Part shown: in pieces, positions 1 through 64,000 of the stretch | Layout of the letters: every line of letters begins with the position of its first letter | Position numbering within the stretch: position 1 is the first letter of the stretch | Origin: Octopus sinensis | Lineage: Eukaryota | Assembly (NCBI RefSeq): GCF_006345805.1 | Contig: NC_043024.1 | Coordinates: forward strand, 12,896,001-12,960,000 | DNA: 64,000 nt | Direction: 5' to 3' | Position numbers and translations under genes: made by a program | The notes under the pieces: generated by a model | Seen by the model: the letters and a program-made list of their open reading frames with translations, nothing else | Databases searched by the model: none | What the model was told of the DNA's origin: nothing

Positions 1-404
1 GCTTTTAAAGCAGAGTCATTAACTACAGAGCTATCTGTAATCCAAAGCGATTTAAAAATAGATGGAAAAACATACTCGATTCGCACACTCAGATTGTTGG
101 CGATATTTCGTTGTCCAAGAATTACGAAACATATCTAATCACACAGAGCCACGCCATTAGACAAACATGAATATGTGTATAATACACGATTAAAACCGAT
201 ATATCAGCGATATAGATAATTTGTTATGAAAACGAAGTAAGATGTATTGTTACCGTACTGCATGTCTCGGGTAATTCATTTATCATATGTAAACAATATT
301 TCTAAATAGATACTCCAAATGTTTGTGTATGCGTATTTGTATCCCTGAGTGTATATGTGTGTGTGTGTGTGTGTATACGTATATACACACACATATTTAT
401 ATTC

Positions 405-600
405 GGTGAGAATTTACTAAAAAAGAAGACGAAGACGAGTGTGTAAACAACAAACAGATATATTAGTTTAACGCTAGAGAAGTGAGAAAGTCTTTTATAT
501 TTCGAGCCTACGCTCTTCGACAGAAAGGAACACAGGAAGAAATAAACAGAAAGAGAAAATAAAAGAAAGGTTTAGTGGCTAGCGATCTATCATGGCGAAT
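405..600 (-). mobile_element. Penelope-like element terminal (pLTR) remnant with hammerhead-like motif
   Basis: Short unique island between CA/TA microsatellites containing the hammerhead-like motif at 492-527; a related fragment occurs at ~11145-11200. Confidence 0.6.
492..527 (-). ncRNA. Minimal type-I hammerhead-like motif, variant core
   Basis: Minus strand reads CTTT CTGTCGA A GAGC-GTAG-GCTC GAAA TA TA AAAG: stem I CTTT/AAAG, 4-bp stem II, palindromic stem III; core has U in place of A6. Confidence 0.5.
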
Positions 601-662
601 GTGTGTGTATGTGCGTGTATATATATATACATACTGGCATGCAGACATAAATATATATGTAA

Positions 663-723
<61 letters not shown>

Positions 724-1574
724 CATACATACATACAAGTAGTAAACATAATGTATAATTTCATAACTTAGAAACTGCTAAAAGGTAACCCAAATATATG
801 TGAGTATATTTACACACATACATATACACGCATACCATATACACACGCATATATGTAGATACACGCGTGCCTATACATATGAACATATATCATAAGCGTA
901 TATAAATTTATATTTCACACACACACAAACTCGGCCTCACAAACGTTCCTTTATATTAAACACTGCCAATCGAGAGTCATTGAAATGTGGAGAAATTTGT
1001 TTGCCTCGGGGCATTATCATGAGATTAATTGAATTTTCTAGTCAAAACGAGAACGTTAAATGCTAGTTTATAGAATTAAAGGTACCGTTAACCTATAGAA
1101 CGAAGGTGAGGAAATGGAAGAATGTAGAATTCCTAGTGCTCTTTCAAGATCATGTTTCCCTTAATTTCCGAACCTTGGCAAACTTGCAAACACTAACTGC
1201 AATTATCCGAAAAGGATGAAGCAATGCCAGAAAGAAATAAAAGAATATTTATCAAAAGCTATCCCTTCAATGAAACACATTAGACAATATTCTAAAGCTC
1301 GCTCAACCTTATCTTTGAGTGTTGTGAGTTTTTGTGGAAGTCTGTCTTTGTATGCTCGTCCATTTCTGTGTGTGGAACCGTCACAGAAATTTTGCTGTTG
1401 GCTGATTAAATATTGTAATAATAAAAGCCTTCATAATGTCGAATTTAGAAGAGAAATTATGTGTATGTGCGTCCACGTGTGTGTACGTACGTGTGACTTG
1501 CAATGCGTTCGTACGCGTGTCCTTGTGTGCTTTTGTATACGTATACACACACACACACACACACATATATATAC

Positions 1575-1606
<32 letters not shown>

Positions 1607-2568
1607 GCATTTGTAGCACTGTGCGTTTGTAGATATAGTTATGAGAAAATATGTATATATGTGTGTATATGGACATATATGTATACACATATATATATGA
1701 TCATGTACACTAATATATGAAAGTATTTATATATATGTATATATATATATATATGCTTATATATATATGTATATACAACCTTATACATGTGTACACACAC
1801 ACATATATGTATATATATCCATATGTGTATTCATTTATGTATATATATATATATACATACACATACATACATAGATCTATGTGTTTGCATGTATGTATAT
1901 AAGTATGTGGGAGCGGCCTTTTTGAGCCATAATTCTCATAAAAATCCAAAATTACGAGTTCCTTTGGCGACCTTAAGAATGTAACACTGAAAGACGTTCA
2001 ACGTATAATGAGAAACAATGTTGTTAAATTGTTGAAGGCTTCCACATAAATAGAAAATAAAGAAAAACAAAAAGAATAATCTATTGCAGCATAGAATGAC
2101 AATATGTGTGCTAATACCTCTTGGTCCTCTTCTGTAATAAAAGATTGCTTCTGTGGTTTCACTCTTTCAGGCTTTGTCGCAATGCAATTCTGCCCGAAAC
2201 CAGCAAATATGTAGTAAACGGTGACGTGAAGTTTAAATACAGAAAGAGATGAGGACGAAAATCATATACAGACACGAGCTGGTTCCTCTTCGACTTGTCT
2301 GACGTTATCTGCCGAAGAAGCAAATACACTGGGATGTGGTTAACATGAAATTATATAAGATGAATCATAAGAACTCAACGGAGAAGGTCTTAAATCGAGT
2401 AAGACAGATGTACTGAAGATGCTGCACAAATAGTTGTGAATAAATATAAATTGCTCACGGCTGAGGCATAAATCAAAAGTGAGGAAATAAAACGGAAAGA
2501 ATAGATCTTCGAAATACAAATTTAACAAATACAATCTCTCTCTCTCACTCTCTCACTTTTTCTGTGTT

Positions 2569-2621
<53 letters not shown>

Positions 2622-2771
2622 GCTATTTCTATTTATTGCGAAGCACGCACACATGACGAACACAAATGATGACCACCCACAAGTTTTTCATCATCCAAAT
2701 TCATCGACGGAACGGTGAACCCAAGTGTTTGAGAAGCGAATAGCATAAAACCGCACGCGTACATATGGATA

Positions 2772-2919
2772 TGACAAGCTTCCACACAGTTTCTGCCAAC
2801 GAAGTTCATCCACAAGTTATTGGCCGACCTCGAGTTATTGTAGAAGACACTCACTGAAACTGAAATCGGAACCAAGATGTTGCAAGCGAACTTCTTCACC
2901 ACACAGCCACACTTGCGCC
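2772..2919 (-). mobile_element. tRNA-derived SINE family A, degenerate 5' part
   Basis: Ends ...accacacagccacacttgcgcc, the reverse complement of the family A head at 11338. Confidence 0.65.
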
Positions 2920-3129
2920 TATGTACATAGAACTCAAAAACCCAGGCTTTTCACCTTTTTGTCTCATTGATTCTGCCTGAGAATTACATTACGGGTACAT
3001 TCGGTCAATGGCATTAATCTCACCAGTTATGGAGAATATAGGAAAACCATCAGCAGAGCAAAGTCTTTCTGTTCGAGTCCAAAAGGAAAAGAAATTAAGA
3101 AGAAAACAACATTTATTCCTTCATTCCTG

Positions 3130-3400
3130 AGGCTTCTTCGTCCAATTATTCCCGAGAGCGTCGTAGGAACAGAGTCCCCAGGCAGGTTTTCAATCGGATC
3201 TGGTTACAAGCCACCGTCTCCAATTAATCCGGCTGGATTCCCAACCGAGACCTACCGATCTTATGGATGGTGCTTAACCATCTTGATCGTGGGTCTCTTG
3301 CCGTTTGGCTCTTGCCCGTAAAAATCTGTCCAGCGATTCTTTGCTATCACAATCTTGTGACATGTCCGAAGTGCTGTGAAGAAGTGGCTCAATCCGGAGC
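3130..3400 (-). mobile_element. RTE-clade LINE 3' remnant
   Basis: Minus-strand translation HFGHVTRL..RIAGQIF followed by a degenerate GRPRxRW-like segment and SRLGI, typical of the RTE C-terminus; disrupted by stops and frameshifts. Confidence 0.55.
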
Positions 3401-4106
3401 GCTTCTCTCATACTAGAGCGACCTACTCAATCGAGGAACGTTACATCAGAAATAAAATTCCATGACTGTTTGTGTCTAGCGAGAGATTTGAATTGAAATT
3501 TTGTAATGAAATTCAATAAGTTACATTAGAAAAATGCCATTCTAACCATTTTCAAAACACATACAAAAATGTGTTGAATTCATTTCTGAAATACTTCTTG
3601 CGATATAAGAAAAAACAAAAATTCGTTGCTCAAGTGTGGAAATACGTCTGTGATGAAGTTGTCGTTGGACGACGAAAGCTTCAAATGTGAAGAAATGAAT
3701 ACAAACTGTGTTTAACCATTGGAGAGTGTACGGCGTTTCCGAATGAATCAACAAAGCAAATAGAGAACGTAGAGTAAAGGAGACAGACACCTCTCCACTT
3801 CCTATTATCAAACAGAATTAAAAAGCAACAACAACAACAACAACTACAATAATAATAATAATATTTGGAGGAAATAATCAATTATCAGTGAGTGAGTGAG
3901 ACTTGTTTGAGTTTGAACGCCGAACCTCAAGTGTACTTAATGTTTGCATTCATGTGGGAGGCGGCATCTTTTGTAATTTAGTTACTTTAAAATGGTTACA
4001 GAAAATAAATAAATAAATAAATATCTTTCTCCCTCTTTGCATGTCTGTGTGTATGCATAAATAGCTAAATAGATAGAGATATAGATATGTGTGCATACAT
4101 GTACTT

Positions 4107-4151
<45 letters not shown>

Positions 4152-4163
4152 GGTATGTATATA

Positions 4164-4648
4164 TTTCTTTTACATGTTTCAGTCGTTTAACTGCGGCCAT
4201 GCAGGTGCATTGCCTTTAGTTGAGCAAATCTACCCCAGGATTTATTCTTTGTAACCCTAGTACTTATTCTATCGGTTACTTTTGCCGAACCGTAAAGTTA
4301 CGGGTACGTAAACACACCAGCATCGGTTGTCAAGTGATATTGGGGACAAACACAGATGCACAAATATATACACACATACATAATACACACACACACACAC
4401 ACATATATATGCATGTATATATATATATATATATTATATATAATATATTATATGCATGTATATAAATATATATATATATATATAAATGACGGGCTTCTTT
4501 CAGTTTCCCTCAACCAAAACCTCTCACTAGGCTTTGGTAGGCTCGAGGCTATAGTAGAAGACACTTGCTCGAGGTGCTACGCAGTGGATTGAACCCAGAA
4601 CCATGTGGCTGGCAACCAAGTTACTTACCACACAGCCACTCCTGCACC
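4164..4648 (-). mobile_element. tRNA-derived SINE family A, full length with internal microsatellite
   Basis: Reverse complement of the 11338-11757 element. Confidence 0.9.
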
Positions 4649-4781
4649 TATCACACACACACACACACACACCACACACATCGATTTCTCTTTATCCTGT
4701 CTTCTCTCTCTCTTTTCCTATTTCTCTACCTGTCTATCTGTTTATCTATTTATCACAGAGTATATATATATATATATGTAT

Positions 4782-4824
<43 letters not shown>

Positions 4825-5454
4825 CACCAGTATGAATACATTGAATATATGTGTAATTAGATAATTAGATCTCCATACCTATCTGCGTTTGGAAAATGGA
4901 GGTGAGGATTGGCAGACATTGGCCTCCGACCGATGTAAACGTAAATTGTTATTTTTGCTCTCCTCTCTTCACCAACCTCCACCACTACCCCCCATACTTC
5001 CTCCACTAACAGCGTTATCATCTTCAACATCATCTCCCCCACAATCTCTCCCTACGTACCCATCTTTGTCGTCATCATCATCATCATCATGATCGTAGTC
5101 TTTCCGAAATTATTCTTATTTTCGTCTCTCTTATCGTATTTATCCATCTTATCATCCCCTCTACCATCCTTCCGTCTATCCATCATTTGCTGGAATTTAT
5201 TATGATCTCTTTGATAGAAATCAACATGGCGACGAGTTTTTCTGTATGTTACTTCATAACACTCTTTCTTCTTGTCTCTCTCTCTCACCCACCTCTTAAT
5301 TTCTCTCTCTCTCTCTCTCCCTCTACGTCTCTGTATTACTCGAAAATTCAGAAATATTCTTTAGTAATTAGCTGTTTTCCATACGAAGACTTTTTGCCGT
5401 CTTCTTGCAAGCGTTATCACGATTCCAGTAGAGGAGATAACCAGTATATATAAT

Positions 5455-5697
5455 ATACATGCATACAGCCATACACCTCTATACATACATAAATACATAC
5501 ATACATACATACATACATACGTAGGTACATACATACATACACACGTACATACATACATACATACATACATACACACATACATACACACGTACATACATAC
5601 ACACGTATATACATACATACATAGATGCATACATACATACATACAAACATACATACATACATACATACGTACGTGTGTGTGTGTGGTGTGTGTGTGA
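5455..5697. repeat. (TACA)n / (TG)n microsatellite
   Basis: Direct tetranucleotide repeat. Confidence 0.95.
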
Positions 5698-5954
5698 AAT
5701 ATTTTTAGAGTATTTTCTATCTTTGATGGTTATTTTTTCTGCTTTCTTTTTTCAATGACATTTTTTTTTTATATTTGATATCATTTGACGTTATTGTTTT
5801 CATATTTGATGAAACGAAAATCACTGTTAAAGATTGCAGTCCTCCATAGAACAGAAGAGGAACGAAGAGGAATGAAGATCTCTATCAAGTCTATACAATC
5901 TAAAATTTATCTAGGCATGAACTTATACTCATTGTATTATGACTATCATTAGTC

Positions 5955-5988
<34 letters not shown>

Positions 5989-6029
5989 CATTATTATTAT
6001 TGTTGTTGTTACTCTTCGTTGTATTTTCA

Positions 6030-6360
6030 ATTACTGTTAGCTGTCAGCTTTTGCTCTGTTAATAAGAATATGATATCCGGTTTGTGTGTAGCATGTTGAT
6101 TAAGATGGAATATTTGATTTGCCATCTCTGCCTCACGTACTTCGATACTGTAGCCGTTTCTCGAGTGATTGGACGAGGAGGATATGCTGCCGAAGCAGGT
6201 TAATGCTTGCCATGTGGTGGTCATGTGCTCTAAGTATCGGAAAAATCCAGCCGAGTCGCTCAAATAATTGTCGGTTTCGAATCTGCTTACTTCGCTTTCC
6301 AAATGCTATATTTTTTCTTCGTGATCCAAGAATGCTATTGAGATAACTCTTTGTGATCGG
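6030..6360 (-). mobile_element. Probable RTE-like LINE 3' remnant
   Basis: Minus translation GFFRYLEHM resembles LRFFGHxxRM; adjacent to an (ATT)n/(GTT)n tail. Confidence 0.35.
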
Positions 6361-6429
6361 AACTAGACTGTGACGAGTTCTGATTAAACTTCTTTCTTTC
6401 AGACCAATAAATATATTTTAAAAAAGGGT

Positions 6430-6642
6430 TTTTAATTTTAGCAAAAATACCAGCAATATCGATGGGGGTGGGGGTGGGGAGTGAAGACCATTACATCGAT
6501 CCCACTGCTCAACTGGTATTTATTTTATCGACATTGATGGAATGAAGAACCAAATCGATATCGATGGAATTTTAACCCCAAACGTAAAGATGGGGGAATG
6601 CCGCTAAGCATTTTGCCCGGCGTTTTAACGATTCTACCAGCT
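6430..6642 (-). mobile_element. tRNA-derived SINE family B, degenerate
   Basis: Colinear with 14393-14601. Confidence 0.75.
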
Positions 6643-7114
6643 GGTAGAGATCTTCATTTGGTCTAAAGTTGATTTGGAGTTAATCTAAAATAACCAGAAG
6701 AACATATAGTGATTCCTTTAACGATACTATTGACAAAGAAAATCCAAGTGTGATAATGGCGACACTTGTTCTCAAAGCTTAAACTATAAAGGAAAGGATC
6801 ATTTCAGTAGCAGAGTGTGTTTACATAAGATTGTTATCCAAGGACATAATACGGAAGCAACCTGTAGCCGTAACAAAGTGGTTCTTGGAATATCCAGATA
6901 AGGCCTCGTCAAACACATGGTTCATTAAAACCCTTTGATCTATTCCATAAACCTTTCATTTGTAGGTCAGAATGTATCTGGTCCTGCGTTATCCGGAGTA
7001 TCACATTCTATTTGAAGGACAATGGGGTTTAGCTGCTAAGTTTAGCAACTAGAGTCTCTCTCCCGTGTTCTTTACATTTAGTGAACCCTCTTGGTCAGAC
7101 TTGATCAAAATATT

Positions 7115-7325
7115 GATTTCTAATTTTGGAACAAGGCCAGTAATTTCGGGTGAAGGCGTACATCGTTTGCATCGAATCCCGTGATTAACGGATACTTATT
7201 TTATCGACCCTGGAAGAATGAAAGGCAAAGTCGACTCCGGGGGAATTTGAACAAACCCTAAGTCGGACGTGATGTCACTAAGCATTTTATCCGGTGCGCT
7301 GATGATTCCGCCAGACAGCCACCTT
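7115..7325 (-). mobile_element. SINE family B
   Basis: ttatcgaccc..gaatgaaaggcaaagtcgac..gaatttgaac core. Confidence 0.8.
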
Positions 7326-7387
7326 CGCCGTGAGCAAAATATTACGATTTTAAATCGTTATATTACGATCACAATATATACGAAATA

Positions 7388-7563
7388 CCGTGGTGTCCAG
7401 AACAAAACGACTGCAGAGTACTTTGTGAAGGTAGTTCGATCCATAGCTCCACGTTCGACAAACCTGGTGAATAAAATTCGGTGGAGGTAAATTATGTGGG
7501 AGAAAGACGGACTTGGTGTTACTGTCCCGGCGTTTAAACTTGAGTCGTTCTCCTATTTTACGG
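7388..7563. mobile_element. Putative MITE with 9-bp flanking direct repeat
   Basis: TACGAAATA at 7379-7387 and 7564-7572; termini CCGT...ACGG. Confidence 0.45.
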
Positions 7564-7830
7564 TACGAAATAGCGCTTAGATAATGAATTTATCAGCTTC
7601 CACTCTGTTGCAACAGGGGTTCCTCCCGCTCCTCCCGAACACCGCAAAAAGGGTTCGAGACAGGGTAACCCCGCAACTACCCCTTTGACCACACGTACCT
7701 GCAAATGTTCAGTGAAACTGTTTTAGAGACTCTTTTGCTAACTCGGGGCCCTTTGGTGTCACCGAGGTCTTTTGGTTACTTCCTATCTCCTTATATATAT
7801 ACATAAATATATATATATATACATATATAT

Positions 7831-8024
7831 GAAAGAAGGTTTGAAAATGCAATTTTAAAAGATATTTATTTACTTTACCGGTTTCAGTCTCTGGAAGTTA
7901 CTTTTGACAATCTTTTTCCAAAGGGTGAAACTGGTAAAGTAAATAAACATCTTTTAAAATTGCATTTTCAAACCTTCTTTCGTATATAATTCCACTCGTG
8001 CGGTACCCTACAACTCCACTTTGT

Positions 8025-8025
<1 letters not shown>
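7831..8025 (+). mobile_element. Fold-back PLE pLTR remnant
   Basis: 56-bp inverted arms 7831-7886 and 7926-7981 containing a GAAAC(C/T)GGTA hammerhead 3' half; inserted in (TA)n. Confidence 0.6.
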
Positions 8026-8057
<32 letters not shown>

Positions 8058-8689
8058 TATATGTATATACAATCGATAGTGACGGAGATACACTCTGTAA
8101 ATACTCTCAGCATTATTCAATCCTGCAGAATTGGCTGATGCCATGAACGTACGCAAGAAAATCTCTCTGAGATTGACTGATCGATCATAGCCTGTGATAT
8201 GGCAATACATACAGAGAGGCAGGCAGAGTGATGATGTCTGATCAACAGGATATTGTTTTATGTATTGATATGAGCAGGAATTACCATCAGATCGATGAAG
8301 CAGTCCCAACAGACGGTAAGATATCTATAAGAGAATCGCAAAATCTATTTAAACGTACAATGATCCGTAGAGATTATCAGGAATGGAGAGTTTAAAAATA
8401 GAAAGGATGACGAAAATAATGGAGAATTATTATAAAACATATACAGGCGAATACATAAACAAAACCTAATGGAAAGGCATATAAATGACTGGCGGAAGAT
8501 ATATCAGTAGAAGGAGAGCTAAATACATATTTGGATATTGAAGAAAGGAACTGAGCTGCGCTGCTTTGTGCCCTGGGATCGTGTAAACTCGACTCAGGGA
8601 TTGGAAATTAATAACCACAACTGGTAGAAATTTCGGCATAAGGCCACAAGGTCAACAATTTCAGAGCAGTGGTATAGTCGAACACATTC

Positions 8690-9017
8690 ATGCTGAGTGG
8701 TTAGAGCGTCGGGCTTACGACCGTGAGGTTGTGTGTTCGAATCCGGGACCGGGCTGCGAGTTGTGTTCTTGAGCAAGACACTTTATTTCACGTTGCTCCT
8801 GTTCACTCAGCTGTAGAAATGAGTTGCGATGTCACAGGGGCCAAGCTGTATCGGCCCCTTTGCCTTTCCCTTGGATAACATCTGTGGCGAAGAGAGGGGA
8901 GGCTGGGATGCATGGGCGAGTGATGGCCTTCCGGAAACAACCTTGCCCAGACTTGTGCCTCGAAGGGTAACCTTCTAGGTGCAATCCCATGGGATTTCAT
9001 AATCGAAGGGGGTCTCC
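8690..9017 (+). mobile_element. tRNA-derived SINE family C (CORE/V-like body)
   Basis: A box-like GCTGAGTGG, B box GTTCGAATCC, body TTGTGTTCTTGAGCAAGACACTTTATTTCACGTTGCTCC; nested inside a family B copy. Confidence 0.8.
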
Positions 9018-9165
9018 GCACTACTTGACTGGGGCTTATTTTATCGACCCCAAAAGCATGAAAGGCAAATTCAACGTTGGCAGAATTTGAACTCAGAACG
9101 TAAAGAGCCGAAAGAAATACTGCTAAACATTTGATCTGATACGCTAACTATTCAACCAAGACGCC
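9018..9165 (-). mobile_element. SINE family B, 5' part (3' part at ~8625-8690)
   Basis: Family B core split by the SINE C insertion. Confidence 0.75.
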
Positions 9166-9267
9166 TTATCATCATCATCATCATCATAATCATTATCAAG
9201 ATCGTAATCTTGACTATCATCATCATCATCAACTTCCCCATGAGCATTAATGATAATCGTATTAATG

Positions 9268-9470
9268 GTTTCAAATCTTGGCACAAGGTCATCAGTTTTG
9301 GAATGTAAGGAGAGTCGATTAAATCGACTCCAGTGCTAAACTGATGCTTATTTCATCGACCCCCGAAAAGATGAAGAGCAAAGTGGTCCTTACTCGAATT
9401 TGAACTCAGAACGCAAACGCTAACCAAAAGTCACTAAACATTTTTCCTGACTTGGTAAACATTCTGCCAG
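9268..9470 (-). mobile_element. SINE family B
   Basis: Colinear with 14393-14601. Confidence 0.75.
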
Positions 9471-9869
9471 TACACCACCACATCCTCCTCCTCATCAGCA
9501 TCATTAATATTGTTATTATTAATAATGATGATGATTATGATGATGAAGATGAGTAAAGATGAAAGAATAGAGGAAATTAGGGGAAAGTGAAAAAAAAATG
9601 GAAATAAAAGAACAAACAAAAAGAAATCCAAATTTGAATAAAATTCATTGTTCGCCCCGGCAAAGACAAACAAAACAAAATGGTGAAGATATTGAATTGC
9701 TTAAATTTGATTTTATTGATTGATAATTATGAAGTATTGAACTGCTACAACAATAAACGCAGACGGAGAGACATTGTGACACGAAGCAAAATGAAAGAAA
9801 GCAAAAGGCGTCAGGTTTGTGACAAGAGTGCGCAGATAGACATGTTTATATGCGGGCGTATGTGTGCGT

Positions 9870-10720
9870 CTGTTTATGTATGTGTGTATATATATATGTG
9901 CGTGTGTGTGTGTATGTATGTAGTATATATATATATGCATCTATATATACTGTATATATTCATATATACATATTTATATACATAATACAGACATATATAT
10001 GTGTGTGCTTATGTGTGTATATATATTCATATATATGCAAGGAATATATATATATATATATATACATGTATTTATATCATGTATTTATATATATATATTA
10101 AATACATATATAATAGATACTATATATCTATATTGTATATACATATATACATGTATCATATAATATATACATTATTACATATACACATATGTAGCATATA
10201 TATATATATACATATATATACATATACACATATGTAGCATATATATATATATACATATATATATATAGATACATATATATATAGACACACATATATATAG
10301 ACACATATATATATATAGATACACATATATATAAATATGTATATACATATATACATATATAGTATATATATATGTATATATATGCATATATACAAATGTA
10401 TAGCATAGATATGTATATACATATATAGCATTTGTATATATATATAGAATATATATAACCTATGTTTCTGAGTTTATGTATGTAGATATGTAAAAAATGT
10501 GTGCGTACGTGCGTGTATTTGTGCATGCATGCATTGATTGTATGTGTAGCAACATGTACACACACACGTCCACACAGAGGTACACACACACATATATACA
10601 TATATACATCTACGAACACACACGTATAAATAAAGAAGCATATGTGCGCATACATATATACAAAAGCATATGAATACATATATATATATATATATATTCA
10701 GATATGTGTGTGTGTGTGTA
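9870..10720. repeat. Compound (TA)n/(TG)n/(CA)n microsatellite tract
   Basis: Degenerate dinucleotide repeats. Confidence 0.95.
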
Positions 10721-10914
10721 GATGCGTGAGTGTGTGGGTCACTTAAAGCCCGTTAGCTATAGAGAATATGCAGAAAGCCATCTTCGTACATGGAGTAATA
10801 AACGTATACACACGCTTACTCTCAATCAAACGTTAAAAGTACATACATACAACTATGTGTGTTTGTGTGTGTATATATGTGTGCACACACTCTTACGTGT
10901 ATATATATATATAG

Positions 10915-10951
<37 letters not shown>

Positions 10952-11078
10952 TTATATATGTATTCATGTATATATATATATATATACATATTTGTCCTTT
11001 GTCTACGTTTTTCTGATATCACTGTGTATTCAATACATTTTCCCTTTATTGTGTAACTGAACGCCACGCATCCCGACT

Positions 11079-11119
<41 letters not shown>

Positions 11120-11337
11120 ATATATATGTAGTTGAAATATAGAGAAAAATAAAAGACGAAGGTACAACAAGCAGGTGTATTAGTTTGACGCTCGGGAAAA
11201 TGGAGAGAGAATGGAAGAAATGGTAATGGCAAGTATATTCCTGTTTCGAGGCCTGAAGTTAACAATACTAAAAAATTACCCCGAAGACCACGTTTTTAGA
11301 TACACATGTAGTACTTTTCAAGCTATAGCATCAGTTA

Positions 11338-11757
11338 GGCGCAGGAGTGGCTGTGTGGTAAGTAGCTTGCTAACCAACCACATGGTTCCGGGTTCAGTCC
11401 CACTGCGTGGCATCTTGGGCAAGTGACTTCTGCTATAGCCCCGGGCCGACCAATGCCTTGTGAGTGGATTTGGTAGACGGAAACTGAAAGAAGCCTGTCG
11501 TATATATGTATATATATATGTGTGTATGTGTGTTTGTGTGTCTGTGTTTGTTCCCCTAGCATTGCTTGCCAACCGATGCTGGTGTGTTTACGTCCCCGTC
11601 ACTTAGCGGTTCGGCAAAAGAGACCGATAGAATAAGTACTGGGCTTACAAAGAATAAGTCCCGGGGTCGATTTGCTCGACTAAAGGCGGTGCTCCTGCAT
11701 GGCCGCAGTCAAATGACTGAAACAAGTAAAAGAGTAAAAGAGAGTAAAAGAGTAAAG
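11338..11757 (+). mobile_element. tRNA-derived SINE family A (octopus-type), full length
   Basis: GGCGCAGGAGTGGCTGTGTGG A box, GGTTCAGTCCC B box, internal TA/TG tract, GTCGA-N5-TCGAC hairpin, (GAGTAAAA)n tail. Confidence 0.92.
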
Positions 11758-12081
11758 TTAATTCGCTTCTCATGGTTGCTTTTTCCGTCTCATTGACGAC
11801 TGCTTTCGGTTTCTCGTGCTACAATTCTGAGTGTAATATCTGCTTTGAGAGAATTCCTTAAACTGTTGCTTATGGAATCGTTGAAGACTGGATCTTTGGT
11901 TTAACAAGTGTCAAATCCTTAGAAATTGCACCAGCTAATTTTTATCGAGGATTTAAATGAAATACGCTTGTGGGGAGGAGGGGGTCAACGATCAGTGTGT
12001 TTTTAAAAGTCAATGCTTTACGGAGAAAGCAATTTAAATCAGAACGAAGCATTTTCAATAGACAAGACTATTATTATTATT

Positions 12082-12124
<43 letters not shown>

Positions 12125-12374
12125 GTAGCATTATAAGCAACATCAGAGTAGTAGTAGTAGTAATGGTATGTGATAAAAAGTTTGCATAACACGTTGCTGA
12201 TTAGAAACGGCAGGAGAAAAAAAGTAATTACACGAATAACAAAAAAAAAAAGATAAAAGAAAAAAGTTGATGTCACTCCTAAAAGGCTAAATGCTGATGT
12301 AACATATGTAATTTATGTATGCTGACACAGACTCACACACAACACACATATAAATAGACGTATCCATATAACTT

Positions 12375-12398
12375 GAATATATATATATATATATATAT

Positions 12399-12437
<39 letters not shown>

Positions 12438-12685
12438 TATATATATAGCATGTATATATATAAACATGTATATATATGTATATAAACGTATATATATATA
12501 TATAAATAAACATGTATATATGTATATATAAACAGTATATATGTATATATAAACATGTATATATGTATATATAATATATATAACATATATATATATATAT
12601 ATATGTATTATAATATAAACATGTATATATATATATATATGTGCGTTTATACTTTATATACACGCATACCTGCATATACCTCTAC

Positions 12686-12725
<40 letters not shown>

Positions 12726-12820
12726 ATAAACATATGTATGCACATACACATATATATGTATATATACGTACAGACCCACACAAGTGTATGTTTGTGTATG
12801 TGTGTGTGTGGGTGCGTGCA
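12375..12820. repeat. (TA)n tract punctuated by AAACATG units
   Basis: Direct observation. Confidence 0.9.
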
Positions 12821-13769
12821 TGTGATATACAAAGTCTGTGAGAGAGGGAAATGGTGGGCTTGCTTGCGAGAGAGATAGTAACAGGGAGAAATGGAGAGAG
12901 AGCAAGAGGTGGTAGGAAAGAGTAATAAAGATGAAGGTGGAAAAGATTCGTCATCTCGTTGATATCAAAATGTTTGTGATTGAATTATATCCATGATTAC
13001 CTGGCAGAGCTCAACGACAACGAAGACATAAAAAAAACAACTAAAAACAGTAATAAAAATACAAAAATAAGCAAAACAATACAAAAAATTCCCCCCTCCC
13101 AATCCCCATCGCAGAAAAATAACGAAAAGAAATGTAAAATACTCATAAATGTGAAAAAGTAATAAAAGAAAAAAAATTGGTCATAAATAAGAGTGGAATA
13201 ATAAGAACTCGATGTTGAAGAATTCTTCAAAATTAACCGAAAATTACATTGAAAGTAATTTCCTTTATGAGGTAAACTAGCTTTGGTTTCTGACATTTGA
13301 CAATGGTAAAATGGGATGAAATGAAAAGAAGGAATGAATAAAGAAATACGGAGAAAAATAAATATATAAATAAATACAAATATGCAAAGAAAAACTTATT
13401 TATCTTTTTTTTTTTGAAAAAAAAATGGTAACATTAAGGAAATTGGAAATGATATTTTCTGTTCAATTGGAATTTCAGCGATTTAAAGATAAGATAAAGA
13501 ACAGAGAGAAGTGTGCGATTATAACACACAGACACACACACAAACATACACACATATATGTATGTGTACTTGTGTGTGTGTGTGTGTGTATATACTTACA
13601 TATTTACTTACACAGACGTGCGTAAACATTTAGCTACATATATGAGTGTGTGTATATTTTTACCTGCACATGACAAGAGTATGCTTAGAAAAATGTGTCA
13701 GCATTGCCAGTAACAATATATATTATATATATATATATTATATATATATATATATATATATGTGTGTGG

Positions 13770-13800
<31 letters not shown>

Positions 13801-13862
13801 TGCGTGTGCATGTATATTATATATTTAATACGTACATATACATGCACATATTATACAAACAT

Positions 13863-13899
<37 letters not shown>

Positions 13900-14392
13900 C
13901 ACATACATACACACATGCATAAATACATACATACATACAAACGTATATATATATATACACACACACACACATATATATATATATACATGCAAACACCTGG
14001 GTAAATTTATGTGAATTTCCGTAAATATTTATATACGCTTCTATATGGCTACATACATCTTTACACATACACACCTACACGCGTATATACACATATACAA
14101 AATAAAACAATGACCGACGGCAAATACTTCAAAACCGTTAGTTGCATGAATACCCGTTAGACCAAGCGAGGTTTCACCAGAAATGTTTTAAAGGATAAAC
14201 ATTTGGTTTATTGAATTCTTTTTGCTTAGAGAAAAGATGAAAACCTAGCATCGATTGCCAGGAAATATGAATTTAAAAGTAAGACAACCCCTACGAGACT
14301 AGAAATCTCACGATCTGACCTGCCATTAAGAAAATAAAATGTCCCTCTTTGCTTTCGGGGCAATGGTCAATTTTTACAAATAGTTTTTTTAG

Positions 14393-14601
14393 ATCCTTTT
14401 CTACTCTAAGCACAAGGCCCGAAATTTTGGAGGAGGGGGCCAGTCGATTAGTTCGACTCCAGTACGCAACTGGTACTTAATTTATCGACCCCGAAAGGAT
14501 GAAAGACAAAGTCGACGTCGGCGGAATTTGAACTCAGAACGTAGAGACAGACGAAATACGGCTAAGCATTTCGCCCGAAGTGCTAACGTTTCTGCCAGCT
14601 C
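14393..14601 (-). mobile_element. tRNA-derived SINE family B, near intact
   Basis: Minus strand GAGCTGGCAGAAACGTTAGC..GAGTTCAAATTCC (B box)..GGGGTCGATAAATTAAGTACCAG..GGCCTTGTGCTTAGAGTAGAAAAG. Confidence 0.9.
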
Positions 14602-14879
14602 CCAGGCGACATGAATTTATTATTTGTCTTTATTGAATCCAGCCACACTTATAATTTAGAGAAAAATTGTAGAAGAGCAGTCAAAGTTAAATATAATTTG
14701 CATAATTAAACTGGAAATGTGTTAAGAGGAATAAAGTGTCATCGGATTTATATTTAAAAATCGATATTTCAGATTATTGGCTATGGATTATCAGAATCGG
14801 TAGAGTGGCAGACAAAATGCTTTGATCGTTCTTGGATTTGGTTTGTAAAATTCTTGATATGAATTCTTGCATTGAAACT

Positions 14880-14915
<36 letters not shown>

Positions 14916-15246
14916 GCTGCTGCAGCTACTACTACTACGACTACTACTGCTACTAGGTAGGGTCGCTGCGAGAAAGCCTTTTCTCATATACGTGTGTGTT
15001 CTTTTAATGCAGACAAAATGTCATACATCTCGCGGTTATCAACTGCTTCGCTTTTCGACGAATCGAGAAATAATTGATGAAATTCAAGTATCTTCAGTTT
15101 AGTTTGATGGCTCAGCGCATGACGTAACGAGGCATTTGAAAATGAAATTTGAAAATGAAAATTTGGCGCAAATATAACAAAACAACAACAAGCATTTTGA
15201 TGCCCAAGAACTTCAACAGGAAAACGAGGAAATAATTTAAAGTTGA

Positions 15247-15313
<67 letters not shown>

Positions 15314-15519
15314 AAACAGCTTGAAAGCAGTTATAAACACACATCAGATACTAATATCTGAAAATGTCAGCTGAAGAGATTAAAAGAAATAATATTTAAC
15401 AAATATTTAGCAAATTGTGTTTGGGTCTTGAATTTAAAATCTCACGCATCAGCAACATCTAAGTCTTGTTGCAGTTGATGTTGTTATGAATGGTGGGTAT
15501 GAGGGCGGCGACGGATTGG

Positions 15520-15910
15520 CTGACGGTAATGCTTTAGAAGCATCGTTAAAACTTCGGATAAATATTTAATAGTAATTAAGTACGGTGCTCTGCATTCAGA
15601 GGACAAATTTGCTGTTCATTCGTCTGGAGTTGGAGGGGTGCTTGGTATTAAATAATGCTCAATACTGGGGTCGATATAATTTATTAATCCGTCTTATCTA
15701 ACAAAAATGTCCGACTTCCACATTTGAGGGTGTGGATTCGGATAAAAGTCTTGCAAGGTTTACTTATATCTCTTTATGTTCTGCGTTCAAACCCAGGCCT
15801 TGGTCAGCTTTAGGTCCCTCCATCCGTAGTCGATAAAACAATGTAATAATTAAGTAATGGCTTGTATTTTGTGGACTGTACCAAACCTCATCACAATACG
15901 CGAAGTCCTG
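15520..15910 (+). mobile_element. Two old SINE family B copies in tandem
   Basis: Degenerate ctggggtcgat and gttctgcgttcaaa motifs. Confidence 0.5.
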
Positions 15911-15979
15911 TATCAGTTATTGGACTTATTATAGACAAGGGGAATATGTAATAATATCGAAAAGCAAATGGTGATTAGT

Positions 15980-16600
15980 TCGAATGTTTTTAGGGTGTCT
16001 TAAATTGGTGCATTAATTGAATAGAAAAGTTAGCAAATAACAATTAAAAACTGTATGGCCCTTGCTTTTGGGACGAGGATTCCGGTTTGTGAGTAGCTTC
16101 GTAGAATGTTAAAAAACATGAGTGCTACAAAAAGATCTACGATGACCTTCATGGATTGGTTCCATTTGTGAGGGGTTGAAAACTTTCCACGTTAAGAAGG
16201 CTGTCGTTCCCGTAAATTCCTCCTCCACTGCTTGGATGTGTGTGCAGTCCAACGGAGGCGACGCTTGTATGTGGGGGTCATCAATTACAATGGATCCCAT
16301 GGTGGTATTGACATTCTTAGGAAATGCATTTGGTAACCATCAGTCATCCTCAATTTCAATAATAGTACTCCTTGCTGCAATGATTGCAAATGATCTGAAG
16401 TGTTCGTATTGAAATAGCAGAAATTTTTCGTGCAAATTTTAAAGAGGTGATTAGAGGAATGAGAGATATAGAACTGCATGTGAATGTCGAACTGCCCCTT
16501 AATTTTAGGTTTATAAAGCAATCTGGTATTTCAGTATAAGCTGATGCACAAGCACGTTCCTCTGAGTTCACTGCATCTTATTGCAGAAACAGCTGGAAGC
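15980..16600 (-). mobile_element. CR1/L2-like LINE 3' remnant, highly decayed
   Basis: Minus translation has EGH (like TRGH) and ends with SINAPI*DTLKTFEL (like SLNSFKxxL); many stops. Confidence 0.4.
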
Positions 16601-16707
16601 TAATGAAACTCACTGCATAATTTCCAGTTTATTTGTGATTTCTTTAATTTCATACATACACACACACACACACATACATACATACATGTATGTGTTTGTG
16701 CGTGTAC

Positions 16708-16922
16708 ACGAGAATGTGCTGAACAGTTCCTAGCCGTAAGCATGTCGGGAGAGGCTTGACAGGAGTTCCTAAATTCCGAGTTCTTTTACATGGCTTAGAA
16801 AAGTTAAAGGAGCACTGAAATGTGTGAATCTGAGAGGAGTATATGTTGAATAAAATCATAATCAACTGATACTCCTGTATTTTCTTTCAGCCAGATCTAG
16901 GCATTTGCCAGCACTCCCTCGT
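16708..16922 (+). mobile_element. Mariner-derived MITE
   Basis: Degenerate TIRs of the CGAGGGGTGCTGAAAAGTTCC type; retains the mariner C-terminus KCVNLRGVYVE*; second copy at 29304-29496. Confidence 0.7.
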
Positions 16923-17497
16923 CTGTTCTTCTGTTCAGTTTTCGGTTTAAGTCAACTGAAATGAGAACATGCTGGAACATCGCTGTCGTGTTCTGAGCCA
17001 TCGTTGTAATTATTTCAATTGGGTAAAAAAAAGAAATGCCTGAGTTTTATTCTCCCGTTTAACAAAATGACTAATAGAACTATGTGGCATAAATTGACGA
17101 AAATCGAAACAATGTTATTCATCCCCACATCAACACACATACACACACGCGCATGCACGCACGCACACACACAGAGAACATAGCACAAAGAGATATCTAT
17201 GAAAAGCATAAATACTAACACTAAGCTATCCATTATGGTAAAATCTTAATTATGGTCCGCTTTACGTTAATTGAATATTTCATGACACCGTTAGACGAAA
17301 GAGAAGAAAATTAGGTACATCTCCTCTGAAAAGTGGTCAACAAACTATGAAGCTTTTTGTCAGGAGTCTCACCTCTCCCACAAATCGACAACCGAGCTAT
17401 AATATGTTTACATCATTAAATTTCTTCTCACAGCTAGGCTTTCTGATAAGTGAATGTATTTCACTCCCAGTGACCCACGTTATGCTGTGTATTATAT

Positions 17498-17676
17498 CTT
17501 CTTCTTCTTCTTCTTCTTCTTGAACAGCATTCACCCGGGGTGGGTTGAGCTGGCTTCATTCATCTTCAATGCTGCATCTCTCACAAACGCCGACCAGGCC
17601 TGGCGATTTGAGGCTAACGACCGCGGGATCTCCAACCACTCCTCATTCCAGCGGTACGACACCAGTGCAGAAATGC
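17498..17676 (-). mobile_element. RTE LINE 3' end with (AAG)n tail
   Basis: Minus translation RWNEEWLEIPRSLASNRQAWSAFVRDAALKMNEASSTHPG*, then (AAG)n. Confidence 0.75.
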
Positions 17677-17714
17677 GTATTATATCAATGTCTGTACATT
17701 TATTTATATGTGTA

Positions 17715-18014
17715 CTAGCAGTATCGCCCGGCGTTGCTCGGGTTGTAAAGGAAATAACTATATAAGCATTTTTAGAGAGTTACTTCCCTTATATAATAGC
17801 AAAAAAATGCATTAAAAATGGGAAAACATTATGGTAATTTTTTTTTTAATCGTAGACTCATCGTAGACGCGCGCTAATACCCAGAAGGGCTCGATATGAA
17901 TCACGACTATAAGATACACGCTTTTGGTTAAATTGCACCGCAAAATGTGGGAGTAGTTAGGAATCTAAATCGTAGGAGACAGAGACTCACACAACTTCAC
18001 TTTTATATATGTGA
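17715..18014 (-). mobile_element. Non-autonomous Helitron
   Basis: Minus-strand 3' end ..ACCCGAGCAACGCCGGGCGATACTG-CTAG|T with subterminal hairpin; 5' end TC..ATATATAAAAG. Confidence 0.75.
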
Positions 18015-18198
18015 ATATATCTAGAACTATACTCACACAGAAACACACATATTTTAGAGGGTCAAAAATCGAGAAAAAAGATATAAAGAGAGTGAGTTTT
18101 TAGCTCAATTCCATGCAACAGATCCTGAACTTTAGTTTTCACAGTATTACGTATCTGGACCACAACGTAGGTTTACTCCACGTTGGACACCAAGAGGA

Positions 18199-18231
<33 letters not shown>

Positions 18232-18639
18232 TGTGTGTGTGTGTGTGTGTGCGCTCATATATGTGTGTGTGTGAGAGACAGAGAGAGTTTATTGCTGATG
18301 ACAACATTCTGTTAACTTAACAATAATACAATTCGAAGGATTCAATTATTGCCAGCAATTCTAAGTGTAATCAAAGAACAGAGAGATAGGGGAGGGAGGG
18401 GGAGAGAGACAGAAAGAGAGAATGAGGAAAAAGAGAGAGTAAGAGCTAGAGAGGGAGAAAGGCGACACTATTGAATTTCTTCTTTCGTTGTAAGTGAAGA
18501 GTGAAAAACTGACATCGAATGCCTCAAATTTCTTTTAATGTCTTCATATAAAAGAGCTCTATAAAGGGACATAATTATAACATGAAACGTGACATTTATT
18601 CTTTCAACTACCTCAGATCAAATAGCTGAAACAACAACG

Positions 18640-18649
18640 ACACTACCAA

Positions 18650-18681
<32 letters not shown>

Positions 18682-18795
18682 ATAATAATAATAATAATGT
18701 AATAATAATAATAAAATAATTATATAATGAGAATAATAATAATAATGATGATAATAATAATAATAATAATAATAATTAATATTAATATTATTATC
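18640..18795. repeat. (ACT)n/(AAT)n trinucleotide tract
   Basis: Direct observation. Confidence 0.95.
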
Positions 18796-19246
18796 AGCAT
18801 TTTGAATCATTAGCCGCTGCTGGACAAAAGCAGTCGTGCAATGCTCTATCTATGCCTTGCGGTATTATTTCTTGTGGTCTGGATGTAATAAGATCAAATT
18901 CCGGCTCGAAGCGGCTGTCTTCTCATCCTCCCCAGGGTTTGGTCTAAATCTAGAATATTGTTGATTACGTAGTCTCATTTCCCCGGCCTATATTCCTTTG
19001 GTGATGTAGTCGTGTTTGATAAATGGTAATACCACCACCATCACCAACAATGCCACCACCACACCACCACCACCACCACCACCACCACCACTATCATCAC
19101 CATCATCAATATCATCATCATCGGAACGGCGGGGGAAATGCCACAAGGCATTTCTGCTGACGTTCTGATGATTTGTCCGACAACCTACGTTCTGAGTTCA
19201 TTTCCCGCGGGGGAAATTAGCTGGTTATCCTTTTGGGGACGACAAA

Positions 19247-19302
<56 letters not shown>

Positions 19303-19597
19303 TTTGTGTGTGTGTGTGAGTGTGCACGCGCGAGTGTATGTGTGCGTGTTCAGATTAAGTAAAGACTATTTCGAAGTGTTGGTTGAATTTCCATTTATGA
19401 CAGAACTCTTTGTATCATATATCAATATATATATATAAAAGGAAAAATATACAATGTAGGAAAATTATGGAAACTTTTCTACCAGTAGCCTAGCATACAG
19501 AAAATAGTCAACAGACTACAGCCGACCAAAGCCTTGTGAGTGGATTATGTAGACGGAAATTATATTGATGGCGAGCTGGCAGAAACGTTAGCGCGCC

Positions 19598-19697
19598 NNN
19601 NNNNNNNNNNNNNNNNNNNNNNNNNNNNNNNNNNNNNNNNNNNNNNNNNNNNNNNNNNNNNNNNNNNNNNNNNNNNNNNNNNNNNNNNNNNNNNNNN
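19598..19697. other. Assembly gap (100 N)
   Basis: Run of N that truncates a SINE B head at 19569-19597. Confidence 1.
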
Positions 19698-20718
19698 ATG
19701 TATGTATGCGTATATGCTTATATATATGTATGTATCTATATATTTTATATATTGTATTATAATAGGTAAATATATATGTATATATATATATATATATAAA
19801 GAGACAGATATTTGTGCATACGTATATAGACATACGTACATATATATGTATACATATATAGACATACGTACAAACGTATGTATAAATATATATTCATATA
19901 TATATTTATATAAATATATTATATATATATATAAATTTCACACGCACACATCGATCTCTGTCCCATACATTCATAATGAATACATATACGTATATACAAA
20001 CACATATGTATATATACCTACACGCACACACACAGAAACAGGCAAACATATATACATACATATATATATATATATATTTATTTATATATATATGTATATA
20101 TATACACATACATATAATAGACACAGTGAGTCTTGTACGTCCGTTCCCCACATTCTCCTCTTCATTATTTAGCTGTATTGATTCCCCAACCAAACCTAAT
20201 ATAATCAGCCACCCATGTCATCGGATATTTCATTTTCTTTTCTTCCATTGATGCTACACACTAGAAGGGATGGCATTTCTAGAGAATAGCTGCTCTAAAT
20301 ATGCACCAGTTATCATAACACTTCCTCAGATTTTGACATCATCGCTGTTTTGCTATAGAAGGATTTTTTGCTTTGGTATTATTTTTTTATAGTATTTTTT
20401 TTGGAGAAAGTAATATAACAATATAAGCTTTCGCTGCCATATTTTTGTAGTTTTTTTCTTTCTTTTAAGCGTGTGAGTCTGTTTGAGTGAAAATGACAGC
20501 GAGAGGAATGACAAGGGAGACAAAGCAGTTATTAGAGGACGACCATACATAGCTCTCGTATACTGAGATACATTGCTATATACATGCATATACGGACGTA
20601 TGTGTGTGTGTGTATGTGTGTGTATTTACATGTATATATATGTCTGTATATATATATATATATATATGTGCATGATTGTATATATATATATATGTATATA
20701 AAATTATAAATGCATGTT

Positions 20719-20749
<31 letters not shown>

Positions 20750-20974
20750 TATATATATATGTATATAATCTATATAGATATGCATGTTTATATATATATA
20801 TGTATATAAATATATATATATATGCATGTTTATATATATATTTATGTAAATATATATATGCATGTTTGTATATATTATTTATGTAATATATATATATGCA
20901 TGTTTGTATATATATATTTATGTAAATATATATATATGCATGTTTATATATATTATATATATATATATAGTATC

Positions 20975-21005
<31 letters not shown>

Positions 21006-21096
21006 TGTATCTATATATATATAATATATATGTATGTTTGTATATATATAAGTATATATATATACATATGCATGTTTGTATGTATATATGCATGTT

Positions 21097-21157
<61 letters not shown>

Positions 21158-21390
21158 TTTATTTAAACAGCAGAAAAATTCAACAAAACCTGTTACTCTG
21201 AGTTTCCCGTTGCCGTTCATCGGACAGTTTTTGCTAGATTCTAATCAAAAACTGTCCGATGAACGGCAACGGGAAACTCATAACAGGTTTTGTTGAATTT
21301 TCTGCTGCTTTAAATAAGGCATTTACTCTATACCACTGGTATTTGAGTACTCTTTTTTCCACCTTGTTTCACATTTATGTGTTTACCTCC

Positions 21391-21392
<2 letters not shown>
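21158..21392 (+). mobile_element. Fold-back PLE pLTR remnant with two hammerhead copies
   Basis: Inverted arms ~21159-21233 and 21246-21317, unique tail to 21392, both ends in (TA)n; same family as 48393-48663. Confidence 0.8.
21190..21227 (-). ncRNA. Minimal type-I hammerhead ribozyme (U4C variant)
   Basis: CTGT CCGATGA ACG-GCAA-CGG GAAA CTC-A-GAG TA ACAG. Confidence 0.7.
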
Positions 21393-21430
<38 letters not shown>

Positions 21431-21444
21431 TATATATATACATT

Positions 21445-21590
21445 CGTTCAGTATCAGTCTACCATATTCATCCACAAGGCTTTGGTAGGCCTTAAAACTA
21501 TAGTAGAAGACACTTGCACAAGGTACGATGCTGTCAGTACCATGTTGTTGGTAGCAGACTTCTTACCACACAGCCATAACTTTGCTCCAC
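21445..21590 (-). mobile_element. SINE family A 5' fragment
   Basis: cacaaggctttggt..tatagtagaagacacttgc..accacacagcca. Confidence 0.75.
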
Positions 21591-21966
21591 ATATATATAT
21601 ACATATGTGTGTGTGTGCGTGTGTGTGGGTGCGTGTGTGTATGTGTACGTATGTATACTATATATACTGCATCTATCTATATATAATCTCTACATATATT
21701 TGATATAAATCGTATCACGCCCATACCGACTATACCTATATCATATTGCTCTTTAAGCACATTGCTGATTAGCCTAATACTTCATTCCTGATAATTTCGT
21801 TAACGTATTAGTTCGAATTAATTTGGATTAATTTCATTGAAATAGGTCTCACAGTTATGCAGTTGTAGAATTGGTGTTATTTAACTTAATGTATCAGTTA
21901 CTGACTGCAATGTAAATATGAACTTTATGAGACATTTATGCTTTTCTACTGTTGCACTTTAATTAT

Positions 21967-22167
21967 AAGTGCTTTTCAAACTTTTTGCTGGAGCGGAACC
22001 CCCAGGAAACATTCCACTGGCTCGGGAAAGCCCTGTGCAATAATTTAATAGTCTTATGCACACATATCTGCACAGGAGAATTAAAAATTACTGCCGATTT
22101 TAGCAGTTTTGTAACTTCTTGCGGAACCCCTGGACTGTACTGGCGGAACCCTGGTTGAAAACCACTA
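21967..22167. mobile_element. hAT-type MITE
   Basis: TIR-like AGTGCTTTTCAAAC / GGTTGAAAACCACT and three subterminal GCGGAACCC repeats. Confidence 0.65.
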
Positions 22168-22227
22168 TAACCGATGCAGTAGATATATAAACAGACGTGT
22201 GGGTGTGCGTGTGTGTATGTGTGTAAG

Positions 22228-22660
22228 AGGAAAAGGACAACAAAATCCAAGGCAGCACGAGTATTTCAAGTCACTTATAATAATTTAATTAGGATAAGGT
22301 CAATTTGATGTCTTACAGCTGTTTCTGGGATTTCCCAAGTGATAGACTAGCTTGTCCGGACACTGGGTATTCCGTCATCACTCAGCGTACAGACATGCTA
22401 GCTTATCCCTCGGGATAAGATTTCAAATTAACCTTATCCTAAATAAATTATTCTAAATGACTTGAGATACTCGTGCTGCCTTGGTTTTTCTTGTCCTTTT
22501 CCTATAATGTATTCCTGCTGACAGAGAAGCCTAATACGGATCCCTAGCTCCAGCCTCACCTGTTAACTTGGAATCTAAGGGATGAGCAATTATAGCATTT
22601 CCTCAGCGTACCTATTCGTTTAGATCACCAGTGAACTAAACCCCTCCTATCCTACATTTT
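22228..22660 (+). mobile_element. Fold-back PLE pLTR remnant (third family)
   Basis: ~80-bp inverted arms 22228-22308 and 22423-22503; minus-strand TGATGA..long stem..GAAACAGCTGTA; ends in (TA)n. Confidence 0.65.
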
Positions 22661-22687
22661 ATATATATATATATATATACGTGTACA

Positions 22688-23076
22688 GGTGCAGGAGTGG
22701 CTGTGTGGTAAGTAGTTTGCTTCCCAGCCATATGGTTCCGGGATCAGTCCCACTGCGTGGCACCTTGGGCAAGTGTCTTCTACTATAGCCTCGGGCCTAC
22801 CAAAGACTTGTGAGTGGATTTGGTAGATAGAAACTGAAAGAAGCCCGTCGTATATATTTATATATGTATATGTGTCTTCTATGTATGTTTGTGTTTCTAT
22901 ATTTGTCCCCCGCCATCGCTTGACAACGGATGTTGGTGTGTTTACGTCTCGGCAAAAACACCGATAGAATAAGTACTAGCCTTACAAGGAATAAGTTCCA
23001 GGGTCGATTTGTTCGACTAAAGGCGGTGCTCCAGCATTACCGCAGTCAAATGACTGAAACAAAAGAATAAAAGAAT
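22688..23076 (+). mobile_element. SINE family A, full length
   Basis: Colinear with 11338-11757. Confidence 0.92.
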
Positions 23077-23461
23077 ATATATATATACATATATATACAT
23101 GCATACATTCTATATATATATATATATATGTACATACATACACAAACATTTACATGTGTAGTGACAGATGCCAAGCAAAAGATGATGAATGGACTGTAAG
23201 ATTGAGTAGAGTATTCCACATCCACTCAGTGACTCTTATTCTCCGCTCCCCTCCCCATTACATACAGTAGCCAAGATCTTTTGTGGTACGAGCGTGCTCT
23301 ATTACATTATTACGAAGTTTAGTTATTCCCAAATGTAGGTCTCCTTAAATGTTCCATTTCTGCATTCATACTCGCCTGGATTCAAAATATTTATGGCATA
23401 CAGAAAATATGTATAGGATCTGCCAAACTGTAACACCTCAAAGATTCAATAATATTATTTT

Positions 23462-23503
<42 letters not shown>

Positions 23504-23565
23504 CTGGCAGAAACAGCGCGCCGGACGAAATGCTTACCAGTATTTCGCCTATGTGTATGTTTTGT

Positions 23566-23728
23566 GGGACAGGAGTGGCTGTGTGGTAGGTAGCTTGCTT
23601 ACTAACCAAATGGTTTCGGGTTCAATCCCACTGCCTGGCATCATGGGCAAGTCTCTTTTACTATAGGCGCGGGCCCTCCAAAAACTCGTGAGTGGATTAG
23701 GTATGCGGAATCTGAAAGACGCCCGTCG

Positions 23729-23826
<98 letters not shown>

Positions 23827-24145
23827 GTGTGTGTATGTGTATATATGTGTGTGTGTGTGTATGTGTGTATATATATATATATGTGTGTGTATGTGTATAT
23901 ATATATATATATATACGTGGGTGTGTTTGTGTGTCTGTGTTTGTATCCCCAACATCGCTTGACAACGGATGCTGGTGTGTTTACGTCCCCGTAACTTGGC
24001 GGTTCGGCAAAAAGACCGTTATAACAAGTACTAGGCTTACAAAGAATAAGTCCTGGGGTCGATTTGCTCGACTAAAGGCGGTGCTCCAGCATGGCCACAG
24101 ACAAATGGCTGAAACAAGGAAAAGAATAAAAGAGTAAAAGAGAAT
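23566..24145 (+). mobile_element. SINE family A with expanded internal microsatellite
   Basis: Colinear with 11338-11757; preceded by a SINE B head at 23501-23555. Confidence 0.9.
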
Positions 24146-25964
24146 ATGTATGTGTGTACGTGTGTGTGTGTGTGTGTGTGTTTGTGCTTGAGTGAGTGTA
24201 CATTTCTGTGGATACTTATATGCTATCGTTTCTATTCTTCATTTAAAGATTCGCTGATAAAATTTCCCTTCACTTTCAAATCTTAGACATTCTAAACATT
24301 TTAAGACAGTATGTGTATCGCAGTTATTTAGCTCGAGGTGTTTATTGCTCGAGCAGCAGATGACACGCAAGCGCATCCCTCATTTTACCAAGAACCACTT
24401 CATATCTCACACATTTTACACAACACACACATCGTTTATTTTAATTTTCAAACAGCATGCACTTCACACATCAAACACATTGCACATAAGAAGCACAGCT
24501 TCAGAACCTATATTTTTCACAAAACATGGATCACGTCTTTCACAACAGCACACCTTCCTCTCGTCTCCTCACACCTACATGTCATCTTCACAGCACATAA
24601 TTCATATCTCACAATACGCTATGACATTATACTAATCCGCTGTAAACATTTGACATTAGGCAAAAATAATCTGTTGCCCAGCTGTGCTCTCTTAGAGAAA
24701 AATTAAGATCTTTTATTCCTCGTGGCTGCTCATTTATGCGAACCAATTTGAAGAATTTGCCTTCCTAAAAATCAACCTTAATTTTTTTTTTCGAAAAAAA
24801 AAGAACCCCCAAAAACATGGAAAGAAAAAATTAAAAATGAAAATAAATCGAACAATGAAAAACAATATTTAAAAACAAAAACACCAAAGAAATTAGAAAA
24901 CAAGCAAAAACTAAGAAAGCACAAATCCAGAAAATTCTATGAATTTCAATTTTAATTAATTTTTTTATTAACATTATGGTGAAGTTTTGAGTTTCTTTTT
25001 AAATATTTCTTGTCAAGTTTTCCATTAGATTCTGTCAATTACAAAGTTGAATTTCATTCTTTACTCGATTTTCGATTTTTATTTTATGTTTTCTAAGTCG
25101 GGGGTGGGGGAGTAATTTTATTTTTAGCGATTCTTGCGTTATGTCACTTCGTTTTTAATTCATCGTGATTTTCGTTCCTAGTTTTGTAGCATTTCTTTAG
25201 CTTAAACTTTAAACAATGGAATAATGATGATGAAAATAAAGTTGATGTATTTATTAATTATTTCGTCTTTGCAATTTAATAATAAAAATTGTTTCTTTGT
25301 AGTAAGGAAGAAATAATATTAAAAAAATTCCCTTATACGTCGTTTGTGACTTTCAAGTGTTTTAATGGATAACGTGTATTTCTCCTTCTGGAACAAATTA
25401 TCTTAAATAATTGCAAGAACGATTATACGGGAAGTGGAATTGCTCCCCATCAAATCAATCATAAACGTTTTGGGTAACCCCTAAAGAATAGTCTAAACAA
25501 CAATACAATTCTTCTTACAGGAGTGCAGAGAAGAGGAACTCGCCTAACCTATCTAATTACGTACAGCACTTGAAATAATGTGTAACTCCATTTGACATTA
25601 AGTTGAAAAGACGCATAAAATACTGGCGATACAGAGTTGGCACAAAACATATATACGGGTTATTCATATGGGATAAAAGCCAAATGTTCAACATCTATGA
25701 ATAAATCCACATAATATATACATCCATGATCGGAGATATGTACCAAAAAGTACTAATTTAAAATAAAAAAGAAATATTGAGGCACTGGAAATACTGATCC
25801 ATTCAACGTGTGAGAGAATGCATCAATACCTACAATTTTACCGGAAGCAAAATCTCTTTTTCTCTCATCAGTATCAACCAATACAAGACGATTCCGATCT
25901 ATAATTTCTACCATTTCAAACGTCTTTTTCGGAACCAAACTATGTGATTTAACTATAAGTATAT

Positions 25965-26145
25965 AATTTTCTAATCTAGGCACAAGGCCAGAAATTTTGG
26001 GGGAAGGGGCCAATCGATCAGATGGACCCCAGTACGCAACTAGTACTTACTTTTCGACCTCGGAAGGATGAAATGCAAAGCCGACCTCGGCGGAAGTTGA
26101 ACTCAGAACGCAAAGACAAACGATATATAGCTAAGTATTTTGCTT
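25965..26145 (-). mobile_element. SINE family B
   Basis: Colinear with 14393-14601. Confidence 0.85.
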
Positions 26146-26319
26146 GATAACTAAGTATATCAATACAGTACATATTCAATCCAAACGACAATAACCCTTT
26201 CTTATATGTAGTGATTTACACTCTTTATCATATTTCAAAATCTAAAATGCAACGCATGACACCTTGCAAAAAAGAAATGAATTTCAAATATTTCACTGGT
26301 GTTCGATTAGCTACATGTA

Positions 26320-27115
26320 CAGAGTGTCCCAAAATTAAGGCAATCGAAGTTTCGGGCTTTAATAATTATCAACAGATGTGATAAGATATAAAACTTATAC
26401 AACATTTTAAAAGCTTAGTGTGTCTTCTGTTTGTTTCAGACGAAACAAATTCAGATTTAAAAATTAGATGATGGCTATAGACCGAAATACAATCACAACC
26501 CTCCACAAAGAAGGCAAAGCAATATAGCTATAGCAAAAAAGCTTAAGACTAACCGAACAACAGTCTGGAAAATGGTCAAAAAATTTCAAGAGACGGGTTC
26601 CATCGTTGATCGACCTGGACGTGTTGGAAAAAGAAGTGTGCAGACCCGGCAACCTATAAAAAGTAATAGAGAAAAGATACGGTGAAATCCAGGTCGTTCC
26701 GCCAGAAAACTGACTGACACAGCAAAAGTAAGCTGAACATCGATGTATCGAGTACTGAAGGAGGACTCACGACCCAGACCCGACAAGATGATCCGCCGTC
26801 ATGACCTCACGCGAGTTTATGCAGCCATGAGACTTGAGAGAATTTGTCTTCTCGTGTATCAGAGTGCTAAAGGCAAGCTTCTCAGCATGACGTTCACTGA
26901 AAAGATATTTGGCATGGAACAGACTGTAATAATTCAAAATAACAGAATTTGAAGTGTTTATGGCTCCGCCGAGGATAAATCGACATAACAATCCATAGTG
27001 GGTTATGGTTTGGGCGGCTGTGACAGCCACTGGAAGGTCTCTCAGCCTTTTTGTGTCCTCGGGTGTTTAATTTTAACACCAGCGATACATAAGCGACGTT
27101 CTACAAGCCCAACTG
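26320..27115 (+). mobile_element. Tc1/mariner superfamily (maT/DD37D-like) transposon, 3'-truncated
   Basis: TA followed by left TIR CAGAGTGTCCCAAAATT, then a disrupted transposase. Confidence 0.85.
26471..27115 (+). pseudogene. maT/DD37D-like transposase pseudogene
   Basis: MAIDRNTITTLHKEG../..IAKKLKTNRTTVWKMVKKFQETGSIVDRPGR (HTH), NPGRSARKL, EKIFGMEQ..QNNRI, VMVWAAVTATGRS; frameshifts and stops. Confidence 0.85.
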
Positions 27116-28304
27116 ATTCTAATCATTAGAAACAACCGCAACACAGGTTCAGAATTCTATAGAATCAGGATTGAGCAGCGACGGAAAGAAAACAAGAACA
27201 TTCTGAATCCTCTGTAGCAAATTAGGATATACTGGATAATGGTGTCCTGTAGGATAATGACGGCACATTAGATGCATCAAAATACAAAATAGTTGTGGCT
27301 TGAGCAATCTTGCTCAAATGTATCCTGGCTCAGTCCTGATCTATGGTTAAAAGTCAGCACTGTATTTCTTCCGTACGTTGTTTTCCTGAACAATGGCTCC
27401 GTTAAACGCCTCAGATCAATGTCTATCATACCAACAGAAAATTGCTTTGTGTTCAGCATTCAGTACACTCTGGTTCCTAATTCTCTTCCATTTTATTAAT
27501 TTCTCTGAGCTTATTTTATTTTGCATTGCTAAAATGTGTTATGGAAAGCCATTAGAATTGAAGTTGGAAATAAAAGAAGTGAAGATAAAAGCAAAGCAAA
27601 ACAGAATCCAGTAAAAGACATTTGCTCATTTCCATTCTTGATATTCTTTTGACGAAGAGATTTTAACTCTGAAATATTGAAATATAAAGTAAAACGTATA
27701 AACTCCTGTTTTCCTTTCGTTTTCAGTGTTACTTCTTTAATTCCACCATTGTATAAGCTTCCTAAAACAGATTTAACAATTTTAATTCTATTACCGCCAT
27801 GCTCCATTTTCTCTTGATAACGGGGTTTTAACCCCGAAATAATTAAATATAAGGTAAAAGTGCATTGTGTAGCTTTCTTTTGTTTCGCCTGTTTTCACAC
27901 CTTTATTTCGAACGAGCATTGTGTTCGATTTCTAAACAACTTTAACAATTAAACTATCTCTCAAGGCTTCCTATAAACTATGCAACTCTATTATTTTTAA
28001 CTGTTTTTGCAATCATGTCAGACAACTGAGTTATTATTTGCTCTCTGTTAACGTACCGAACAATGCAGTCGATTCTACGACTATAAATATTCATTGCTTC
28101 TCCAGTGTAAACGTTCTCACCTTATCGAAGCACATAAAAGTGAAACGAACCAGAAATAGCAGCCAAAGTCATACCTTGGCGTCGTACAAAAATGTCATGA
28201 TTATGTTTGAAACGGTTTTGATTATAGGTTTGCTCAGTCAGGTATTACCTAGGACTAAACAACAACTTAAGCAACTACAACACATGGGAAATGAAGGGTC
28301 CCTG

Positions 28305-28960
28305 TAAGGGATCGCTCGATTTTTAAAGAGTTGTTGCGAAATCTTTCTTGGGAGCTACCTCACTCTCTTAAAATTGTGAAGGACACAAGGGATAATGCAC
28401 TCCCAGATACACAGCGCATTAAACAAAGAATAAGTTATTATTGCTGGAATATTATAGAACATAAGTCGGACTGTGATAACATGTGATTAAACCACAACAC
28501 TGACTGAGACTCACTCACTTCACACCCTGGAGACAATTTAGCTATGAATATAAATAAATAGACCAAGAAGGTTACGGTTGGAACAACTTTGATCAGAAAT
28601 TTGCTCATTCATGGTAGAACTGAGGTTTAACATCGCTAATAAAAACTGCAGCCAAGTATCCCGCAAATCCTATACTACAATCTCTAAAAACAGAAGGTCT
28701 CATTGGATCTTATAATTCTGAATTCATAAAGATGAGTTGGTCACTCTTGGATTGACTGACCTAAATTTACTCTGGCAGCACTAGTCTCGAATTAAACAAC
28801 AGTGAAAAACGATAGCCAGGAAATCCCTCTCAAACCACATCGTAAAATCTAAAAGCTGCAAGGAGACACCAGCCAACTATTTTTTGCTACGCAGGACGAG
28901 AGACACACAAGATTTTTAAATAATAGATTTACCTATTCAGTGCTGAGCAGGGTTTCAACT
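28305..28960. repeat. Clustered degenerate copies of unclassified repeat family E
   Basis: Recurrent gcagccaa..ccctcaaa..cac..aaaa..gaaggacac..ggataat motif, also near 6640-7110, 33680-33960, 41595-41990 and 43640-43900. Confidence 0.55.
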
Positions 28961-29064
28961 ATAACAACAGTATGATAGGTCTTATAATTCGGTTATGTGG
29001 CTTCAGTGGCTCTTTGTCTTTTGCGACATGCATCAGAGAAAAGTAACTGGACTCTAACGATTCA

Positions 29065-29640
29065 TTTTTTATCTTTTACATGTTTTGCTCATTGGACAGC
29101 AGCCAGCTGGAGAACTGCCTTGAAGGATTTAATCGAACAAAGACACCACTACATATTTTGAAATCTGATACTTATTCTATCGGCCTCATTTGGCGAACCA
29201 CTATGTTACAGAGACTTAAACCAACATCGGTTGGCGAGAGTTGGTGGGGACAAAAACATACACAGCAACACGTAATCCTCAAACACACACAGGAATATAA
29301 TTACAAGGTAGGTACTGAAAAGATCCTGCTTTTAAGAGTTTCGCGAAAGACCTGGATGAAGGCCCAACCCAGTGTTTAGAAGAACCGCTGCAAAAAGATT
29401 ATGAATCTGAGAGGAGAATATCTCGAATAAAACCATAATTAACTGAGCCTCCTGTATTTTCTTTTCCTAAATCCAGGAACTTTTCAGCACCCCTCATATT
29501 CCCCCACCACACATATTTATTTAGGAATATACTCCGCAAAATTTATGTCTACAAAACTCACTCGGAAGGCGTTAGACTGCACAGAGCAAGAGTAGAAAAT
29601 TTTCAAGATGCTACCCAGTAGGACTGTACACGTGACCACG
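29065..29640 (-). mobile_element. Old SINE family A interrupted by a mariner MITE
   Basis: Family A 3' part at 29065-29260 and 5' part at ~29530-29640. Confidence 0.55.
29304..29496 (+). mobile_element. Mariner-derived MITE
   Basis: TA-flanked; right TIR AACTTTTCAGCACCCCTCA; NLRGEYLE* terminus; homologous to 16708-16922. Confidence 0.72.
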
Positions 29641-29769
29641 TTGTCGCTTCGTTTTGAGAGTAGGAAATCGGTTCAAAAGTAGAAAATATATACTTGCCGT
29701 ACATCCATGTTGGTGTTTATATCATCTCAACAAAAAGCTGAATGCTTTGTTGTCATAAAGGCTTGTAAT

Positions 29770-30050
29770 ATTCTTTTCTATTCCAGGCACAACGCCTGAA
29801 ATTTTGGGGGAGAGGCCAGTCGATTAGATAGACACCTGTACACAACCTGTACTTAACTTATCGACCCATCAATCTCAGGGAATGGTGTTAGTCGTTTACA
29901 GCAACCCCAGTGATCAACTGGTACTTATTTCATCGACCCCCGCAAAGATGACTCGACCTCAGTGAAATTTGAACCCAGACCGTAAAGACGGACGAAATGC
30001 CGCTAATCATTTCGCCTGGCACTGTAGCCATTCTACCAGGTCGCCACCTT
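29770..30050 (-). mobile_element. Two adjacent SINE family B copies
   Basis: Family B motifs repeated. Confidence 0.75.
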
Positions 30051-30299
30051 AACTTACGACAAATATTGGACAGTCCGTACATTCATCATTTCAATGAGAC
30101 ATGCAATAGAACAAACATTTTCTTAGATACGCAATGTCGTTCTTGAATGAAAATCACGGAATAATTAATTAGTCTGAAAACGGTGATTGTCCACCTTCTA
30201 TAGAATATATTTACATAGGAATTAGGTTTCATTAAGATACCTTGATTTTGGTTGAACTTTGATATATAATCTGAAACCGCGATTCGCACGATAATAGAT

Positions 30300-30756
30300 T
30301 ATATAAATACATATATATATATTAAATATATATATATATATAAATATATATATATATATTATTACTATATATATATATATATATAATTATATATATTATA
30401 TATAAATATATATATATATATAATAGATATATTATAATAAATATATATATATATAATAATATATAAATATATATATAGATATATAATATATTAAATATAA
30501 TATAATATATAAATATATATATATATCGCTATATACATATATATATATATAATAATATAATAATATATATATATAATTATATATATAGTATATATATATA
30601 AACCTATATATATATATATATATAAATATTATATAAATATATATATATATATATATATAAATATATATATATATGTTATAAATAGATATATATATATTAT
30701 AATATATATATATATATATGATATATATAAATATATATATATAGAATATATATATT

Positions 30757-30809
<53 letters not shown>

Positions 30810-30859
30810 ATATATATAATATAAATATATATTATATATATAGATATAATATAAATATT

Positions 30860-30896
<37 letters not shown>

Positions 30897-30976
30897 AATA
30901 TTATATATATATAAAATATATCATATATATATATATATAAATAGAATATATATATAATATTATATATATATTATAT

Positions 30977-31025
<49 letters not shown>

Positions 31026-31226
31026 ATTATATATATAAATATATAATATATATATAATATATATATAATATATATATTATATAAATTATATATATATATA
31101 AATACTAATATATATATATATAAATATATATATAGAATATATATTATATATAATATTTATACTAATATATATAAATACAAATATATTATATATATATAAA
31201 TATATATATATATATAAATTAAATAT

Positions 31227-31277
<51 letters not shown>

Positions 31278-31390
31278 AATATATATAAATATATATATAG
31301 ATAAATATATATAATATATATATATATATAATATATAGATATATATAAATATATAATATATATAAATATATACTATATATAAATATATAT

Positions 31391-31422
<32 letters not shown>

Positions 31423-31594
31423 AATATATAATATATATAATATATATATATAAAATATTAAATAATATATATATAATATAAATATATATATATAAATATA
31501 ATATATATATATAATATAAATATATATATAAATATATATATATAATATATATATATATCTATATATATATAACTATATCATATATATATATATA

Positions 31595-31629
<35 letters not shown>

Positions 31630-31690
31630 TTATATATATATATATATATAAATATATATTATATATAAATATATAATTAAATATATATAT
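30300..31690. repeat. ~1.4-kb degenerate (TA)n tract
   Basis: Almost exclusively A/T. Confidence 0.98.
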
Positions 31691-31696
31691 ACGTTC

Positions 31697-31786
31697 TATC
31701 TCTAATTAATATGTATGTATGTTATATATATATATATATATATATACATATGGAGGATCTGTCTCTTAATTCTATGTATGTATGTG

Positions 31787-31830
<44 letters not shown>

Positions 31831-31854
31831 GGAGGATCTGTCTCTTAATTCTTG

Positions 31855-31893
<39 letters not shown>

Positions 31894-31959
31894 CATACAT
31901 ATATATATTAATAATATACATACATATGGAGGATCTGTCTCTTATTCTATGTATGTATG

Positions 31960-31965
<6 letters not shown>
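31697..31965. repeat. Minisatellite: CATATGGAGGATCTGTCTCTTAATTC units separated by (TA)n
   Basis: Three complete copies at ~31748, 31826 and 31923. Confidence 0.9.
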
Positions 31966-32001
<36 letters not shown>

Positions 32002-33296
32002 GCATGTATGTATATATGTAAGTATATATATATATATACATCTGTCTCTCTATATATGTATATAGGTATGTAAATATATATTTATGTGTATCGATGTATG
32101 TATGTAGTCGAAAAAATTTTCAGGTGGAAGGAATCAATTGTTTCCATCAACCAATCGCGACATGGAAACATGTCTTCGTCTTCATATCCATGCAGGAAAA
32201 TATAATTTGAATAAATAAATATTTATACACGACAACAATAGCAACAAACATCTATGAAAACAAAGCAAAAATCAAACAGAAAAGCAAAGAATTTGAAAAG
32301 CAATTAAGAAACAAAAGAAAGAAAAAAGCAGAATGTCAAAAACGGTAAAAGAGAAACCATGTTAAAAGAGAAGAAAAAAATGGAGTAACATATCAGAGAA
32401 AACAATAAGCAATATTCTGTTTTTAAAAAATGGCTATCTAATAGTTTCGTTAATCGAAAGAAAACCTGATAAAAATTGCTATCTCTTCGCATTATATTAG
32501 ATTGTAAGATTTTTTTTATTAAGTGATGGGCAGGGGTGGGAAGGAGACCTGCTTTATTTGTTTCTTTTATTGTTTTTTTTCCTGTACAAAGACTGCCACT
32601 TTCTCTTTTAATACAACCCAACTCCATTCCTCACAGCCCTCCGCCATATTTCCTTATTACCATCCAATCTTATTGAATGATACAAATTTACTATTAACGA
32701 GATTCCTAATGAATTCAAAATAGCATCTCAAATCTTTCTAGTACCGATCTCTGTCTTTTTTCTCTTATTTTACATTCATACATTTTCCCAATTTATTTTC
32801 AATGTTTTTTTTTATCTTATTCTTCTTTTATCATTTTTACTTTGTATTATTTTGTTTTTCGTCTTGTCTTTGTTCTTCTCATTGTTGTTCCTTCTTATAA
32901 AATTATTATATTCTACTTTAATTATGCAATTTTCTTCCAATTCTCTCTCTTTCTCTCTCACACTCAGACATTCATAAATACATATATATTCACATATTTA
33001 ATATATATTCACATACTTAAACACACACACACACTTGTTTGCCCAGCATGTCTCTCTCCCTGTGTCCCTCTCTCTCTCTGTTGCTCTCTTCCTCTCTTCC
33101 TTTTTTTCTGTTGTTTCGCTGCTCTAACTCTCTTTTCTTCTCTATTGATGTGTCGTTTAATCATATATCCCCCCCACACACACACATTCTTTCTCTTGCC
33201 GTTGTGTGTCTTACTCTGTTACGCTTAGTTTTTATTTCCCCCCTCGCTATCATTTGAGGTTGCTTTTATATATACATACATACATACATACATATA

Positions 33297-33346
<50 letters not shown>

Positions 33347-34154
33347 ACGTGTGTGTGTGTGGTGTGGTGTGTGAAGCTGTCATGGCTATATATTTCGGAA
33401 GAACATGCTAAAATCGATAATTAATCAAAGTCTTGATGAATAGAATATTCAAATAGTTTGAATCATTTTTGCATTTTGTTTATAATACAAACATTTTTTT
33501 TTTTTTGTTGTTGTTCCAGCTCTGAATTTAATATTTAGCTTCTTTGAATGCAGCTGGTGCACCATTAAGCTTATAAACTTTTGCAGCTGGTATTAATATT
33601 CAAGCTATGGTGCACATCTGCATCTGCCTGTTGTTGTTATTGTTGTTGTTGTCATTATTCTCGCTGTTGTTGTTGTTGTTGTATAACCTCAGGTGAATCC
33701 TGGTCGATCAAATCCGTGTTCAAATATTTGTTCCACCTGTGAGAAAACACATGTAGAGTGTAATGTTTTAGAATTTAAGACATCAGCATTGTGATCTGAG
33801 GGATATCTGGCTGCTATTTCTAGCAAAATACGATTCTAGGCATGATATTCCATGTTTGTAGAGCTTCGTGTATCTTGTATTGTACGATGCATTATTTTTT
33901 TACCTTAATTAAGAGACTGATGGGTGAGCTTGGAGGGCCAACTGGCTGCCATGTCTTACAGATTGATATGTACTATTGAAATTCATATCAAATAAACTGC
34001 ATATCGTATGTTATGTGAGAGTGTGTATGTGTTGGTGTTTGTCCTCCACAAGCCTTTGACGTCCCCGTAACTTAGCGTTCGGAAAAAGGAGCCCGATAGA
34101 ATAATGTCAAAACTTAGAAGTAAATAAGTACAGGGGGTCGATTCTTGGGGCAGT

Positions 34155-34330
34155 CTATCTATTCTGTGTATCTTTCTATCTATCTAACTATCTATCTATC
34201 TGACTGTCTATCTATCTATCTATCTCTCTGTCTATCTATCTGACTGTCTATCTATCTATCTATCTGACTATCTATCTATCTGTCTGTCTGTCTGTCTGTC
34301 TATCTATTTATCTATCTTCCTATCTGTCTG
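34155..34330. repeat. (TATC)n/(TGTC)n microsatellite
   Basis: Direct observation. Confidence 0.95.
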
Positions 34331-34696
34331 TCTTGGAAAAGATATGTTGGGTGTTTTATTACAATGTGTAGGGTATATATTGATGGATCTGTGTGTGAGG
34401 GTGATGCCATCCGAGTTTAAGATTTGTCAAGAATAACGTTTCTAGTGTGGTACTGTTGCTGCAGCATGGCACAGTCAACAATACCATTACAACAGTGTGA
34501 TATTAAAACATACATACTGTTACAGCAAGACAAGCACAATTTATGTCACAAACAAAAGCCAATTAAAAAAAAATTGGCCCTACACCCAGTATTGAGTCCT
34601 TTCATGAAAAAACTGTTGTTATCTGTGAATCAAACGACCGTCACACTCTATATGCGTGTGTGTGTGTGAGCGCGCGTATGTGCATGTATGGTTGTA

Positions 34697-34728
<32 letters not shown>

Positions 34729-35122
34729 TGTGTGAGTGTGTGTGCATATATCTAAGGAAGGGTTTTCCTGTAAAGACGTAACAACAGAGGCTGGGTTCTT
34801 TTGAAGCTTATAAGTTTTTCATAATTCTTCTATGCTTGGAAAAATTGATCCTATTTTAACCCTTAAAAATCTCGAAATCGCGGATTCATCTAAATAATCT
34901 TGTGACGATATTTCTTCAGTGATATCCACACTCACACGGCAACCAAGCCCCCCCATCCACTCCCCATACACGCATACATCATATGTAAGCCAAAGCCGTC
35001 ATTGGTGAGCTGGATTTCGTAGAATGTAACATGATTTTGCTTCCTGTTTTGGGGATTTACATGGTAGTGAGCAGTTGTGACCCCTCCCACGACATGGGTG
35101 CATGTTTAGGATGTCACAGGGA

Positions 35123-35163
<41 letters not shown>

Positions 35164-35199
35164 AAGAAAGAAGGAATAGAAGAAAGAATGAACTGGAAT

Positions 35200-35330
35200 G
35201 GTATTCATTTCCAGTTGACTGACTGGAGCAATTTGAACTAAAGTGTTGCTGAAAGAAACGTCCAGTCCAAGAATCGAACAGGCGTCCTTACGCTTGTAAG
35301 CCCAACATTTTAACCACCGTGCGCCTTCAA
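35200..35330 (-). mobile_element. SINE family C 5' fragment
   Basis: gactggagcaa..aaagtg..aatcgaac..taaccac, reverse complement of the family C head. Confidence 0.55.
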
Positions 35331-35881
35331 TGGCACACGTACAAACACACCCACACTTTAACAGATATTACATTACAATGCATTGATTGCTCATTTTTAA
35401 CGCTCAGAGTTTTGCTGCTTCACTGAAGAGACCTAATAATAATGCTGCAGCAGGAATTGGAAAATAACTCTTGTTATAAAAATAAAAGTAGATTGCAACA
35501 GCGAGATCAGCTTTTGACGTTTCACCGAAATCATTCGCCTCTCAGCTGTCAACAACAGTCTTAACAGGTCAGGAAATAGCCATACGGCTCGTAAATTTTG
35601 TAGTGTTGTAAAAAAAAGCAAAAAGAAAAAATAACAGGATAAAAGCATAAAAATACAACCCCTCGAGGAATAAGAGAGCTAAAATAGGAGAGAGAGAGGG
35701 AGAGAGAGAGGTCTAGACAGACAGACACAGAAGGAAAGAGACAGGCAGACAGATGGGAATACTTTATTTTTATGTTGGGCGAGAAAGATGTGAATTGTAA
35801 CACCGGTAAGACTATATTGTTGAATAATAAAAGAAACAAAGAAAGAGAGGACGAAAGACACCGACAGTCAAACAGAGAACC

Positions 35882-36160
35882 ACACACAAGGACACACACA
35901 CTCACACACACACACAAGGCCACACACACACAAGGACACACACACACAAGGACACACACACAAGGACACACAAACACAAGGACACACACACACAAGGACA
36001 CACACACACAAGGACACACACACACACACACACAAAGACATACACACACACAAAGACACACACACACAAGGACACACACACACACACACACACAATCTCT
36101 CTCTCTCTCTCTCCGACATATAGACCCATACACATACATACAAAGACACACACACACACT
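35882..36160. repeat. (CA)n-AGGA compound repeat
   Basis: cacacacaagga units. Confidence 0.92.
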
Positions 36161-37649
36161 CAAACAAACAACTGATATATTTCTTACGCAGCCATTGCAT
36201 TATGAAGATTGTGGCCGAAACATTAAAGACATTTTCCGTTATCTAAGCAAACGGTTCTTGTCGTCAGACTCGCACTCAATTTTCTCTCATTTTTAACCAA
36301 TCATTATCAATCTATTCCATTACTCTTCGCCTACCTTGTCTCGTTCTCGCTCCCACGCTCTTCCATCATCTGTCACTCACCATATATCTCTTCATTAAAT
36401 ATTTCTTTCTCTTCATTGCTGCCTCCTCAATCTCTCAGTTTGTTTCCCTCTTTGCCATTCCACTTTCCCCCACGTCTCCCTCTCTTTCATGAGACAATGA
36501 TATACAAGGAAGTAGGCAGGGTATCAGTGCCAGGTCACCACAGTAAGACGGATTAATGGAGGAGATATGTAACTACATGTACTTTTATGCCGAAATATTT
36601 CAGATAACAGAAGAGAGTCGTATAACAACACGCTACGTTATACATCAACCGGTTTTAATATGATTTTTTCTCACATTTCAAATTGCTGTGTGTGTAGGAA
36701 TGGATTTTGTCTTTTATTTTATTATTCTTTTACACACTTCAGTTACTCAACTACGGCCATACTGTGAAACCAGAGGACGGGTCTTGTCAAGCAAAAACAG
36801 GTTTCGTTAGCGTTGTTTTATCCTTGTGTCTATATAGATAACGGAAGCTTAAGATTGGCTGAAATTGTAGAATTTTAAATGTGTTTTTTTAATAGTTTAC
36901 TATATATTTGTGGATAATATAAATTAGGTATGCATGAACAGCATCGTCAGCTATATCAATGTAGAAAATATGCAAATATTCTACTTGTTATTTCAGAAAA
37001 TTCTCGTAGTTAGAAAGAATGAAACAAGATCCGGTCTCACACATATTCTATTGTTTCTTTGCCGGGTTGTTAAGTTACAAGAACGCAGAAAAGCGTTGAG
37101 TGGTGTGGGGACAAATATAAGCATATACGAGCTTACACATGCATGGATACATGCATCCATCCAAATATCCGTCTATCCATACGTCCATACATACATACAT
37201 ACATCGATAGCTCAACTGATTCACCAACTCAAGCAGATATTCAGAATCACCGAGGTCTCTCTCAACTCAAAAAGCCATGTCGCTTTGGTAGTGACCGGTT
37301 TGAACTCTCTTCAGAAGAACTTAAACATAACCCAAAGAAAAAAAACATACATATATACAAATATACATATATATTTAGAATGGGCTTCGACATAGTTTCC
37401 CCTCCATCAAATGCACTCTGATCGTCCAGAACTCTTGTAGAAGATATTTGTTAAGGTGGCCAAGTGAACTTCTTAGTCTTTCATCCATACCCGCACACGT
37501 ACCCGTTAATACTTTTGCAAGCTTGTGTTAATGTGTTTACTTGTTTGTGTGTACGTGTATGCATGTGTGTATGTCGTCTTTGTGTACCTGTGTCGGATGT
37601 GCAAAATTTGAACTCAGAACCTGAAACCGAAACAGACGTTTGAGTAATG

Positions 37650-38180
37650 GATTCTAATTTAGGGTTCTAAGGCCGACAATTTTGGGTGGAAGGAGTTTCT
37701 CAATATCCATATTTTCAGTACTTGACTGATATTTTATTGAACTCTTGAGGGATGAAAGGCAAGATTAACTCAGGCGGAATTTGAAATCAGAATGAAAGAG
37801 TTGCAGGAACCAGCGCTATGCAAGGCACTTTGTCCGACGCCCGAATGTTTGTACCAGATTGATGCGCTGATAATAACGATAAGTCTTTCTAATTTTTGAC
37901 ACGAAATCGGCAATTTTGAGAGGCAGGGGGAGTCGATTATTTCGACTCCGATACTTATCATATGGAGCCCGAAATGATAAAGGGCAAATTCGACCGCATT
38001 GGGGTTCGAACTCAAAAAGTAAAATCGGAAAAACGCTGCTAAGCATTTGTTCAGTGTGCTAGCGATTCAGACAGTTAGCCACATTCCTCATAAGAATAAT
38101 AATTCCATCATAGGCATCAGGGATAACCAATTACATGGAGCCCAGAGCTCAAACGGTACTAAACCTATAGACCCCAAAAT
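37650..38180 (-). mobile_element. Cluster of degenerate SINE family B copies
   Basis: At least two family B cores. Confidence 0.7.
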
Positions 38181-38319
38181 GTAAAATGATAGAGAACCGC
38201 TCGAGAACTCGAACTCGGCCAGTCGACTGTTAGAAAATGGAATGCATCATTGCAGAGGAGAGTTAACAACAGGAGCAGAAAGAGTAACAGATATACAGAT
38301 CTGAAGAACTATTTTTTGA

Positions 38320-39330
38320 GGTGAATAATCACTCCCAAATCTTATTTGTATTCGCACTGGTATTTTTGTCCAGGAGACCAAATAAAGCTACTCAATAGAA
38401 ATTAATTGTCTATTTATAGATGAATCTCTATGGTAAAGATTGCAAATAGCTATACACCTTAGTGGAAACAGTAAAACATTTGCATAAGATCATTAGGACG
38501 ACTTCTGGAATTGAGAAATGTGCTATGGTAGAGTGTAAACAAGGAATACGAGTAAAAAGAGTATTGGAGTAAATCTAGTTGATAGTAGCAGAGAAAAGAG
38601 TATAGGAATATGCGTTGTAACGGCGCGTCACTGTATTCACAATTTGCTTGTAATTCCTTACAAATGGCGGATGACACATTTGTACCACTCAACCGACAAC
38701 CCTCCAACTCATGGGTTTGCTTGTGGAGTCGTTGCTGATGGGAGTTTTATAAGATCGGAGAACAAATCCTACCTCAGTCACTTTTAGTCACCTTTTACGA
38801 CAGCCAGAGGAAGCGTTTGCGTCTTTTCTTTGACATCCAGTCCCACAGAGCACAATAGCAAAGTACCAGATAATGTAGAATGTAAAACATTTTAGACGTG
38901 TGAGTGTAAAAATCGGCAAAATCGAAATTCTAAAACAGAAAGAATCCTTAAGAAAAAAAATAATTTGCAGAGCCAAGATATTAAAACAAGATTACATAAA
39001 GAAATCATCAAACAAACAATCATTATGAAAGCAGTAACCCTAAAGATGAACGCAGCAAGAATTATTGAAATGATGAAGAATGAGGTAACGAAAATCGACA
39101 GAAAAACGAGGAGCATCTAAAAAATGTGATGTGGCTGAGATAAGGTAAGAGAGATGAGCAAGGAACAGGTTTAATGGATGTCAAAGAGATTGTAGCATTA
39201 TAGATAGGTTTAGGTGTCTCTCTAGGAGAAGAAGAAATAATCCTTAAAGACGTATTAAGTGAAGGATTATTTACCGAATGTGTAGGAAGCAAAGGAAGAA
39301 AACGGGAAGTTAATATGTATGCATCAACAT
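38320..39330 (+). pseudogene. R4/Dong-like (RLE-type) non-LTR RT relic, interrupted
   Basis: GIEKCAMVECKQG and KIDRKTR..RDEQGTGLMDVKE resemble FGLEKCA and LDRKTRK..RxxGGRGL motifs; ~300-bp unrelated insert at ~38600-38890. Confidence 0.6.
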
Positions 39331-39432
39331 GCATGCATAGGTGAAAATAGATAGCTACCTCACTCTCTATTTTCTCTCTCTCTCACTCTGATATATATAT
39401 ATGTGTGTGTGTGTTTGAGTGTTTGTGTATGC

Positions 39433-39475
<43 letters not shown>

Positions 39476-39557
39476 AATATAGACACATATATACGTATAT
39501 ATATATATTTGTGTGTGTATATATATACATATCTACACACATATATATATACATACA

Positions 39558-40005
39558 TAATAATAATAATAATGTTCGTCCTTCGGTTCGAAGATGACCA
39601 ACTGATGGAACTGCCGCCATGAGACCTTCTTTCTTTGTTTCGACCGCTTGGAAAGGATCCCCGCCAGCCGCGGTTTGCTGACCAGGGTGAGGTGAGGCAG
39701 GCTATGTTTAGGGCAACCTTTTCTAGCCCCGTCCTCATGCTGGGGAGGCGAGCAGAGCGATCCTGAAGAGGGCTGCTCGGTCACTCAGGAGGATGCCGGA
39801 CTCCACTGCTGCCTCAGTTCAGTGAGGGGCGACCACATGTCCTGAGCCGCCTGTGTGTGGGTTCATGACTGCAGCTCCCAGTGTATCCTCACCTGCCACT
39901 TCGCCGTTTCCCCATCGCCACAGGACTTTGGGATGGTGTCATGGCGTCATGATGTCGTGACATGCGCGTGACTTGGATTATAGTGAGGGTGACTTGCGCA
40001 GGATC
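39558..40005 (-). mobile_element. Internally deleted non-autonomous RTE element
   Basis: GC-rich RTE-like 5' region joined to the RTE 3' end TGGTCATCTTCGAACCGAAGGACGAAC plus an (ATT)n tail; inserted in a TA/CA tract. Confidence 0.7.
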
Positions 40006-40474
40006 ATACATACATATATATATACACACACACACAAATATATATATATATACACATACATATATACATACATATATATATACATACGTATATACACATA
40101 CATATATATATATACACACACGTATATACATGCATAAATACATATATACATACATATATATGCACACATTATATGTGCATCCTTATGCGCGTATGTGTAT
40201 ATATCGAAAGATATATACCCATACATGCATATGTATGTGTATATATCAATAAATCAATGTATAAACATATATCTATATATGACTAGCGTCTCTGTATAAG
40301 GGCTGAATGAGACTGTTTTAAATATATATACACACACACATACATATATATATATGTACATACACATTGATATATATATATATACATACACATTGATATA
40401 TATATATATACATACACATTGATATATATATATATATACATACACATTGATATATTATATATATACATACACAT

Positions 40475-40508
<34 letters not shown>

Positions 40509-40855
40509 TTATATAAATATATATATATATATAATATATACATTTATATATATATAATATATAAATATATATATATAATTGTGTGTGTGCATGTGTGTAT
40601 TTCTTTGCTGTTTTGTGTGTATGAGTCTTTGCCTCTGTGTGTATGTGTGTCTCTGTATGTATATAGAAAAGTACACAGACACAAACAAAATTGTAGCAGA
40701 GCTTGATAAATATATAGATTGATAGATATTTAGATAAATAAATGAGTTACTGTTTAAGTTTCGGTTAAAATAAAACACAAGATGAGCGAATTATGGGAAA
40801 AGAGGGTTTTATTTTTGTTTTGACTGGTAATTTTATGGCTGACTTAACTTAATTA

Positions 40856-40869
40856 GTTGTCATGGCAAC
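40856..40869. promoter_or_regulatory. RFX X-box-like palindrome in a homeodomain-site cluster
   Basis: GTTGTCATGGCAAC, with nearby TTTTATGG, TTAATTAG and TGATTGAT. Confidence 0.35.
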
Positions 40870-41244
40870 TGAGAGAGGTGAAAACTGATTGATGATTTGA
40901 TGTACTTCTGACTCTGCCTCCGTCGAACTCGGCGTTGGTCTATCTGTTGCTAATATTCTCTCCTTCTTCTGTCTGTCTGTCTCTTTCTCTCTTCTTCTTT
41001 CCTCCTCACGTCTGTCTCTGTTCATAACATAAACTGTTTCTTCCTCTTCTCTCCTTCTCTTCTTTCTCTTTTTTCTTTCTTCTCTCGTCTCCTTGTCATC
41101 CTGTTTTCGCTTCTTCTCCTCTCTTCCTCATGTCTGCCTCTCTCTCTTTCTCATTCTTTGTTTCTCCTTTTCTCTCCTTCTCTCCTTTTGACAATCTCTC
41201 TCTCCTTGTCTCTCTCTCACTGTCTGTCTGTCTGTCTCTCTCCC

Positions 41245-41445
41245 TCCACCTCTGTCTCTCTTCCCCTCTGTCTCTCCCTCTCCCTCTGCTTCTTCTCCAC
41301 TGTCTCTCCTTCCCCCTCTGTCTCTCCCTCTCCCTCTGCTTCTTCTCCTCCACTGTCTCTCCTTTCCCCTCTGTCTCTCCCCTCCCTCTGCTTCTTCTCC
41401 TCCACTGTCTCTCCTTTCCCTCTCTGTCTCCCCTTCCCTCTCTCT
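41245..41445. repeat. CT-rich minisatellite, ~52-bp unit x3
   Basis: ctctgtctctccc..ccctctgcttcttctcc..actgtctctcctt repeated. Confidence 0.85.
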
Positions 41446-44284
41446 CTCCTTGGGACTTTCTATATTTCTGCCCCCACGAAGCAGAAGTGCCGAGTGGAGC
41501 AAAGATTAGCTACTGTTTCTTGCAGAGAGATGGGCCCCACATGAATGCCAGAAATATTTTCCGAATATTTTACACTGTAGTTATTATCACTGAAGTTTAG
41601 CGCCAGCTCTGCACTACTGGAGTAGACTCACGATCAAAGACACTCCATTCGTGACCATCCTGTCTTAGTTTCACTAATGTTTAATTCAGATTCTTATGTA
41701 AAGTCGTCTTCCAGATTGCTTTTCAAGACAATAGTAGGGTTTTTGTAGAGGGGGATTTGGCAGCAAGTTTTTAGCTGGTTGAGCGATTAACTACTTGGGC
41801 GTTGCTATGGTCAGGTAAATCGAGCCAGTCAGTCATCAAATTCGTTTCCACCACGACCATCCAGTTGATTTATTTCTCAGATAAAATTTATCGAGTACTT
41901 CTCTTAACCAACGTTATATTTTCTGTCGTAAGAGGAAAAGGTTTCTTTCAAGGGTCATGTAGCTGCGATTTTTAGCAGGTATAATCTAGGGGATTCATAA
42001 TAGCTTCATTATCTGTCTGCGATGTATGTAAGTATGTATTTTATATGTATGTCATTATTCAGTTTGAATGAACCGGTTTCTAACCTAGATCCAAGGCTTC
42101 TTCGTTGGAATTTCAACATCAACAACAGGGTATTTTTGTTTGTATGTATGTGTGTGTATGTACGTACGTATGTATGTGTCTGTGCTTGTTTGTGTGCAGG
42201 TATTTATGTCTGTTTGCGTGATATGTTTGTGTGTGTGTCTGAGTATGTGTATGTGTGTGTCTATGCATGCTTGCCTACATTCGTGCATATCTATCTATTT
42301 ACTCATCGATGTGCCTGCCCTCTTGTTCGTCCATGCACATGTGAATGTCTGTCTGTCTGTCTGTTTGACTGTTTCTTTGACTTGAGTTATTCAGTCATGA
42401 CGTAATCAAATTTGTCCTTCATCTCCACCCTCCCAGGCTTTCATGAAATACGGTACCACTGAAACATAAGACTAGATTTAAATAATTAATTAAAAAAACA
42501 AATTAGTCTTCATTCCTTTCGTATGTTATTGGTGACGTTGATACCAGTAATTTACAGGGCAGAGTCATTCAACCACAATAAACGCGCTTGTGGGCTACAA
42601 TTACGTTATATTAGGCGAAATTAAAACAAAATTAATCAGATTTTAATACCCATGGATTAATATCTCTCCCCTATTTATGTGGAGCCATCAAAAGTCGAGC
42701 GACTCGTCACCACGTTTAACACCATCATCTGTCCCTTGGGGTACCATTCGCAGAATCAACATTTTGACAGAGTCCATTCCACTGCAAATGTAGAGCTTTG
42801 ACTGTAATTACCCCCGCTCTATCTCTTTCTTAGCAGTCTTTATCCTTAAAAAAAAAGGCTACTGGTTTCCATGGAAATGGCTATTACTCTGTACGTAAAT
42901 TTCTCTTTCCCCCGATTACTAAAATAACCAATTTCCAACGAAGTATAAAATACATTTCATGAATTTTCTCCAGGTTACAATTAATTTCGTCTTAATTTCA
43001 ATAAAATGTCTCTCTTCGTAATACAACTAAATAAATTACAGGTTAAATGATGCTGAAGATTTCTGAAAATAACGAAATAGTGCCATAAATAATTACGACT
43101 AACTAGAAATTATAGGAACTTCTTAACGGATAAAATAAATAATACACATGCCAACACAATGCACTTTGTTTTTGATATTCCTAAAATTTCAAACTGAAAT
43201 TGTGAATGTACAGTTATCTCCCTTGTGTTAACGATTTCAACGAGAATAATCCACGTGCGTTTGATTAGAAAGAAAAATATTCATTTATGTACGTAGACGA
43301 CACAACATCAACAGTAATTATAGTGTATCTGGCTACTATTCCAGTTTAGGGTGTCTAACTGCGACGTTGTGTTGTTTGGATGAGTTGTACCTAAAGTACT
43401 GCAATGAAAATGAAATTAGAGTACAGAAAAACACAAAATAAAAGAAATATGTCGGTCTTTTGAATACATAACGAAAAATATTTCTGCTAAGTGAAAGCAA
43501 TACAATTATATGGAAAATAGTCTGTAGGGCAAACGTTACCAAAGGGCTCGAAATGCTGAAATATAATAACGGTTAAATCTTCCTCGTCTTGGAAGAGAAA
43601 ATGCTTGTTGCTGTAGGAGAGAAATTATTTTGTGCCTGAAAGTACAGGACGGGACCGGGTGGAAGATCTTATCGACCTGATCAGGGGCTACAATGAGAAC
43701 TACTATTTTATAGATCAAACTGCTAGAATTAACTCCCAAATTTTCTCAAACCACGCACTGCTGCCTTAAGAATGAGGTGATAATGGATAATGTAACCCTA
43801 GGTAGACTATAATAGAATAAAGGCGTATTGATCAATGTTGAAATGATTTGGATGGCAGATATTCTCGAGTGAGTCTGACCTGGGGATAAACAAGAACAGC
43901 AACAAAGACAGACAAATTAGACAGCAGAATGCGTCAAGAGAAACCAGGAGTAGAAACGAAATAAGAACAGATGCCATCGTTCCGGCTGTTAATGTATTTG
44001 ACTGTACGTCAACCCCATTTGATCTGACCTAGGGTTAAATAACAACAGGAAGCAAAAGATATAAAAATAACAGAAAAGAAAGAAAAAACAATGTGGAAAG
44101 CTAACACTCAGGATGGTGAAACAAAATTTAATGGAAGAGATAAATAAGATGGTCGGAGATTGTCTGGTGGTTAGGGAGGTGGGTTTATAAATCAAACAAC
44201 CTAATAGGCATTGTCTTAATAACAATATTTGGAATCAAATTAATAGTCTCCGATATTAATTGCTTTTCTTTTTCGCTTCCACCC

Positions 44285-44319
<35 letters not shown>

Positions 44320-44479
44320 CCTTTCTCATCCTCAATTTTCCTCTTCATCTCCCTCCTCTTCGGTATTCTTGTTTTCCCCTCTCATTCTATTTCACCCTAT
44401 CACTACCACTCTTTTTTCAATCTCTCTCTCGCTCTTTCTCTCTCAACCTCACAGTCATCCCATTCTACTCTCTCTCTCT

Positions 44480-44603
44480 ATCTATCTGATTCTCCCCTTT
44501 TATCAATGGTAATGTATCCATCATTGTTCCTCTCGCTCCCTCCAATCTAGCCCCACCCAGCTATTTACCTTTTTATCATCTCCTTATTTGTCTGTCTCCC
44601 TGC

Positions 44604-44640
<37 letters not shown>

Positions 44641-44800
44641 ACAGATTCTCTCTTTATCTGATTCTTCCCCCTTTATCAATGGTAATGTATCTATCATTGT
44701 CCCTCTCGCTCCCTCCTATCTACATCCACCCCTCCGCTTGTCACCCAGCTATTTACCTTTTCATCATCTCCTTATTTGTCTGTCTCCCTGCTTCTCTCCC
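44480..44800. repeat. Local tandem duplication (~170-bp unit x2)
   Basis: tatctgattct..tcaatggtaatgtatc..cacccagctatttacctttt..gtctccctgc occurs twice. Confidence 0.88.
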
Positions 44801-45269
44801 CCCCTCCCCCTCTCTGTCTGTCTGTCTGTCTGTCTGTCTCTCAGTGTCTCACAATGGTTACCTGTTTAGTCTTAATCTCTCGACCTATCGATTTCTCTTC
44901 TTAATTTCCCACCATCTTCCCCTAGTCTCTCCCATATTAACGCCCCAATCATCTCTATATCGCTATGTAATACAAATATTCGCCATTTCGCTGTCTCTGT
45001 CCACCTCTTATACATATCCATATATATATATATATAATTTCCTTCTGTTTCGTCTATTCACCTATAATGACGGTTGTAGGTATTCGGTCTTCAGGGCTTT
45101 CACAAAACAGTTTTTCCATCTCCATCATTCGATCAAGTCGCGATATAATTCGTCAAATACCACCTATGTGTACTTATATAAACACACACGTATACATACA
45201 CACACACGTTCCACCATAAATAAAAATATATAGAAATACATATGTCTCGGCTTACTCTATTCTTCAAGA

Positions 45270-45316
<47 letters not shown>

Positions 45317-45398
45317 TATACATATATAAAATATAGGTATATATTATATATACCATATATAAAATTACGTTTATCCGTATGTATGGATGTAACATAAC

Positions 45399-45443
<45 letters not shown>

Positions 45444-45807
45444 CGTGTGTGTATGTGTGTGTGTGTGGCATATAGAAACATTCGTTTAATTTATATACAC
45501 ACGTATAACAGTGTGTGTGTATGAATATATATAAATATATATAAATGATATATTTTCGCTATTGTCTCTTCACCATTAAGCTGTCTTTCGCTTACTGCAG
45601 CGCCACCTTTAATCGCGTCCCAACCCTTACTCCACGTATTTCAAGAAATAGACAGCAAATTAGTCTCGGACAATATTTCACCTAAAACTTTTTCATATTT
45701 GTTTAGTTTCACACAAGTATATCAACACATATCATATTTTCATATATCCATCCAGTCACTCAATCTTTCTTTCTCTATCTGATATATATATATATGTATA
45801 TATATAT

Positions 45808-46223
45808 TACTCTTAACTCTTTTAATTGTTTCAGTCATTTGACTGTGGCCATGCGGGAGCACCGCCTTTAGTCGAGCAAATCGACCCCATGACTTATTCT
45901 TTGTAAGCCTAGTACTTACTCTATCGGTCTCTTTTGCCGAACCGATACGTTACGGGGACGTAAATACACCAGCCTCGTTTGTCAAGCGATGGTTTTTTTT
46001 GGGGGGGGGTGGAGGATAGACACAGACACACAAACATATAGGCAAACATATACATATATACGACGGGCTTCTTTTCAGTTTCCATCTACCAAATCCACTC
46101 ACAAGTCTTCGGTCGCCCCGAGAATATAGTAGAAGACAATTGCCACGGTGCCACGCAGTGAGAATGAACCCGGAACCATGTGGTTCGTAAGGAAGTTACT
46201 TACCACACAGCCACTCCTACGCC
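45808..46223 (-). mobile_element. SINE family A, full length
   Basis: Reverse complement of 11338-11757. Confidence 0.9.
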
Positions 46224-46229
46224 TATAAT

Positions 46230-46275
<46 letters not shown>

Positions 46276-47129
46276 ATGATCGTTAAACTAATGTGCTTCG
46301 AGGTACTACGCCAGAGTGACTGTCGTCCAATGACTGACGCAAGTAAAAGATACACAAACACGCAAGCGCGTGCACACACACACACACACACAGAATTGTT
46401 TCACTTGTTTCGGTCCTTGGAATGACACTTTGCTATTTGATCTCCCATCCCTGGAATTTGGCGCGAGATATTAGTTGCTGTCTTTCCTTCTCGCATCCGA
46501 AATGGCGAGAGGGCATTGTGTTACTCTCGTTAATTTTCACTTTACGTTGCAATGTGTAGACTTTGTTGTAGTTTTTGTTGTAGTTTTCGGTTGTTGTAAT
46601 TGTTATAATTGTTATTGTTGTTGTGAATATTGTGGTTGCGGTGGCGACGGTAGGCTTGAAAACAAAGCTAATTGTGTTTCACTATATATGTAAATCCATC
46701 GCCGCGATCAATTCAGTATGACTGACATTATTGCAGACTTCAATATCACGTGATATGAATCTAATTAGCACGTCAACTCATTACAAAATGGACCAGGTAG
46801 ATACGGGGATAACAGGTGAAATAACGTTGGGATTGAGACTGAACAAGCCTCTTCAGTTTGGACAATCTCAGAGCAGGGTGGAGATTGACCTGAATGCGCA
46901 GGGAGAAAGAGGATGTGATTTTGCGTAGGTTAGACTACAATTTGTATTAGGGTGAGCGACTCTGAGGATACTTTGCGGGTCTCACATCGTTTAGGGTCTG
47001 TGGCATGGTCTGTATGTGTTTCCCTAATGAGGGATCATTTACATTATAATGCTTCTTTTCGACAGAAATTAAACAAAAGTCAACAAATACACGTGTTTCT
47101 TTAACAGTATGTGTGTGTGTGTGTATGAT

Positions 47130-47330
47130 AGTATATGGCTCAGGCTTTAGGGCGTGCAATTACGACTCCTAGTACGCGGGTTCGATTCTCGGAGCAAGCT
47201 ATGTATTAGGCTATTAAGCAAAACATTCGATTTCCTGTACCTCTGCGATCATTTTGGCATCAGGCGTGAGGGGCCCGTCGTGTGCCTTTACAAAAAGTAC
47301 AGATTTGATTCAGAGATGACTTATTATACA
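47130..47330 (+). mobile_element. Degenerate tRNA-derived SINE (family C/D-like head)
   Basis: TGGCTCAG A box, GGTTCGATTC B box. Confidence 0.5.
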
Positions 47331-47839
47331 ACACAAGCATTTGATTTCTATAAACAAATCATCTGAGCAGATTATTCCCCAAGGAATCGTAGAACTGTCT
47401 TTCTCGGCCTCCAGAGACAATAGTTTACATATATATTATGTGCGCATAATAATATACGTATATATATGCGCGTGTATATATGCATGTGTACTAACGTATA
47501 AGTACCTCAATGTATATAGATACATATGTGTGTATATGTGTATTTATATACTCAAACAAAAAATAGATTAAAATCATACTTTCAAAGTTTAAGTCAATTA
47601 CAGACACATTCTACGTTTAATGCCAGCAATTACACAAAATTCCAAAACCAATTTTAGATAACAATATTATTATTGAAGGACATTTTCACAAATTGTGCCA
47701 TTCCAGTAAAAATTCAATTATTTCCCTAATTTTGTCAAAGAATTAGAATTAAGTGGCTTATTTACTGGTTCCATAACCTATTTTTTATTTTCCCTCATTT
47801 GCCAAATATAACCTCTTTATGCGATATCAATCTAAATAT

Positions 47840-47872
<33 letters not shown>

Positions 47873-48220
47873 TATTATTATCATTACAAAATGCAAAAAC
47901 GAGGCTATATATAACGAAGAATTTCAACAAGAGATGAACAATAAATAAAACGAAAACAAGAATTTATTGGTTGGCAACGAATTGCTCCCATTAAAGCAAT
48001 AATTGTTGGTGAGTAGAATTTCTCAGCTTTAAAGGATTCAAATGTAAAACTGAAAACATGACGTAATTACACACACACACATACATACAAACATACATAC
48101 ATACATGCTTATATAGATATATTATATATATATATATATATATTATATATGTATGTATGTATGTATATGCCTCATATAATATATATATATATGCTTGTGT
48201 ATATATTGAATATATATATA

Positions 48221-48273
<53 letters not shown>

Positions 48274-48496
48274 ATATATATATATGCATATATATATATG
48301 TACGCATTCATACATATATAAGTATATATGGATATATAAGTATAAATATATGTATATATATATGCTCGTATATATATATATAGATAGATAGGCCGGAGTA
48401 AACACATAAATGTGAAACAAGGTGGAAAAAAGAGTACTCAAATACCAGTGGTAGAGTAATATGCTTTATTTTAAGCAGCAGAAAATTCAACAAAAT

Positions 48497-48534
48497 CTGT
48501 TACTCTGAGTTTCTCGTTGCCGTTCATCAGACAG
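48497..48534 (-). ncRNA. Minimal type-I hammerhead ribozyme
   Basis: CTGT CTGATGA ACG-GCAA-CGA GAAA CTC-A-GAG TA ACAG: complete core, stem I CTGT/ACAG, GUA cleavage triplet. Confidence 0.8.
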
Positions 48535-48592
48535 TTGTTGCTAGAATGGAACTTATATATTAATTAATATATAAGTTCCATTCTAGCAAAAA

Positions 48593-48630
48593 CTGTCTGA
48601 TGAACGGCAACGAGAAACTCAGAGTAACAG
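48593..48630 (+). ncRNA. Minimal type-I hammerhead ribozyme
   Basis: Identical motif on the plus strand. Confidence 0.8.
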
Positions 48631-48689
48631 ATTTTGTTGAATTTTCTGCTGCTTAAAATAAAGTATATAGATAGATAGATATATTCAAA

Positions 48690-48720
<31 letters not shown>

Positions 48721-48849
48721 ATGCATACATATATATATAAGTATATATAGATATGTAGATATAAGTATATAAAAGTATATATACATATAATTATAGAAAA
48801 GTTTATATATATAGAGAGAGAGACAGAGAAAAGTTTATGTATATATATA

Positions 48850-49045
48850 GTTAATCCAAACAGGAAAGCACAAAAAAAAACATCAACGCGAGGATGTGGA
48901 ACAAATATAATATTATTGAACACTCAAGAAAGAAGGAAGATTTAACGTTTCGAGCGGAGCTCTTCGTCGGAAACATAGAAGGAAAGATCCAGAGTAGGGA
49001 AGACAGAGGAAAAAAAAATCGACAACGGTACACACGCGGTCACAT
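48850..49045 (-). mobile_element. PLE pLTR remnant (another family)
   Basis: Unique island between (TA)n tracts containing a hammerhead motif. Confidence 0.6.
48941..48973 (-). ncRNA. Minimal type-I hammerhead motif (U4C, extra A after A9)
   Basis: TTT CCGACGA A GAGC-TCC-GCTC GAAA CG TT AAA. Confidence 0.6.
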
Positions 49046-49086
<41 letters not shown>

Positions 49087-49407
49087 TAATTCTTGTGAAA
49101 GTAAAATTATTGTGTGATTATGTTTTTTAAGATCTAATCCTTCCATCTGCCTGTCTCTTTCATTCAATTTCTGTGTCTCTGTCTCTGTCTGTCTGACTGT
49201 GTATCTCTCTCTCTGTTACGGCCTGGCATTGAAATAGAACCAACCAGCGCCTCGATCCCTAAGATTGAGAACCTGTTGAAGCTATAAGCTGTTATTCAGG
49301 CACTCAAGCACGACTGCAGTGAATCTTACAACACGGACAGCTGTAAAGTAATCAAGGTCTTATGAGAGTTGTCTGTTCCTTTATCATCTCATTGCCTCAT
49401 ATCGTCG

Positions 49408-49739
49408 TGGCACTCCGTCGATAACGACGACGAGGTTCAACAGAAGAGCCTGCTCGGGAAATTAACGTGTAAGTGGCTGAGCACTCCACAGACACGTGCA
49501 CCCTTAACGTATTTCTCGGGGTGATTCAGGGTGACACAGAGTGGCCCTTTGAAATACAGGTACAACAGAAACAAGAGCGAGAGAAAGTTGTGGTGAAAGA
49601 GTACAGCAGGGTTCGCTACCAGCCCTTGCCGGAGTCGCGCGGAGCCTCAGGTATTTTCACTCAATAAACACTCAGAACTGCTGGTCTGGCAATCGAAACC
49701 ACGTGCCCGTTGCCCTAACTACTGAGCCATAGTGCCTCC
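49408..49739 (-). mobile_element. tRNA-derived SINE family D
   Basis: Minus head GGAGGCACTATGGCTCAGTAGTTAGGGC..GGTTTCGATT; 3' end CCTCGTCGTCGTTATCGACGGAGTGCCA. Confidence 0.75.
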
Positions 49740-50213
49740 ACTCTCTTTATATATATATATATATATAATTTCTGTTTGTATTGCATAGTTTTACTACAGT
49801 ATACGTACAATTATTCCCCCTATCCACTGTACAGCCGTAAGCCATTTTCCATCGTGCATGTACCATTCCTTGTCTGTTATATTTTGTCATTATCTCTTAG
49901 TGTACACACAATGTGATGTTGTCTCTTCCTCGCACACATTCGTCAGGTTTTTCCTGTAACTCTCTGGTCAGGCGCTCACTTTAGATAACGATGGTATTAG
50001 TTTATATAGCATGAAACTACAAAGATGTCTGAAAACCAACTGATGAAGAGTCAGCTGCGAATGTTCCTTCTATCGGGTTATTGTCTCCCCTTTCAGTCTG
50101 TTACGGTTTCGCCCATTTTTCTTCTATTTTTTCACTTCCCTGTCAAACTTTTGTATTCCATGATAGAAATTAACTGTAACAGCTGTTTCAAAGTTAATTC
50201 AGTCAATGCTTGG

Positions 50214-50308
<95 letters not shown>

Positions 50309-50393
50309 GCTCCAACACATGTGTTGAGAGCTACTTTCTTCCGCTGAGCTCTCGTATAAATATGTGTGTGTGCTTTTGTATGTATATATATAT

Positions 50394-50444
<51 letters not shown>

Positions 50445-50637
50445 TATATAAAAGGGCTTAGTAAAATAAATTACTTTGCCGCATACTGAACTCATTAGAA
50501 ATAGCAGCTAAAAAAACTTTTTTAAAACTATTTCTTATACTTAAAGAAAACCTCTCTCATATAGTGTTTGCTCAATTCAACTCACGAAAATATGGGGGTA
50601 GAGACATTAAAAAATCAAGTGCAAACCTCAATTGTTG

Positions 50638-50669
<32 letters not shown>

Positions 50670-50689
50670 TACACACACACACACACATA

Positions 50690-50740
<51 letters not shown>

Positions 50741-51184
50741 ATGTACATATATATATATATATATATATACGTATATGTGTGTGTGTGTGTGTGTATGTAT
50801 ATATATATATATATATATATACCACACACACACACACACAATCACACATACTCACGCACATACACACTCCAAGACACGTACACCCACACAGGCGCAACTG
50901 AAATAAATAAAAGATGTTTCTTAATGGAATCTTTTAACATTTCTTGAAATTTTCCCGCCTCTTTGACTAAAGCGTTTCTATTGTGTTTTGCACAAAACAT
51001 TTTCTATTCTTTAGAATTTTCCCGAATGTAATATAATCTGAACTATAGCGTCTTAAATATTTCAAGAATATAAAAAGACGTCAACGAATGAAATTTCGTT
51101 TTATTCAATTCTATTTTCGAATTATTTGTTTCAATACAGTTGTTGTTCTGTCTGGCGCTCTTACACACGCACGCAGGTTCACAA

Positions 51185-51187
51185 GTA

Positions 51188-51243
<56 letters not shown>

Positions 51244-51480
51244 CATATATATATATGTATATGCATATATATATACATATATGTATCTATGTATATGCAT
51301 ATATAGATATATGTATCTATGTATATGCATATATATATACATATAATGTATCTATATATATATATCTATATTTACATATATGTATATATATATATATATC
51401 TGTATTTACATATATGTATATATATATATATATATCTATATATACATATATGTATATTATATATATATATCTATATATAC

Positions 51481-51512
<32 letters not shown>

Positions 51513-51610
51513 ATAGATATATATATATATATATATGTACATATATATATATATATATATATACATATATGTATATATGTATATATTATATACACATATA
51601 TGTATATATG

Positions 51611-51642
<32 letters not shown>

Positions 51643-51870
51643 TGTAGGTATATATATATTATATATATATATATATATATGGATGTATGTGTATATATAT
51701 ATATATAATATATACATATATGTATGTATGTATATATATATATGTGTGTATGTATATGTGTGGGTGTGTGTATTAACACATTCATGCACAAACACACACA
51801 TATATGTCTATAAAGGTACGCACATATACGTAGGTAAGTATGTATGCATGTGTATACATGTGCGTATATG
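51185..51870. repeat. Compound (TA)n microsatellite tract
   Basis: Direct observation. Confidence 0.95.
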
Positions 51871-52199
51871 AATTCAAAGTCCAGCTACGGTGAGAATCTG
51901 AGTTTCGATAAATACATGCTGTAGCGCAGACATATTTGTTCTTTTAGATGATGGCTTCACGTTTATTCCTGCCATTACGCCATTACAATTTGTCTGAGGA
52001 ATTACACGGTGAAAGAAGCACCATAATCTTGTTCGATCAACCATCATCATATACTCACACACAAAGCATATATGTATATATATATTTTTATACGAATGAT
52101 GTTCACATATGCATCGGCGTTCATGTACTAAAATGCTCTAAAGCAATATCTTTAGATTTCAATTCTTTCCGCAGCGGTGCAGAATTTGGATAAGAGATT

Positions 52200-52800
52200 T
52201 CTTCAAAAAAACTTTGGCGAGCTTATATTTCACAATTGTCGATGACCTACAGTCTATGGTGGATGATATGCCCAAGCAATCGTTTGTTTGTTGTCATTTG
52301 TGCTACCAATTCCATAATTCCTTGCTGTCCTAAGCGCCTCGGTCAGGGATCTTTTCTGCTCCCATTCTGACCTTGGTGATATCAAGTAGCTATAATTGTT
52401 CTTTGACTGAAGTCTCCTGACTCACCCTGGAGCATTTTCGATGGAATTGGTTCTTGTATTTGGGGTACAATAAGGAGTCGAAGCATAAATAGTGACAAAA
52501 TGGACAGGCCCATTGGATATCTGAAGTCTGAGAAATCTGCTCAATCACTTTCTAGGGGACCTTCGCAAACTTTAAACACTGAATTTCTCCCAGCAATGTC
52601 AACACTTGTATATGTTTTGTCTTGTTATAAACGAAAGGTTACAATAAATATTCTCAACGGCACAGATCTTCATGTCAGTTGCTTGCTGTTTATCTTGATA
52701 TGAGGTCACCGTTCGCGCGTATACTGTTTATACTGTTGGAATGGATATGGCGACTGTACACATATCAGGTGGGTTGTCATGATGAACTCCGTACATTTGT
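52200..52800 (-). pseudogene. RTE-type APE endonuclease relic
   Basis: Minus translation FVTIYASTPYCTP (like IISAYAPT) and NKRLLGHIIHHRL (like NGxRLLxxCxxHxL). Confidence 0.5.
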
Positions 52801-52898
52801 CATGATTGGGCTTCCTACATTTGTACCTCAGAATCACTTTGATAGCACGTTCTACTCTCTCACTCAATAAAAATAATAATAATAATAACGATGATAAT

Positions 52899-53016
52899 GA
52901 AATAGGCATAAAACCTAGTTTAGTACAGCTCCAGAAAACAGTGTTATTAGGAACAGTAAGGATACTTAGGAGGGTTCTTGGTATCTAAGACTTCTAGGTG
53001 TAGCCCGGTGTTAGGA
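52899..53016 (+). mobile_element. R4/Dong-like non-LTR 3' end, 5'-truncated
   Basis: EIGIKPSLVQLQKTVLLGTVRILRRVLGI*, a typical RLE C-terminus, directly after (AAT)n. Confidence 0.8.
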
Positions 53017-53039
53017 ATTTTTATTTTGAAACAGACGCA

Positions 53040-53210
53040 CAACGGTGTTTTGCCCGGTGCTACGTTCTGTGTTCAAATTCCGCCGAGGTCGACTTTACCT
53101 TTCATCCTGTCGGGTTCGATGAAATAAGTATCAGTTGTGTACTGGGGTCGATATAATCGACTAGCTCCCTCCCATAACTTTCAGGCCTTGTGCCTATGGT
53201 AGAAAGGATT
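53040..53210 (+). mobile_element. SINE family B
   Basis: gttcaaattccgccgaggtcgac..ggccttgtgcct..agaaagg followed by an (ATT)n tail. Confidence 0.88.
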
Positions 53211-53740
53211 GTTGTTGTTGTTATTGTTATTATTATTATTATTATTCTTATTATTATATCTGATATAGGCGCAAGTTGATCTCCAGTTTTGAGGGGGAAA
53301 GTAGGTGACTACATCATCTCAAACACTACACTGTTTTAGTTTAGTAATAAAATTAATAATTTTAGTCGCCAATACAACTTCCTTGTATCCAAATGGTGAG
53401 CTTGACAGAATTTAATAGCATTCGCGCAACATAGCCAGCGCTTTTACATAATACCCTATCGTCTTGGGTAAAGTTATTTTAAACATAAAATAATCTAATA
53501 ATAAGTGAAGAAACAAGAAACAGTCATTGAAATATTTTGCTTTGAAATAAGAAGGTGTCAGCCCGAAGTATTTTTAGGTCCCTCCAGAATATTTACCAAA
53601 ATATGTTTTATTTGATTAAATGTCTTTATTACAAAAATAGCACTGACAAAACCATTTTGAAAGTGTATTCAAAACAAAGCGTTTACGAAACAAATGTACG
53701 AGCATGTAGGGAATGAATGAATTTATATTAATTAATTTAC

Positions 53741-53789
53741 CTTCCGTGATTGCTTCTGGTGTAGAATGTTCAAGAATTGCCAAACTTAC
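53741..53789 (-). other. Candidate 49-nt exon / recursive splice site
   Basis: Minus: gtttttttctttacattgcag|GTAAGTTTGG...CACGGAAG|gtaaat. Confidence 0.5.
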
Positions 53790-53944
53790 CTGCAATGTAA
53801 AGAAAAAAACAAAAATATGAGAATGATGATAATGGAGAATTTTAGTTATTGAGAATTATACGACAGGTAATTATAAGTGAGAATAATTAACATAACGACT
53901 AAAAAATAAGCAACAGCAACAAAATAATAATAATAATAATAATG

Positions 53945-54105
53945 GTTTCAAATTTTGGCACAATGCCAGCAATTTCGGAGGAAGGGATAAATAGATTACA
54001 TCGTCCTCAGGGTTAACCGGGACTTACTTTATCGACCCCGAAAGGATGAAAGATAAAGTCGACCTCGGCGTCATTTGAACTCGGAACTTAAAGGCGGACG
54101 AAATG
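53945..54105 (-). mobile_element. SINE family B, head replaced by the adjacent insertion
   Basis: Family B core. Confidence 0.85.
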
Positions 54106-54107
54106 GA

Positions 54108-54360
54108 GTTTTCAGTTTGTTGTTTGTCCATGGACAATCTATCTTTAAAACCGCTGGATAGGTTTGGATGAAATTTTTAGGGACGTTTGGCCTCATGACT
54201 GCCACGAACTGATTAGATTTCGGTATCGATCCAGTACTGAACAGATATTCCGAATTATTTGTTATTTTTACTTTACTTTTAAGTATTACGATCTTACGAT
54301 GATATTCATGTCTTTCTCTGATTAACTCCATTGAAAGCGCGCTCATGGTTTCCAAAGTTT
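54108..54360 (+). mobile_element. Helentron-associated (HINE-like) non-autonomous element
   Basis: tatct..aaaaccgctggatagg tttggatgaaattt..tgattagatttcggtatcgatcc pattern resembling HINE/DINE-like cores; right boundary uncertain. Confidence 0.5.
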
Positions 54361-54800
54361 TAATTTCGTTTCTCTATTATTAATTTTACTCGCGTCTCTA
54401 TCTTAGTAGAAAGTGATGGATAAAGAAATCACACTACATAAACAAACGGCATCAAAACCGTTCAGGAATTAAATCACACTAACATATTCAGTAACAATAA
54501 TAAATTTAATTTATCTTCGACAATTTTTAGTTTCACCAATTTTGAATATATCGCTCATGTTACCTACTTGACAATTGCATTTCTCGCTCTTGAAGAAAAC
54601 TTTGTTTCTTAGACTCACGTTTTTGTGTTCAACGATGTTGTTAAACCTCCGTTAAAAGCACCCTATGTAGATCCTTTCCGTTTTCTTTCACGCACGGATA
54701 AAGTTTTCACTATAAACCTTAATGGTCGTAAAACCCTATATCAGAGGTTAGACTAAAAAAGGCCTTCAGAAAGAAAACTGCCCCTGTTCCCACTGCAGAC

Positions 54801-54851
<51 letters not shown>

Positions 54852-56214
54852 CGTTACAAGCACGGCCCGAACACCCACCTCCACTTTATATGACTACCAC
54901 CGAGATCGACCAGGATTCTGGATTATTTTTCCGTTTTTTTTTTTTACTTAATTTTTGTCTGTGTGTGGGGTGTTGTTGTTATTGTTGTTATCATCGCTAT
55001 TGTTGTTACACTTGTTTTCGTTTCGTCTGTAGCCAGACCGAAACTCGTACAAATTCAAAAACAAAACGAGATACACCGTAGATTTTGAACTCAGATCATG
55101 AAACTTAAAAATGAGGAAGCAATGAGTCTCACACATGTTGTGAACCACTCCGAAAATCCTGCTAAGTTTCAAAAGAGAATATCCAAAACCAAATTGGTTC
55201 TGCCAATTGATATACCTGAAAATCTAGTTTATACATTGTAGGTATTCACATCTCTGTAGAATTGTAGCTGGAACAATGTGCCAGGTAACTGGTACGCTTG
55301 TCAGTCTCTATGGCACAGGTGCCCGTGTGTCTATTAAAAATTTAATAAAAACGTTTGTACAATAATTGGAGATAAATACAGCGATATATTACTGAAGAAG
55401 TATGAAGGACAGAACAGGAGGACAGCGAAGAAAAATGTTGGTAATTATGGCAGATGAAAGAATACAGTACACTGCGCATACATATATACACATACTCACA
55501 CACACACGGACATACAGCCAGTGGTTATGAAACAAGGTAAATACACATACACAAGGATGTAAGCATACTTATATATATATACACAATTATAGACACATAT
55601 ATACGTGTCATTACATACACACAGATTTTATCTTACTTATTCTCACTCTCATCCACATTTTTCACTCTCTTTAAAAGTGTACGTGTCTGTATGTGTTTGT
55701 GCGTGGATGCGAATAGAATATACATACATGCAAACTATATATGCATATGTATGAACAGATACACGCATATACACGTAGACAAGAAGTAGGCATATTCATA
55801 CACACTACTTGCATACACTCACATATAAATTTATGTTATGATTTCAAATTTCCCATATACTTTACTCGATATTCGTGTCAAATGAGAACAATCATCCGCC
55901 GTTTGCTGGAGGCAATCACGAATCTTTACTAAAGTAGCTGTGAAATGATAGAAATCTGCTCATTAATAAATATGTATAGAATACCAGAGGTACGGAGTAG
56001 ATATTCTTTCCACGTTTAATATTCAAATACAATTTCGTATACACACCGCCAACTAAACACTTCCATGCACACGCATACAGTTTTACACATCAATATACAT
56101 ACATAAGTGTGTGTGTCTGAGTGTGAGCATATGTACATCGTTCATATATACATAAGCAGCATATATATATATATATATCTCATATGGATATATATATATA
56201 TATATATATAATAT

Positions 56215-56297
56215 ATATATGTTTGAGTGTATATATATATATATATGTTTGAGTGTATTATATATATATATAATATATATATATATTATATGTTTGA

Positions 56298-56334
<37 letters not shown>

Positions 56335-56389
56335 TGAGTGTATATATATATTATATGTTTGAGTGTATATATATATATTATATGTTTGA

Positions 56390-56434
<45 letters not shown>

Positions 56435-56480
56435 TTGAGTGTATATATATATATATATTATGTTTGAGTGTATATATATA
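56215..56480. repeat. Minisatellite: TATGTTTGAGTG units separated by (TA)n
   Basis: About eight copies. Confidence 0.92.
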
Positions 56481-57600
56481 CACATTTAAACATTTATAAA
56501 CATATATGTATACACACACACATATACATATAGGCTTATATATATGGCTATGTGTATATGTAACTAGAAATGTTTACGCGCGCGCACAAACACACACATG
56601 TATATATATATGCAGATATACATAAATGTATACGCGTATCTACTAGACACGCATGTGTTTTATATGGTACGCTGTATTCCTGAAAAAGACACAAAATAGG
56701 CATTCATCATAAAGGTGTTCCGTACACGTTTCCATATAATTAAATAAGTGCAATGACAATGTCTACATGAGAAGTAGAACGGAAATTAAAGAATCCTAAA
56801 TGTATAATACAATGGACAGATACGAATATTACATTTATGTATGGACGGAGAATGGCGGCGTGGTTATGCTGGGCGATTCGTATTACTGAGGACTTGCAAT
56901 GAAACTCACTGCGTACAACCTTGGCGAATGTCTTTGAGAACAGTTTCGTATTAGGATTGAATATATGAAAACTGGGAAACTGGGTGGAAGCCTGATTTAT
57001 GGATTTTACCTGTAATTCACTGGTAAAGTATGTGTCACGTTGGTTATCCACAAGTACACCTGTCTATGTTTCACAAACTGTACATAGCACAAATACGAAT
57101 GTTCTAGCATCCAAAGGGCTTCTTTGAGGGCCTGCGATCATAAAGGTACTTAAAACAATAGAGAAAATATAATACATGTTACCAAGACAAACGCATTCAC
57201 AGCTGGTTAGCGCCCCTCCTAGTTTCTTTCTTTCTCTCTCTCTCTGCACACAAACGCATCATAGCATATAATATGCACTAGCTCCAATTAATTTCATGCA
57301 GCGACATGAAAATAAATACAGCAAGTACACATCATGGCTGGTTTTATGCTTTACACAATAAAACAAGAAAAAAGGGACTCGCCATGTGGTATATTTGAGT
57401 CGAAACGTTACTTGGAAACAAGAGGCTTAAAGCATAAGGTTTCTTGGTTATTTTGTTTTCACAGCATGAAATCAACAATCGCTCGTATTTAAATAGTGTG
57501 GATATCAAATGATATTTATCTCTAAATGGGTGGAATACATTTTATGATGATCCTACAAATAACGGAGCAGAGAATTATATATATATATATATATATATAT

Positions 57601-58650
57601 ATCCTAAAGTGGGAAAATGATTTTGCTCAAGTTAGTGTTGTCCATCTTAGTTCTATCATTAAACGAATTTTATTGGTTTGTCAATCCTTATTTAATGACT
57701 ATGGTTTCCATGCTGCTATATCTAGCGATCTTGTTCTGTCGAAAAACAGAACTTGTGGTCGTTGCACCCACTGCACTGTTTCTGAGCGCTCGGGTGTTAT
57801 CCTTCCTACGATTGTATTTAATTGTAGTAACCTGTTTCTTACTAAATTTTCCGGCCCTATTTTCTTGGTTTCTTCTTTAAGTATTCTGGCTATTAAAGTC
57901 ATTTCTCCTATCCACCCTATTGTTTTTATAGGTTCTCAGGAAATTAGATTCTACTCTAGTATCGTGTGCCGCTAGGATTTGTGTTAAGTTGTTGTTAGCG
58001 GAGAATGCCAGCCTGACATTTTGCCTATCACATATTCAATGGTCTTAATGGTATTCGATTTAGTAAAGTGTTTATCGATTGCATGGAAAAACTTCTTTGA
58101 GATATTGGAAACAATCTGCCTACCGAACACTGCGTTATGCCATAATGTAGTCCACGAATTGTTATTACCTTGGAGATCCCTATTATTATAAGAGGTAGAA
58201 TTGGCAATGAGATGATATTTTATTTTTGATTTGTTGATTGTTCCCAGGCCTGGTACTATTATTCCCATAGATAATATTAGTGTTTGGTTCATTTCTATGC
58301 GTGGAGTGGTTTTTCCAAATCCTAATGTTCTGTTTACTATTATTTGCTATTATTTTCACAACGGAGTTCAGCCATAAATTCTTCCTCGTCTTTATCCTCT
58401 TCGTTATTGTTTAAGTTGCATATTTTGCATTTACATCCTCTTTACCCGTTCCTTACTTCTACCGGTTTTGTTATTTCCTATGAGTCCTTTTTATGAAATT
58501 TTGTCATTGTTTTCTGGGTTGTTAACCGTTATACTTCGGGCCCCATTAATATTTGTATCTATCGTAACTTGGTTCAATGTCTATTTACCAATTTGTCTTT
58601 GTATATCCCGCCTCTTCTTCTAATGTATTCTTCCAATGTTTTCCATCTAT
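57601..58650 (-). pseudogene. Penelope-like element ORF relic (post-RT linker and GIY-YIG C-terminal part)
   Basis: TLWHNAVFGRQIVSNISKKFFHAIDKHF (like IIWFNPPFSxxVxTNIGKxFLxLIDKHF) and IK*GLTNQ*NSFNDRTKMDNTNLSKIIFPL*D (like FKxRxxNHxxSF..TxLSKxIWxLK). Confidence 0.7.
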
Positions 58651-58656
58651 TTTAGA

Positions 58657-58990
58657 CTAGCAGAAATACCCGGCGTTGCCCGAGTTAATGGCTCAGAGAA
58701 TTAACAGTAACATCGCAAATCTCTTTACCTAACTTATAGTTTAATGTTTTCGAAAAACATACTCAGTGAAATTTCGGACGAAGAACACTTTGAAAACCGT
58801 TTTATTTTTCTACTCTTAAGAATAATTTTTGCTTTGTATCCAAATTCCAAACATATGCAACTCCAATTCTGTAAACATCTGTACGCAAATTAAAATCTCT
58901 TCAAATTCTTTTTACTTTCTGCTTAACCGTAATCCTTACTCTAACTCAAAATTGTAATCGTAAGTGATAAATGAAACCGTAACGTTAAAC
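58657..58990 (-). mobile_element. Helitron 3' end (extent uncertain)
   Basis: A-CTAG-CAGAAATACCCGGCGTTGCCCGAG, same terminal architecture as 17715. Confidence 0.6.
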
Positions 58991-60792
58991 TCAAATCGTC
59001 AGCGGAGCGAGAAAGAGCATGATATGAAAGATGTGTGTGTGTGGAGAGAGAGAGAGAGAGAGATTGAAGAGAGAGGGAGAAAGAGAGAACGGCTATTGTA
59101 TTGACGTTACCATTCCACAGCTACTCATATTTGTCGCTTACGCAACTCTGTTCTCCCCTTCCCTGACAGCATTCAGCCTCCCTATGCCAACTCATTTCCC
59201 TCAGACTAACACTCTTGCACCTTTCTCATTTTATCCCAAAATATACCACCCTACCGTTACAATTTTCTAAATTATAAGATATGTTTGCTGATAGTTTAGG
59301 GATGCGGATAGAAATGTTGTTGATTATGGATTTAGTTATATTTTTAGGGTGATTACTACTGAGGTTAATGTATCTGACGTTGTCATTAAGTTGAGGGTGG
59401 GGTTTGAATAGAGCCGTACTATGATCTAAAGTAACTTCCAGGAAATTAACTAAATTTGGCTTTTCCTCAAAAGAGACGGAAAAGACAATGCCTTTGAGAA
59501 TCTTAATTTTTTCTTTTGTATTTTATTTCAACACTGATAAGTTTATTTAAGGTGAACAGAGCATCATCCCTGTATAATTTGGCCCCCTATTTGTGGAAGC
59601 TCCTTATTGATACAGAATAAGATGTGTATCCCTTCTCAGTTGGTTACCTGGGTGGAGTCACTAGATTCCATGGAAATATCGAACTTATGCGGCCTATCCT
59701 TTCTGGTCCAGTACTTTCCCATGAATTCTATAAGGGATTTTCTGGCAGCAAGTATGACGGCTACCTCAACAAAGAACTACTTTTTGCCGTGAGAGATACT
59801 AATCTCCATATTATCTCATCTGGAGTTGGTAACAAGTACAACTAGGCGATTATTCTACCCTCTCAAGAAGTAAAGATCATTCATATATATGTGGGTGGGT
59901 GTGTATATGTGTATGTGTGTACACAAAAATATATATATATATATTATATATGATATAAATTTATAAATATCAGAGATTTACTCAGAAATACATCCATATA
60001 ACTCACGCCGTAAACACACCCACCCACCACTTGCATACACACATAGACACATACAGACACACAAACTCATATATATAAATATAAATAGATAGATTGATAG
60101 AGAGAGAGAAAGAGAGTGTGTGTGTCGTCGTATCACCACATAAATCATATATATTTGATATTTTCGAAGCTAAAAAAAATTAGCTGTGATTGAATAAATA
60201 TCTCCAATATTGGTTTTCGTTCTGTAAATTTCCTCATCCCAATATTTAATTACAAGCTTTTCGAAAACTATAACATAGTAAATTTATATTCTGGCGACCA
60301 GAAGACAGAAGATGAATTGCAATAATGTCTACACTCAAAGTACATGGCCCTCGTTTTTGTTTTAGTACACTTCGTTCTTGAAACAATTTTTTGCACTTAA
60401 TTATTTTGAAATACATTCTTATCAATGCGACAAAATGGCTACGCATTTACGTTTTTCCGATTATCTGGTCCCTGTTGAAAAAAAATAATGTTTGGAAAAC
60501 CAAATAACTTTACAGAACGTTGGCTTTTCTTGTATGGTTATTGTATAAATGCTTTATAAAGAAACATAATGGCCGCAAGAAATGCTTTGGTTTATCATCG
60601 TTACTTCGGGTCTATAACAATGCTTCGTCTGAGCGATGTAATATAATCTTTACTCTTGGTTATATTTAACATTTCTGTATCTATATATGTATATCTACAT
60701 AATCTCTTCTCTTTTACTTGTTTCAGTAATAATGATAACAATAATAATAATAATAATAATAATGATGATGATGATGATAATAATAATGATAA

Positions 60793-61520
60793 TAGCCCTA
60801 TACTTGCAGCGGAGATAGAAAGCGCTATACTGGCAGGGCAAGACCAGCTTCGGAGGGTGCGCAATTGTCTCAGCCGTTCTCCATATCACGACCGAATACT
60901 CTAGATTTACCCCAAACCAAAAAGGTTGTGGCAACACGTTAAGGAAACGGAAGTGCTACATTGGAATCTGTGCGAAAAGTGGGGTCTAGAGAGTGGTAAC
61001 ATGTGATATGAGCACAAACCTCAGAGAGTGGTGGAGTCAGAGATATGCAAAATCATCTGGCCCTTCCCACTCCACACAGATCAAGTGCTGGAGCATTAGA
61101 GACTGGACCTAGTAGCGGTCGACAAGATGCGCCAGATGTGTTATATAGTTCATATTGAATGCGCCTTTGACCCACGGAATAGTCAAGAGGGAAAGCGAAA
61201 AAGTAGCTAAATACTACATTTTCTTAAGTAGTATTTCTTAACCCTATTAAGCCCGGCTACGCAAAATGAAGAAGGGGAAGAGAGTGCCAATTGCTGTTGG
61301 GTTCTTCGGGACAGTATCAAAAGGTATCGAGAGGAATATAAAAGAAATCAAAATAGAGTCCTACAAAAGTTTTGCCTCCTTGGCAAAGCCAGAATAATGA
61401 GGAAAGTGTTAGATAGATGAAAAGAATGGTTAGCATGGTATCGTTGGCTGCAGGCAGCGAGCCCACGACGCATGCGCGACTCTAGGAATTCCAACAAAAC
61501 CTGAGATAAAAAGAAATAAT
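60793..61520 (+). pseudogene. R4/Dong-like non-LTR retrotransposon 3' part (RLE endonuclease relic)
   Basis: ESAILAGQDQ..LHWNLCEKWGL..YEHKPQRVVE..KIIW..TDQVLEH*RLDLVAVDK..VPIAVGFFG..LQKFCLLGKARIMRKVL; preceded by (AAT)n. Confidence 0.85.
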
Positions 61521-64000
61521 AAAAATTCATGAACGACTTGAAGATGTTCACAAAACGTGAGACAAAACAGTCGATTAACTCTTCAACCTGGTGCTCCAGC
61601 ATGACCGCTGTCCGTTGAGTAAAACAAGTAAAAGAGGAAGTCAAATGCCCAGTGTTTGATTGAAGGTATTCCAACTGAAGGCCATAAACAGAATATTTCC
61701 TGAGAAAGGAACCTTATGAAAAGGAGACTTGAAAACTGAATGAACGAAAATATATAAATATAAAAAAGACAGAATAGAATCAAAGAATAAATGAGAAAGA
61801 ATAAAGAAGGTATTATTATTATTATTAATATTATTATTATTATCATTATTATTATTATTATTAATATTATTAGAAGGTATTTAAAAGAAAATCTCAAAAG
61901 ACTTGAGTGGTGAAACAAGTTACATGGCGAACTATTTAAGCGTAATGCTAACAAAGCTATTTTATTGTCAAAGGGACTGATTTTAGTGTAAAAATAATGT
62001 AAAAATGTCAGAATATTATCTCGTTAGAAACGTTGTTTTTTTTTTCAAAAACGCCATCTATCAAATGTTTCATGAATATTAAATTGATATGAAGTTCACT
62101 CGAGGTACCAACTACTTAATGCCTATTTCTATAGGTAACGGTGAATAAAATTAAAGTGATATGAAATTAACTTCAGAAGCTTCGTACTTAATGCATATTT
62201 CTATGGGGAAGACTGAATGTAGTTCAATTTGATTCATAGGAATTAAAACGCCGTGTATAAAATACCAAGAGAAACAGATTTTTCGGAAAGTTAACAAAAG
62301 AAAAAAAAACATGAATGTAAATTTTACAACCAAAAGAAAGATTAAATGTGAATTACATTTGCTTTTATTATTTTGGTTAATTATATTAATAGACATTAAA
62401 TTGATTCAATAAGTAATTTTAAATATTATAATGACTTCATTGCTGAATCAATAAAAAAAATGTTTTAGTTGAAATATTTCATGGTTTGTAACAATAGGAA
62501 AGACAGCGACTCATGGAATCGTACAATTCGTCTGCGAGTAAATACTGTAACTATGGAATAGTTTAGGTGTAATACACAGCGAAAAAAAATAACGGTTCAC
62601 ACACGATATGATACATTACAAAACTTGTTTAGAGGGAAATGTTTAGATACAAAATGTGTACATGGGCAAGAGGCCGTTCTAAAAACAACCTAGAATTCAA
62701 TATATTTAGTAGAATGGAACTTCTTACTTTTAGTAGAACTCGGGTATTAGAGAGAAAAAATAATATATAAAATTCCCAAATTATATTACAAAAACTGCTG
62801 TCGTATATATTGTAATTATAAATCAATAAAATGTGTGTGAAATACCATTTGTTATAAAATGTAATTTGTTATATACATTAATATACACACACATGCATAT
62901 ACATATCCGTACACACAAACACACACATGCATATACATATCCATACACACAAACACACACATATATAGATATATATTCTACATCAATACATGCATATACA
63001 TGTATATAAATGTAGTATTATTAAATTTTTAAAAAGTGTATGTTTTGGTTGAGAATTTTAATATTGAAGTATAAATCAGACAAACTCAAAACGGTGTTTT
63101 TTTTTTAGTAACAAAATAATAACACTAAATCTGAGTGAACAAAGTACCTACAGAAAATCTATTTATTGATAGATGTTTGAAAATAAGCGGGTACAATTTA
63201 AGGATATTGGTTTCAGAAGGCAGTAACTGGATGATGGGAAAATTGGAAATAGTAAAATATAAAAAGTGAGAAAAAAAAAAAAACGATTATTAAAAAAAAA
63301 TCAGATTTGTAAGAATTTGAATGGGTAGGATATAAAAAATGGAAATAGAATTTGTTTGAGCAAATTCAAAATGAAAATGGACGCCATTTTTACATGGAAT
63401 ATATTTTAATTTAATTTTTTTTGTTAGTTACGTGGACATAAAATCACATATACAAATATGAACATACAGTTATCTTGTAAACACACACACACACACACAC
63501 ATACACACAGGCACACATATATACCGTAGTAGATATTAGTAATATATTGTAATATTCCCTGCGGAGTCAGTCTGATGTTTCCCTGAGTTCACCCACAAGG
63601 TCTACAGGATTTTCGGGCAATTTATAACTCACCAGGAACCTTAAGTAAACATAAAGCAAATTTAGAAGAACAAGATCCTAGGTCGAACAAATTTATATAT
63701 TTATGTGTGTATGAGTGTGTGTGTGTGTGTTTGTGCAAAAATATATAAATAGATTCCATGTATACACTATGTAGAAAGACGCTTCTAAACAATAATGAGA
63801 TGGTAACGCCTGTTATATATTTCCTAATGTCTTTTCGATCTGGGTTCCTCTGAAACTAAATATGAATTCCATCGCACAAGTACTTCTACGAGTCACCTCT
63901 TAATTACCTAACGTGCAAAACACACTCTGCTTTCATTACATACACACGAATGAACATGATGCGTGTGTATGCGTGTGTGTGTGTGTGTGTGTGAGAGAGA

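What the first reader, a model, noticed from the sequence alone, without database searches (positions are those of the whole stretch)
48464..48663. 200-bp spacerless palindrome with an intact hammerhead ribozyme on each strand
The arms are 100 bp with one mismatch and no loop. Each strand encodes CUGU-CUGAUGA-ACGGCAACGA-GAAA-CUCAGAG-UA/ACAG together with its exact antisense. Transcription in either direction gives a ~100-bp dsRNA hairpin, a likely ADAR or Dicer substrate (relevant if the host is a cephalopod), which would sequester the ribozyme. The DNA could also form a cruciform. The 1-nt loop of stem III implies cleavage as a dimer, as described for PLE minimal hammerheads. Near identity of the arms indicates recent origin or gene conversion.
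Basis: partly seen in the sequence, partly recalled or inferred. Interest (0 to 1): 0.8.

Follow-up and report, generated by a model that had tools for sequence, protein, structure and literature searches.

The report
Head-to-head mini-insertion of Penelope-like retrotransposon
The palindrome is real and is one of several hundred tiny head-to-head insertions left by a young Penelope-like retrotransposon, each likely made when the element's enzyme copied the same short RNA end twice from two different start points into both sides of one DNA cut, which offers a testable answer to how these elements get their inverted shape.

Summary
The palindrome is confirmed (99/100 pairs, no loop), with a minimal type I hammerhead core on each strand. 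It is not a stand-alone RNA gene. Each arm is the 3' end of a young Hydra-clade Penelope-like element (3.35-kb unit; 2,705 exact hammerhead copies), inserted in (TA)n with a 15-bp target duplication. Genome-wide, 492 of 506 short head-to-head pairs have one tailed and one untailed end. Both arms stop at nearly the same place (rho 0.64), mostly at an initiator-like CC|ATT 46 nt upstream of the cut site. Best reading: two cDNAs, primed at two internal RNA starts on opposite strands of one cut, run off a shared RNA 5' end and join at a self-complementary AATT. 164 of 188 arms pass the cut site, so templates were mostly uncleaved. Inverted PLE copies, tails and opposite-strand hammerheads are published; I found no paper with these pairing rules. 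Editing, dicing and cleavage were untestable. The scan's notes held no related finding.

The parts
48377..48391 (.). Left copy of a 15-bp target-site duplication inside a degenerate (TA)n/(TAGA)n array; one extra G at 48392
   Evidence: sequence
48393..48565 (-). Tailed arm: 3' end of the element's pLTR, positions -64 to +108 relative to the hammerhead cut site
48393..48463 (-). 71-nt 'tail' between the two fixed 3' ends (+37 and +108), inferred to lie between two reverse-transcription start sites
   Evidence: analogy to PMC11167929
48497..48534 (-). Minimal type I hammerhead motif, predicted cut after 48501
48543..48549 (-). Initiator-like CCATTCT, A at 48547; family-wide edge of 5' truncation, inferred RNA start
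48562..48565 (.). Self-complementary AATT shared by both arms: the head-to-head junction
48562..48663 (+). Untailed arm: pLTR positions -64 to +37, ending at the fixed short 3' end
48578..48584 (+). Initiator-like CCATTCT, A at 48580 (-46)
48593..48630 (+). Minimal type I hammerhead motif: stem I 4 bp (extendable past one mismatch), core, 2-bp stem II with GCAA loop and A.A closing, near-palindromic stem III; predicted cut after 48626
48664..48678 (.). Right copy of the 15-bp target-site duplication

Best explanation
This is a single short insertion of a young Hydra-clade Penelope-like retrotransposon, made of two 3' ends of the element joined head to head, and it likely arose by twin priming: the element's endonuclease would cut a (TA)n site with a 13-15-nt stagger, each DNA end would prime reverse transcription at a different internal RNA start, and the two cDNAs would be joined through a self-complementary tetramer. 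Shown: family identity, (TA)n target, target duplication, two fixed 3' ends (+37, +108), one of each per insertion, coupled arm lengths, a sharp edge at -46, matching subfamily letters in both arms. Inferred: both cDNAs are copied from one RNA, or RNAs of one donor, whose 5' end lies just upstream of the hammerhead (main start at the initiator-like A at -46; this locus belongs to a minor group ending at -65 to -59). The starts lie only about 80-170 nt from that 5' end, so the usual product is a pair of short run-off cDNAs and hence a mini-palindrome; starts at the downstream pLTR give the long copies. The hammerhead is a passenger that would cut only as a dimer of two RNAs and was mostly uncut in the templates. 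The hairpin RNA is a by-product that would form only on read-through.
For: The arm matches a repeat at 100%; 2,705 exact 30-nt hammerhead copies; 561 loci hold two head-to-head hammerheads within 150 nt. Full elements have a 3.35-kb unit, direct pLTRs, inverted 5' partners and a 727-aa open frame with RT and GIY-YIG-like motifs. End types: tailed+untailed 492, untailed+untailed 4, tailed+tailed 10 (binomial p 7e-126 against 50%); several of the 14 are partial tails or variants on inspection. In the first 100 tailed+untailed loci, 61 of 200 arms end at -46 to -43 and 9 at -60 to -47; an independent sample anchored on the 3' end shows the same edge (17 against 3 of 98), including one-armed copies. 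Older subfamilies join at the same A without the CTAG palindrome (L141, L145, L161, L165, L166). Arm ends are coupled: Spearman 0.64 in 94 loci, 22 of 94 exactly equal against 4% in permutations (0 of 20,000). The untailed arm reaches further 5' in 46 of 100 loci and the tailed arm in 32; a single folded-back cDNA cannot give both without later trimming. Subfamily letters agree between arms in 47 of 48 comparisons, 10 of 10 at a four-state site. 77 junction types in 100 loci point to independent events. In vitro, a Poseidon PLE cuts and extends both strands and starts at two internal sites bounding the tail (PMC11167929).
Against: No raw RNA reads were available, so the -46 start is not shown. 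This locus's arms pass the main edge by 18 nt. Several upstream pLTRs of tandem copies extend far beyond -46, so longer templates exist. PMC11167929 saw no difference in start site between the two strands, which does not by itself predict a strict one-of-each rule. Only 6 of 27 informative flank pairs showed a target duplication, two of them from one tandem locus. Short fold-back insertions do occur at junctions (TTCA before +1). The window's own junction was not bridged by any listed contig.
Confidence: 0.7

Rival explanations
1. Self-priming or fold-back: one cDNA, or an antisense template as proposed for Adineta Penelope, folds on itself at a short palindrome and is copied back, giving the inverted arm.
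For: PMC3846280 proposes this from palindromes at inverted junctions. It explains equal arm ends, matching letters and junctions at self-complementary 4-10-mers. Small fold-back insertions are seen.
Against: A cDNA begun at the untailed start has no tail to copy, and one begun at the tailed start cannot give an untailed arm that reaches further 5'; the latter is seen by 5 nt or more in 37 of 100 loci. In L057 and L088 the tailed arm is only 11-15 nt. The untailed end also terminates full-length copies (L031, L033, L038). Later trimming of the hairpin tip could rescue this model.
Confidence: 0.12
2. The palindrome spreads as a unit, like a MITE or a retrozyme, from a few master copies.
For: The window's exact 40-nt junction occurs at 3 loci with different flanks; one junction type holds 9 of 100 loci.
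Against: 77 junction types in 100 loci; the same AATT junction recurs in three subfamily backgrounds; the ends are the retroelement's two 3' ends and not symmetric terminal repeats.
Confidence: 0.07
3. A long inverted insertion later collapsed by deletion of its centre.
For: Long inverted pairs exist, some nearly symmetric (L032, L110). It could apply to this locus, whose arms pass -46.
Against: It predicts no sharp edge at -46, and one-armed copies with no palindrome end at -46 to -44 as well (L091, L093, L104).
Confidence: 0.06
4. A functional hairpin-RNA or ribozyme-switch locus kept by selection (ADAR or Dicer substrate).
For: Very stable predicted hairpin; opposite-strand joints appear in contigs of runs guessed to be RNA.
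Against: Hundreds of equivalent young insertions with variable junctions; most arms copy the uncut ribozyme; the A/G differences listed at L032 2227, 2256 and 2264 fall where genomic subfamilies differ.
Confidence: 0.03
5. A fold-back read or assembly artefact.
For: No listed contig bridges this exact junction.
Against: Fold-back would mirror the flanks and both ends. Here the ends differ by a 71-nt tail, the flanks carry a direct 15-bp duplication, the arms differ by one base, and head-to-head joints of the family appear in contigs of separate public runs.
Confidence: 0.02

Closest known systems
Hydra clade of C-terminal EN+ Penelope-like elements (Craig et al. 2021, PMC8557442), e.g. [quoted passage not shown]
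   Same: RWK, DKT, YRDDG, C-terminal GIY-YIG-like motifs, CxxC and CxH; (TA)n target; hammerhead in the pLTR. The Hydra-2_Amil hammerhead has the same stem I, stem III arms and cleavage triplet, with TCCATT shortly upstream; several Hydra hammerheads have an unpaired base pair position next to the core; Penelope-13_HM has an inverted 5'-truncated copy.
   Different: A distinct family: four exact motifs were not found in the supplement. Unit 3.35 kb against generally under 3 kb. Tail 71 nt against the 30-40 bp described. Stem II only 2 bp. The second Cys of the CxCX5C linker is replaced in 24 of 26 rows read. Hundreds of mini-palindromes are not described in the passages read.
Minimal hammerheads of metazoan PLEs (Cervera and De la Pena 2014, PMC4209133)
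   Same: Type I, short helix I, palindromic helix III, dimer-dependent and weak in vitro; dual motifs 100-700 bp apart on opposite strands were noted in Schistosoma mansoni.
   Different: No G10.1-C11.1 pair and a much shorter helix II; the paper does not treat the opposite-strand pairs as insertion products with end rules.
Poseidon element of Anolis (PAc) in vitro (Frangieh et al. 2024, PMC11167929)
   Same: Two internal reverse-transcription starts bounding the tail, both strands cut and extended, AT-rich target, predicted dimer, ribozyme cleavage not needed for insertion.
   Different: Different clade; starts lie inside the ORF there and upstream of it here; no one-of-each pairing or inverted products reported in the parts read.
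Penelope elements of Adineta vaga (Arkhipova et al. 2013, PMC3846280)
   Same: [quoted passage not shown]
   Different: Few copies; explained there by self-priming on an antisense template.
LINE-1 twin priming (recalled, not read here)
   Same: Both target ends prime cDNA and the products join by microhomology, giving an inversion.
   Different: In L1 the second primer anneals internally at variable places on one RNA and the two pieces do not overlap; here both starts are fixed and the pieces copy the same stretch.
Non-LTR retrozymes (bioRxiv 10.64898/2026.07.22.740005) and MITEs
   Same: Short non-coding PLE-related units with hammerheads; MITE-like look with inverted arms and a target duplication.
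   Different: Retrozymes are head-to-tail monomers, dimers or multimers; these are head-to-head with unequal ends and varied junctions.

Membership tests
Penelope-like elements (EN+) | Single ORF with RT and C-terminal GIY-YIG endonuclease in the autonomous partner | tested here: met
   727-aa stop-free frame in L032; RT and EN motifs conserved in 29 relatives; the EN region aligns to the Pfam GIY-YIG stretch of P0002. The ORF itself has no Pfam or PDB hit.
Penelope-like elements (EN+) | pLTRs from partial tandems and an inverted 5'-truncated copy | tested here: met
   L031, L032, L033, L038
Penelope-like elements (EN+) | Optional 3' tail at one end | tested here: met
   71-nt tail; 492 of 506 pairs carry it at one end only
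Hydra clade | RWK and DKT motifs; CxxC and CxH around the EN E and N | tested here: met
   against section 11 of PMC8557442
Hydra clade | CxCX5C linker | tested here: inconclusive
   Present in 29 of 29 aligned relatives and in 2 of 26 rows of this family; most rows have F at the second Cys (rows include overlapping loci)
Hydra clade | Insertion into (TA)n | tested here: met
Hydra clade | Placement in an RT phylogeny with the published Hydra proteins | not tested
   The published sequences were seen only as supplement text; likeness judged by eye
Type I minimal hammerhead ribozyme | Core CUGANGA, GAAA, UH with stems I and III | tested here: met
   stem I pairs largely kept in 31 related copies, 82% of cells paired against 33-43% when slid; core and stem III were fixed by the search pattern, so they are no independent support
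Type I minimal hammerhead ribozyme | Stem II closed by G10.1-C11.1 | tested here: not met
   A.A here; mostly A-U, also U.U or A.G in related subfamilies; no Rfam hit
Type I minimal hammerhead ribozyme | Covariation supporting the fold | tested here: inconclusive
   Covariation score reached by 47 of 500 shuffles; percent paired by 268 of 500
Type I minimal hammerhead ribozyme | Self-cleavage after GUA | not testable with these tools
   Indirect only: 7 of 188 arms end at 0 to +2 against 2.7 expected (p 0.02); genome-wide about 38 against about 11 at one control site, confounded by microhomology
Non-LTR retrozyme | Head-to-tail tandem units | tested here: not met
   Head-to-head arrangement
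MITE | Fixed element with symmetric terminal inverted repeats of a DNA transposon | tested here: not met
   Unequal retroelement 3' ends; 77 junction types in 100 loci

The most novel reading that the evidence does not exclude
Penelope-like elements insert through an asymmetric dimer that uses both internal starts of one RNA, one per target strand, so that the inverted partner and the one-sided tail are obligate marks of the normal reaction; from a promoter just upstream of the hammerhead this makes 'strong-stop'-like paired cDNAs that have seeded this genome with hundreds of perfect hairpins, each of which could act as a pair of divergent promoters and as a template for further rounds.
Probability: 0.45. 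Interest if true: 0.7.

Novelty: new variant of a known kind. Interest (0 to 1): 0.5.

Why it matters
How PLEs form their tandem and inverted structures is named as open in PMC8557442. This family gives hundreds of young, short, fully readable products with three sharp rules: one tailed and one untailed end, coupled arm lengths, and a 5' edge at an initiator-like base. Together they turn the in vitro finding of two internal starts into a specific, testable insertion model. The copies also record that the ribozyme had usually not cut its template. As a side effect the genome holds at least 561 near-perfect hairpins that would give double-stranded RNA wherever they are read through. The single locus itself is ordinary within its family.

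Tried and rejected
Rfam at gathering score (window) and at E up to 10 (48000-49200): no hammerhead; only generic miRNA-hairpin matches below their cut-offs. Pfam and PDB searches with the ORF and its alignment: nothing. Sequencing runs: no RNA holder listed on record and no raw reads; contigs cannot show starts, cleavage, strand or editing. A 3' splice site at TTCTAG as cause of the edge: rejected, because arms keep the bases upstream of it and older subfamilies lack the AG. The CTAG palindrome as cause of the edge: rejected, because the edge persists in subfamilies without it and in one-armed copies. Gene conversion: not needed. The greedy walk stopped early on some long arms (compare), so its counts below -47 are upper bounds. 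The first relaxed hammerhead scan printed nothing through a pattern fault and was redone. Six of 100 loci with long unexplained middles were dropped before the correlation. Lunse et al. 2016 was not held. Literature searches that found no description of these pairing rules or of PLE mini-palindrome families: (listings; open-access library only). Look-ups in the scan's notes gave one unrelated note and two blanks.

Full report
Observation. The palindrome is as described: centre 48563|48564, 100-bp arms, one mismatch (48537/48590), no loop; as RNA one hairpin of -161.4 kcal/mol, z -33. Each strand carries a type I minimal hammerhead layout with the cut predicted after 48626 (+) and 48501 (-). 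Rfam does not recognise it. Below, positions are counted from the cut: +1 is the first base after it.

What the arms are. The right arm is 100% identical over 100 nt to 42 listed places of the own genome (40 of 513 candidates scored). The 30-nt ribozyme core occurs 2,705 times exactly and a 32-mer about 120 nt upstream 713 times. Longer copies have a 3.35-kb unit with direct terminal repeats and often an inverted 5' partner. L032 holds a 727-aa stop-free frame with RWK, DKT, YRDDG, GIY-YIG-like, CxxC and CxH motifs conserved in 29 aligned relatives; these are the marks of the Hydra clade in PMC8557442 (section 11). The family is not one of those in that paper's supplement by four exact motifs.

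Anatomy of the insertion. The element has two fixed 3' ends before (TA)n, at +37 and +108, 71 nt apart. In the window the right arm ends at +37 and the left at +108, so the insertion spans 48393-48663. Both arms reach -64 and share the self-complementary AATT at 48562-48565. A 15-bp direct duplication flanks the unit (48377-48391, 48664-48678). Duplications of 13-15 bp were seen in 6 of 27 flank pairs with informative letters, two from one tandem locus; 84 pairs were examined and the rest are plain (TA)n. The same 40-nt junction occurs at two other loci with different flanks.

Family rules. (1) 561 loci hold two head-to-head ribozymes within 150 nt. (2) Among head-to-head pairs with at most 250 nt between the anchors, 492 have one tailed and one untailed end, 4 two untailed, 10 two tailed; some of the 14 are partial tails or variants (8 viewed). 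(3) In the first 100 tailed+untailed loci listed, 61 of 200 arms end at -46 to -43, 9 at -60 to -47, and 16 at -65 to -59; a sample of 98 of the first 100 3'-anchor matches shows the same edge, and summed contig depth in four public runs steps up at the same base (L032:2270). Position -46 is the A of CCATTCT, which fits the initiator consensus YYANWYY (consensus recalled). Older subfamilies join at the same A, the older palindrome in this window does too, and the coral Hydra-2_Amil has TCCATT just upstream of a near-identical ribozyme scaffold. (4) The two arm ends are coupled: rho 0.64 in 94 loci, 22 equal against about 4 expected. (5) Subfamily letters agree between arms in 47 of 48 comparisons; the one exception is this locus's private change; in L262/L263 both arms share one rearrangement. 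(6) 77 junction types in 100 loci, mostly with 0-6 nt overlap or short inserts.

Mechanism. PMC11167929 (parts 1-2 of 4 read) shows that a PLE protein cuts and extends both strands of AT-rich DNA, starts at two internal RNA sites that bound the genomic tail, is predicted to be a dimer, and does not need ribozyme cleavage. Applied here (inference): a staggered cut in (TA)n, one end primed at +37 and the other at +108, both cDNAs running to a shared RNA 5' end, then joined by microhomology. This accounts for all six rules and for the missing loop. Simple fold-back, proposed in PMC3846280 (passages read), fits rules 4-5 but not the 46 of 100 loci in which the untailed arm reaches further 5', unless later trimming is added. 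Spread as a unit fails rule 6. Collapse of long inverted copies does not give the edge. Against my reading: the RNA start is not observed, this locus passes the main edge by 18 nt, longer templates exist, and the in vitro work saw no strand difference in start site.

The ribozyme. Core and cleavage triplet are intact; stem III is a near-palindrome, and the best two-copy fold is the double hammerhead (-27.0 against 2 x -12.4 kcal/mol), in line with PMC4209133 (parts 1-2 of 4 read) and the review PMC6765202 (passages). Stem II is reduced to 2 bp with an A.A closing; 670 related copies have another letter at 11.1, mostly giving A-U in the 100 listed, and U.U is common in published Hydra ribozymes. 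Covariation is inconclusive. 164 of 188 arms extend upstream of the cut, so most templates were uncut; a small excess of ends at the cut (7 of 188, p 0.02; about 38 against about 11 genome-wide, scaled from 30 of 72 and 30 of 36 loci viewed) hints at a cleaved minority of a few percent but is confounded by microhomology and rests on one control site.

A read-through RNA would form the hairpin and bury the ribozyme. RNAs starting at the two initiator-like sites would diverge from the centre and carry one arm each. Editing, dicing and cruciform formation could not be tested: only contigs were available and none is on record as RNA. An artefact is unlikely, given unequal ends, a direct duplication and head-to-head joints of the family in contigs of separate runs, although this exact junction was not bridged.

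Novelty. Inverted PLE partners, one-sided tails, junction palindromes, (TA)n targeting and opposite-strand minimal hammerheads are all published (PMC8557442 passages, section 11 and supplement part 2; PMC3846280; PMC4209133; PMC2377424 passages for the internal promoter). I found no account of the near-obligate end pairing, coupled arm lengths, the promoter-proximal edge or a mini-palindrome class in eight searches of an open-access library; subscription papers such as Evgen'ev and Arkhipova 2005 and Lunse 2016 were not seen and may bear on this. Verdict: new variant of a known kind; interest 0.5, carried by the family-level rules and not by this locus.

Noticed in passing
window 21157-21392: A second, older head-to-head insertion of the same lineage (about 91% to L032): untailed arm left, tailed arm right, junction at -46/-44, U4C-type core, small deletion in the right ribozyme.
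   Followed up: partly
window 48851-49046, ribozyme core at 48970 on the minus strand: 3' end of a different repeat between (TA)n arrays with a loopless minimal hammerhead (4-bp stems I and II, CCGACGA core), likely another PLE family.
   Followed up: no
window about 57600-59810, minus strand: Decayed pieces of a Hydra-like RT/EN frame, 26-50% identity to relatives.
   Followed up: no
L032 about 4170-4200 and other long copies: The second Cys of the CxCX5C linker, present in 29 of 29 relatives, is F in most copies of this young family and C in only 2 of 26 rows, yet the family amplified recently.
   Followed up: partly
L257, L259, L260, L261, L267, L274: Recurring TTCA inserts and repeats just before +1, as expected from a cDNA end near the cut site folding back on itself for a few bases.
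   Followed up: partly
L262 and L263 (C5:69915100, 69917935): Both arms of one inverted insertion carry the same join between the endonuclease region and +1, which points to one rearranged template.
   Followed up: no
tail, window 48393-48463: The tail holds several short palindromes with 0-2-nt loops that could pair between two RNAs; not conserved in every older copy and not tested against shuffles.
   Followed up: partly
L079 and L197: Mini-palindromes repeated in tandem two and three times with their flanks, so local duplication also multiplies them.
   Followed up: no
L031 148-1694: A neighbouring fragment of another Hydra-clade element that resembles Hydra-1_Obim by eye.
   Followed up: no
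window about 19597-19700: A run of N (assembly gap) seen in a translated frame.
   Followed up: no
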